DNA from: a virus
Taxonomy: Duplodnaviria > Heunggongvirae > Uroviricota > Caudoviricetes
IMG/VR virus record: IMGVR_UViG_2778261058_000012
Length of the DNA stretch: 4,279 nucleotides
Strand: one strand, 5' to 3'
Shown: piece by piece, positions 1-4,279 of the stretch
How the letters are laid out: each line of letters opens with the position of its first letter
Numbering within the stretch: the stretch's first letter is position 1
Program-made: the position numbers and the translations under genes
Notes under the pieces: generated by a model
Database searches by the model: none
Seen by the model: only the letters and a program-made list of their open reading frames with translations
What the model was told of the DNA's origin: nothing

Positions 1-55
1 TCCTGTTTACCTCTTTCTCAGGAAGTTTAGTCTCCAGGATTCCCGGGGCGGTTCA
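1..55 (-). mobile_element. Terminal inverted repeat and leader of an IS3-family insertion sequence (IS629/IS1203/IS3411-like), partial; the element body lies left of the window
   Basis: Minus-strand reading of 1..55 is TGAACCGCCCCGGGAATCCTGGAGACTAAACTTCCTGAGAAAGAGGTAAACAGGA: it begins with the TG dinucleotide typical of IS3-family ends and has a GAGG Shine-Dalgarno at the window edge where the orfA start codon would follow. Matches my recollection of the IS629 left end; not verified by search. Confidence 0.55.
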
Positions 56-76
56 CATCGCCTTTTGCTGCTTCAT
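56..76 (-). pseudogene. hokD: hokD/relF toxin gene remnant: first 7 codons (MKQQKAM) only, cut by the IS insertion
   Basis: Minus strand ATG AAG CAG CAA AAG GCG ATG (76..56) encodes MKQQKAM, the N-terminus of HokD as I recall it; the next triplet is the TGA that is also the first 3 nt of the IS inverted repeat. Position is immediately downstream of relE, as in the relB-relE-hokD operon. Confidence 0.5.
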
Positions 77-147
77 AGCCTGCTTCTCCTGTCAACGCAA
101 AGCAGAAGTGTCACCTTCGGTGCGAAACAGAGATGTCATGCTTTGGT

Positions 148-435
148 TCAGAGAATGCGTTTGACCGCCTCGCTATATACTTCCGAGCGTTCTCTTTTCC
201 CAACAGAAATCACGAAAACGACAACTTTCTCGTCTATAACCTGGTATACAAGGCGATAGCCTGAAGACCGGAGCTTAATCTTGTAACAATCAGGCATACC
301 ACGGAGCTTGTTTGCTTCAATCCGGGGTGACTCAAGTACTTCAACCAGCTTCTTTTTCAACTGTTCACGTACCGTCGAGCCCAGCTTTCGCCATTCCTTT
401 AGTGCCCGCTCGTCAAAATCCAGAAAATACGCCAT
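148..435 (-). CDS. relE: RelE mRNA interferase toxin (ribosome-dependent endoribonuclease), 95 aa
   Basis: Translation MAYFLDFDERALKEWRKLGSTV...VISVGKRERSEVYSEAVKRIL is essentially E. coli RelE; start overlaps the relB stop (TGATG), the usual TA operon arrangement. Confidence 0.95.
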   Translation of the reverse strand: MAYFLDFDERALKEWRKLGSTVREQLKKKLVEVLESPRIEANKLRGMPDCYKIKLRSSGYRLVYQVIDEKVVVFVISVGKRERSEVYSEAVKRIL

Positions 436-674
436 CAGAGTTCATCCAGCGTCACACGTACTGGCTTAGGATTACGAAGCCGTTCTTTCACTATCTCCAC
501 AAGTTCAGCATCTTCATCACTCAGGAGTGTCTGTTTGAACGGCAAGCGTTCATTGTCAGCGATATACTCGAGCATGAGACGAAGCGCTTCAGAAGGAGTT
601 ACACCCATTTTTTCAAGCGCGGCGTAAGAACGCGCTTTAAGTTCATCGTCAATACGCAGGTTAATGCTACCCAT
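435..674 (-). CDS. relB: RelB antitoxin, 79 aa
   Basis: Translation MGSINLRIDDELKARSYA...NPKPVRVTLDEL matches E. coli RelB; GAGGTG Shine-Dalgarno 7 nt upstream of the ATG; 1-nt overlap with relE. Confidence 0.95.
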   Translation of the reverse strand: MGSINLRIDDELKARSYAALEKMGVTPSEALRLMLEYIADNERLPFKQTLLSDEDAELVEIVKERLRNPKPVRVTLDEL

Positions 675-682
675 GTCTTACA

Positions 683-740
683 CCTCTTGTAATTACAAAT
701 GTCATTACAAGTATCGCACTACAACATGCTTAGGGCAAGT
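683..740 (-). promoter_or_regulatory. relBE promoter with relO operator (inverted hexad repeats overlapping -10 and transcription start)
   Basis: Minus strand reads TTGCCC (-35, plus 734..739) - 17 nt - GATACT (-10, plus 710..715) - TTGTAATGACATTTGTAATTACAAGAGGTGTAAGAC-ATG; the TTGTAAT/ATTACAA inverted repeats are the RelB2-RelE binding sites known for this operon. Confidence 0.7.
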
Positions 741-992
741 CACGAAGGAAGTCAGAAAGTAGTCGTAAGAACGGTGATCACTGTCCGCTTTGTGCCAGGA
801 GCAGCCATTGCTAAGTCCATCCTGTATTGTGCAGGTCAGCTCGTTTTTAAAGAGTCCGGCCATCATCTTACTGGTACAGACACCATATACTTTGTGACGG
901 TCAGGCTACATATGCACAACTCAACTTATTCATCTATTTTTTGCTTTAGCATGTCAGTGTTGCTTTCTCGTCGGCGGGTGGCGGTGACCTGA
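699..992 (+). CDS. Hypothetical small ORF (97 aa) divergent from relB, at the position a ydfV-type prophage ORF would occupy; coding status uncertain
   Basis: Open frame from ATG 699, but the start lies inside the relO operator, there is no convincing Shine-Dalgarno, and the composition is not clearly protein-like. Kept only because it is the sole candidate in the relB-flxA gap. Confidence 0.2.
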   Translation: MSLQVSHYNMLRASHEGSQKVVVRTVITVRFVPGAAIAKSILYCAGQLVFKESGHHLTGTDTIYFVTVRLHMHNSTYSSIFCFSMSVLLSRRRVAVT

Positions 993-1155
993 CCTGTCGA
1001 TAAAGGAACGTAACACGTTTTATGCAACACCCGCATGCGGCAGAAAATTATTGCCGAACGTTTACCCCTGTCAACAAGCTTTACTTTCTGAGGCGCGCCA
1101 GCCCGCGAGGAAAACAATCTGAACATCAAACAATTAATGACACAAGAAATACGAT

Positions 1156-1182
1156 TAAAGATTTTTTTGTGCATGCCGATAG
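1156..1182 (+). promoter_or_regulatory. Sigma-28 (FliA) class 3 flagellar-type promoter for flxA
   Basis: TAAAGATT (1156..1163) - 11 nt - GCCGATAG (1175..1182) against the sigma-28 consensus TAAAGTTT-N11-GCCGATAA; followed by AGGAG Shine-Dalgarno (1195..1199) and ATG at 1206. Confidence 0.75.
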
Positions 1183-1205
1183 TGCTTTTTTAAAAGGAGA
1201 AATCT

Positions 1206-1538
1206 ATGTCTGTCACAATTCAGGGAAATACCTCAACCGTTATTTCAAACAACTCCGCCCCGGAAGGAACATCAGAAATAGCCAAAATCACAAGACAAAT
1301 TCAGGTGCTGACTGAAAAGCTTGGGAAAATCTCATCGGAAGAGGGGATGACGACACAGCAGAAAAAAGAAATGGCTGCATTGGTACAGAAGCAAATTGAA
1401 AGCCTCTGGGCTCAACTGGAGCAGTTGTTAAGGCAGCAGGCAGAGAAAAAGAATGAAGACGCGACAGTTCAGCCTGATAAAAAAGAAGAGAAAAAAGACG
1501 ATACAAATACCGCTGGCACCATTGATATTTACGTCTAA
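1206..1538 (+). CDS. flxA: FlxA, FliA-regulated prophage protein, 110 aa, function unknown
   Basis: Translation MSVTIQGNTSTVISNNSAPEGTSEIAKITRQIQVLTEKLGK...TIDIYV matches E. coli FlxA as I recall it; strong Shine-Dalgarno; dedicated sigma-28 promoter upstream and terminator downstream. Confidence 0.9.
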   Translation: MSVTIQGNTSTVISNNSAPEGTSEIAKITRQIQVLTEKLGKISSEEGMTTQQKKEMAALVQKQIESLWAQLEQLLRQQAEKKNEDATVQPDKKEEKKDDTNTAGTIDIYV

Positions 1539-1552
1539 GTGACAGCCGTATT

Positions 1553-1576
1553 GTGGCCCTCATCGGGCCACTTTTC
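1553..1576 (+). terminator. Rho-independent terminator of flxA
   Basis: GTGGCCC (1553..1559) / loop TCATC / GGGCCAC (1565..1571) followed by TTTT (1572..1575): GC-rich 7-bp stem plus a T-tract 15 nt after the flxA stop. Confidence 0.7.
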
Positions 1577-1922
1577 GCCATCAGCCTTTTCTTTAAAGAC
1601 ATATTATCTTTGTATCATTTCTGATAGTTAACATTACAAGATATAAGTAATGGACGCACTCCCAATTAGTCTATTTAAATCGCCACGAGTTTAACTGACA
1701 ACCCATGATCAATTATGAATTGCAACTATTTCTGTAGTCACTTTTGTGGGGACAGTCCACAAAACTGCCAACTTCCGCTTCTTGCTCTTAGCGGACATTA
1801 GCATAGGCTATTTACCATAACGCCTCATTACGCGCACCGCCCAGACTGACTCAGCGCGTTTCTGGCATATCCCCGGTAAAACAAGTAACAAACCACCCGA
1901 AAATGAACACCAGAAACGCGAC

Positions 1923-2150
1923 TTAAGAATCTACCCTATGAATGGATATGCACTCAACCGAATCGATCTTGGTTTCAATCTTTTTTATCGGGATCAGGCT
2001 TCTTTTTAGGTAACTTCGGGGGCTTAACTTGCTGATGACTTTGCGTTCGGCGCGTAAGCCAGGGATGGTCAGCTTTAGGTTTAACATAGTATTTTGAGCG
2101 TAAATCAATACGGGCATTATCCACTCGTTCATGGACACTCTTTTCATCAT
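1923..2150 (-). CDS. Hypothetical 75-aa ORF, start overlapping the stop of the O-like gene (ATGA); possibly a remnant of the next replication gene
   Basis: Minus-strand ATGATGA at 2150..2144 gives the stop of the upstream gene and the start of this ORF in one 4-nt overlap. No recognisable family; followed by ORF-free DNA. Confidence 0.25.
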   Translation of the reverse strand: MMKRVSMNEWIMPVLIYAQNTMLNLKLTIPGLRAERKVISKLSPRSYLKRSLIPIKKIETKIDSVECISIHRVDS

Positions 2151-2875
2151 CCAGTGGTAGGCTCTTTTGGTCGCATGATCTCGCCATCATCACTGGCTGC
2201 CTGTTCGTAGAGACCCACGATCCGCCCCCAGATCCACTGCGCACACGCCAAATCCTCCCTGCTACCCCACTGGCGTTTTTTCGCACTAAACACAACCGCG
2301 TCGGAGTTCCGGGTTAAAAAATCCTGTTCAGTCGTCTGCGGGTCCGGTTGCGAAGCTTCCGGACGAAAAGTGTTTTTATTCTCTGTAGTAATCTCTGTTG
2401 TATTCTCTGTAAGATCATCAGGCCATTTTGACCCGATGACATTGGGTCGTTTTGAACCAATGGAGCGTTTCATTTTGACCTCTTCCATCGTGTCATTTTG
2501 ACCTGATGGAGCGGCGCATTTTGAACCGATGGATTCGCTCAATTTGCCACCATCTAAAAGCTCGCTCCCATAGTTGATCGTGTAGAAATTGGTCATATCG
2601 CGCTTTGATTTATTGAGCTTTTCACAACGCAAAAGCCCCAGCGTTTTCAGACTTGCAAACGCGCGCTTTAACGTTGACTCTGACCAGAATGGGAACTGTT
2701 CCAGCCATTGTTCCGTTGTGTTATAAATCCAGCGAACACCATCACATTCCATGCCGGAGTTGGTATCTCTCAACCAGTAGTGCAGTTGTTGCAAAACAAT
2801 GGCTTCGTTTAAGCCAATTTTCATTGCCAGCTGCGTGTTTATAACCAGTGGGCGTTCAGCAAAAAGAAGGCTCAT
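2147..2875 (-). CDS. Phage replication initiator, functional analogue of lambda O (iteron-binding origin protein); start assigned to ATG at 2875, alternatives TTG 2929 or ATG 2824
   Basis: Third gene of the dicC-led minus-strand operon, the position of lambda O. The coding sequence contains five direct repeats that translate to repeated IGSK-containing peptides (SESIGSK..RSIGSK..NVIGSK), followed by an AT-rich repeat block, the hallmark of an origin embedded in an O-type gene. The ORF-track start at 2929 is TTG and overlaps the upstream gene by 74 nt; ATG 2875 overlaps by 20 nt. Confidence 0.65.
   Translation of the reverse strand: MSLLFAERPLVINTQLAMKIGLNEAIVLQQLHYWLRDTNSGMECDGVRWIYNTTEQWLEQFPFWSESTLKRAFASLKTLGLLRCEKLNKSKRDMTNFYTINYGSELLDGGKLSESIGSKCAAPSGQNDTMEEVKMKRSIGSKRPNVIGSKWPDDLTENTTEITTENKNTFRPEASQPDPQTTEQDFLTRNSDAVVFSAKKRQWGSREDLACAQWIWGRIVGLYEQAASDDGEIMRPKEPTTG
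2378..2412. repeat. AT-rich block with three tandem 12-bp repeats (TCTCTGT-NGTA-N) flanking the iterons; candidate DNA-unwinding element
   Basis: TCTCTGT at 2380, 2392 and 2404, within TGTTTTTATTCTCTGTAGTAATCTCTGTTGTATTCTCTGTAAGA; encodes the repetitive peptide TENTTEITTENKNT. Iterons followed by an AT-rich tract is the same order as in lambda ori. Confidence 0.45.
2423..2555. repeat. Iteron array (candidate prophage replication origin) inside the O-like gene
   Basis: Direct repeats with core CATTTTGA(C/A)C starting at 2424, 2448, 2471, 2494 and 2517 (period 23-24 bp, about two helical turns), plus a degenerate sixth copy AATTTGCCACCATC at 2541..2554. The fuller consensus CATTTTGA(C/A)C(C/T)GATGG is met by the first, fourth and fifth copies only. 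Confidence 0.65.
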
Positions 2876-3377
2876 AATTCCATCCAGCTTTTTGTTGGTA
2901 TTGCTGTCGATACGCAAGTTTGAAAGCAATTGCTTTTTCTATAAGTTCGTCAGTTTCACGATCCACTACGGCAGGATCAGCAAAAAGCAGTCCGGACTCC
3001 ACCACATCGCCATATTCTTTGTTTAACCCGGCGATCATGCACGTGATGCTTTTTCCGTCAGTAATTTCACGATACAACCTGAAATCATTAATCCGGATAG
3101 CCTCCATAATTGCAGGCACTAGCGCCGTGAACTTTTCACGCTTATCCCTGGTGTCGATAGCCTTCCAGCGTTCAAATATCTTCACTCGATTAACGCCAAG
3201 CGCTCGCTGATCAATCGCGCCACCTTCATATGTGACACGCTGAACATCGATGTTCGGGCGCTCTTTCAAAGCCCAGAATGCTTCAGTGATTAATATCGTC
3301 GCCTGCTCCTGTGTCATTCCTGGTCGACATATCCAGGCATCCAGAGCCTCACGAGCCTGTTCAGGAGTGATTTTCAT
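2856..3377 (-). CDS. YdaT-family protein (CII-position regulator, toxic on overexpression in Rac), 173 aa
   Basis: Second gene of the operon, overlapping the dicC 3' end by 17 nt. Begins MKI and has an internal KREKFTALVPAIMEAI segment resembling the REK..LIPAIL region I recall from Rac YdaT; the family assignment rests on recalled similarity and synteny (cro-like, then ydaT-like, then replication gene). Confidence 0.5.
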   Translation of the reverse strand: MKITPEQAREALDAWICRPGMTQEQATILITEAFWALKERPNIDVQRVTYEGGAIDQRALGVNRVKIFERWKAIDTRDKREKFTALVPAIMEAIRINDFRLYREITDGKSITCMIAGLNKEYGDVVESGLLFADPAVVDRETDELIEKAIAFKLAYRQQYQQKAGWNYEPSFC

Positions 3378-3591
3378 TGTTCAACCGCCCCGCCCGCTTC
3401 GTCTTACGATATTCATCATAAACTTTGGGATCATACTGAAGCTCCCCGCCAGATGCCTCCTGTAGACGCATCGCGCGACCTTCGGGAACTAAATCCCCTT
3501 TCCAGCTATAAAGCGAAGCCAAACGAATACCTGCTGCTTGTGCAAGTTTTGTTTTTGAACCGAAATACAAAAGAGCGTCAGTTTTAAGCAT
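3361..3591 (-). CDS. dicC: DicC, Cro-like transcriptional regulator of the prophage immunity region, 76 aa
   Basis: Translation MLKTDALLYFGSKTKLAQAAGIRLASLYSWKGDLVPEGRAMRLQEASGGELQYDPKVYDEYRKTKRAGRLNNENHS matches E. coli DicC as I recall it; AAGGTG Shine-Dalgarno; divergent from dicA. Confidence 0.9.
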   Translation of the reverse strand: MLKTDALLYFGSKTKLAQAAGIRLASLYSWKGDLVPEGRAMRLQEASGGELQYDPKVYDEYRKTKRAGRLNNENHS

Positions 3592-3674
3592 TTAAAACAC
3601 CTTTATTGTTAGTCATAACTAACAAGATAGATGTTAACAAAAACATAGTCAATACGATTTAGCATTAGCTAACT
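3592..3674. promoter_or_regulatory. Divergent dicC/dicA promoter-operator region
   Basis: 83-bp AT-rich intergenic region with a 20-bp palindrome TTGTTAGT-CATA-ACTAACAA (3606..3625) and a second partial palindrome ATGTT-AACAAAA-ACAT (3631..3646), the type of operator that DicA and DicC would be expected to bind. Confidence 0.6.
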
Positions 3675-4082
3675 ATGGAAACAAAAAATTTAACTATCGG
3701 CGAACGCATCAGGTATCGTCGGAAAAACCTCAAACACACCCAAAGGTCTCTTGCTAAAGCCCTGAAAATCTCCCATGTGTCTGTATCACAATGGGAACGG
3801 GGTGATAGTGAACCTACAGGGAAGAACCTTTTTGCCCTCAGCAAAGTATTGCAATGCTCACCAACATGGATTCTATTTGGCGATGAAGACAAGCAACCAA
3901 CACCACCTGTTGAGAAGCCAGTTGCCTTATCCCCCAAAGAACTAGAGCTCCTTGAGCTGTTTAATGCACTGCCAGAATCAGAACAGGATACCCAGCTCGC
4001 CGAAATGCGAGCTCGAGTAAAAAACTTCAATAAACTCTTTGAAGAATTACTAAAAGCCCGTCAGCGGACAAATAAAAGATAA
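3675..4082 (+). CDS. dicA: DicA, cI/C2-like HTH repressor of the prophage (represses the dicB cell-division-inhibitor operon), 135 aa
   Basis: Translation METKNLTIGERIRYRRKNLKHTQRSLAKALKISHVSVSQWERGDSEPTGKNLFALSKVLQCSPTWILFGDEDK... matches E. coli DicA as I recall it; N-terminal XRE-type HTH. Confidence 0.95.
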   Translation: METKNLTIGERIRYRRKNLKHTQRSLAKALKISHVSVSQWERGDSEPTGKNLFALSKVLQCSPTWILFGDEDKQPTPPVEKPVALSPKELELLELFNALPESEQDTQLAEMRARVKNFNKLFEELLKARQRTNKR

Positions 4083-4116
4083 CATCATCAATGAGTTATC
4101 TTTTACCACATCAATT

Positions 4117-4176
4117 ATGTTAGCTATAGCATACAAAATCACTTGACCGATATGTTAGTCATGGCTAATCTTGTTT
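4117..4176 (+). promoter_or_regulatory. Candidate repressor-controlled promoter for the operon downstream of dicA (dicB-operon promoter position)
   Basis: TTGACC (4143..4148) - 17 nt - TAATCT (4166..4171); the spacer/-10 carries the near-palindrome TTAGTCATGGCTAA (4155..4168), closely related to the 3609..3622 operator, and a second site TGTTAGCTATAGCATACA lies at 4118..4135. Confidence 0.45.
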
Positions 4177-4248
4177 GCATCAACACACCGCACGGTGTTC
4201 TCAGCAAACAGTTCCGCTACCCCAGCGTTAAGGGGAAATGAGGTCAGC

Positions 4249-4279
4249 ATGGATACTATCGATCTTGGCAACAACGAAT
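4249..4279 (+). CDS. ydfA: 5' end of the first gene after dicA (small YdfA-like prophage protein), partial; continues beyond the window
   Basis: GAGGT Shine-Dalgarno (4239..4243) then ATG at 4249, reading MDTIDLGNNE...; position and N-terminus are consistent with my recollection of ydfA following dicA in Qin, but only 10 codons are visible. Confidence 0.4.
   Translation, partial: MDTIDLGNNE

Follow-up and report, generated by a model that had tools for sequence, protein, structure and literature searches.

The prophage segment and its relBE-hokD region

The window considered here, that is, the whole stretch of 4279 bases that was analyzed, comes from a cryptic lambdoid prophage of E. coli that resembles Qin. 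It corresponds, in reverse orientation, to the whole 4279-bp draft contig NLNZ01000118.1 (GCA_002229985.1), and the same sequence (100% identity) makes up the final 4279 bases of the 117-kb contig NLOO01000007.1 of the sister assembly GCA_002229605.1, in which the prophage adjoins rspB, rspA, and ynfA. The closest complete genome is that of strain VG35A2, with 99.6% identity, and bases 56 to 980 are 100% identical to the Qin prophage of K-12 MG1655.

The genes relE (148 to 435) and relB (435 to 674) are both carried by the minus strand. The relE product (95 amino acids; Pfam ParE_toxin) is identical to WP_000323025.1 of VG35A2 and K-12, and that of relB (79 amino acids; Pfam RelB) is identical to WP_000534858.1. 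Upstream of relB, in the relBE promoter region, an operator-like inverted repeat (CTTGTAATTACA / TGTCATTACAAG; 686 to 711) is identical to that of K-12; given the autoregulation of relBE, this repeat would act as the operator. The elements that characterize a relBE type II toxin-antitoxin system, namely, overlapping full-length relB and relE and an upstream operator-like inverted repeat, are thus all present, and the statement, made from the sequence alone, that relBE is intact extends to identity with K-12 in both genes and in the promoter/operator region.

Directly downstream of relE, and again on the minus strand, the intergenic region (77 to 147) contains the Shine-Dalgarno site of hokD (AGGAG at 86 to 90) and is 100% identical to K-12. 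It is followed by codons 1 to 7 of hokD (relF) at positions 76 to 56, identical to those of the intact hokD genes of K-12 and VG35A2, so that the identity with K-12 covers the entire segment from 56 to 147. The gene is the third of the relB-relE-hokD (relBEF) operon of the Qin-like cryptic prophage. In K-12, relBE is cotranscribed with relF/hokD as one mRNA, whose relF part accumulates after toxin cleavage (PMC3598666).

Elsewhere in the window, ydfV and flxA are found on the plus strand, a truncated O-like replication gene, a YdaT-family gene, and dicC follow farther along on the minus strand, and dicA and the first codons of ydfA, on the plus strand, occupy the end beyond dicC. The minus-strand open reading frame (ORF) at 2147 to 2875, which matches the "replication initiation O-like" family (phrog_391, E = 4.7e-45), includes about five iteron-like direct repeats of 23 nt (CATnnnGnCATTTTGAnCnGATG) at 2416 to 2531, which, judging from the sequence, look like the remnant of a lambdoid replication origin in a cryptic prophage. 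At a structural breakpoint located at 2150 to 2164, the window lacks about 1.9 kb present in VG35A2 (the remains of an ISEsa1 transposase, a pseudogene of the DUF977 type, and the 3'-terminal part of the O-like gene); this deletion lies between short TAGGCTC repeats and reduces the O-like protein to 242 amino acids, compared to 321. Since K-12 lacks the region corresponding to 2165 to 3097 of the window, three different deletion states share an endpoint within 15 bp. Furthermore, a 1-nt deletion at position 981 relative to both K-12 and VG35A2 causes a 3' frameshift in ydfV, whose product has 97 amino acids with an altered tail instead of 101.

The insertion sequence end and its junction with hokD

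The first 55 bases of the window correspond, on the minus strand, to the left end of an IS629/IS1203-type insertion sequence (IS) of the IS3 family, comprising its terminal inverted repeat and untranslated leader. In particular, the sequence read from 55 to 1 agrees at 55/55 positions with the beginning of complete IS3-family elements of 1310 bp (E = 9e-20), and the same 55 nt occur in the reference copies L003 (2501 to 2555) and L004 (3001 to 3055), as well as in L009 and L010. The depositors of the L004 copy (LC567828.1) labeled it "insertion sequence: IS3 family IS629," and one full 1310-bp reference copy is 99.5% identical to elements annotated "IS3 family IS629"; the 55 nt seen here do not distinguish between the IS629 and IS1203 isoforms. 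The left inverted repeat (IRL), a 25-bp terminal repeat starting with 5'-TG (TGAACCGCCCCGGGAATCCTGGAGA), lies at 31 to 55 on the minus strand and equals the left end of a complete copy. The two ends of a complete 1310-bp copy (TG...CA) pair over 25 nt with 92% complementarity, and the window shows one of them.

Base 1 of the window is the base that immediately precedes the orfA ATG in the reference copies, where the transposase is annotated as "IS3 family, programmed frameshift." The expectation of the sequence-only reading that orfA and orfB would lie to the left, on the minus strand and outside the window, is therefore borne out by the comparison as far as their position relative to base 1 is concerned, and the body of the IS is indeed missing, the contig ending 55 nt into the element. 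The IS3-family attribution of bases 1 to 55, with an exact boundary between 1 to 55 and 56 to 76, proved correct as well, given the full identity with annotated copies.

The minus-strand sequence from 76 to 56 reads ATG AAG CAG CAA AAG GCG ATG (MKQQKAM), and the next codon (55 to 53) is a TGA stop provided by the IS tip, so that translation of the stump gives MKQQKAM*. The hokD genes of K-12 and VG35A2 run on with LIALIVICLT..., for a total of 51 codons. Thus, the interruption of hokD after codon 7, as originally proposed, follows both from the translation and from the comparison with intact hokD. The hokD of the window is a gene fragment, in which the full frame of about 50 codons, with the transmembrane helix and the conserved C-terminal part, is absent.

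The position of the break deserves a comment, given the similarity between the IS tip and the hokD sequence that it displaces, with 8/10 matches over bases 55 to 46 and 9/12 matches over TTAATCGCCCTG compared to TGAACCGCCCCG. Owing to this resemblance, megablast carries the hokD alignment as far as base 46, where the match to the IS is perfect; from base 56 to base 160, the window shows no difference from the intact hokD-relE of K-12 and of many other genomes, and the true break is at 55/56. The identical junction occurs in the second, independent assembly (L005), and it is therefore not a one-off chimera.

In both assemblies, the contig stops after exactly 55 nt of IS sequence. Of the 5,426 complete E. 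coli genomes, 3,266 contain this 55-nt end, at 12,318 places in all and at up to 49 per genome. Such a stop would fit a de Bruijn assembler whose largest k was 55, on meeting a multicopy repeat, and the contig break is of the type typically induced by repeats: the draft contig presumably stops where it does because the element occurs in multiple copies in the genome and the assembler was unable to resolve them. The shared stop argues against a short solo remnant, yet it does not prove that the element is complete.

The left junction was not recovered elsewhere in the collections scanned. The 5,426 complete E. coli genomes gave no match covering at least 80% of window positions 1 to 160, and one-genome-per-species contigs, JGI metagenomes, and IMG/VR gave none that was exact over the junction. 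Our literature search returned no paper combining IS629 and hokD and none citing GCA_002229985.1 or GCA_002229605.1.

A probable simple insertion and alternative explanations

Taken as a whole, the locus is very probably explained by an IS629/IS1203-type insertion in hokD, with the consequences set out in the next section. The element, 1310 bp when complete, would have entered hokD directly after codon 7, in the same direction as the operon. IS3-family elements transpose by a copy-out/paste-in pathway via a circular intermediate and usually generate target duplications of 3 to 4 bp, and bases 56 to 58 (ATG, codon 7) would represent the 3-bp target duplication predicted here. The right junction can be predicted from the same premises as the right inverted repeat (IRR), followed by 3 to 4 nt and by hokD from codon 8 onward, namely, CCCGGGGCGGTTCA + ATG (or GATG) + TTAATCGCCCTGATC, and the end of the corresponding contig is expected to read CTCTCCAGGAAACCCGGGGCGGTTCA, then ATG or GATG, then TTAATCGCCCTGATCGTC and rem.

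This predicted junction was absent from the E. coli genomes, genome contigs, metagenome contigs, and viral contigs searched; likewise, the same collections yielded neither the orfA/orfB genes and IRR of this insertion nor its target duplication and codons 8 to 51 of the interrupted hokD. Fifteen apparent full-coverage matches to the right junction were rejected, as they consisted of IS ends located 81 to 350 nt upstream of intact hokD or inside relE.

We lean toward a simple insertion, a view to which the other insertions in the neighborhood of the operon contribute. Two cases are especially close. In the prophage PPompW_EH2201 (LC567828.1), an IS629 copy with the first 55 nt identical to those of the window interrupts rem in the same prophage module, in which rem lies next to hok; different from the window, the gene hit is rem, and a full 1310-bp copy with a 3-bp duplication (TAA) is visible instead of 55 nt. 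Three other E. coli strains, F41, K99S, and EC24.26, carry an IS629-type element within the same operon and in the same orientation, with the transposase codirectional with relBE, and flanked by a clean CCT duplication; in these strains, however, relE is disrupted and hokD is whole. The isoform of the latter insertion (L008, 1571 to 3171, in strain F41) differs from the IS end of the window at 2 of its first 55 nt, and we therefore consider it an independent event derived from a different isoform.

The alternative that weighs most, possible although on balance unlikely, is an IS629-mediated deletion or rearrangement, in which the right end of the element joins unrelated DNA and hokD codons 8 to 51, perhaps together with rem and later Qin genes, have been deleted or moved. 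The failure to find the right junction in any of the collections searched would agree with it; however, given that these collections did not contain the other contigs of the two assemblies, the missing junction is uninformative. Further points in its favor are that the present prophage copy already carries other deletions, that matching duplications were reported at only 21 of 47 IS629 sites (PMC3271280), and that two IS629 copies beside hokD (L009 and L010) have nonmatching flanks and truncated neighbors (integrase and lysozyme remnants). Against it stand the neighboring insertions described above, which are simple and have 3-bp duplications.

The two copies just mentioned (1256 to 2565 in both L009 and L010) lie 81 and 348 nt, respectively, upstream of intact hokD genes of other prophages. 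They show no target duplication, and the genes on their far side are truncated; from the sequence, this layout suggests IS-associated deletions near hok. Rearrangements at this locus are thus seen in some complete genomes, a point that weighs against a simple insertion here.

A distinct issue is whether the element, having entered by a simple insertion or otherwise, chose a site beside a sequence resembling its own inverted repeat rather than a random one. Insertion next to targets similar to the inverted repeat is reported for some members of the IS3 family. The 9/12 match between the target past the break and the IS tip would be in line with such a choice, as would the geometry expected after a 3-bp duplication, with the repeat-like target separated from the right end by 3 bp, an arrangement similar to that of the two joined ends in an IS circle. 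However, matches at the 9/12 level are frequent, with 21 of them in the 14-kb relative L001, no such resemblance is seen in the flanks of three other IS629-type insertions that have duplications, and a better site, with 11/12 matches, at 3381 to 3392 in the same prophage is unused. Moreover, IS629 is reported to lie mostly in prophages (62%), with no sequence-specific target and with duplications of 3 to 4 bp where these were seen (PMC3271280). Targeted insertion is thus improbable, and the resemblance of the displaced target to the IS tip is probably due to chance. The 11/12 sequence (TCAACCGCCCCG; 9236 to 9247 in L001) falls at the overlap between dicC and the YdaT-family gene, with no IS there.

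It is very improbable that the 55 nt are a truncated IS remnant, i.e., a solo end that is not part of a full element. Truncated IS629 copies do exist, an example being L002, annotated as frameshifted and incomplete, but an assembler would have read across a remnant that was short and unique, and both assemblies break exactly 55 nt in, as a de Bruijn assembler does at a multicopy repeat longer than its k-mer. Finally, an assembly artifact, in which the similarity of the displaced hokD bases to the IS tip favored a chimeric join in a short draft contig, can practically be dismissed, since the junction is common to two separate assemblies, a 9/12 match is far below any assembler k-mer, and the join coincides exactly with the canonical TG terminus that begins the IS.

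Consequences for HokD, the relBE transcript, and the lineage

On the reading of an insertion in hokD, the relBEF mRNA would cease to be a source of HokD, and the rest of the gene, with its native terminator, would either lie at least 1.3 kb farther away or have been lost. Intact relatives have a terminator-like hairpin about 70 nt past the hokD stop codon; the K-12 Qin relBEF locus, which encodes the same RelB and RelE proteins, retains this hairpin and the full 51-codon hokD, compared to the 7 codons seen here. On the sense strand of the IS, no terminator-like site above chance expectation was detected. With the native terminator displaced or lost and no such site in the IS, relBE transcripts should read into orfA; transcription would thus enter the IS in the sense direction of this gene, a read-through that we infer from the arrangement of the sequence.

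The sequence-only reading had also suggested that an outward-facing IS end might alter the relBE mRNA. The description of the end is misleading, in that the one adjoining the operon is the IRL and the gene of the element reads away from relBE; hence, the IS sends no transcription into relBE. What can be retained of this suggestion is that any effect on the relBE mRNA would come from the missing 3' segment of hokD and the native terminator that has gone with it. As for the RNA of the junction itself, the predicted fold of the hokD stump and IS leader was no more stable than that of shuffled sequences (z = -1.5), and the idea that structure could sequester the orfA ribosome-binding site was accordingly dropped.

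The inactivation of hokD, proposed from the beginning, is to be understood as an inference. Any 3- or 4-bp duplication at the break must include the ATG of codon 7, and the distal part then starts with ATG TTA ATC... and encodes 45 amino acids, so that a 3-bp ATG duplication would leave an ORF of this length. If the distal part persists, the loss would concern expression signals (promoter and Shine-Dalgarno site) and not coding capacity. The 45-amino-acid protein, equal to HokD residues 7 to 51, is encoded on 624 public contigs, where it is annotated as a Hok-family toxin. We rejected this sequence as a tag for the distal contig, as it is also a natural allele.

An example of this allele is found in a lambdoid prophage of strain 01_3327, in which a 45-amino-acid Hok protein (WP_044703989.1) identical to HokD residues 7 to 51 has a sok region of its own upstream (Rfam RF01794, 110.9 bits); different from hokD, no relBE genes are found upstream. 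The locus (L007, 3347 to 3640) is a canonical hok/sok locus, and the natural 45-amino-acid relative lacks the N-terminal MKQQKA of HokD. When the window was compared with Rfam, neither sok/hok nor any other RNA was detected at E <= 1, and no sok match was obtained for hokD in the relBEF context of intact relatives, including K-12. A weak isrK match, below threshold (25 to 27 bits, with a gathering score of 50), was noticed just downstream of hokD or hok in L001 (3786 to 3867, minus strand) and L007 (3649 to 3730), where it overlaps the terminator-like hairpin; it is probably due to chance or driven by the terminator.

A more far-reaching proposal, which we consider quite improbable, is that the insertion rewires the locus. 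In this proposal, orfA, located 52 nt downstream of a well-translated 7-codon stump and in sense to the starvation- and toxin-inducible relBE promoter, could be expressed at a higher mRNA level under relBE-inducing stress, and the ATG duplication would recreate, past the right end of the IS, a 45-codon hok without sok or relBE control.

Disruption of Hok-family loci by ISs is not confined to this prophage. In 1999, Pedersen and Gerdes reportedly described IS elements at chromosomal hok loci of K-12, with IS150 at hokA and IS186 at hokC and hokE. Like the locus studied here, these would be chromosomal Hok-family toxin loci disabled by an IS, but in those cases the IS, which belongs to another family, is said to lie beside the hok frame, whereas here it lies inside the coding sequence.

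In conclusion, the insertion is a real and correctly read event, an ordinary strain-specific gene disruption by a very common E. coli IS, and its importance beyond the strain itself is little. The position of the IS in hokD was previously unrecorded, and the gene hit is a nonessential prophage toxin gene. The junction is a lineage marker, found in two draft assemblies but in none of 5,426 complete E. coli genomes, and the insertion would explain where the draft contig stops. It also adds one more IS to those known in the relBE-hokD-rem module of lambdoid prophages and in chromosomal hok genes. As regards the biology of the strain, the points of interest suggested by the sequence are the presumed loss of HokD expression from the relBEF mRNA and the possibility that read-through into the transposase gene may be linked to stress.

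Follow-up and report, generated by a model that had tools for sequence, protein, structure and literature searches.

An intact relBE toxin-antitoxin locus identical to that of Escherichia coli K-12 in a defective Qin-like prophage, with evidence suggesting carriage by an ISEsa1-family transposition unit

Positions 148 to 740 of the window, that is, of the whole 4,279-bp stretch of DNA analysed here, almost certainly represent a canonical Escherichia coli relBE type II toxin-antitoxin locus that is identical to the copy in the Qin prophage of strain K-12 and very probably functional. Because the module is identical to the K-12 copy, the locus is already known and is nothing new in itself. Comparison with related loci suggests that an ISEsa1-family transposition unit, inserted into the leader of hokD in a Qin-like prophage, has relBE, ydfV and flxA as its passenger segment; this reading is based on terminal repeats, target duplications of 15 bp and the existence of empty sites.

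The relBE genes and their products

Both genes of the module, described as complete and full length in a first-pass annotation, were found to be intact open reading frames on the minus strand. The gene relE (148-435) encodes a 95-aa toxin, a ribosome-dependent mRNA endonuclease, and relB (435-674) encodes a 79-aa ribbon-helix-helix antitoxin and autorepressor. These assignments were made from the reading frames, from identity to PDB entries, and from matches to Pfam and to TIGR02385 (RelE) or NF008412 (RelB). The product of relE was 100% identical to 'Toxin relE' of PDB 4V7K (95/95 residues) and likewise to RelE of PDB 4FXE, and the product of relB was 100% identical to chain A of PDB 4FXE (79/79 residues). 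RelE scored 51 bits against Pfam PF05016 (cut-off, 23) and 54.7 bits against TIGR02385, RelE_StbE (cut-off, 27.9). RelB scored 112 bits against Pfam PF04221, 133 bits against the NCBIfam equivalog NF008412 (cut-off, 96) and 77.7 bits against TIGR02384 (cut-off, 45.65). The matches to PF05016, PF04221, TIGR02385 and NF008412 all exceeded the curated cut-offs. RelE thus belongs to the RelE/StbE mRNA-interferase toxins of the RelE/ParE superfamily, according to the family models and its identity to the characterised RelE, and RelB belongs to the RelB/DinJ antitoxins, according to the family models and its PDB identity. Direct reading identified both catalytic residues, Tyr87 and Arg81, in RelE; their roles are known from PMC3507626 and from an R81A mutant of relE (PMC2812701).

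The antitoxin gene comes first and the toxin gene second, as in type II toxin-antitoxin operons, and their stop and start codons overlap, an arrangement of translational coupling. The TGA of relB (437-435) shares one nucleotide with the ATG of relE (435-433), and the sequence TGATG at 437-433 bears out the 1-nt overlap noted in the first-pass annotation. An alignment to the K-12 relBE genes, proposed beforehand as a check, gave 100% identity in both protein and DNA. Positions 55-980, which extend from the start of hokD to most of ydfV, were identical to E. coli K-12 MG1655 with zero mismatches; the relBE genes, their 1-nt overlap, the Shine-Dalgarno sequence, the operator and 240 bp upstream are therefore the same as in K-12 base for base. 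The relBE segment was also present in about 1200 of the 5426 complete E. coli genomes. RelE, RelB, the YdaT-like protein and the O-like protein had no match in PADLOC, and hence relBE is not filed under any catalogued defence system. No sequence-level evidence against relBE function was seen.

Promoter, operator and regulation

The Shine-Dalgarno sequence of relB, GAGGTG (681-686, minus strand), was located by direct reading 6 nt before the ATG and is identical to that of K-12. The relO operator was identified at 687-710 by a motif scan and from its published architecture. It consists of four abutting hexads of the motif [A/T]TGT[A/C]A without spacing, at 687-692 (+), 693-698 (-), 699-704 (+) and 705-710 (-). 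The sequence at 687-698 (TTGTAA/TTACAA) is a perfect palindrome, and that at 699-710 (ATGTCA/TTACAA) is a pseudo-palindrome. Across the whole window, the hexad was about as frequent as expected (11 matches vs 10.8), and four consecutive, alternating hexads cannot be due to chance, the probability being roughly (1/1024)^4 per position. The published relO has the same organisation, in which four 6-bp repeats make up two unspaced 12-bp half-sites, one perfect and one pseudo-palindromic, spanning -10 to +17 (PMC2812701). As in a relBE-type operon, the two abutting 12-bp half-sites in the window overlap the -10 box.

The putative relBE promoter (710-738, minus strand) was placed from the published span of relO (-10 to +17) and from mutations of the -10 box at -10 to -7 (PMC2812701). 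It comprises a -35 box TTGCCC (738-733), a 17-nt spacer and a -10 box GATACT (715-710), with a predicted start near 703. A generic sigma-70 consensus scan of the window did not call this promoter because only 8 of 12 consensus positions match; its hexamers are weak by consensus, and the assignment rests on the published coordinates. The promoter sequence is identical to that of K-12. With four hexads as in the published relO and DNA identical to K-12, the intact promoter and hexad-repeat operator claimed earlier for this module are indeed present.

In K-12, RelE enters the ribosomal A site and cuts mRNA there, and the C-terminal region of RelB wraps RelE, displacing the helix that bears the catalytic Tyr87 (PMC3507626). 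RelB dimers bind the four relO hexads through their ribbon-helix-helix N-terminus, and the operator overlaps the -10 box (PMC2812701). The operon is subject to conditional cooperativity: with RelB in excess, RelE acts as a co-repressor, and an excess of RelE breaks the repressor complex; further, Lon degrades RelB, so that translation stress induces the operon and frees RelE (PMC3507626, PMC2812701, PMC3598666). Searching the whole window against Rfam at permissive E-values found no RNA family, and thus no sok-like or other known small RNA in the window.

The hokD remnant and the IS3-family insertion

The native operon contains three genes, relB-relE-hokD, and is referred to as 'relBEF' (PMC3598666). 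The toxin gene downstream of relBE in the window, which had been read as IS-disrupted, is hokD (relF), cut after codon 7 by an IS3-family element. According to the aligned K-12 annotation and direct reading, its remnant occupies 56-76 (minus strand) and consists of its first seven codons (MKQQKAM), after which the IS terminus contributes a TGA at 55-53. Positions 1-55 (minus strand) represent the IS3-family element's left end, comprising its terminal repeat and 5' leader, and window base 1 provides the A of its transposase ATG. The element is oriented in the same way as relBE. A 56-nt query of the IS end gave 100% matches to IS3-family copies in 3266 E. coli genomes, and in locus L005 a CDS annotated as 'IS3 family transposase' (programmed frameshift) begins at the base aligned to window base 1. 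Identity to K-12 ends at base 55, bases 51 and 54 being mismatched.

A terminator scan detected no terminator-like site between relE (148) and the IS; in K-12, the first terminator-like hairpin lies about 70 nt past hokD. Since the native operon is relB-relE-hokD, the insertion after codon 7 would abolish the third cistron and part relBE from its native terminator, and since relE and the IS are not separated by any terminator-like site, relBE transcripts may run into the element. Displacement of hokD and of the terminator-like hairpin by the IS could change mRNA stability or the RelB:RelE ratio.

It is possible, but rather unlikely, that relBE is intact in sequence and yet functionally altered. 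The IS removes hokD and the native 3' end; the mRNA level, its stability or the RelB:RelE ratio might therefore differ from K-12, and stress-induced transcription might enter the IS transposase gene. Such a change would be consistent with the reported co-transcription of relBE with relF/hokD and the differential accumulation of the 3' portion of the transcript (PMC3598666). The stretch free of terminator-like sites from relE to the IS, the position of the K-12 hairpin past hokD, and the transposase ATG at window base 1 in the orientation of relBE point in the same direction. However, neither the coding sequences and coupling of relB and relE nor any of the 5' control elements differ from K-12. 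Many IS elements block read-through translation of their own transposase, and this general property also counts against an altered outcome. Judging from its identity to the K-12 copy, the module would work here as it does in K-12, and this is the reading we prefer.

The ydfV and flxA genes

The gene ydfV (699-992, plus strand), identified from its reading frame and the K-12 annotation, is divergent from relB, and its ATG lies within relO. Loss of 1 bp at 980/981, compared with K-12, causes a frameshift, resulting in 97 aa instead of 101. The ydfV product matched no Pfam or NCBIfam family, and a look-up of the frameshifted YdfV found no record. The flxA transcription unit (1156-1575, plus strand) comprises a promoter (1156-1182), a CDS (1206-1538) and a terminator-like hairpin (1553-1575), which was read directly as GTGGCCC-TCATC-GGGCCAC followed by TTTT. 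The sigma-28 promoter, TAAAGATTTTTTTGTGCATGCCGATAG, was matched once in the window, compared with 0.03 matches expected, and the same sequence is a FliA ChIP site in K-12 (PMC4183435). The flxA product matched Pfam PF14282 (FlxA). The upstream neighbour said to be under control of a host sigma factor is thus FliA-dependent flxA, with a sigma-28 promoter identical to that of K-12.

A probable relBE-carrying transposition unit

In related loci, relE-relB-ydfV-flxA and an ISEsa1-family (IS1202 family) transposase gene constitute one 3.3-kb unit that has ends of the form TGT...ACA, imperfect terminal repeats of 28 nt and target duplications of 15 bp. The window retains the left 2.07 kb of this unit (90-2159). 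Since relBE, ydfV and flxA lie in one unit, flxA would be part of the same insertion and not an independent neighbour. The left end of the unit, TGTCAACGC..., is found at window base 90 and starts with 5'-TGT, while complete copies have the right end ...GGTGTTAACA; the window holds the left end only. The outer terminal inverted repeat, TGTCAACGCAAAGCAGAAGTGTCACCTT (90-117, plus strand), agrees with the reverse-complemented right end of ISEsa1 at 21 of 28 positions and is anchored at both termini (P about 4e-8 at p = 0.25). At the other side, a remnant of the transposase module (1772-2159, minus strand) was delimited by alignments to the complete copies L004, L001 and L012. The last transposase codons are annotated as 'ydfW' (1975-2124), and the inner boundary reads CTTCCGC here and TGTCCGC in L012. 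In the complete copies the transposase has 446 aa with HTH and rve_3, of which only the remnant is left in the window.

The IS1202 family and the 'transporter IS' (ISEsa1, tISKpn21 and ISAjo2) have been described by Harmer and Hall (2023; PMC10132070). Members have 5'-TGT...ACA-3' ends and imperfect terminal repeats in the 20-nt range, and long target duplications and target-site specificity occur (PMC10132070). The relBE unit has such TGT...ACA ends with imperfect inverted repeats, and its transposase is annotated as ISEsa1 family.

The left copy of the target duplication, ATAGCCTGCTTCTCC (75-89, 15 bp), extends from the hokD Shine-Dalgarno sequence through the 'AT' of the ATG; the right copy is deleted in the window. 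Related loci contain both duplicated and uninterrupted targets: the two copies are perfect in the Qin-like loci L001 and L003, and empty sites contain a single copy. Perfect 15-bp flanking duplications were found in L001, L003, L013, L018 and L031; that of L004 is 14-15 bp, and that of L012 matches at 15 of 16 positions with one indel. The flanks of L014 do not match, and this locus was taken as a recombinant. Empty sites were identified in L008, a plasmid hok locus, and in 4023 E. coli genomes including BL21(DE3), in which the order is rem-hokD-DUF977-O-ydaT-cro-cI without relBE, ydfV and flxA, and hokD directly adjoins its leader. The unit sits at the stretch from the Shine-Dalgarno sequence to the start codon in several different hok alleles, in both prophages and plasmids. 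From these several target alleles we infer movement of the 3.3-kb unit. A conserved TGCCTTNCGGC motif adjoins the hok insertion site.

Setting the ISEsa1 boundaries from BLAST ends in the plasmid copies L009, L010 and L011 was uninformative and revealed no duplication; in these copies, one flank is hok-leader DNA and the other is rearranged. An origin of the 15-17-bp L004 repeat by homologous recombination between hok alleles was also considered and rejected, because each lineage perfectly duplicates the sequence of its own allele. The mismatched flanks of L014 are the kind of recombinant that this recombination idea predicts.

DNA 99-100% identical to relBE was found on about 680 plasmids, which are of IncF, IncI and IncHI type and come from Klebsiella, Enterobacter, Citrobacter, Salmonella and E. 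coli. The plasmid units have the same outer terminal repeat, placed 58 nt past the relE stop, and many have the same ydfV-flxA cargo. In contrast to the window, they usually possess a complete, intact transposase gene and are located in hok/mok/sok or pnd-like loci instead of hokD, and in one lineage cation-efflux and cytochrome b561 genes replace ydfV-flxA. The hokD gene itself is a Hok-family gene, and its leader in the empty sites is homologous to the plasmid hok/mok leader. Unlike in hok/mok-type loci, the hok ORF of relBE-carrying genomes is split from its leader by the insertion and co-transcribed with relBE; in the window, the hok ORF itself has been destroyed as well.

The first-pass annotation regarded relBE as a typical phage 'moron' in a defective prophage. 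The defective prophage stands, but moron is probably not the most fitting term, since the segment has transposon hallmarks and shows no terminator-like site after relE. As a classical moron, relBE would be an autonomous promoter-to-terminator cassette acquired by the phage between two phage genes, with flxA and hokD as independent neighbours, which we consider improbable. The module does have its own promoter, its expression in K-12 is independent of the phage lytic programme (PMC2812701), and its position between replication genes and the Q antiterminator is usual for morons. Presence and absence at the same position among related phages is also observed, with relBE, ydfV and flxA present in K-12, VG35A2 and PhiR42_1 and relBE absent from the related prophage of BL21(DE3). 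However, no terminator-like site was found after relE, the first one in K-12 being past hokD. Moreover, the segment is bounded by the TGT-ended 28-nt repeat (90-117) matching the ISEsa1 right end, by the 15-bp duplication of the hokD Shine-Dalgarno-ATG stretch and, at its other end, by a transposase gene, and plasmids carry the same unit at the corresponding site in other hok alleles. A GC profile did not set the relBE segment apart from its flanks, and hokD with its leader represents pre-existing phage cargo. Taken as a whole, relBE is probably not a classical phage moron.

In addition to the passenger reading preferred here, we lean towards the view that an ISEsa1-family (IS1202 family) transporter element has K-12-type relBE as its constant 'head'. 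This element would insert site-specifically into the 15 bp from the Shine-Dalgarno sequence to the start-codon 'AT' of hok-family genes, in prophages and plasmids alike, duplicating them. It occurs in a 3.3-kb form with ydfV-flxA cargo and in forms of 4.6-6.1 kb with cation-efflux and cytochrome b561 genes. If this is true, the K-12 'relBEF operon' was created by the insertion, through which hokD lost its mok/sok leader and came under the relBE promoter, flxA is cargo of the transposon, and relBE may be the element's own addiction module. ISEsa1 is listed as 1609 bp in length, with no detectable duplication and no known target (PMC10132070). In the relBE unit, by contrast, a 15-bp duplication flanks 3.3 kb, the left end is located past relE, and the hok Shine-Dalgarno-ATG region, not a dif-like site, is the target. 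ISEsa1 would then have been reported without target duplication or target because its true left end lies beyond relE. No description of a hok-targeting relBE transporter element was found in the searchable literature, which gives partial coverage. Ramisetty and Santhosh reportedly proposed in 2016 (FEMS Microbiol Lett) that relBE integrated into hokD from plasmids.

The prophage and the contig end

A Qin-like lambdoid prophage was identified from dicA (cI-like), dicC (cro-like), ydaT-like and O-like genes, with Pfam matches to HTH_3/Phage_CI_repr, P22_Cro and YdaT_toxin among the prophage genes. The sister contig L006 runs on to dicB, exonuclease and integrase genes. Annotations of K-12 and strain VG35A2 show the gene order rem-hokD-relE-relB-ydfV-flxA...dicC-dicA, and those of K-12, VG35A2 and PhiR42_1 agree with a lambdoid arrangement that has Q, lysis and integrase genes farther out. 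The window and K-12 share the neighbours ydfV, flxA with its sigma-28 promoter, the 'ydfW' IS remnant, dicC and dicA. They differ in the IS3-family insertion in hokD and the 1-bp deletion in ydfV of the window, and in a larger deletion to the right in K-12, from which window positions 2165-3097 are absent.

The window has a deletion junction of its own at 2150-2164, located from blastn breakpoints (46-2159 and 2150-4279). Compared with strain VG35A2 and phage PhiR42_1, it lacks about 1.9 kb at this junction, comprising the remainder of the transposase module, the right copy of the target duplication, the leader of hokD, the DUF977 gene and the 3'-terminal part of the O-like gene. The O-like protein is identical over 239 of 239 residues and then truncated, with 242 of 321 aa left. 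The truncated O-like gene, the IS remnant and the frameshifted ydfV agree with the earlier description of the prophage as defective.

The 4279-bp window makes up a complete draft contig, which stops 55 nt into the IS; the remainder of this element and the distal segment of hokD therefore lie outside it. The IS-hokD junction is known from two draft assemblies, GCA_002229985.1 and GCA_002229605.1; it was absent from all 5426 complete E. coli genomes and was not found by an exact-match scan of one-genome-per-species contigs. That the junction is an assembly artefact and hokD really intact is most improbable: the window is a whole draft contig with exactly 55 nt of IS at its end, as a k=55 de Bruijn assembler would be expected to leave at a repeat, but a 117-kb contig of GCA_002229605.1 ends with a junction identical at every base, a contig entering a repeat by k bases means that the junction was spanned by reads, and an intact hokD would assemble straight through because its sequence is unique.

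Biological significance

The finding of relBE itself adds nothing new, as this is a textbook locus and the structure, operator and regulation of the K-12 copy have already been worked out. Its value lies in the correct recognition of an intact toxin-antitoxin module in a strain in which hokD has been knocked out by an IS. If the analysis of the surrounding DNA holds, it would account for the odd relB-relE-hokD operon and for the truncated hokD, and it would give ISEsa1 the target duplication and target site that it reportedly lacks. It would also provide a concrete route by which relBE may have spread among prophages and hundreds of conjugative plasmids across Enterobacterales, as the passenger of a hok-targeting IS1202-family element.

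Identity of relBE and its prophage setting

The window, 4279 bases in all, is the reverse complement of the whole draft contig NLNZ01000118.1 (GCA_002229985.1), and the end of a 117-kb contig, NLOO01000007.1 (GCA_002229605.1), was identical to it base for base and runs on past it into ydfA, dicB, an exonuclease gene, and an integrase gene. A megablast search against 5426 complete E. coli genomes located the window in a Qin-like lambdoid prophage, where the annotated order in K-12 MG1655 and strain VG35A2 is rem, hokD, relE, relB, ydfV, flxA, ydfW, (ydfX), dicC, dicA, and ydfA.

Open reading frames for relE (148-435, 95 aa) and relB (435-674, 79 aa) were present on the minus strand, and in the sequence the relB stop codon (TGA, 437-435) and the relE start codon (ATG, 435-433) have one base in common. 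RelE was identical to the RelE chain of PDB 4V7K (95/95) and RelB to chain A of PDB 4FXE (79/79), and both passed the curated cut-offs of the family models (PF05016, PF04221, TIGR02385, and the NF008412 equivalog). An in-register comparison of window 55-980 with K-12 MG1655 gave zero differences; leftward mismatches were found only at 51 and 54, both within foreign IS sequence, and to the right the first departure was the loss of 1 bp from ydfV at 980/981. The window thus has the K-12 version of both coding sequences and their overlap, of the relB Shine-Dalgarno sequence (GAGGTG, 686-681, minus strand), and of the operator and promoter together with 240 bp upstream. The full-length genes with a 1-nt overlap described in the first-pass annotation were confirmed, and the alignment to K-12 relBE that it had proposed showed base-for-base identity over 55-980. 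By every available sequence test the pair belongs to the RelBE family and is the K-12 allele itself. Since relBE has previously been placed in Qin, with integration next to hokD from plasmids suggested (PMC6379469), an intact relBE in a Qin-like prophage is already known.

Operator and promoters

Four abutting [A/T]TGT[A/C]A hexads of alternating strand (687-692, +; 693-698, -; 699-704, +; 705-710, -) form two 12-bp half-sites without a spacer, one perfectly and one pseudo-palindromic. This array matches the published architecture of relO, which was defined by mutagenesis and hydroxyl-radical footprinting and spans -10 to +17, over the -10 box (PMC2812701). The hexad was not enriched across the whole window (11 matches against 10.8 expected); the operator signal is the contiguous alternating array, not the number of hexads. 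From published coordinates we infer a relBE promoter with a start near 703, a -10 box GATACT (715-710), and a -35 box TTGCCC (738-733) separated by 17 nt, because it escaped a generic consensus scan, with just 8 of 12 positions matching. The stretch is K-12 sequence, as is the operator, in line with the intact promoter and hexad operator noted at first pass.

In K-12, RelE acts in the ribosomal A site, where it cuts mRNA, and RelB neutralizes RelE by displacing the C-terminal helix bearing the catalytic Tyr87. RelB dimers bind relO via a ribbon-helix-helix domain; an excess of RelB makes RelE a co-repressor, an excess of RelE makes it a derepressor (conditional cooperativity), and RelB is turned over by Lon (PMC3507626; PMC2812701). 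The same mechanism would be expected for the identical pair in the window's strain.

The ydfV gene (699-992) encodes 97 aa instead of 101, as the deletion at 980/981 shifts its end, and belonged to no family in Pfam or NCBIfam. Its ATG (699-701) falls within the third relO hexad, so that ydfV transcription, if any, and RelB binding would mutually interfere. A sigma-70-like promoter close to consensus (TTGACA, 16 nt, AATAAT; 11/12) was predicted on the minus strand at 1074-1047, antisense to ydfV, facing relBE, and about 340 nt upstream of the relBE start. Transcripts of relBEF longer than the operon have been reported, as has a transcript that persists despite deletion of the relBEF promoter (PMC3598666); the predicted promoter might be a source of both. 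Upstream of flxA (1206-1538), a pattern scan found TAAAGATTTTTTTGTGCATGCCGATAG at 1156-1182 (1 match against 0.03 expected), the very sequence that FliA binds in K-12 (PMC4183435), which bears out the proposal of a neighbor controlled by a host sigma factor.

Disruption of hokD

Bases 1-55 are the end of an IS3-family element that points the same way as relBE and whose transposase ATG begins at window base 1; this end may be of the IS629/IS1203 type. The draft contig stops exactly 55 nt into the element. The hokD remnant (minus strand, from 76) reads MKQQKAM, followed by a TGA supplied by the IS terminus, and thus represents the IS-disrupted toxin gene noted beside relBE. The junction was absent from all 5426 complete E. 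coli genomes; its occurrence in two independent draft assemblies (GCA_002229985.1 and GCA_002229605.1) makes an assembly artifact unlikely.

Normally hokD (relF) is co-transcribed with relBE as relBEF (PMC3598666; PMC5120126), and in K-12 the first terminator-like site lies about 70 nt past hokD. No such site was found between relE and the IS in a scan of the window. With hokD cut, the operon loses its third cistron, and transcription of relBE probably continues into the IS3-family element; given the shared orientation, stress-induced relBE transcription could reach its transposase gene.

A proposed relBE-carrying transposition unit

DNA of relBE was carried at 99-100% identity by about 680 plasmids of Klebsiella, Enterobacter, Citrobacter, Salmonella, and others, usually accompanied by ydfV, flxA, and a complete ISEsa1-family (IS1202 family) transposase gene. 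Compared with a plasmid bearing uninterrupted hok/mok (L008), relE-relB-ydfV-flxA-transposase in plasmid L004 is an insertion of 3301 bp, with the hok Shine-Dalgarno/start region directly duplicated on either side of it. The insertion starts with TGT and finishes with ACA, termini typical of IS1202-family elements (PMC10132070). The left terminus of the unit, TGTCAACGCAAAGCAGAAGTGTCACCTT (window 90-117), matched the reverse-complemented right terminus at 21 of 28 positions with both ends anchored.

On both sides of the complete Qin-like copies in VG35A2 and phage PhiR42_1 stood the same 15 bp, ATAGCCTGCTTCTCC, a perfect duplication of hokD's own Shine-Dalgarno sequence up to the AT of its ATG. 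In other lineages the duplication falls at the same point and copies the hok allele that each one carries: ATCATAGCCCCTCCA in an IncI plasmid, ATGGCCTTCTTCTCC in IncF-type plasmids, and 15/16 bp with a single indel in one further lineage. The unit always lay in the Shine-Dalgarno-to-ATG stretch of a hok-family gene, in several alleles (L001, L003, L004, L012, L013, L018, and L031). Use of the site in the opposite orientation was seen at one locus, from one side only, and in one plasmid (L014) the flanks did not match, as expected of a recombinant. The leader-side neighbor of the insertion site was TGCCTTNCGGC in every hok allele compared, and may serve as the recognition sequence of the transposase. 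A >99% identical enterobacterial hok-relE junction on a 535-bp scaffold of Streptomyces sp. E11-3 (scaffold268, L028) is most likely contamination of that assembly.

In a second cargo version (L012, 1913-6512; L018), ydfV-flxA is replaced by genes for cation efflux (CDF) and cytochrome b561, with or without an IS110-family insertion; one copy with this insertion measured 6093 bp. Its relBE and outer repeat were 98.8% identical, whereas its transposase module was only about 89-91% identical, indicating that the unit is a mosaic. The 1.6-kb module has its own inner boundary, common to both cargo types (CTTCCGC in the window, TGTCCGC in a diverged copy).

The empty hokD site, as reconstructed, was contiguous at 99% identity in 4023 of the 5426 complete genomes. 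In BL21(DE3) (L016; hokD with its leader at 3942-4359) the genes run rem, hokD, leader, DUF977, O, ydaT, cro, and cI, and relBE, ydfV, flxA, and the transposase are all absent from this locus. Thus hokD with an intact leader is the commoner state; about 1200 genomes have the K-12 arrangement, which is derived.

Decay of the unit and the prophage

What survives of the unit in the window is the left target-duplication copy (75-89), the outer repeat (90-117), the passenger genes, and, from the transposase module, a 388-bp stretch at 1772-2159; everything else is deleted. In the K-12 annotation, 'ydfW' (window 1975-2124, minus strand) encodes the C-terminal end of the ISEsa1-family transposase. 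The left breakpoint, near 2159-2164, is common to the window and K-12 and the right breakpoints differ, which suggests nested deletions starting at the element. K-12 lacks window 2165-3097 and retains there only a 'ydfX' fragment.

Window 2147-3377 contains a truncated O-like replication gene and, upstream of it, a 173-aa gene with a weak YdaT_toxin match (24 bits) that overlaps dicC by 17 nt. The O-like product was identical to that of PhiR42_1 over 239/239 residues and then stops, giving 242 aa against 321 at full length. This truncation, the deletion junction at 2150-2164, and the transposase tail are signs of decay and agree with the earlier description of a defective prophage. Among 50,697 phage records, relBE occurred in one, PhiR42_1 (PV340562.1, L003; host ECOR13), a Qin-like genome of 48.7 kb that holds the entire unit and, to the right of the transposase, a hokD-type leader; complete-looking Qin-like phages carrying relBE may therefore still exist.

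Origin of the relBEF operon

The first-pass annotation regarded relBE as a typical moron. Its view of relBE as prophage cargo was supported, and the label is refined: in light of the TGT...ACA ends, the 15-bp duplications, and the empty sites, we read relBE as a passenger of a putative hok-targeting transposition unit instead of a classical moron. Carriage of relBE by a hok-targeting transporter element of the ISEsa1 family appears fairly well supported by these comparisons. This reading is at odds with the published listing of ISEsa1, which gives a length of 1609 bp and neither a duplication nor a target (PMC10132070). No paper linking ISEsa1 with relBE or hok was found in the part of the literature that was searched. 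Insertion of the unit between hokD and its leader would give rise to a relBEF operon; if relBE is indeed such a passenger, the operon arose by the separation of hokD from its leader.

Follow-up and report, generated by a model that had tools for sequence, protein, structure and literature searches.

The locus examined here raises the question of how a small gene of a lambdoid prophage comes to be expressed together with the flagellar genes of its host, and whether the promoter responsible belongs to the prophage or to the gene. A preliminary description of this DNA had presented flxA as a prophage gene wired to the host flagellar sigma factor. The whole stretch of DNA analysed (4,279 bp, henceforth the window) comes from a lambdoid prophage of Escherichia coli, of the Qin type.

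Location of flxA in a Qin-type prophage

The genes of the window are as follows.

148-435, minus strand: relE (Pfam ParE_toxin; K-12 annotation)
435-674, minus strand: relB (Pfam RelB; K-12 annotation)
699-992, plus strand: ydfV (K-12 annotation)
1206-1538, plus strand: flxA (ORF list; Pfam FlxA PF14282; K-12 annotation)
2147-2929, minus strand: O-like replication gene
2856-3377, minus strand: cII/YdaT-like gene
3361-3591, minus strand: dicC/cro
3675-4082, plus strand: dicA

Positions 1100-1620, which span the promoter, the Shine-Dalgarno sequence, the ORF and the hairpin considered below, are 100% identical to the flxA region of K-12 (b1566, Qin), so the gene name used in the preliminary description is correct. 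Of 5,426 complete E. coli genomes, 1,202 contain this segment at 99% identity or more.

Compared to Qin of K-12, the window shares the neighbours relBE, ydfV, dicC and dicA. It differs in retaining 933 bp (2165-3097, with the O-like and cII/YdaT-like genes) that are absent from K-12, in a 1-nt deletion near the end of ydfV (around 980), and in its initial 45 nt, which diverge. In place of 2165-3097, the K-12 prophage contains the ydfX remnant alone. The deletion in ydfV alters the last residues of the protein, which has 97 aa in the window versus 101 aa in K-12; ydfV gave no match in Pfam, NCBIfam or PHROG. Judging from this comparison, the prophage of the window is less decayed than that of K-12.

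Some other observations concern the region beyond flxA. At about 2150-2160, many other strains carry an inserted ISEsa1 transposase with extra genes, and the window segment 2150-3097 represents a third variant of this part of the prophage, IS-free and less decayed, next to those of K-12 and of the ISEsa1 strains. Inside the O-like gene, five iteron-like repeats of about 23 nt (CATnnnGnCATTTTGAnCnGATG, period 23-24) occupy 2416-2531, the position where a lambdoid origin is expected, and three 12-nt repeats TATTCTCTGTAG are located just upstream of them, at 2377-2412. Rfam gave no match on the whole window.

The sigma-28 promoter of flxA and its dependence on FliA

The elements found ahead of the gene are the following.

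1156-1163, plus strand: sigma-28 (FliA) -35 element TAAAGATT, 7/8 match to TAAAGTTT
1175-1182, plus strand: sigma-28 -10 element GCCGATAG, 7/8 match to GCCGATAA
1189-1191, plus strand: expected transcription start, placed by the usual distance from -10 to +1

The near-consensus sigma-28 promoter that had been claimed for flxA is indeed there. With its 11-nt spacer, TAAAGATT-N11-GCCGATAG agrees with the consensus TAAAGTTT-N11-GCCGATAA at 14 of 16 positions, and it was the sole match when both strands of the window were scanned. At the same tolerance (up to 2 mismatches), none of 200 dinucleotide shuffles gave a sigma-28 match; allowing up to 3 mismatches, the shuffles gave a mean of 0.07 matches. 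Between the end of the -10 element and the ATG there are 23 nt, the site thus lying a short distance upstream of a gene on the same strand, as class-3 promoters do. The distance from the -10 element of sigma-28 promoters to +1 is usually 7-8 nt, and the transcript would have a 5' UTR of about 15-17 nt.

An exact GCCGATA occurs once more in the window, at 3695-3701 on the minus strand, inside the start of dicA but on the strand opposite to that gene and with no -35 partner; it was judged to be there by chance. The best sigma-70-like site of the window (1074-1047, minus strand, TTGACA-16-AATAAT, 11/12) is within the ydfV-flxA spacer and is aimed antisense into ydfV.

The expression of flxA with the late flagellar genes, put forward in the preliminary description, is borne out by published work on the identical sequence. 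The first description of the gene (Ide & Kutsukake 1997, pmid 9358034) announces in its title the dependence on FliA and the dispensability for motility. A FliA ChIP-seq peak assigned to flxA falls on exactly 'TAAAGATTTTTTTGTGCATGCCGATAGT', the normalised expression by RNA-seq was 280 in the wild type versus 2 in the fliA mutant, and the authors name flxA among FliA promoters that are well characterised and have no evident flagellar function (Fitzgerald et al. 2014, PMC4183435). In microarrays, flxA decreased 28-fold in a fliA deletion and increased 8-fold five minutes after induction of FliA (Zhao et al. 2007, PMC1935009). Genomic SELEX recovered the ydfV-flxA spacer in vitro with the RpoF holoenzyme alone (Shimada et al. 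2017, PMC5493296), and in strains with flhDC-activating insertions flxA was up 35-fold (PMC11237407). None of the evidence gathered speaks against the regulation by FliA. Since this regulation has been published for identical DNA, the FliA dependence of flxA is already known, as a result of 1997 repeatedly confirmed genome-wide, and as first stated the finding leaves the known extent of the FliA regulon unchanged.

These data also bear on the possibility that the promoter match is incidental, flxA owing its transcription to a sigma-70 promoter or to read-through out of ydfV, or being a decaying remnant without function. The position of ydfV upstream on the same strand is compatible with it, and so is the defective character of Qin, in which the genes next to flxA vary through deletions and IS insertions. 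However, the generic scan detected no sigma-70-like site on the plus strand upstream of flxA, and a sigma-70 promoter was rejected on this ground; the expression collapses in the fliA mutant and FliA binds both in vivo and in vitro (PMC4183435, PMC1935009, PMC5493296); the ORF, the promoter and the Shine-Dalgarno sequence are conserved in homologues down to about 25-30% protein identity; and flxA itself is at least 99% conserved in the 1,202 genomes mentioned above. An incidental match is thus extremely improbable, and the published data on fliA mutants already refute it.

Compared to the canonical class-3 promoters (fliC, tar, motA, flgM and flgK), which are FliA-bound and FliA-dependent and are shown beside flxA in PMC4183435, the flxA promoter has the bipartite motif and the 11-nt spacing in common. 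The gene differs from those in being outside the flagellar and chemotaxis operons, on mobile DNA, and in being dispensable for motility according to the 1997 title. Other FliA targets without an obvious role in flagellar assembly, with which flxA has been grouped, are modA, ves, ynjH, ycgR and yhjH/pdeH (PMC4183435, PMC1935009). Unlike flxA, all of them are fixed chromosomal genes, and ycgR and pdeH have since gained clear functions in motility control, whereas flxA has none.

Translation start and terminator-like hairpin

The rest of the flxA unit consists of the following features.

1194-1199, plus strand: Shine-Dalgarno sequence AAGGAG, read from the sequence, 6 nt before the ATG at 1206
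1206-1538, plus strand: flxA ORF, 110 aa plus stop
1553-1575, plus strand: intrinsic-terminator-like hairpin followed by UUUU, -14.5 kcal/mol, z = -4.2

The strong Shine-Dalgarno sequence attributed to flxA was confirmed as AAGGAG, and a GGAG-type sequence is retained at most of the homologous loci. The ORF is AT-rich, with 43% GC, below the host value.

Concerning the claim that flxA has its own terminator, the evidence is divided. Fifteen nt past the stop codon, and hence outside the 1156-1538 interval originally assigned to the unit, starts a hairpin with a GC-rich stem of 7 bp (GUGGCCC/GGGCCAC) and a 5-nt loop (1553-1571), followed by UUUU at 1572-1575; none of 200 shuffles was as stable. 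On the other hand, a generic terminator scan did not call the site, because its U tract has only four residues, and the structure is not conserved in the family. A related hairpin is kept only in closer relatives, namely a 65%-identical homologue (L010) and two plasmid copies (L028 and L029); downstream of the copy in an Enterobacter island (L006) there is no such hairpin, and in the chromosomal copies of the family the end of the gene is convergent with yfeR and overlaps it. It seems reasonable to interpret from the structure that the flxA transcript is probably terminated at 1553-1575.

Considering the promoter, the gene and the hairpin together, the best explanation is that 1156-1575 is a complete, self-contained flxA unit of a Qin-type lambdoid prophage, behaving as a class-3 gene, to which we assign a probability of about 0.9. 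As the published binding and expression data show, RNA polymerase containing FliA (sigma-28) recognises TAAAGATT-N11-GCCGATAG. Since FliA recognises this promoter, flxA behaves as a class-3 (late) gene of the flagellar regulon, expressed only after FlhDC makes FliA and the completion of the hook-basal body frees FliA from FlgM. From the sequence features described, the short leader and the strong Shine-Dalgarno sequence would lead to translation of the 110-aa FlxA, and the GC-rich hairpin with UUUU would end the transcript. The orientation of flxA is opposite to that of the early-right operon of the prophage (dicC, the cII-like gene, the O-like gene and onward to Q), so the unit would be moron-like and independent of phage transcription.

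Conservation of the promoter in the FlxA family

The family was explored by one exhaustive profile-free search and two profile searches. A scan of genome contigs with the single protein gave two E. coli loci, and the distant FlxA loci were reached through the profile searches and contig look-ups. The proteins of PF14282 are mainly from Enterobacterales (Escherichia, Salmonella, Enterobacter, Citrobacter, Kluyvera, Pantoea, Pectobacterium, Hafnia, Cedecea and plasmids of Edwardsiella), with a few in Betaproteobacteria; all the family members checked passed the Pfam threshold.

The 300 nt upstream of each start codon were scanned for promoters in members ranging from 100% to about 25-30% protein identity. 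In every one of the 15 lineages examined, a sigma-28-like motif was found 23-38 nt before the ATG, in flanking DNA that has diverged. The motif had up to 3 mismatches in 11 lineages (Qin, the Enterobacter island, L010, the TraI-linked L017, two copies of Pantoea, L020, L022, L024, L025 and a Citrobacter IncFIB plasmid) and 4 mismatches in the other four (the Enterobacter chromosome, Pectobacterium, Methylophilus and the E. coli gltX-yfeR copy). The sites other than that of Qin read as follows.

Enterobacter island: TAAAGATA-N11-GCCGATAG
Metagenome contig, 65% identity: TAAAGTCT-N11-GCCGATAC
TraI-linked element: TTAAGTTT-N12-ACCGATAT
Pantoea, copy 1: TCAAGTGA-N11-GCCGATAA
Pantoea, copy 2: TAAAGTCG-N11-GCCGATAA
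L020, L022, L024 and L025: sigma-28-like motif at up to 3 mismatches
Citrobacter IncFIB plasmid: TAAAGTAT-N12-GCCGATAC
Enterobacter chromosome: TCAAGCTA-N11-GCCGATAC
Pectobacterium: TAAAGTGA-N11-GTCGATAC
Methylophilus (weakest match; 38 nt upstream): TAAAGCAG-N12-GCCGTTAA
E. coli chromosomal paralogue (gltX-yfeR): TCAAGTTC-N11-ACCGATAT, read by eye

In an alignment of the upstream regions of 10 lineages, the only invariant columns were CCGATA, two positions of the -35 element (T.A(A) core) and the start codon, while the spacer and the flanks diverge and are unalignable. In 195 kb of strand sequence from FlxA loci there were 17 sites at up to 3 mismatches, 11 of which were those located upstream of flxA. 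On this comparative evidence, the sigma-28 motif upstream of the FlxA-family genes is a clear phylogenetic footprint, and the predicted sigma-28 promoter is a conserved attribute of the family, including its non-mobile chromosomal copies.

Chromosomal and mobile copies of flxA

Two types of location were observed. In Pantoea, related metagenomic contigs and Enterobacter, the gene occupies a conserved chromosomal slot, gltX-(tRNAs)-flxA-yfeR-yfeH-ypeB-ligA-zipA, with no phage genes nearby. In E. coli, a FlxA-like gene in the gltX-yfeR slot was present in 1,308 of 5,426 genomes (24%) and is absent from K-12. At 3887-4228 of locus L036, with the gltX-linked tRNA/RtT region on one side and yfeR on the other, it codes for 113 aa, and over the helical core its product shares 42% identity with Qin FlxA.

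The Qin-type branch (64-100% identity) is located on mobile DNA. The gene is carried by a 48.7-kb phage record and occurs inside phage PhiR42_1; the Enterobacter copy is within an integrase/transposase island, and another copy of this type adjoins a TraI relaxase. Members of the family were found on 32 plasmids of Citrobacter, Enterobacter, Escherichia, Salmonella and Edwardsiella. A relE-relB-ydfV-flxA block is present both in IncF plasmids of Enterobacter and in a 6.5-kb mobilisable (MOBP) plasmid of Edwardsiella tarda; in these plasmid blocks (L028, 177-1568; L029, 1712-3333) RelE, RelB and YdfV are identical, and FlxA is nearly so, with a few residues differing. The Enterobacter block also contains hok and is bordered by ISEsa1, which is also true of some Qin variants.

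As the same promoter is present on non-mobile chromosomal copies, it belongs to the gene family. The description of flxA as a prophage gene wired to the host therefore holds as regards the control by FliA, which is published, but its evolutionary direction is probably backwards. The simplest reading of the comparison is that a sigma-28-dependent cellular gene was mobilised with its promoter, and not that a phage gene evolved a promoter for a host sigma factor. The sigma-28 promoter would be ancestral to the FlxA (PF14282) family, whose slot is gltX-flxA-yfeR in several Enterobacterales, and a divergent branch would have been picked up with it by the Qin prophage, by IncF and small MOB plasmids and by integrase islands. 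We infer that flxA took its promoter along into prophages and plasmids, in many cases within a hok-relBE-ydfV-flxA block; synteny is the sole basis for the inferred direction, from chromosome to mobile element. Most likely, the Qin-type prophage carries a cassette that was already sigma-28-dependent.

It is worth comparing the unit with prophage morons such as lambda bor and lom. Like them, flxA is a single gene between phage modules, it has within the prophage its own promoter (the sigma-28 site) and a terminator-like hairpin (the candidate structure with UUUU), it is on the strand opposite to phage early transcription (dicC-O-Q), and its GC content is lower than that of the host. It differs from morons in three respects: its promoter serves an alternative sigma factor of the host; it moves within the larger hok-relBE-ydfV-flxA block; and it has vertically inherited cellular relatives bearing the same promoter, namely the gltX-yfeR copies of Pantoea, Enterobacter and the 1,308 E. 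coli genomes, while a moron is expected to have no such counterpart.

The mobile copies suggest another interpretation, that flxA is a fitness gene of the mobile element, turned on when the host is flagellated, which either protects against flagellotropic phages or modulates motility for the benefit of the element. The occurrence of the Qin-type branch on prophage, plasmids and islands, its travelling with the addiction modules hok and relBE, the moron-like architecture and the AT-richness would agree with such a role. But FlxA matched no PADLOC defence family (the best was LmuB, E = 0.026, 11 bits), and copies with the same promoter are found in a stable chromosomal slot, without phage or toxin-antitoxin neighbours, in Pantoea, Enterobacter and E. 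coli. These chromosomal copies favour a host-cell function predating the mobilisation, and a fitness role for the element is considered unlikely.

Composition and predicted structure of FlxA

FlxA matched Pfam PF14282 with 53.8 bits (cut-off 26.3) over model positions 2-96 of 101, and its chromosomal relatives likewise exceeded the threshold. The protein is small, acidic and repeat-poor, as had been described: it has 110 aa, a pI of 5.0 with 17 D+E versus 14 K+R, which makes it mildly acidic, and TRF detected no tandem repeats in flxA. The lysine/glutamate-rich, charged C-terminal segment also noted earlier corresponds to residues 81-110 (KKNEDATVQPDKKEEKKDD...), rich in K, E and D.

AlphaFold2, with or without an alignment, predicted a helical hairpin (helices approximately 20-44 and 50-85, pLDDT 85-96), with residues 1-19 disordered (pLDDT below 50) and the charged tail disordered too. 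In the family alignments, heptad-like Q/L/I positions are conserved, Lys53 and Gln63 are invariant, and the extreme C-terminus (I/V/L)(D/N)(I/V)(Y/F)(V/I), of the IDIYV type in FlxA, is nearly universal. The 20 N-terminal residues are conserved in composition and not in sequence: residues 2-21 of 29 family members contained a mean of 0.8 charged residues and 42% Ser/Thr, versus 4.2 and 14% in a background of 102 ORFs from the same loci.

Foldseek of the predicted model against PDB and BFVD gave nothing at E <= 0.001, only generic helical hairpins, among which there was a weak match to the T3SS FliJ-like CdsO (E about 1). A profile search of PDB sequences matched only designed (de novo) antiparallel coiled-coil tetramers. 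FlxA matched no family in NCBIfam, and in PHROGs it matched only families of unknown function built from flxA itself. Two large proteins, P0131 (3,361 aa, with 17 stretches scoring against FlxA residues 8-50) and P0147 (2,729 aa, with 7 such stretches), were rejected as relatives, as they are Ig/cadherin-repeat proteins with unrelated Pfam domains; the matches are probably compositional (S/T-rich low complexity plus a short helix). Phenotypes from large screens (isobutanol tolerance with a hipA-flxA deletion, an ASKA oxidant screen and aminoglycoside Tn-seq) were not used, being non-specific. The absence of a known function, stated in the preliminary description, agrees with the y-ome of 2024, which counts flxA among the K-12 genes that are still uncharacterised (PMC11551758).

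FlxA as a possible export substrate or as a cytoplasmic adaptor

The leading proposal for the role of the protein, a tentative one, is that FlxA could be a late substrate of flagellar type III export, like FlgM, and would act at the flagellum or beyond the cytoplasm and not in the development of motility. The class-3 timing and the predicted hairpin with disordered termini are in its favour. Disordered, uncharged, Ser/Thr-rich N-termini are typical of type III secretion signals. The composition of the family N-termini is compatible with export without being specific for it, since an uncharged S/T-rich N-terminus resembles equally a disordered linker. The conserved C-terminal motif (I/V)D(I/V)Y(V/I), as judged from the alignments, could be a chaperone site.

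Two published datasets touch on this proposal. In a cell-free exoproteome of E. coli, FlxA was enriched with the export substrates FlgK, FliD, FliC, FlgL, FlgM and FlgE; cytoplasmic CheY and isocitrate lyase were also present, so lysis is a possible source of FlxA (PMC6391000). At 42 C, a temperature that impairs flagellar export, flxA was singled out as a gene whose mRNA and protein levels shift in opposite senses; which of the two rises is not given in the text (PMC6551532). Against export is the dispensability for motility given in the title of pmid 9358034.

FlgM offers a parallel for such a protein. Both have about 100 aa, depend on sigma-28, have a disordered N-terminus and occur together in the cell-free exoproteome. 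No sequence similarity between them was detected, however, and FlxA has a well-folded helical hairpin in the AlphaFold2 model. FlgM is a small class-3 protein exported by the flagellar T3SS, whereas the export of FlxA is a hypothesis, and no anti-sigma role is known for FlxA.

Many small helical chaperones of flagellar and other type III secretion systems exist, and it may be asked if FlxA is one more cytoplasmic protein of this sort. It would be a coiled-coil adaptor, or chaperone-like, that is not exported and whose hairpin dimerises to a four-helix bundle, with a late flagellar or chemotaxis component as its binding partner; a minor or redundant chaperone or regulator would be examples. The confident prediction of a helical hairpin that resembles generic antiparallel coiled coils is consistent with this, as are the de novo tetramers that were the only PDB sequence matches, the generic Foldseek hairpins with CdsO among them, and the class-3 timing. 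Neither Foldseek nor the PDB profile search, however, gave a significant match to any chaperone family, flxA is dispensable for motility by the title of its first description (pmid 9358034), and an adaptor that stays in the cytoplasm leaves unexplained both the compositionally conserved S/T-rich N-terminus and the FlxA found in the supernatant (PMC6391000). We regard an adaptor of this kind as conceivable, though somewhat doubtful.

Significance for the FlxA family

New here are the conserved sigma-28 promoter throughout the family, the chromosomal paralogue, the mobile hok-relBE-ydfV-flxA cassette and a testable hypothesis of export. The gene is highly expressed and among the most strongly FliA-dependent transcripts of E. 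coli, yet it still belongs to the y-ome. The question thus shifts from a prophage that listens to FliA to the role of a conserved late-flagellar protein, secreted or not.

Going back to export, it is possible, although we put it forward with little confidence, that FlxA-family proteins form a so far overlooked group of small, non-structural cargo for the flagellar type III export apparatus of enterobacteria. If this were true, the sigma-28 promoter, the Ser/Thr-rich N-terminus as an export signal and the C-terminal tail as a site for a chaperone or partner would time the release of the protein to hook completion, and what Qin and the IncF and MOB plasmids acquired would be a divergent copy of a secreted factor.

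What the first reader, a model, noticed from the sequence alone, without database searches (positions are those of the whole stretch)
1577..2150. ORF-poor stretch beyond the O-like gene suggests a deleted helicase-loader region
In lambdoid replication modules the initiator is followed by a P- or DnaC-like helicase loader. Here the O-like gene is followed only by an ATGA-coupled 75-aa ORF of no recognisable family, then roughly 350 bp without any ORF before the convergent flxA terminator. The ATGA coupling suggests the 75-aa ORF is the start of a formerly longer gene, so the module looks decayed.
Basis: inference. Interest (0 to 1): 0.4.

Follow-up and report, generated by a model that had tools for sequence, protein, structure and literature searches.

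The report
Qin prophage deletion scar, IS remnant
The "empty" stretch after the phage replication gene is the leftover tail of an insertion sequence joined by a deletion to a truncated replication-initiator gene in the defective E. coli prophage Qin. No helicase-loader gene was lost, because working phages with this initiator never carry one, so this is ordinary prophage decay.

Summary
The window is a whole contig of the E. coli cryptic prophage Qin (relE-relB-ydfV-flxA ... dicC-dicA).

Positions 1770-2164 are the last 395 bp of an ISEsa1 insertion sequence (IS1202-like, ISNCY family). The true reading frame there (1975-2160, minus strand) encodes the last 61 residues of the transposase; its last 49 codons are K-12 "ydfW".

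At 2150-2164 a deletion joins this remnant to codon 239 of a 321-codon O-like initiator gene. The deletion is 1.9 kb relative to the closest Qin variants and 3.85 kb relative to phage PhiR42_1. The "ATGA coupling" lies entirely in IS-derived DNA, three codons past the junction, so it is a by-product.

The deletion removed the initiator's C-terminal 82 residues, a DUF977 (Ren-like) gene and most of the IS. It removed no helicase loader. Plaque-forming or deposited complete phages with the same initiator (PhiR42_1, HannyBb, mEp460_ev081) have O followed directly by DUF977, with no P/DnaC gene. This "O-only" module type is already described.

The junction occurs in two draft assemblies and in none of 5,426 complete genomes. 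It shares its IS-side breakpoint with K-12's ydfW/ydfX junction.

The parts
1206..1538 (+). flxA (110 aa), convergent with the replication operon
   Evidence: Pfam FlxA, E = 2e-14. Annotated flxA in NZ_CP128590 and K-12.
1553..1575 (+). flxA terminator-like hairpin (GUGGCCC-UCAUC-GGGCCAC followed by UUUU)
   Evidence: The 50-nt stretch 1536-1585 folds at -17.3 kcal/mol, z = -2.49. It is not called by the strict scan because it has only 4 U.
1576..1769 (.). Non-coding spacer of about 194 bp between the flxA hairpin and the IS end. It is conserved in Qin and carries no recognisable gene remnant.
   Evidence: Window 1540-2000 is 100% identical to K-12, and window 1400-1900 is 100% identical to PhiR42_1. 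PhiR42_1 is the only one of 50,697 phage records that matches this spacer. No Pfam or PHROG hits for its translated fragments. No Rfam hit. The 2 promoter-like sites are no more than chance (expected 1.0 +/- 0.9).
1770..2164 (-). 3'-terminal 395 bp of an ISEsa1 element (IS1202-like, ISNCY family): the non-coding end at 1770-1974 plus the last 61 codons of the transposase gene
   Evidence: 98.7% identity to positions 1-397 of a 1596-bp intact ISEsa1 in a Klebsiella plasmid (L006 3001-4596). Similarity begins at window 1770 in several unrelated plasmid contexts.
1975..2160 (-). Transposase C-terminal remnant in its true frame (residues 386-446 of 446). K-12 'ydfW' is its last 49 codons (about 1975-2124).
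   Evidence: tblastn with the intact 446-aa transposase gives 61/62 identical residues, E = 2e-35, ending at the native stop. K-12 ydfW coordinates map to this frame. Gene callers of both source assemblies called this frame (71 and 69 aa), not the 75-aa ORF.
1923..2150 (-).
   Evidence: No family hit. It lies in a different frame from the transposase. Strain VG35A2 differs from the window at position 1982, inside this ORF, where its sequence reads a stop in this frame.
2150..2164 (.). Deletion junction. TCCAGTGGTAGGCTC is shared between the IS side (TCCAGTGGTATAGGCTC) and the O-gene side (TCCAGTTAGGCTC).
   Evidence: Window 46-2159 matches L001 6001-8115 and window 2150-4279 matches L001 10007-12134. 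The sequences were compared directly. The contiguous junction is absent from 5,426 complete E. coli genomes and present in 2 draft assemblies.
2147..2875 (-). Truncated O-like replication initiator: native residues 1-239 of 321, then T-T-G-stop read from IS DNA (242 aa)
   Evidence: PHROG 391 'replication initiation O-like': E = 5e-45 covering profile positions 11-211 of 298, against E = 1e-91 covering 11-298 for the full-length protein. Full-length gene in L001 is at 9765-10730. C-termini compared.
2416..2531 (.). Five 23-24-bp-spaced iterons (CATC..CATTTTGA(A/C)C.GATG) inside the initiator gene, forming a lambda-type origin that is retained
   Evidence: the repeat finder families D1 and D2. 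They encode the repeated (S/V)IGSK linker, residues about 115-153.
2370..2412 (.). A+T-rich stretch with a 24-bp-spaced repeat (T(T/G)TATTCTCTGTA) next to the iterons, in the position of lambda's A+T-rich unwinding region
   Evidence: the repeat finder D3 and D4; sequence. The functional assignment is inferred by analogy with ori-lambda.
2856..3377 (-). YdaT-like / CII-like gene upstream of the initiator. It is intact here and truncated in K-12, where the remnant is annotated ydfX.
   Evidence: Pfam YdaT_toxin, E = 4.5e-5. PHROG 163 'CII-like', E = 5.5e-40. K-12 comparison.
3361..3591 (-). dicC (Cro-like), the first gene of the rightward operon
   Evidence: Pfam P22_Cro, E = 1.7e-11. Annotated as dicC.
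3675..4082 (+). dicA (CI-like repressor)
   Evidence: Pfam HTH_3, E = 1.3e-16. Annotated as dicA.

Best explanation
The stretch 1577-2150 is not a decayed helicase-loader region. It has three parts:
- about 194 bp of Qin spacer next to the flxA terminator;
- the last 395 bp of an ISEsa1 insertion sequence that sat between the phage early region and the flxA-relBE block, as it still does in phage PhiR42_1;
- a deletion junction at 2150-2164.

A single illegitimate recombination event occurred between two short similar sequences: TCCAGTGGTATAGGCTC in the transposase gene and TCCAGTTAGGCTC at codons 238-241 of the initiator gene. It removed about 1.2 kb of the IS, the DUF977/Ren-like gene and the last 82 codons of the initiator. 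If the parent was PhiR42_1-like, it also removed the methyltransferase segment.

The initiator frame then runs 3 codons into IS DNA and stops. By chance this stop overlaps an ATG that begins a 75-codon open frame, out of register with the transposase.

The result is a replication-dead module. The origin iterons and the N-terminal DNA-binding half of the initiator survive. The C-terminal domain is gone; by analogy with lambda O, that domain should connect the initiator to the host helicase machinery. The module never had its own loader, because this initiator family works as an O-only module in live phages.

Shown: the identities, coordinates, junction sequence, gene content of relatives and rarity.
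Inferred: the microhomology mechanism, the order of events and the loss of function.
For: - Collinearity with NZ_CP128590, except for the missing 1,891 bp (L001 8116-10006), which hold the partial ISEsa1 transposase, the DUF977 pseudogene and the 3' end of the 321-aa initiator gene.
- Collinearity with phage PhiR42_1, except for 3.85 kb.
- IS identity and IS end at about 1770; transposase C-terminus 61/62 in another frame.
- Junction sequences.
- Same junction in two assemblies, one of them on a 117-kb contig.
- Intact relatives have O followed by DUF977 with no loader. SfII and mEp460_4F5 homologues are likewise not followed by a loader.
- Literature: O-only modules occur in 34 of 314 lambdoid phages (PMC12315714). 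The 'ev' suffix of mEp460_ev081 marks isolates that were plaque-purified from viromes (PMC6969025).
- The PHROG profile match is cut at profile position 211 of 298.
- Iterons lie inside the gene.
- No DnaC/P signal in any frame.
Against: - The junction is not the product of a clean crossover inside the best homology block: one TA of the IS 'TATA' is missing. The event was therefore either imprecise or two-step.
- Which parent configuration it arose from (VG35A2-like or PhiR42_1-like) cannot be decided from the few SNPs.
- Loss of replication function is inferred, not measured.
- More distantly related modules (Rac, Stx phage 75/02) have a DnaC-like gene between an initiator and a DUF977 gene. 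A loader may therefore have been lost deep in the ancestry of the O-only type, but before the living phages that carry this gene.
Confidence: 0.9

Rival explanations
1. One reading: a P- or DnaC-like helicase-loader gene once followed the O-like gene. The ATGA-coupled 75-aa ORF is its surviving 5' end, and the ORF-free 350 bp is its degraded remainder.
For: Many lambdoid modules have an initiator followed by a loader. Among modules whose initiators share the same C-terminal tail, Rac (ydaU-ydaV), Gifsy-2 and Stx phage 75/02 have a DnaC-like gene immediately downstream. In Rac and 75/02 a DUF977/LygF gene follows two genes later.
Against: The DNA under the 75-aa ORF and down to 1770 is ISEsa1 at about 99% identity, and its real frame is the transposase. 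Phages with the identical O gene have no loader. O-only modules are a documented class. No DnaC, IstB or P hits were found in six frames.
Confidence: 0.03
2. The junction is an assembly artefact: a short-read assembler collapsed the region at the short repeat, and the real genome has the full IS, DUF977 gene and O gene.
For: The window is a short (4,279-bp) draft contig. The junction is absent from all 5,426 complete genomes.
Against: The identical truncated protein and flanks occur in a second assembly inside a 117-kb contig. The shared sequence is only 13-15 bp and imperfect, far below usual assembly k-mers. K-12, finished many times, has a junction at the same IS nucleotide, so deletions from this point are real.
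Confidence: 0.03
3. The 75-aa ORF is a genuine small gene, translationally coupled to the truncated initiator and newly created by the fusion.
For: The ATGA overlap is real, and the ORF is open for 75 codons in the window and in K-12 DNA.
Against: There are no homologues. It is out of frame within a transposase gene. Its length varies with a SNP at window 1982 in VG35A2. Gene callers preferred the transposase frame. The operon is under DicA repression and the fusion is confined to a rare lineage.
Confidence: 0.03

Closest known systems
Qin (Kim) cryptic prophage of E. coli K-12, ydfW(intK)-ydfX-dicC region
   Same: Same gene order (relE-relB-ydfV-flxA-IS remnant ... dicC-dicA-ydfA). Identity is 99.8-99.9% in the shared parts. 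The IS remnant is the same and the IS-side deletion breakpoint is the same to the nucleotide (...CCAGTGGTAG).
   Different: K-12 has lost a further 938 bp or so: all of the O-like gene and the 3' part of the YdaT-like gene, whose remnant is annotated ydfX. The window keeps the intact YdaT-like gene, the origin iterons and 239 codons of the initiator.
Qin-like functional phages PhiR42_1 (PV340562), HannyBb (PP925841), mEp460_ev081 (LR597641)
   Same: The DicA/DicC/YdaT-like/O-like genes are the same at 98-100% identity. PhiR42_1 also has the ISEsa1-flxA-ydfV-relBE block.
   Different: They keep the full 321-aa initiator, the DUF977/Ren-like gene and the downstream early genes. The window lacks these.
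O-only lambdoid replication modules (phage LLS and 34 of 314 lambdoid phages; Genome Res 2025, PMC12315714)
   Same: A single O homologue, with no P, DnaC or helicase gene. The named relative mEp460_4F5 has a homologue 68% identical to this initiator.
   Different: Here the single gene is itself truncated, so the module is non-functional.
Lambda O/P replication module with ori inside O
   Same: A two-domain initiator, with iterons and an A+T-rich stretch inside the gene between the two domains.
   Different: There is no P gene in any relative. Pfam Phage_rep_O does not match. The C-terminus carries a DnaT-like tail that lambda O is not known to have.
ISEsa1 (IS1202-like group, ISNCY family)
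   Same: 98.7% nucleotide identity over 395 bp. The element end is the same. The last 61 transposase residues match 61/62.
   Different: Only the terminal quarter of the 1,596-bp element remains, so it cannot transpose.

Membership tests
ISEsa1 / IS1202-like (ISNCY) insertion sequence | High nucleotide identity to reference copies, ending at the same terminal nucleotide in unrelated contexts | tested here: met
   98.7% over window 1770-2164 against L006. Similarity starts at 1770 (+/- 3 bp) in Klebsiella and E. coli plasmids with unrelated flanks.
ISEsa1 / IS1202-like (ISNCY) insertion sequence | Encodes the ISNCY-type transposase | tested here: inconclusive
   Only residues 386-446 of 446 remain, and they match 61/62. 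The intact protein hits NCBIfam transpos_ISNCY_2 at E = 1e-139. What is present is therefore a remnant, not an element.
ISEsa1 / IS1202-like (ISNCY) insertion sequence | Both ends present (complete, mobile element) | tested here: not met
   395 of 1,596 bp are present. The other end and 385 codons were deleted.
Lambda-type O+P (initiator + helicase loader) module | Origin-binding initiator with iterons inside its gene | tested here: met
   PHROG 391 'O-like'. Five iterons at 2416-2531. Binding itself was not tested.
Lambda-type O+P (initiator + helicase loader) module | P- or DnaC-like loader gene downstream of the initiator, either now or in intact relatives | tested here: not met
   None in the window in any frame. 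None in PhiR42_1 (whole genome), HannyBb, mEp460_ev081, SfII or mEp460_4F5.
O-only lambdoid replication module | Single O homologue as the only replication gene in viable phages | tested here: met
   Relatives. Literature. Plaque isolation.
O-only lambdoid replication module | Full-length initiator, including the C-terminal domain | tested here: not met
   The window protein stops at native residue 239 of 321. The PHROG 2357 C-terminal domain match falls from E = 2e-46 to 3e-7. The terminal IPPGFRG tail is absent.
Qin cryptic prophage | Synteny and near-identity with the K-12 Qin early region | tested here: met
DnaC/IstB or lambda P family (for the 75-aa ORF and 1577-1922) | Detectable profile similarity | tested here: not met
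   Pfam, PHROGs and NCBIfam give no hits for the ORF. The ten longest stop-to-stop fragments give no relevant hit at E <= 1.

The most novel reading that the evidence does not exclude
The missing loader is explained by the part of the initiator that this window has lost. O-only initiators of this family end in a peptide, ...[17 protein letters not shown], that is 14/21 identical to the extreme C-terminus of the host replication-restart protein DnaT. The same tail is found on phage initiators that are followed by DnaC-like genes (Rac YdaU, Gifsy-2, Stx 75/02). In the 3 loader-bearing modules I inspected, it was never next to a lambda-P-type loader.

The tail may be a portable docking peptide for a DnaC-type loader or the DnaB-DnaC complex. 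That would let O-only phages use the host DnaC directly. It would also hint that dnaT-dnaC and phage initiator-DnaC pairs are related.

Separately, the window allele may be the surviving intermediate of the two-step deletion that produced K-12's ydfW/ydfX junction.
Probability: 0.3. Interest if true: 0.6.

Novelty: already known. Interest (0 to 1): 0.17.

Why it matters
For the finding itself, it matters little. It is one more lineage-specific deletion in a well-known defective prophage, and it corrects three tempting mis-annotations:
- a "missing helicase loader";
- a "coupled" small ORF;
- the ydfW remnant read as phage rather than IS.

Two things are useful. First, this allele keeps the origin iterons, an intact YdaT-like gene and 239 initiator codons that K-12 lacks. 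It shares K-12's IS breakpoint, so it helps reconstruct how Qin decayed. Second, working through it highlights that the O-only initiators carry a DnaT-like C-terminal tail. That is a testable lead for a question the literature calls open: how these phages load the host helicase.

Tried and rejected
1. **Degraded DnaC/P in the ORF or spacer.** Pfam, PHROGs and NCBIfam on the 75-aa ORF, and Pfam and PHROGs on the ten longest six-frame fragments, found nothing relevant. The only marginal hit was PriCT_1 at E = 0.13 on a 35-aa fragment inside the IS non-coding end, which I treat as chance.
2. **RNA gene in the ORF-poor stretch.** Rfam at E <= 1 over the whole window gave no hits.
3. **Promoters or terminators in 1400-2300.** Two weak promoter-like sites, no more than the shuffles give. 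The flxA hairpin is not called by the strict rule.
4. **Empty site without the IS next to flxA.** None was found. All 1,147 genomes holding the spacer also hold the IS end, and PhiR42_1 is the only phage with it. I could not define target-site duplications, and I saw no convincing terminal inverted repeats by eye.
5. **An IS copy lacking one TA but otherwise continuous**, which would make both the window junction and the K-12 junction clean microhomology events. No full-length perfect match exists among 5,426 genomes.
6. **SNP-based choice of the parental configuration.** Too few informative sites.
7. **Function of DnaT's last 20 residues.** I read the two DnaT structure papers and neither addresses it. 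The DciA paper does not mention DnaT.
8. **Large protein-database searches and structure prediction.** I did not run them, because the DNA-level identities already settle the question.

Full report
**What the window is.** The 4,279-bp window is an entire draft contig (NLNZ01000118.1 of GCA_002229985.1, reversed). It covers the early region of the E. coli cryptic lambdoid prophage Qin.

| Coordinates | Strand | Gene |
|---|---|---|
| 148-435 | - | relE |
| 435-674 | - | relB |
| 699-992 | + | ydfV |
| 1206-1538 | + | flxA |
| 1577-2150 | | the stretch in question |
| 2147-2875 | - | O-like initiator |
| 2856-3377 | - | YdaT-like / CII-like gene |
| 3361-3591 | - | dicC (Cro-like) |
| 3675-4082 | + | dicA |
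| from 4249 | + | start of ydfA |

**The observation.**
- The O-like ORF stops at 2149-2147, and a 75-codon ORF starts at 2150-2148, which gives the ATGA overlap.
- That ORF has no family hit.
- 1577-1922 is essentially ORF-free.
- flxA ends in a G+C-rich hairpin followed by UUUU at 1553-1575.

**What the stretch is made of.** A search of plasmids with 1540-2160 gave two tiers of hits.
- Dozens of Klebsiella, Enterobacter and E. coli plasmids match only 1770-2159, at about 99% identity. The match is annotated "IS1202-like element ISEsa1 family transposase".
- A smaller group matches the whole query.

An intact copy in a Klebsiella plasmid, sitting next to a nickel-resistance operon, is 1,596 bp long and encodes a 446-aa transposase. 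Window 1770-2164 equals its terminal 397 bp at 98.7% identity.

tblastn with the intact transposase shows that 1975-2160 (minus strand) encodes its last 61 residues. The match is 61/62 identical and ends at the native stop codon. K-12's annotated "ydfW" (49 aa) is the tail of this frame.

- A single base difference at window 1982 in strain VG35A2 puts a stop into it.
- The gene callers of both source assemblies chose the transposase frame instead.

I conclude that the 75-aa ORF is not a gene. The remaining 1576-1769 is a conserved Qin spacer. PhiR42_1 is its only phage match, and it contains no recognisable coding or RNA signal.

**The junction.** Against the closest complete genome (NZ_CP128590, strain VG35A2), window 46-2159 and window 2150-4279 align at 99.5% and 99.8% identity. 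In that genome the two blocks are separated by 1,891 bp that the window lacks. The missing segment contains:
- the rest of the IS (a partial transposase);
- a DUF977 gene, which is a pseudogene there;
- the last 82 codons of a 321-codon initiator gene.

Against phage PhiR42_1 the gap is 3.85 kb and also includes a methyltransferase-containing segment.

The sequences at the junction are:

| Sequence | Reads |
|---|---|
| IS parent | ...CATCCAGTGGTATAGGCTCCGGG |
| Initiator parent | ...GCAGTCCAGTTAGGCTCTTTTGG |
| Window | ...CATCCAGTGGTAGGCTCTTTTGG |

This looks like illegitimate recombination at a short imperfect repeat (TCCAGT..TAGGCTC), with one TA lost.

The initiator therefore keeps native residues 1-239, reads T-T-G from IS DNA, and stops. 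Both the stop codon and the ATG of the 75-aa ORF lie in IS-derived sequence that is present in every ISEsa1 copy (the ...CTG GAT GAT GAA AAG... codons of the transposase). The "coupling" is therefore accidental.

**Is the junction real, and how common is it?**
- No complete E. coli genome (0 of 5,426) holds the junction contiguously.
- The exact 242-aa truncated protein is encoded in two NCBI draft assemblies. In one of them it sits inside a 117-kb contig with identical flanks.
- An assembly artefact is unlikely, because the shared motif is only 13-15 bp and imperfect.

**Was a helicase loader deleted?** No. tblastn of the full-length initiator against 50,697 phage records found three phages with 98-100% identical proteins: PhiR42_1, HannyBb and mEp460_ev081.
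- In each, the gene order is repressor / Cro(DicC) / YdaT-like / O-like (321 aa). After a 40-bp gap comes a DUF977 ("LygF", Ren-like) gene (Pfam and PHROG).
- The complete 76-gene annotation of PhiR42_1 has no P, DnaC, helicase or primase gene.
- The neighbouring ORFs I checked are not loaders.
- Homologues at 44-68% identity in SfII and mEp460_4F5 are likewise followed by a PerC-like activator rather than a loader.
- mEp460_ev081's "ev" suffix marks a plaque-purified virome isolate (PMC6969025). HannyBb is deposited as a phage with an E. coli host, source "bird poop".
- A 2025 study states that phage LLS, a relative of mEp460_4F5, has a replication module with only an O homologue. It reports that 34 of 314 Enterobacteriales lambdoid phages are of this type and that their replication "is not yet understood" (PMC12315714).

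One nuance remains. In Rac and Stx phage 75/02, a DnaC-like gene sits between an initiator and a DUF977 gene. A loader may therefore have been lost in the deep history of the O-only type, but before the living phages that carry this gene.

**What the truncated module retains and lacks.**
- Five iterons spaced 23-24 bp apart (2416-2531), plus an adjacent A+T-rich repeat (2370-2412), lie inside the initiator gene. They sit between its N-terminal DNA-binding half and its C-terminal domain. This is the layout of ori-lambda within gene O.
- The deletion cuts the C-terminal domain. The PHROG 391 match stops at profile position 211 of 298, and the PHROG 2357 match falls from E = 2e-46 to 3e-7.
- By analogy with lambda O, whose C-terminal domain contacts the loader, I infer that the protein can no longer start replication. 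This was not tested.

**Relation to K-12.** K-12's ydfW/ydfX junction reads ...CATCCAGTGGTAG|CCTCCATAATTG. The IS side ends at the same nucleotide as in the window and shows the same loss of one TA. The other side is window position 3098, inside the YdaT-like gene.
- A window-type parent would yield the K-12 junction by a second deletion of about 938 bp, between GGTAG|G at the window junction (about 2155-2160) and GGATAG|C at 3092-3098.
- An intact-IS parent would need an independent break at the identical nucleotide.
- No IS copy that lacks the TA but otherwise continues exists in 5,426 genomes.
- Among the 1,161 genomes that carry this IS segment, it continues in 797. About 360, mostly K-12 derivatives, end at this breakpoint. 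Strain S1 has a third deletion with a different endpoint.

I therefore favour, at roughly 60%, the view that the window allele is a surviving intermediate on the way to the K-12 state. The few SNPs neither support nor contradict this.

**A lead noticed on the way.** The full-length initiator ends [25 protein letters not shown]. E. coli DnaT ends [25 protein letters not shown]. That is 14 of 21 identical residues, both at the extreme C-terminus (phmmer E = 0.013-0.044 against PDB chains; NCBIfam DnaT E = 0.006). SfII and mEp460_4F5 homologues end ...QIPAGFRG.

A tblastn search with the 23-residue tail hit 46 records. Every annotated hit inspected was either a phage replication initiator or genuine DnaT. 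The modules I inspected fall into two groups:

| Module type | Examples |
|---|---|
| O-only | Qin-like trio, Tritos, Evi, SPN1S, a Klebsiella phage |
| Followed by a DnaC-like gene | Stx 75/02, Gifsy-2, Rac YdaU-YdaV |

None was followed by a lambda-P-type gene. DnaT is thought to recruit DnaB/DnaC, but how it does so is unknown (PMC13377028; PMC4132743). The tail may be a docking peptide for a DnaC-type loader. This is speculation from a small sample. The window itself has lost the tail.

**Verdict.** The feature is real and now fully explained: an IS remnant plus a deletion scar that truncates an O-only replication module in a cryptic prophage. As a discovery it is ordinary.

Noticed in passing
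L001 9765-9830 (minus strand; last 21 codons of the full-length O-like gene); absent from the window: The full-length initiator ends ...[21 protein letters not shown], 14/21 identical to the extreme C-terminus of E. coli DnaT. The same tail is on SfII, mEp460, Tritos, Evi, SPN1S, Gifsy-2, Stx 75/02 and Rac YdaU initiators. These modules are either O-only or followed by a DnaC-like gene, and none I inspected had a lambda-P type. It may be a host-loader docking peptide.
   Followed up: partly
window 2370-2531: Five iterons spaced 23-24 bp apart, plus an adjacent A+T-rich repeat, lie inside the O-like gene. They encode a repeated (S/V)IGSK linker. This is a lambda-style origin within the initiator gene, still intact in this defective prophage.
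   Followed up: partly
window 2150-2164 and 3092-3100; L012 (K-12) 2600-2620: K-12's ydfW/ydfX junction uses the same IS nucleotide as the window's junction and shows the same loss of one TA. This suggests that the window allele is an intermediate stage of the K-12 deletion.
   Followed up: partly
L007 (Enterobacter asburiae plasmid pEnt261) 2888-5826; also Salmonella, Enterobacter and E. coli IncF plasmids: The window's 621-bp flxA-end/spacer/ISEsa1-end stretch (1540-2160) is 99.7-100% identical in 14 Salmonella, Enterobacter and E. coli plasmids and 96.1% in a fifteenth. In pEnt261 it sits beside annotated relB and ydfV and an intact ISEsa1. A piece of a Qin-like phage has therefore been carried onto plasmids with the IS.
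   Followed up: partly
window about 980 (in ydfV, 699-992 plus strand): A 1-bp deletion relative to K-12, VG35A2 and PhiR42_1 changes the C-terminus of ydfV: the ORF is 97 aa here against 101 aa annotated elsewhere.
   Followed up: no
L016 (E. coli S1, NZ_CP010226) 1416-1838: A third, independent deletion joins the IS remnant to the YdaT-like gene at a different IS position (40 bp earlier). The IS-to-early-operon interval has therefore been deleted repeatedly in Qin.
   Followed up: partly
window 1734-1772: An imperfect 16-nt inverted repeat (GTAGTCACTTTTGTGG / CCACAAAACTGCCAAC) abuts the IS end at about 1770. It could be part of the IS target or terminus. I found no clear terminal inverted repeats or target duplication.
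   Followed up: no
L002 (PhiR42_1) 9399-10967: In PhiR42_1 the ISEsa1 copy is annotated as two ORFs (130 aa and 265 aa) rather than one 446-aa transposase. The IS therefore appears already inactivated inside that phage genome.
   Followed up: no
window 2856-2875: The O-like gene's ATG (2875) overlaps the end of the YdaT-like gene by 20 nt. The ORF listing extends the O-like ORF to a TTG at 2929, but all annotated relatives start at the ATG, giving 321 aa.
   Followed up: yes

Follow-up and report, generated by a model that had tools for sequence, protein, structure and literature searches.

A probable replication origin embedded in the initiator gene of Qin/mEp460-type lambdoid prophages

We report here an array of iterons and adjoining short AT-rich repeats within a 4,279-nucleotide stretch of a Caudoviricetes genome (IMG/VR record IMGVR_UViG_2778261058_000012; this whole stretch is hereinafter the window). 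Sequence analysis makes it likely, with a probability of roughly 85%, that a Qin/mEp460-type lambdoid prophage has its replication origin in the segment at 2369-2554, within the coding sequence of its own initiator. The original prediction had proposed for this segment the layout of the lambda ori/O region, in which the initiator gene contains iterons and, after them, a block of repeats that melts easily. Several lines of evidence support this reading: the conservation of the repeats; constraint acting on them at the DNA level; covariation between the iteron core and the initiator; the location of the repeats in a predicted disordered linker; and the lambda-like order and spacing of the elements.

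The kind of system is already known, and the family itself is uncharacterised but very common. What it offers beyond lambda is a 12-mer array shared across phyla and a stand-alone initiator with a DnaT-like tail, the unexpected part being the cross-phylum 12-mer array under constraint at the DNA level. Identification of the origin adds the replication module to what is known of a common class of lambdoid prophages and shows the extent to which this module has been lost from the Qin prophage of K-12. It also makes three questions testable: how an initiator recruits the host helicase without a phage-encoded loader; what reads a 12-mer whose synonymous sites do not vary between phages as distant as those of Pseudomonas and Bacillus; and whether superinfecting phages of the same specificity are affected by a silent origin in the chromosome or by a truncated initiator still able to bind it.

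Organization of the prophage region

The window corresponds to the entire 4279-bp contig NLNZ01000118.1 of a draft assembly and represents that end of an E. coli lambdoid prophage, of the Qin type, at which immunity and replication are encoded. It contains, in order: relE and relB; flxA; a ydfW remnant; the initiator gene (2147-2875, minus strand), delineated as an open reading frame with its translation; a YdaT/CII-like gene (2856-3377, minus strand); dicC (3361-3591, minus strand); and dicA (3675-4082, plus strand). No Rfam family was detected within the window. The only sigma-70-like site in the region 2100-3700 lies 5' of dicC (3624-3652, minus strand) and is the putative counterpart of lambda pR. 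Hence, leftward transcription from it would be expected to traverse first the YdaT/CII-like gene and then the initiator gene with its origin, as is the case with pR in lambda. In K-12 MG1655 blastn matches cover only 46-2164 and 3098-4279 of the window, indicating that the intervening 2165-3097, with all of the repeats, has been lost in K-12. The origin segment is nevertheless present in 1880 of the 5426 complete E. coli genomes, at up to four copies per genome.

The iterons

Five direct repeats with a spacing of 23-24 bp, along with a degenerate sixth, had been proposed, and these are indeed present, the successive spacings being 24, 23, 23 and 23 bp. The core CRTTTTGAMC occurs five times in the window, always within 2424-2526 (expected number 0.04; none of 200 shuffles reaches five), and Tandem Repeats Finder delineates a 23-bp array at 2450-2533 with a score of 70. 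Counted as six 23-bp units, five good and one degenerate, the array extends over 2416-2554. All units are given here as they read on the gene (minus) strand. Iteron 0 (2532-2554; GATGGTGGCAAATTGAGCGAATC) is the degenerate one; it is in the 23-bp register of the others, and the equivalent unit is a good iteron in phage mEp460_4F5. Iteron 1 (2509-2531; CATCGGTTCAAAATGCGCCGCTC) is conserved only in its 5' half-site, and iteron 3 (2463-2485; GAAGAGGTCAAAATGAAACGCTC) keeps the core alone. Iterons 2 (2486-2508; CATCAGGTCAAAATGACACGATG), 4 (2440-2462; CATTGGTTCAAAACGACCCAATG, with the center TCAAAACGA) and 5 (2416-2438; CATCGGGTCAAAATGGCCTGATG, adjoining the 12-mers) are semi-palindromic. These three units, starting at 2486, 2440 and 2416, are imperfect palindromes with 16 of 23 positions self-complementary, in which the arms CATCnGG/CCnGATG flank TCAAAATG. 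Clear dyad symmetry is thus seen in three of the six units, with the other three retaining the core or a half-site.

A repeated IGSK peptide had also been attributed to the repeats. It occurs three times in the product, but just three units, 1, 4 and 5, give rise to it: in units 2 and 3 the DNA motif falls in the two remaining frames, where the corresponding peptides are SGQN and EVKM. Since the 23-bp period is not a multiple of three, one and the same motif is read in all three frames, so that GGTCAAAATG yields GSK in units 1, 4 and 5 but GQN in unit 2 and VKM in unit 3. The recurrence of IGSK is thus a by-product of the iteron array.

The 12-mer array

Downstream of the iterons in the direction of transcription, the three 12-bp TCTCTGT repeats that had been noted in an AT-rich tract are found at 2377-2412. 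They are three tandem copies of the unit TACAGAGAnTAC and form a candidate DNA-unwinding element. On the gene (minus) strand the copies read TACAGAGAATAC, AACAGAGATTAC and TACAGAGAATAA. The positions occupied by the array are 2377-2388, 2389-2400 and 2401-2412. Tandem Repeats Finder delineates a 12-bp array at 2380-2411 (score 50), and the TCTCTGT string occurs three times in the block and four times in the window (expected number 0.53; none of 200 shuffles reaches four). Together with an adjacent T-run the 12-mers form the least stable 40 bp of the gene, 2373-2412, which has a G+C content of 28% and a nearest-neighbor dG of -44.3 (mean over the window -53.2, sd 3.9). This AT-rich block is short, at 36-44 bp, and the window has six intergenic stretches of still lower stability. 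A Dam site, GATC (2413-2416), separates the iterons from the 12-mers.

An exact scan of IMG/VR for two adjacent 12-mer units recovered at least 120 loci. Among the 120 loci listed, the array lies inside an open reading frame of at least 200 residues in 115 and is preceded on its 5' side by GATC in 43; the regions upstream of the arrays, of which 101 are distinct, show the 23-bp period in 90 instances. Single-linkage clustering by blastp places 97 of the 120 upstream open reading frames in one group, which takes in the initiator N-domain type (69 by direct tblastn) along with more distant versions; of those remaining, 18 belong to a second family and one to a third. The freely searchable literature yielded nothing relevant on the 12-mer, on the TEITTE peptide that it encodes in many homologs, or on a Qin origin.

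A wider generalization can be offered as a tentative and rather doubtful proposal. The TACAGAGAnTAC array may be a sequence-specific element for origin opening or helicase loading that is common to a very large superfamily of phage initiators from both Proteobacteria and Firmicutes, with one of its strands being read either by a replisome component of universal occurrence or by the winged-helix N-domain through a conserved surface. In the Qin/mEp460 branch it would be paired with a stand-alone initiator, whose tail, copied from the host DnaT, would replace the phage loader.

A different role for the 12-mers, as double-stranded sites to which a host factor or another phage protein would bind rather than as an unwinding element, appears unlikely. 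It would account for the fact that their sequence, and not just their A+T content, is kept from Pseudomonas to Bacillus phages, which a generic unwinding element would not need. However, a search for DnaA boxes revealed no enrichment and no match to the 12-mers, and the block is both the least stable part of the gene and placed where lambda has its AT-rich tract. Moreover, we know of no host factor common to Firmicutes and Proteobacteria that recognizes a single 12-mer of this kind. This alternative concerns the role of the 12-mers alone and has no bearing on the status of the region as an origin.

The initiator, a probable mosaic protein

The full-length form of the initiator (WP_000054512) has 321 residues and is found in the strains ATCC 8739, W and IAI1, in one record labelled DH5alpha, at locus L001 and in phage PhiR42_1. 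It belongs to PHROG 391, 'replication initiation O-like' (E 1e-91), and PHROGs alone names the family: scans of the window protein against Pfam and NCBIfam recovered no domain. In particular, neither the window protein nor the full-length form has a Pfam match to Phage_rep_O (PF04492), with which lambda O scores 5.7e-36; there is likewise no Pfam match to RepA_N (PF06970) at E-values up to 1; and a PDB profile search with the N-domain alignment recovered no match. Comparison of the N-domain profile with lambda O by hhalign gave no N-terminal match and a mere hint of homology in the C-domain, which was confirmed by BLASTP: residues 146-293 of a full-length relative align with residues 135-270 of lambda O at 34% identity (E 1e-26). 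The earlier designation of the gene as O-like hence holds for its C-terminal half, but not for its N-domain, which is not Phage_rep_O.

In an AF2 model (mean pLDDT 58) residues 10-101 adopt a winged-helix fold with the order H-H-E-H-H-E-E; the N-terminal, presumably iteron-binding domain comprises residues 1-107 (2555-2875, minus strand). The best Foldseek matches of this domain, which are weak, are the staphylococcal RepA_N structures 4pql_A and 5kbj (E 0.03, probability 1.0, TM 0.48-0.55 by target length), with DnaD (2v79) at rank 39 for the same modest-confidence model. The domain is followed by an unstructured stretch at residues 108-175 (pLDDT about 25), a helical domain at residues 180-298 (pLDDT 70-86) and a disordered tail. 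The six iterons map to residues 108-154, and the iterons and 12-mers together make up codons 108-167; thus, the origin sits within the predicted disordered linker. The last 21 residues of the full-length form (VQRCVNHISEPDTEIPPGFRG) match the C-terminus of the host DnaT. Taken together, these features point to a mosaic: a possibly RepA_N/DnaD-like DNA-binding domain, a C-domain of the lambda O type and a DnaT-like tail. The contacts of the DnaT C-terminal tail are not addressed in a 2026 paper on the preprimosome. We found no paper on the initiator family, which has roughly 4000 members, in the freely searchable literature, and the gene is labelled 'hypothetical protein' in most among the RefSeq E. 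coli records listed.

Conservation and covariation across homologs

Homologs of the N-domain gathered from phage records and IMG/VR comprise 69 distinct genes, and in all 69 the repeats are conserved as direct repeats. The best period between the N-domain and the 12-mers is 23 bp in 66 of them and 24 bp in the other three. The layout of winged-helix N-domain, 23-bp A-tract iterons and 12-mers extends to phages of Staphylococcus and Bacillus: its counterpart in S. aureus phage 96 shares 51% identity with the N-domain, and the phage 96 gene contains GGGACAAAATGGCCC units spaced by 22-23 bp.

Each branch has an iteron core of its own. That of the Qin, mEp460 and Klebsiella branch is GGTCAAAATGACC, whereas Erwinia PEp14, Pseudomonas AF and many others have GGGCAAATTGCCC, and Hafnia yong2 has GGGACAAATTGTCC. 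Residue 67, with which the predicted recognition helix begins, varies along with the core, being Ser in all 14 genes with GTCA cores and Asp in 34 of the 35 classifiable genes with GGCA cores, both counts disregarding the kinship of the genes. The pairing of Ser with GTCA is found in enterobacterial phages and again in Bacillus phage TP21-L.

Close relatives with an intact gene are PhiR42_1, HannyBb and mEp460_ev081, at 98-99.6% amino acid identity to the window open reading frame.

State of the origin in this copy

In the window the initiator gene (2147-2875) is truncated: its product comprises residues 1-239 of the 321, identical to the full-length form through Pro239, followed by Thr-Thr-Gly and a stop. 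Comparison by blastn with the loci L001, L002, L004 and L005 locates a deletion joint at 2150-2164, where the gene breaks off at codons 239/240 and continues into the inner part of a transposase remnant of the ISNCY/ISEsa1-like kind (the ydfW region). This joint is absent from all 5426 complete E. coli genomes and, in an exact scan, from the GTDB species representatives. The lost residues 240-321 include the block best conserved with lambda O (NWTAWANDVR...SPSKLREKWDEL) and the DnaT-like tail, leaving residues 146-239 as the only O-like stretch in the window.

The original prediction had described an origin that looks intact although a helicase loader is missing. The cis element is intact, but the absence of a loader is not a sign of decay, and it is the initiator itself that is truncated. 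The intact phages PhiR42_1, mEp460_4F5 and SfII also lack a helicase-loader gene beside the initiator, the neighbors being DUF977/Ren-like and methyltransferase genes in PhiR42_1, and PerC-like and dam genes in mEp460_4F5 and SfII. These relatives are intact and plaque-forming, and the lack of a loader characterizes the family as such. Partner genes do accompany initiators whose C-domain is of another type: Pseudomonas phage AF encodes a primase-helicase, and phage 96 a loader along with a DnaB-like helicase. The truncation of the initiator weighs more on origin firing than the missing loader. Without residues 240-321 of its initiator the origin should not fire on its own, and, judged from the sequence, it is probably a silent relic in this copy. 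The truncated protein could still bind it, and a related phage of the same iteron specificity could fire it in trans; recruitment of a helicase by the truncated protein is unlikely. Because the gene is truncated, any activity of this copy depends on a helper.

Several independent truncation alleles share the pattern of retained N-domain and repeats with loss of the C-domain. The same pattern would be seen if the iterons were initiator sites for regulation or exclusion only, by autoregulation, handcuffing or titration of an incoming initiator, with replication starting elsewhere. Such a role would have a parallel in lambda plasmids with part of the replication region, which block the plating of phages of the same replication type (PMC3349717). 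It is nonetheless improbable as the sole function: the array always adjoins the conserved, easily melted 12-mers inside the initiator gene, exactly as in lambda; no other iteron array was seen in the loci examined; and an origin within the organizer gene has been reported for SPP1 and inferred for 80alpha (PMC5499656). A regulatory or exclusion role could exist in addition to the function as an origin.

Selection on the repeats acts at the DNA level

Comparisons with the gene of mEp460_4F5 (locus L003), which is 73% identical, separate the constraint on the DNA from that on the protein. In the N-domain amino acid identity (0.79) exceeds nucleotide identity (0.73), and in the iteron segment the relation is inverted, with values of 0.64 and 0.82 respectively. 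At identical residues the third codon positions are identical at a fraction of 0.55 in the N-domain, which rises to 0.90 for the iterons and 1.00 for the 12-mers. The inversion recurs in four more distant comparisons; for Hafnia yong2 the third-position identity of the iteron segment, 0.62, barely exceeds that of the N-domain, 0.59.

Codon usage in the 12-mers points in the same direction. In the units beyond the one used for anchoring, Thr is encoded by ACA/ACT 54 times and by ACC/ACG once, against 133 and 194 times elsewhere in the same genes (p 7e-18), and Glu by GAG 29 times and by GAA never, against 182 and 164 times elsewhere (p 3e-8), these being counts that disregard kinship and are somewhat favored by the partial definition of the block through a DNA consensus. 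The middle codon AnT keeps its first and third bases as the amino acid varies between N, I, S and T, and the base preceding each 12-mer unit is T irrespective of the codon. The CAGAGAnTAC units of Bacillus phage TP21-L, with spacings of 11 and 10 nt, lie in different frames. From these patterns we infer that selection on the repeats acts on the DNA rather than on the protein.

That the repeats instead serve the protein, by giving a flexible linker its recurring peptides (IGSK, TTEN/TTEI), and that the DNA itself has no role, is accordingly very improbable. The three copies of IGSK, the TEITTE-like peptide kept in many homologs and the 12-bp period, equal to four codons, are what such a role would predict. 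Against this, the 23-bp period distributes the iteron motif over three frames; nucleotide identity exceeds amino acid identity, with synonymous sites frozen; the dyad symmetry of the units is meaningless for a peptide; the AnT codon varies the amino acid and keeps the flanking bases; TP21-L retains the DNA motif in shifted frames; and the region is predicted to be disordered. Lastly, although slippage can create short tandem repeats, chance or a recent functionless local duplication is rejected as next to impossible, given that none of 200 shuffles reaches the observed counts, that the repeats persist, although diverged in sequence, in 69 distinct genes and across phyla, and that synonymous sites are frozen relative to mEp460_4F5.

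Proposed mechanism and comparison with known origins

By analogy with known iteron origins, the replication origin proposed here would operate as follows. Dimers of the N-terminal winged-helix domain would bind the semi-palindromic, A-tract-centered 23-bp iterons and form a bent nucleoprotein complex; this bending would strain and open the adjacent array of three TACAGAGAnTAC units. The conservation of the 12-mer sequence suggests that one strand of the opened array is then held in a sequence-specific manner. The C-terminal domain, comprising the homolog of the O C-domain and the DnaT-like tail, would bring in the host helicase with no phage-encoded loader, the role of the tail being a guess. 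Leftward transcription from the dicC promoter may run across the origin during this process, comparable to that from pR in lambda.

Sequence-specific unwinding elements are found in the 13-mers of oriC, the DnaA-trios and the 13-mers of RK2 oriV, which are bound by TrfA. Like the window 12-mers, these are short repeats of about one helical turn, located beside the initiator sites and conserved in sequence beyond their A+T content. Their sequences are unrelated to those of the window 12-mers, which differ further in lying in a coding region and in being a candidate element only.

Among phages of Gram-positive bacteria, SPP1 has an origin (oriL) within the coding sequence of its replisome organizer G38P, and for ORF20 of 80alpha an intragenic origin has been inferred, with a mutant that was not complemented in trans (PMC5499656). 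As in the window, these organizer genes bear their own origin; the proteins differ, and the likeness concerns the gene layout. Further, SPP1 and 80alpha encode a loader, a helicase or both, unlike the window-type phages. Closer Gram-positive relatives of the window N-domain are phage 96 ORF015 and TP21-L gp32, for whose origins we know of no characterization.

The iterons of RepA_N replicons are inverted repeats pointing inward to a poly-A tract (PMC7145576). The window iterons are also semi-palindromic and converge on such a tract, as with the sites of the staphylococcal pSK41/pTZ2162 RepA and the Vibrio PLE RepA, and these initiators too combine a DNA-binding N-domain with a variable, partner-specific C-domain. 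They differ from the window protein in that the latter has no sequence match in Pfam and possesses a lambda O-like C-domain. Weaver and colleagues are said to have placed the origin, in 2009, within repA in many RepA_N plasmids; to our knowledge no 12-mer array has been reported for such plasmids.

The closest parallel in layout is with lambdoid phages, in which iterons and an AT-rich tract midway along the O gene constitute the origin, and in which the O protein binds single-stranded AT-rich DNA (PMC7466680). Lambda ori/O and the Stx phages 933W and P27 resemble the window in having an origin in the middle of the initiator gene, with four to six direct repeats that have dyad symmetry around TCAAAAYG and a spacing of 20-24 bp (PMC7466680). 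Lambda also shares with the window the order of repressor, cro-like, CII-like and initiator genes. The differences are several: the N-terminal DNA-binding domain of lambda O is Phage_rep_O, and that of the window protein is not; the iteron arms are distinct; and lambda has a P gene, whereas the window-type initiators have no P-like gene and carry, in the full-length protein, a tail identical to the DnaT C-terminus. The AT tract of lambda is a purine-rich run and that of the window a series of ordered, conserved 12-mers; a purine skew is not common to the two, the sense strand of the window tract being 59% purine. The annotated iterons of the lambda record start at 39034, 39054, 39078 and 39101, with spacings of 20, 24 and 23 bp, and read ATCCCTCAAAACGAGGGA and variants thereof. 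They have arms around TCAAAAYG and are followed by the AT-rich run in the direction of O transcription, and the center of lambda iteron 1 is identical to that of window iteron 4, TCAAAACGA.

The arrangement seen in the window is also present in a 117-kb contig of GCA_002229605.1, and the exact 242-aa product of the truncated gene is annotated on NLNZ01000118.1 (assembly GCA_002229985.1).

A DnaT-like tail on the full-length initiators

The C-terminal motif of the host DnaT (SEPDTEIPPGFRG; IPAGFRG/S/N) recurs, in identical or similar form, at the end of full-length initiators from several branches: the 321-residue protein of locus L001 (3259-4224), that of L003 (mEp460_4F5), and those of the compared loci L006, L009 and L011. 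A P- or DnaC-like gene adjoining the initiator is absent in all five of these loci. Lambda presents the converse arrangement: its O protein lacks the DnaT-like tail, but P is present. Together, these patterns suggest that the tail of the initiator may substitute for a phage-encoded loader.

Conservation and modularity of the candidate origin

Relatives of the initiator are also found in phages of Gram-positive bacteria, namely S. aureus phage 96 (L295 1992-2747) and Bacillus phage TP21-L (L296 1992-2807). Their N-domains are 46-51% identical to those of the E. coli prophages, and the two groups have almost identical iterons (GGGACAAAATGGCCC; GTGTCAAAATGA at 23 bp). The conservation is unusually deep for a putative pairing of an initiator domain with its binding site. 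Among loci L172-L291, recovered by an exact scan for two adjacent units, tandem TACAGAGAnTAC units (the 12-mers that occupy 2377-2412 in the window) also occur 3' of iteron arrays where the initiator gene encodes a different N-domain, such as the 'GNVIPANWW...LLSEIVYWYRP' type with repeats of 15 or 23 bp. In one gene (L210), an inserted HNH nuclease domain separates the N-domain from the iterons.

In the window, a GATC site (2413-2416) separates the last iteron from the first 12-mer; among the 120 pattern-derived loci listed, 43 have it in this position. A DNA adenine methylase gene often follows within one to three genes of the initiators of the window's family. These observations cover the window and L002, L003, L006, L007, L009 and L011, and control of the origin may be linked to methylation.

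Truncation alleles and deletion endpoints

Public data contain at least three other truncated versions of the window's initiator gene (proteins P0001, P0002, P0005 and P0014). One breaks after residue 239, as in the window, with a different continuation; two others break near residues 219 and 277 (176 and 91 member sequences, respectively). The N-domain, iterons and 12-mers are kept in all of them. The alleles could reflect plain decay, or selection for a binding-competent fragment.

Two different deletions, in the window and in K-12 MG1655, have one left endpoint in common. The joint in the window (2150-2164) fuses a transposase remnant (ydfW) to initiator codon 239; in MG1655 the left end at 2164 is fused to window position 3098, creating ydfX. 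The latter is an N-terminal fragment of the gene at 2856-3377, between dicC and the initiator gene, which matches both Pfam YdaT_toxin (E 4.5e-5) and the PHROG 'CII-like transcriptional activator' (E 5.5e-40).

Insertion elements

An IS3-family element, presumably IS629/IS1203-like, interrupts hokD at the left end of the contig, where positions 1-57 are its terminal repeat; K-12 homology begins at 46. An IS end with the same terminal sequence is inserted immediately after the first 12-mer in one E. coli-type contig (L159/L013; IMGVR_UViG_2563366940_000001), splitting its origin.

Follow-up and report, generated by a model that had tools for sequence, protein, structure and literature searches.

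The window analysed here, a stretch of 4,279 nucleotides, is the immunity region of a Qin-type lambdoid prophage of Escherichia coli. The 173-codon gene at positions 2856..3377 on its minus strand probably encodes a YdaT-type regulator of this prophage, a functional counterpart of lambda CII that would activate an antisense promoter directed toward dicA. The evidence consists of the open reading frame, the membership of its product in the YdaT family, a conserved gene order and the conservation of an inverted repeat (box) together with a linked -10 hexamer. A role as a lysis/lysogeny regulator had been suggested in a preliminary description of the sequence, and it gains support from homology to the characterised YdaT proteins of CP-933P (PMC9986795, PMC8630535) and Rac (PMC11879457).

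On the minus strand, read from right to left, dicC (3361..3591), which encodes the Cro analogue and opens the operon (NCBIfam DicC, 1.8e-47), is followed by the 173-codon open reading frame and by the O-like replication initiator gene (2147..2875, minus strand, ATG at 2875), which is C-terminally truncated. The 173-codon frame starts with ATG, and the ORF listing gives exactly the coordinates originally assigned to it. To the left of the O-like gene lie ydfW, flxA, ydfV, relB and relE. The CI-analogue repressor gene dicA (3675..4082, plus strand), identified by family-model matches, is divergent from the dicC operon, and the promoter scan placed a P_R-like promoter for dicC and the YdaT-like gene at 3624..3652 on the minus strand (TTGACT, 17 nt spacer, TATCTT). 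As the 3' end of dicC overlaps the start of the YdaT-like gene by 17 nt, and the 3' end of the YdaT-like gene overlaps the ATG of the O-like gene by 20 nt, the three genes form a compact rightward operon behind this promoter. This layout bears out one of the original claims, namely that the gene sits after the Cro-like gene and ahead of the replication genes; of the translational coupling to dicC that was also claimed, the 17-nt overlap is real, while the coupling itself would be a deduction from it.

The dicA-dicC intergenic segment (3596-3635) contains inverted repeats, e.g., TGTTAG-ttatga-CTAACA at 3607-3624. The dicC promoter is overlapped by these repeats, which presumably represent the DicA/DicC operators. 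Searches with PADLOC and Rfam returned no match anywhere in the window.

Based on its sequence and predicted fold, the 173-aa protein belongs to the YdaT family. The search against Pfam, proposed as a check in the preliminary description, matched YdaT_toxin (PF06254) over residues 59-131 above the curated threshold, by a modest margin (24.2 bits against a gathering score of 21, E 4.5e-5); the same label is precomputed on nearly all homologues. YdaT_toxin was the sole Pfam family at E<=1, and no match to Phage_CII, the lambda CII family, was obtained at this level. The match to PHROG 163 'CII-like transcriptional activator' in the phage-protein library was far stronger (E 5.5e-40), and no NCBIfam model matched the protein. 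Compared with the PDB as a single sequence by phmmer, the protein reached YdaT structures at E 0.06-0.08 only, and because of this weak similarity profile and structure comparisons were needed to secure the assignment. A profile of the subfamily (39 sequences) aligned with the YdaT structures 8bt1 and 3c4r at E 5e-6 and 1e-5, respectively, covering the whole N-terminal domain, and with Rac YdaT in hhalign at a probability of 97.4% (E 9e-12); BLASTP against Rac YdaT gave E 2e-6. The start and internal segment originally described as shared with YdaT are both present: the N-terminal MKI and, at residues 79-94, KREKFTALVPAIMEAI, the counterpart of which in Rac YdaT is NQQNIYHRWLKGETKTQREKIQKLIPAIL, align with Rac YdaT as well as with the solved YdaT proteins 8bt1 and 3c4r.

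The database searches delimited a subfamily of 160-173-residue proteins in Escherichia, Salmonella, Citrobacter, Enterobacter and Raoultella, the members of which outside Escherichia are 36-46% identical to the window protein. Numerous database entries for the YdaT-like protein are truncated or frameshifted variants, and the chimeric or frameshifted sequences P0042, P0046, P0051, P0061, P0103, P0108 and P0111 were left out of the alignment used for modelling.

The AlphaFold2 model built on the subfamily alignment, a confident one (mean pLDDT 85), shows an N-terminal POU-like HTH domain (helices 5-16, 23-36, 57-73 and 77-97), followed by C-terminal helices at residues 99-106, 111-130 and 135-164. 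The model also contains a long alpha2-alpha3 loop (residues 37-56), and an unusually long loop at this place is a hallmark of the YdaT family (PMC9986795). Residues R70/W71 align with R60/W61 of CP-933P YdaT and R57/W58 of Rac YdaT, and both are invariant in the 39 subfamily sequences. In Rac YdaT, R57/W58 lie in the recognition helix and their mutation abolishes DNA binding (PMC11879457); the recognition-helix arginine is the sole residue of that helix that is fully conserved across the family (PMC9986795). The preliminary description had also proposed a structure prediction as a way to look for a CII-like DNA-binding fold. A DNA-binding domain of the POU-like HTH type is indeed predicted, but the fold is not like that of lambda CII, and no CII structure was among the listed PDB fold matches of the model. 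The protein is therefore regarded as a functional analogue of CII and not as its homologue.

The C-terminal region departs from that of canonical YdaT, in which a single long helix builds the four-helix-bundle tetramer needed for DNA binding and is followed by a disordered tail (PMC9986795). Two long helices (111-130 and 135-164) are predicted in the window protein instead of one, and for this reason a tetramer is not assured.

A putative variant YdaT box, TTGAAC-AATGAA-AATCAC in gene orientation, is located at 3367..3384 and carries the ATG of the gene inside its spacer. The footprint of CP-933P YdaT, a tetramer that switches on a leftward promoter, covers TTGATT-N6-AATCAA where ydaS borders on ydaT (PMC9986795, PMC8630535), and that of Rac YdaT covers ATGATT-CATGAA-AATCAA, in which the ydaT ATG likewise falls within the spacer (PMC11879457). 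The candidate box is in the same register as this footprinted Rac box. No other site in the window matches TTGATT-N6-AATCAA with at most three mismatches, and the box itself has three; about four matches with three mismatches are expected by chance in a window of this size, so the argument for the box is one of position and conservation alone.

TGAACAA and ATCA are conserved in all nine distinct subfamily loci, in surroundings that are not conserved, and the core TGA-N10-TCA, present in the same nine of nine, ties the subfamily box to the canonical one. Moreover, the Cro-like genes whose 3' ends contain TGAACAA are dissimilar, differing in length (71-87 aa) and in their Pfam hits. The six other Cro-like proteins that were checked (L004-L009, at about 3990-4004 in each locus) all end in -EQ(x)*, since the conserved TGAACAA in the box of the downstream gene supplies their final codons; the dicC gene of the window reads TGAACAA in another frame, and the DicC tail is LNNENHS. 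On the other side of the start codon, the right half-site partly coincides with codons 2-4 (K-I-T) of the YdaT-like gene, which means that part of the shared M-K-I start is the right half-site of the box. Canonical boxes were also present near the 5' end of the gene in seven further phage and prophage loci, including those of Klebsiella, Pectobacterium and Stenotrophomonas phages.

A second candidate operator at 3240-3257 (CTGAAC-ATCGAT-GTTCGG), which ranked second in a weight-matrix scan for further boxes, was rejected, as its score lies within the range of shuffled sequences and it is absent from relatives. It is a near-perfect palindrome with a 14-bp perfect core and the subfamily half-site GAAC; it lies within the YdaT-like gene, at a distance of 127 bp from the box at the start codon, and is probably due to chance. 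A shift of the start codon in L006 and L009, considered as evidence of conserved box spacing, was likewise discarded, since the first ATG is altered there by a point change and no indel is involved.

The box is linked to a predicted -10 hexamer, TACGAT, at 3405..3410 on the plus strand, assigned on comparative grounds only to an antisense, activator-dependent promoter analogous to P_RE. The hexamer begins 21 nt past the box; with this spacing the box is centred at about -41.5, and transcription is predicted to start near 3416-3418. On the antisense strand, a hexamer of the form TAnnnT follows the box at 21-22 nt in all 17 YdaT-family loci compared, namely the window, Rac (box at L003 3678-3695), L004-L009, L017, L018 and L022-L028. 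Seven of the 17 are phage loci that were fetched only once the rule had been formulated (Tritos, two Klebsiella phages, mEp237, HK639, Stenotrophomonas BUCT708 and Pectobacterium ZF40). Rac carries TATGAT on the antisense strand, 21 nt from its box, and the spacing holds even where the box is located 36-41 nt upstream or 48 nt downstream of the annotated start. TAnnnT has a background frequency of 1.0% per position in these loci, and on the sense side none of the 16 loci scanned had TAnnnT at offsets of 21-22 nt. When six independent lineages only are counted, the probability of the arrangement arising by chance is of the order of 1e-10.

In the loci compared, the box is centred at -41.5/-42.5, where an activator that replaces the -35 element classically sits. 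The scan of the window for consensus sigma-70 promoters found the rightward dicC promoter only and no antisense promoter; this is expected for an activator-dependent promoter, yet it counts as no support for one. The geometry of the box and hexamer, a purely comparative result, supports a P_RE analogue that would start near 3416-3418 and read antisense through dicC into dicA.

The proposed mechanism combines these elements with what has been described for the characterised YdaT proteins. The DicA-repressed rightward promoter would transcribe dicC and the YdaT-like gene together, yielding a protein with an N-terminal POU-like HTH domain and a C-terminal helical region that may serve in oligomerisation. 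This protein would bind the inverted repeat straddling its own start codon (3367-3384) and activate an otherwise silent antisense promoter (-10 TACGAT, 3405-3410; box centre at about -41.5). Transcription from there would read back through dicC into dicA, giving more repressor and opposing dicC expression, a logic that would parallel that of lambda CII at P_RE. We infer the DNA binding, the activation, the direction of regulation and the oligomeric state of the 173-aa protein. As DicA represses the operon in the lysogen, the protein may be rarely made. With respect to activation, leftward transcription toward racR was raised 29-fold in Rac, an effect that required the box (PMC11879457).

A broader reading of the comparative data is that YdaT-family regulators, including the Qin-type ones, could be class-II-type activators, for which the promoter is part of the box: the centre would lie at about -41.5/-42.5 with TAnnnT 21-22 nt beyond, and the P_RE analogue would be at the cro-like/ydaT junction and not at its published placements. 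We regard this generalisation as evenly balanced between being right and being wrong. The Rac YdaT-dependent promoter has been placed about 190 bp from the box (PMC11879457); in the activation assay, as described in the available text, the fragment held both sites, and the box alone was mutated. The putative promoter of CP-933P has been placed upstream of the box, and the published work on that system reports no transcription start mapping. The two experimental systems are at present in disagreement on where YdaT-dependent transcription begins, and the box-plus-hexamer geometry offers a concrete prediction of this start. If the class-II reading is true, the conserved MKI start of YdaT proteins would be largely a by-product of the DNA site.

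The position of the box over the start codon and ribosome-binding region of the gene itself also fits a repressor, which would bind mainly for autoregulation of its own translation or transcription, or as a roadblock to rightward transcription into the replication genes, and would activate no antisense promoter. YdaT is termed a repressor several times in the structural paper, which describes its site as lying over a proposed transcription start (PMC9986795), and Rac YdaT also binds over the rightward promoter (PMC11879457). However, reporter assays in CP-933P (PMC8630535) and in Rac (PMC11879457) show YdaT-dependent leftward activation, and autorepression leaves unexplained the antisense hexamer found at a fixed distance in 17 of 17 loci, even where the box is away from the start. 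As the sole role of the protein, repression is thus considered unlikely, although repressor and activator roles are compatible and not mutually exclusive.

It is worth noting that the word 'toxin' appears in both the Pfam and the NCBI names of the family, and the preliminary description left room for a toxin and described Rac ydaT as growth-inhibitory when overexpressed. The latter holds: induced Rac YdaT is toxic and leads to filamentation and death (PMC11879457). The same study attributes this toxicity to over-activation of host rcsA, i.e., to a side effect of a transcription factor, and CP-933P YdaT is without toxicity (PMC8630535). The toxin-antitoxin idea was the prediction of an algorithm and was not confirmed by experiments, and YdaS/YdaT is not a toxin-antitoxin pair (PMC5917428, PMC8630535). 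For the window protein, the predicted fold is that of a DNA-binding HTH domain, sequence and model suggest no other activity, and PADLOC recognised no defence system. That the protein is the toxin partner in a DicC/YdaT-type toxin-antitoxin pair, or a natural inhibitor of host growth or division, is accordingly very improbable. 'Toxin' is a historical database label, and a DNA-binding regulator rather than a toxin appears to be the best reading of this CII analogue.

The comparison with E. coli K-12 explains the origin of its ydfX gene. K-12 YdfX (b1568, 96 aa), which adjoins dicC, consists of residues 1-93 of the window protein followed by three foreign residues and a stop, and the DNA comparison showed that K-12 lacks window positions 2165-3097. 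YdfX is therefore a deletion remnant, which kept the DNA-binding domain and lost the C-terminal region. When CP-933P YdaT is cut back in the equivalent way, to residues 1-96, the product is a monomer that fails to bind DNA (PMC9986795, section 3.6); by analogy with this inactive form, YdfX is probably inactive, and the window carries the intact allele.

The prophage in the window has also lost DNA. In comparison with E. coli VG35A2 (L001 8116-10006), it is without about 1.9 kb, comprising the 3' end of the O gene, a DUF977 gene and an IS1202-like remnant. As a result of this deletion the O-like replication gene is truncated, its product having 242 aa here and 321 aa in intact relatives; the regulator is thus intact within a defective prophage. 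The deletion junction is located at window positions 2150-2164. The deletions in the window and in K-12, which look independent, end beside ydfW at sites that agree to about 5 bp, and the junctions show an overlap of 7-10 bp; this suggests a recurrent, perhaps IS-associated, breakpoint. At the left edge of the window hokD is interrupted (1-76, minus strand): seven codons match K-12 HokD (MKQQKAM) and are followed by a stop. The leftmost 45 nt or so of the window have no match to the Qin sequence of K-12 or VG35A2.

The defective prophage, with its truncated O-like gene and interrupted hokD, the 93-residue remnant in K-12 and the numerous truncated or frameshifted database variants could mean that the intact gene is idle, its conservation reflecting recent common descent and not selection in this genome, but this is highly improbable given that 2121 of 5426 complete E. 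coli genomes (about 39%) have the gene over at least 80% of its length and at high identity, that the same protein, identical or about 98% identical, is encoded by phages, and that the box and hexamer are conserved in relatives with 36-46% protein identity, other genera included.

The phages concerned are Escherichia phage PhiR42_1, in which the identical protein is annotated "cII, activator protein cII", and HannyBb and mEp460_ev081, which have near-identical copies. The order of CI-like, Cro-like, YdaT-like and replication genes is kept in six diverse Enterobacterales loci (L004-L009), and the same order was observed in Rac and in the phage records examined, including PhiR42_1 and mEp460_ev081; in these two lambdoid phage records the gene is labelled cII or unknown. 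ATCC 8739 has a gene that is 100% identical, under the NCBI name "toxin YdaT family protein", in a locus whose left flank differs from that of the window.

The identity of the gene is thus already known: databases assign it to the YdaT family or call it cII, and K-12 YdfX has been called the Qin YdaT homologue in print. Being already annotated, this identity matters little in itself. What is added here is the explicit relationship to ydfX, the variant half-site, the extra C-terminal helix and the box-linked -10 hexamer. The enigmatic ydfX of K-12 can be understood as the stump of a CII-type regulator, and in about 39% of complete E. coli genomes, unlike in K-12, the DicA/DicC switch over the division inhibitors DicB and DicF may have a third player.

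Among the known systems, CP-933P YdaT (8bt1; PMC9986795), with its close relative 3c4r, shares about 30% identity with the window protein over the aligned part. It has 141 aa in comparison with the 173 aa of the window protein, and it carries a single tetramerisation helix and a disordered tail where the model of the window protein has two long helices. The left half-site of the box reads TTGATT in CP-933P and TTGAAC in the window.

Rac YdaT (PMC11879457) resembles the window protein in several respects. The box straddles the ATG in an identical register (ATGATT-CATGAA-AATCAA in Rac and TTGAAC-AATGAA-AATCAC in the window), both loci have an antisense TAnnnT hexamer at 21 nt from the box, the equivalents of R57/W58 are conserved, and the gene is located between the Cro analogue and the replication genes. 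The two differ at Rac His56, which corresponds to Glu69 in the window protein and to Gln in most of the subfamily, and in their partner genes, which are racR/ydaS in Rac and dicA/dicC in the window.

Qin YdfX of K-12 occupies the same locus, has the same 17-nt overlap with dicC and is identical over residues 1-93, whereas its whole C-terminal region is lost. Lambda CII and P22 C1 differ from the window protein in fold, and sequence similarity to them is absent, with no Phage_CII match in Pfam at E<=1; the target of lambda CII is moreover a direct repeat (TTGC-N6-TTGC), in contrast to the inverted repeat of the YdaT family. Their likeness to the window protein consists of the same position in the immunity region and, as proposed here, of the same task, in which an activator encoded in the rightward operon would turn on a leftward promoter at the cro/cII border that reads into the repressor gene.

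Follow-up and report, generated by a model that had tools for sequence, protein, structure and literature searches.

Shared DicA/DicC operators flanking dicA in the P22-type immunity switch of the Qin prophage

The DNA analysed here very probably contains the switch that governs immunity in the lambdoid Qin prophage; its architecture is of the P22 type, and operators shared by DicA and DicC flank the dicA gene. The preliminary description of this DNA, made from the letters alone, had proposed a single operator type for the divergent promoters and the downstream operon, which is the published model of the locus (Bejar 1988, as cited); in Ragunathan 2023 (PMC10448788), which cites Bejar 1988, both intergenic regions are said to carry operators like lambda PR and PL. 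The attribution of this control to one repressor has to be amended: the shared operator type stands, given the DicC ChIP-seq and the dicA deletion, but two proteins, DicA and DicC, use the sites. The shared operator at both promoters is already known and, having been the accepted model since 1988, with genetic and ChIP support, opens no new question.

Identity and gene content of the locus

The 4279-bp stretch (hereinafter, the window) is part of the Escherichia coli Qin (Kim) cryptic prophage. In sequence comparisons, E. coli ATCC 8739 has 100% identity to positions 3300-4279, and the dicC-dicA-ydfA segment (the same bases, 3300-4279) is 99.9% identical to MG1655; in those E. coli genomes, this part is annotated as encoding a YdaT-family protein (ydfX), dicC, dicA, and ydfA. 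This is the same locus as the Qin immunity region of K-12 studied previously (Bejar et al. 1986/1988; Yun 2012; Ragunathan 2023), with 99.9-100% identity and an identical Oc operator. The RefSeq annotation and the near-identity to ATCC 8739 and MG1655 bear out the earlier gene calls, dicC and dicA. The features of the window outside the regulatory regions are:

148-435, minus strand: relE (ORF and Pfam agree)
435-674, minus strand: relB (ORF and Pfam agree)
1206-1538, plus strand: flxA (ORF and Pfam agree)
2147-2929, minus strand: O-like ORF (ORF call)
2856-3377, minus strand: YdaT-like ORF, ydfX (ORF and Pfam agree)
3361-3591, minus strand: dicC, Cro-like second repressor, 76 aa (ORF; Pfam P22_Cro, E=1.7e-11; RefSeq dicC)
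3675-4082, plus strand: dicA, CI/C2-like repressor, 135 aa (ORF; Pfam HTH_3, E=1.3e-16)
4178-4279, plus strand: leader of the dicBF operon and start of ydfA, ATG at 4249 (leader conservation; ydfA annotated as DUF1391)

The O-like ORF (2147-2929, minus strand) had no Pfam match. Within it, window positions 2377-2531 are occupied by an iteron-like array that consists of three 12-nt repeats (TATTCTCTGTAG) at 2377-2412, followed at 2416-2531 by a 23-nt unit (CATYNNNNCATTTTGAMCNGATG) that is repeated about five times with a spacing of 23-24 bp. By analogy with lambda O, this array looks like a lambdoid replication origin located within a replication-initiator gene.

The DicA and DicC proteins

DicC belongs to the Pfam family P22_Cro (E=1.7e-11, above the gathering score). 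DicA matches HTH_3 (E=1.3e-16) and also Phage_CI_repr, and its residues 7-71 match the N-terminal domain of P22 C2 (E=8e-20). The Pfam search of the 135-aa DicA yielded no Peptidase_S24 match, indicating that there is no autocleavage domain; furthermore, DicA has no Ala-Gly site, and induction is recA-independent, via the antirepressor Rem (Ragunathan 2023, PMC10448788). Because of this combination of features, DicA is a member of the non-cleavable, antirepressor-controlled subclass of repressors. The other reported inducers of the Qin switch are spontaneous switching, heat, and urea (Ragunathan 2023, PMC10448788).

Among the DicA-like repressors of the 11 relatives compared below (L001-L011), the recognition helix of the HTH domain varies while the C-terminus is kept: the C-terminal approximately 50 residues of DicA (residues ~85-135, window 3927-4079; ..ELLELFNALPESEQ...RARVENFNKLFEELLKAR..) are conserved across the immunity types. 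This pattern of sequence conservation suggests that the C-terminus could be a common oligomerisation surface or the target of the antirepressor Rem.

Operators and promoters between dicC and dicA

The dicC (3361-3591, minus strand) and dicA (3675-4082, plus strand) genes are divergent and 83 bp apart. Four regulatory elements were delineated between them:

3606-3625: Oc, primary operator, OR1-like, TTGTTAGTCATAACTAACAA, with a 14-bp core at 3609-3622 (palindrome; identity to the published Oc; alignment to P22-type OR1)
3624-3652, minus strand: dicCp, PR-like promoter, with -35 TTGACT at 3652-3647, -10 TATCTT at 3629-3624, and an N17 spacer (promoter scan; agreement with Yun 2012)
3633-3650: Om, weak middle site, OR2-like, TGTTAACAAAAACATAGT (overlap with the dicCp -35; positional homologue of P22-type OR2)
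3657-3674: Oa, weak site, OR3-like, ATTTAGCATTAGCTAACT, with the core TTAGCATTAGCTAA at 3659-3672 (TTAG-N6-CTAA match; alignment to P22-type OR3)

The motif TTAGTCATRRCTAA has exactly two matches in the window, TTAGTCATAACTAA at 3609-3622 and TTAGTCATGGCTAA at 4155-4168, and none elsewhere; two matches were reached in 0 of 200 dinucleotide shuffles. Both coordinate pairs given for this motif in the preliminary description are exact. The longer palindrome reported there is real as well: 3606-3625 (TTGTTAGTCATAACTAACAA) is a perfect palindrome of 8-bp arms around a 4-bp centre, CATA. This 20-mer is the operator Oc that was cloned in pHL1105 and to which DicA was shown to bind in vivo; binding is lost when one A of the CTAA core (window position 3621) is replaced by C, repression through Oc is dicA-dependent in vivo, and Oc in multicopy titrates DicA, derepressing dicB (Yun 2012, PMC3441716).

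The dicC promoter was the sole sigma-70-like match of a generic promoter scan. Its -10 element overlaps Oc, and the dicC transcription start was mapped by 5'RACE (Yun 2012, PMC3441716); reckoning from the -11 A of that study, we infer a start at about position 3617, inside Oc.

A third TTAG-N6-CTAA site, at 3659-3672, directly precedes the dicA ATG; neither this site nor Om (3633-3650) was noticed in the preliminary description. Altogether, the window contains three TTAG-N6-CTAA matches vs 0.05 expected, and 0 of 200 shuffles reached three. Om matches at 9 of 14 positions in the near-identical L001 sequence and at 11 of 14 in the type 4 loci (see below). The OR side comprises one strong and two weak sites, with the expected spacings of 26 and 24 bp. 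The sequence-predicted Om and Oa are not bound by DicA, each on its own (Yun 2012, PMC3441716), so the OR analogy of the three sites is structural only.

The dicA mRNA has been listed as leaderless (Romero et al. 2014); therefore, Oa would cover the putative -10 element of dicAp (TAGCAT, 3660-3665) and its +1. No Shine-Dalgarno sequence was found before the dicA ATG (3657-3675). A -10-like hexamer is located 8-9 nt upstream of the ATG, TAGCAT here and TAGAAT or TAAGAT in the relatives, and is seen in the E. coli immunity types and in a Stenotrophomonas phage. The hexamer and the absence of a Shine-Dalgarno sequence fit the published leaderless dicA mRNA and the layout of lambda PRM/cI. The presence of the -10-like hexamer of the leaderless dicA within Oa also explains the conservation of this sequence in loci that are heteroimmune to each other.

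The dicB promoter and its operators

Downstream of dicA, we delineated a promoter and two operators, for which the labels OB1 and OB2 are coined here:

4118-4135: OB2, distal downstream operator, OL2-like, TGTTAGCTATAGCATACA (half-site matches; alignment; position in relatives)
4143-4171, plus strand: dicBp, PL-like promoter, TTGACC-N17-TAATCT, with a putative transcription start at about 4178-4180 (alignment to PL of phage ES18; positions kept in five immunity types)
4153-4170: OB1, proximal downstream operator, OL1-like, TGTTAGTCATGGCTAATC, with the core at 4155-4168 (exact motif; covariation; DicA-repressed fragment)

The TTGACC hexamer (4143-4148), the 17-nt spacer, and TAATCT (4166-4171) are all as had been given for the candidate promoter. 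The generic promoter scan did not call dicBp because TAATCT matches only three of the six positions of TATAAT; accordingly, dicBp was assigned from its homology with an annotated PL of the P22 type and from fusions described in the literature.

OB1 covers the spacer of dicBp and the first half of its -10, and matches Oc at 11 of the 14 half-site positions, including the whole left half. OB2 lies just upstream of the -35 and shares 10 of the 14 half-site positions with the operator at 3607-3624, and is the related site previously noticed at 4118-4135; in K-12, OB2 is degenerate, its right half (GCATACA) being devoid of CTAA, and the left half-site TGTTAG is intact. All four TGTTAG hexamers in the 4279-bp window fall within the sites at 3606-3625, 4118-4135, and 4153-4170. 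The best score of the own-type operator in the window, 11/14, was reached in 20 of 2000 mononucleotide shuffles (1%). The OL side has two recognisable sites; no OL3-like third site with a score of at least 9/14 was found upstream of 4118.

Deletion of dicA, named in the preliminary description as a test of the promoter at 4143-4171, results in a 22-fold derepression of dicBp-lacZ, with 100% of the colonies blue, and deletion of dicC leaves basal dicBp activity unchanged (Ragunathan 2023, PMC10448788). Exact primer matches show that the out-of-locus dicBp reporter fragment of that study corresponds to window positions 4083-4195 (113 bp) and contains OB1, OB2, and TTGACC-N17-TAATCT; hence the DicA-responsive element lies within the 113 bp that hold both sites and the promoter. 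By primer mapping, the junction of the in-locus dicBp fusion from the same study is located just after 4180. The polycistronic dicBF transcript begins upstream of ydfA (Ragunathan 2023, PMC10448788). The Reg-Seq authors list the DicA site for dicB as 'low-evidence', with an unknown location, and we found no base-resolution DicA footprint or EMSA for the dicBp sites in the literature. In the parts of the published Qin work that were available, base-level evidence pertains to Oc only; the downstream operators are positioned by sequence, covariation, and the 113-bp reporter, from which we infer the exact DicA contacts at 4153-4170 and 4118-4135.

Near the end of dicA, a single terminator-like hairpin was detected, and it lies on the minus strand (4056-4069; GTCCGCTGACGGGC, then a T-run). 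The scan showed no plus-strand terminator between dicA and dicBp, so that transcription of dicA may continue into the dicBp region. The leader downstream of dicBp (4178-4248) is near-identical in all heteroimmune E. coli loci and contains a hairpin, ACACC-GCAC-GGTGT, at 4185-4198; in the Cronobacter phage phiES15, the equivalent leader position is occupied by another hairpin, ATCAC-GGCTCA-GTGAT. The 4185-4198 hairpin is not unusually stable (z=0.36), and Rfam searches gave no match for the whole window at the gathering score or for 3550-4279 at E<=1. Given the z-score and the lack of an Rfam match, we do not claim an RNA element in the dicBp leader; the hairpin might stabilise the 5' end or act like a nut element.

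Covariation of operators and repressors across immunity types

The relatives compared were seven loci from E. coli genomes (L001-L007) and four from phages (L008-L011), namely PhiR42_1, PPompW_EH2201, a Stenotrophomonas phage, and Cronobacter phiES15. The heteroimmune loci have conserved flanks and differ in the recognition helix of the repressor and the N-terminus of Cro. Five operator types were distinguished:

Type 1: TTAGT-N4-ACTAA (Qin, PhiR42_1, L001)
Type 2: TTAGA-N4-TCTAA (L002, L003, L010)
Type 3: TTGAG-N4-CTCAA (L004, L005)
Type 4: CTTAGR-N4-YCTAAG (L006, L007, L009)
Type 5: CTAAC-N4-GTTAG (L011)

In each of the five types, two further copies of the divergent-region palindrome follow the repressor gene, and their positions are fixed: the first immediately precedes a conserved CTTGAC -35, and the second covers the spacer and the CTAAT or CTAAAT -10. 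The distance between these two copies, measured in the four E. coli types, is 35-36 bp; the copies in phiES15 are placed equivalently with respect to the promoter. All five immunity types keep the -35 and -10 of dicBp in position, with about 8 nt of variable sequence between the -10 and the leader, which begins with CATCAA and is conserved across the E. coli loci. The position of OB2 holds a 13/14 site in L001 and a perfect palindrome in the type 2 loci (14/14 in L002). In a cross-type comparison, each operator scored best on the downstream region of its own type, with the exception of types 1 and 2, which are one half-site position apart and are not separated by the 18-bp score matrix; types 3 and 4 are separated. 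Such covariation of operator and repressor is a prediction of the shared-operator model and, at the level of sequence, pins the putative downstream operators to 4153-4170 and 4118-4135.

One of the phages, Escherichia phage PhiR42_1 (L008; PV340562.1, a 48.7-kb record from E. coli ECOR13), encodes a protein annotated as cI that is 100% identical to Qin DicA; its operator array in the divergent region is identical to that of Qin, and its dicBp operators are near-identical. Because PhiR42_1 carries the Qin-type DicA and operators, the Qin immunity exists in an apparently complete phage.

Relationship to the P22 and lambda switches

The analogy to OR/OL of lambda drawn in the preliminary description holds, and can be refined: immC of P22 is the closest analogue, nearer than lambda, as indicated by the alignments to phage ES18 and the homology to C2 and P22_Cro. 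Phage ES18 has an annotated P22-type immC with OR1-3, PR, OL1-3, PL, and nutL. Its OR region aligns column for column with Qin 3592-3680, such that OR1 corresponds to Oc, OR2 to Om, and OR3 to Oa, with a common AGTCAA -35 of PR; the P22-type OR3, ATTTAAGATGACTTAACT-ATG, aligns with Oa, and in both, OR3 abuts the ATG. The ES18 OL/PL region aligns with Qin 4105-4190, with OL2 corresponding to 4118-4135, followed by CTTGACC, OL1 corresponding to 4153-4170, and then the -10. Qin and P22 further share a homologous N-terminal repressor domain (DicA and C2, E=8e-20), a Cro protein of the Pfam family P22_Cro (DicC), 18-bp operators with 7-4-7 geometry, and an OR3-like site that abuts the repressor ATG. 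In contrast, the half-site is ATTTAAG in P22 and TGTTAGT in Qin; DicA, at 135 aa, ends in a short helical segment and has no autocleavage domain of the S24 type; Qin is induced via the antirepressor Rem, spontaneous switching, heat or urea, not via RecA; only two OL-type sites are recognisable in Qin; and no nutL/N-like module was recognised downstream.

The Qin locus resembles the CI/Cro system of lambda in that the repressor and cro genes diverge, the two early promoters carry operators of one family, the repressor mRNA is leaderless, and the switch is bistable. The differences are that the operators have no sequence similarity, that the Qin repressor is not cleavable, and that there is no evidence in Qin of CI-like pairwise or octameric cooperativity or of OL-OR looping. 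Of the hallmarks of lambdoid (P22-type) immunity, the locus has the divergent repressor and Cro genes, a CI/C2-type HTH repressor, a Cro homologue, and one operator family at both the OR and OL promoters, overlapping promoter elements; it lacks a LexA/S24-type autocleavage domain with RecA induction.

A model of the switch and alternative explanations

Experiments have placed DicA on Oc, dicA-dependent repression within 4083-4195, and DicC on both sides of dicA, and have identified the dicA mRNA as leaderless. In the proposed mechanism, DicA acts as a dimeric HTH repressor that would recognise the 18-bp sequence TGTTAGT-N4-ACTAACA, with the core TTAG-N6-CTAA. At Oc, which covers the dicC start and touches the dicC -10, DicA blocks dicCp and, per Yun 2012 (PMC3441716), stimulates dicA. 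Om and Oa presumably serve as weak sites at the OR2 and OR3 positions, Om overlying the -35 of dicCp and Oa overlying the -10 and the start (+1) of the leaderless dicA. DicA at OB1, probably helped by OB2, would exclude RNA polymerase from dicBp, which would keep ydfABC-dicF-dicB silent. The Cro-like DicC binds the same operator type on both sides and represses dicA, presumably through Oa, resulting in a bistable switch. ChIP-seq of DicC detected one site on either side of dicA, with the palindromic motif TT(A/C/T)G...C(G/A/T)AA. The switch is bistable and dicC-dependent, with about 1% spontaneous switching (Ragunathan 2023, PMC10448788).

The alternative with the most to recommend it, although it appears unlikely, is that in K-12 only OB1 (4153-4170) and Oc are functional, and that OB2, Om, and Oa are decayed relics of an ancestral multi-operator array. 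Qin is, indeed, a cryptic, decaying prophage, Om and Oa alone are not bound by DicA (Yun 2012), and OB2 matches Oc at only 10 of 14 positions, with a right half (GCATACA) that lacks CTAA. However, OB2 retains the full left half-site TGTTAG, the apparently complete phage PhiR42_1 has the same distal site, and a good operator is found at this position in every related type (13/14 in L001, 14/14 in L002). The weak operators of lambda and P22 are filled cooperatively and, by analogy, cooperative filling of weak sites in Qin would escape a single-site assay.

Much less probable, to the point of being barely credible, is the explanation that the downstream palindromes are sites for DicC (Cro) only, with DicA repressing dicBp indirectly or via other sequence in the fragment. 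In the accessible part of the literature, occupancy on both sides of dicA is reported for DicC and not explicitly for DicA, and the Reg-Seq authors give no known location for the dicB site of DicA, but deletion of dicC leaves basal dicBp activity unchanged, whereas deletion of dicA derepresses the 113-bp out-of-locus fragment 22-fold; moreover, multicopy Oc titrates DicA and derepresses dicB, OB1 shares 11/14 half-site positions, the whole left half included, with the DicA-bound Oc, and the operators co-vary with the recognition helix of the repressor. That the shared motif is no operator at all, having arisen by chance or as a by-product of AT-rich promoters (CTAAT being similar to a -10), has next to no plausibility, even though the right half of OB1 doubles as the -10 (TAATCT) and the 11/14 score is attained in 1% of shuffles: the exact 14-mer pair appeared in 0 of 200 shuffles, three TTAG-N6-CTAA matches stand against 0.05 expected, the motif co-varies over five immunity types, and experimental data (Oc binding, dicBp derepression, and DicC ChIP-seq) point the same way. 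We consider this explanation effectively refuted by the shuffles, the site counts, the dicA deletion, the Oc binding, and the cross-type scores.

Within the shared-operator model, a further, doubtful extension is that DicA at Oc and at the dicBp operators, which are 546 bp apart and enclose dicA, might form a repression loop like OL-OR of lambda, via the conserved C-terminal domain; this notion draws on geometry alone. The helical phasing, or a conserved distance between Oc and dicBp, was dismissed as evidence of looping: the distance varies (546, 547, 572, and 585 bp). If such a loop exists, DicA would occupy Om and Oa, which lie over the start of the leaderless dicA, only when the loop has formed, resulting in negative autoregulation.

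Implications

To the accepted model, the present analysis adds positions at base level for the two operators of dicBp, supported by covariation in five immunity types. This is a modest contribution to the understanding of a locus in which, according to a recent paper, the DicA site for dicB is still unmapped. The Qin locus exemplifies, in compact form and independently of the SOS response, a bistable switch of the CI/Cro type; through it, an operon for a cell-division inhibitor, dicB, is under the control of DicA and DicC.
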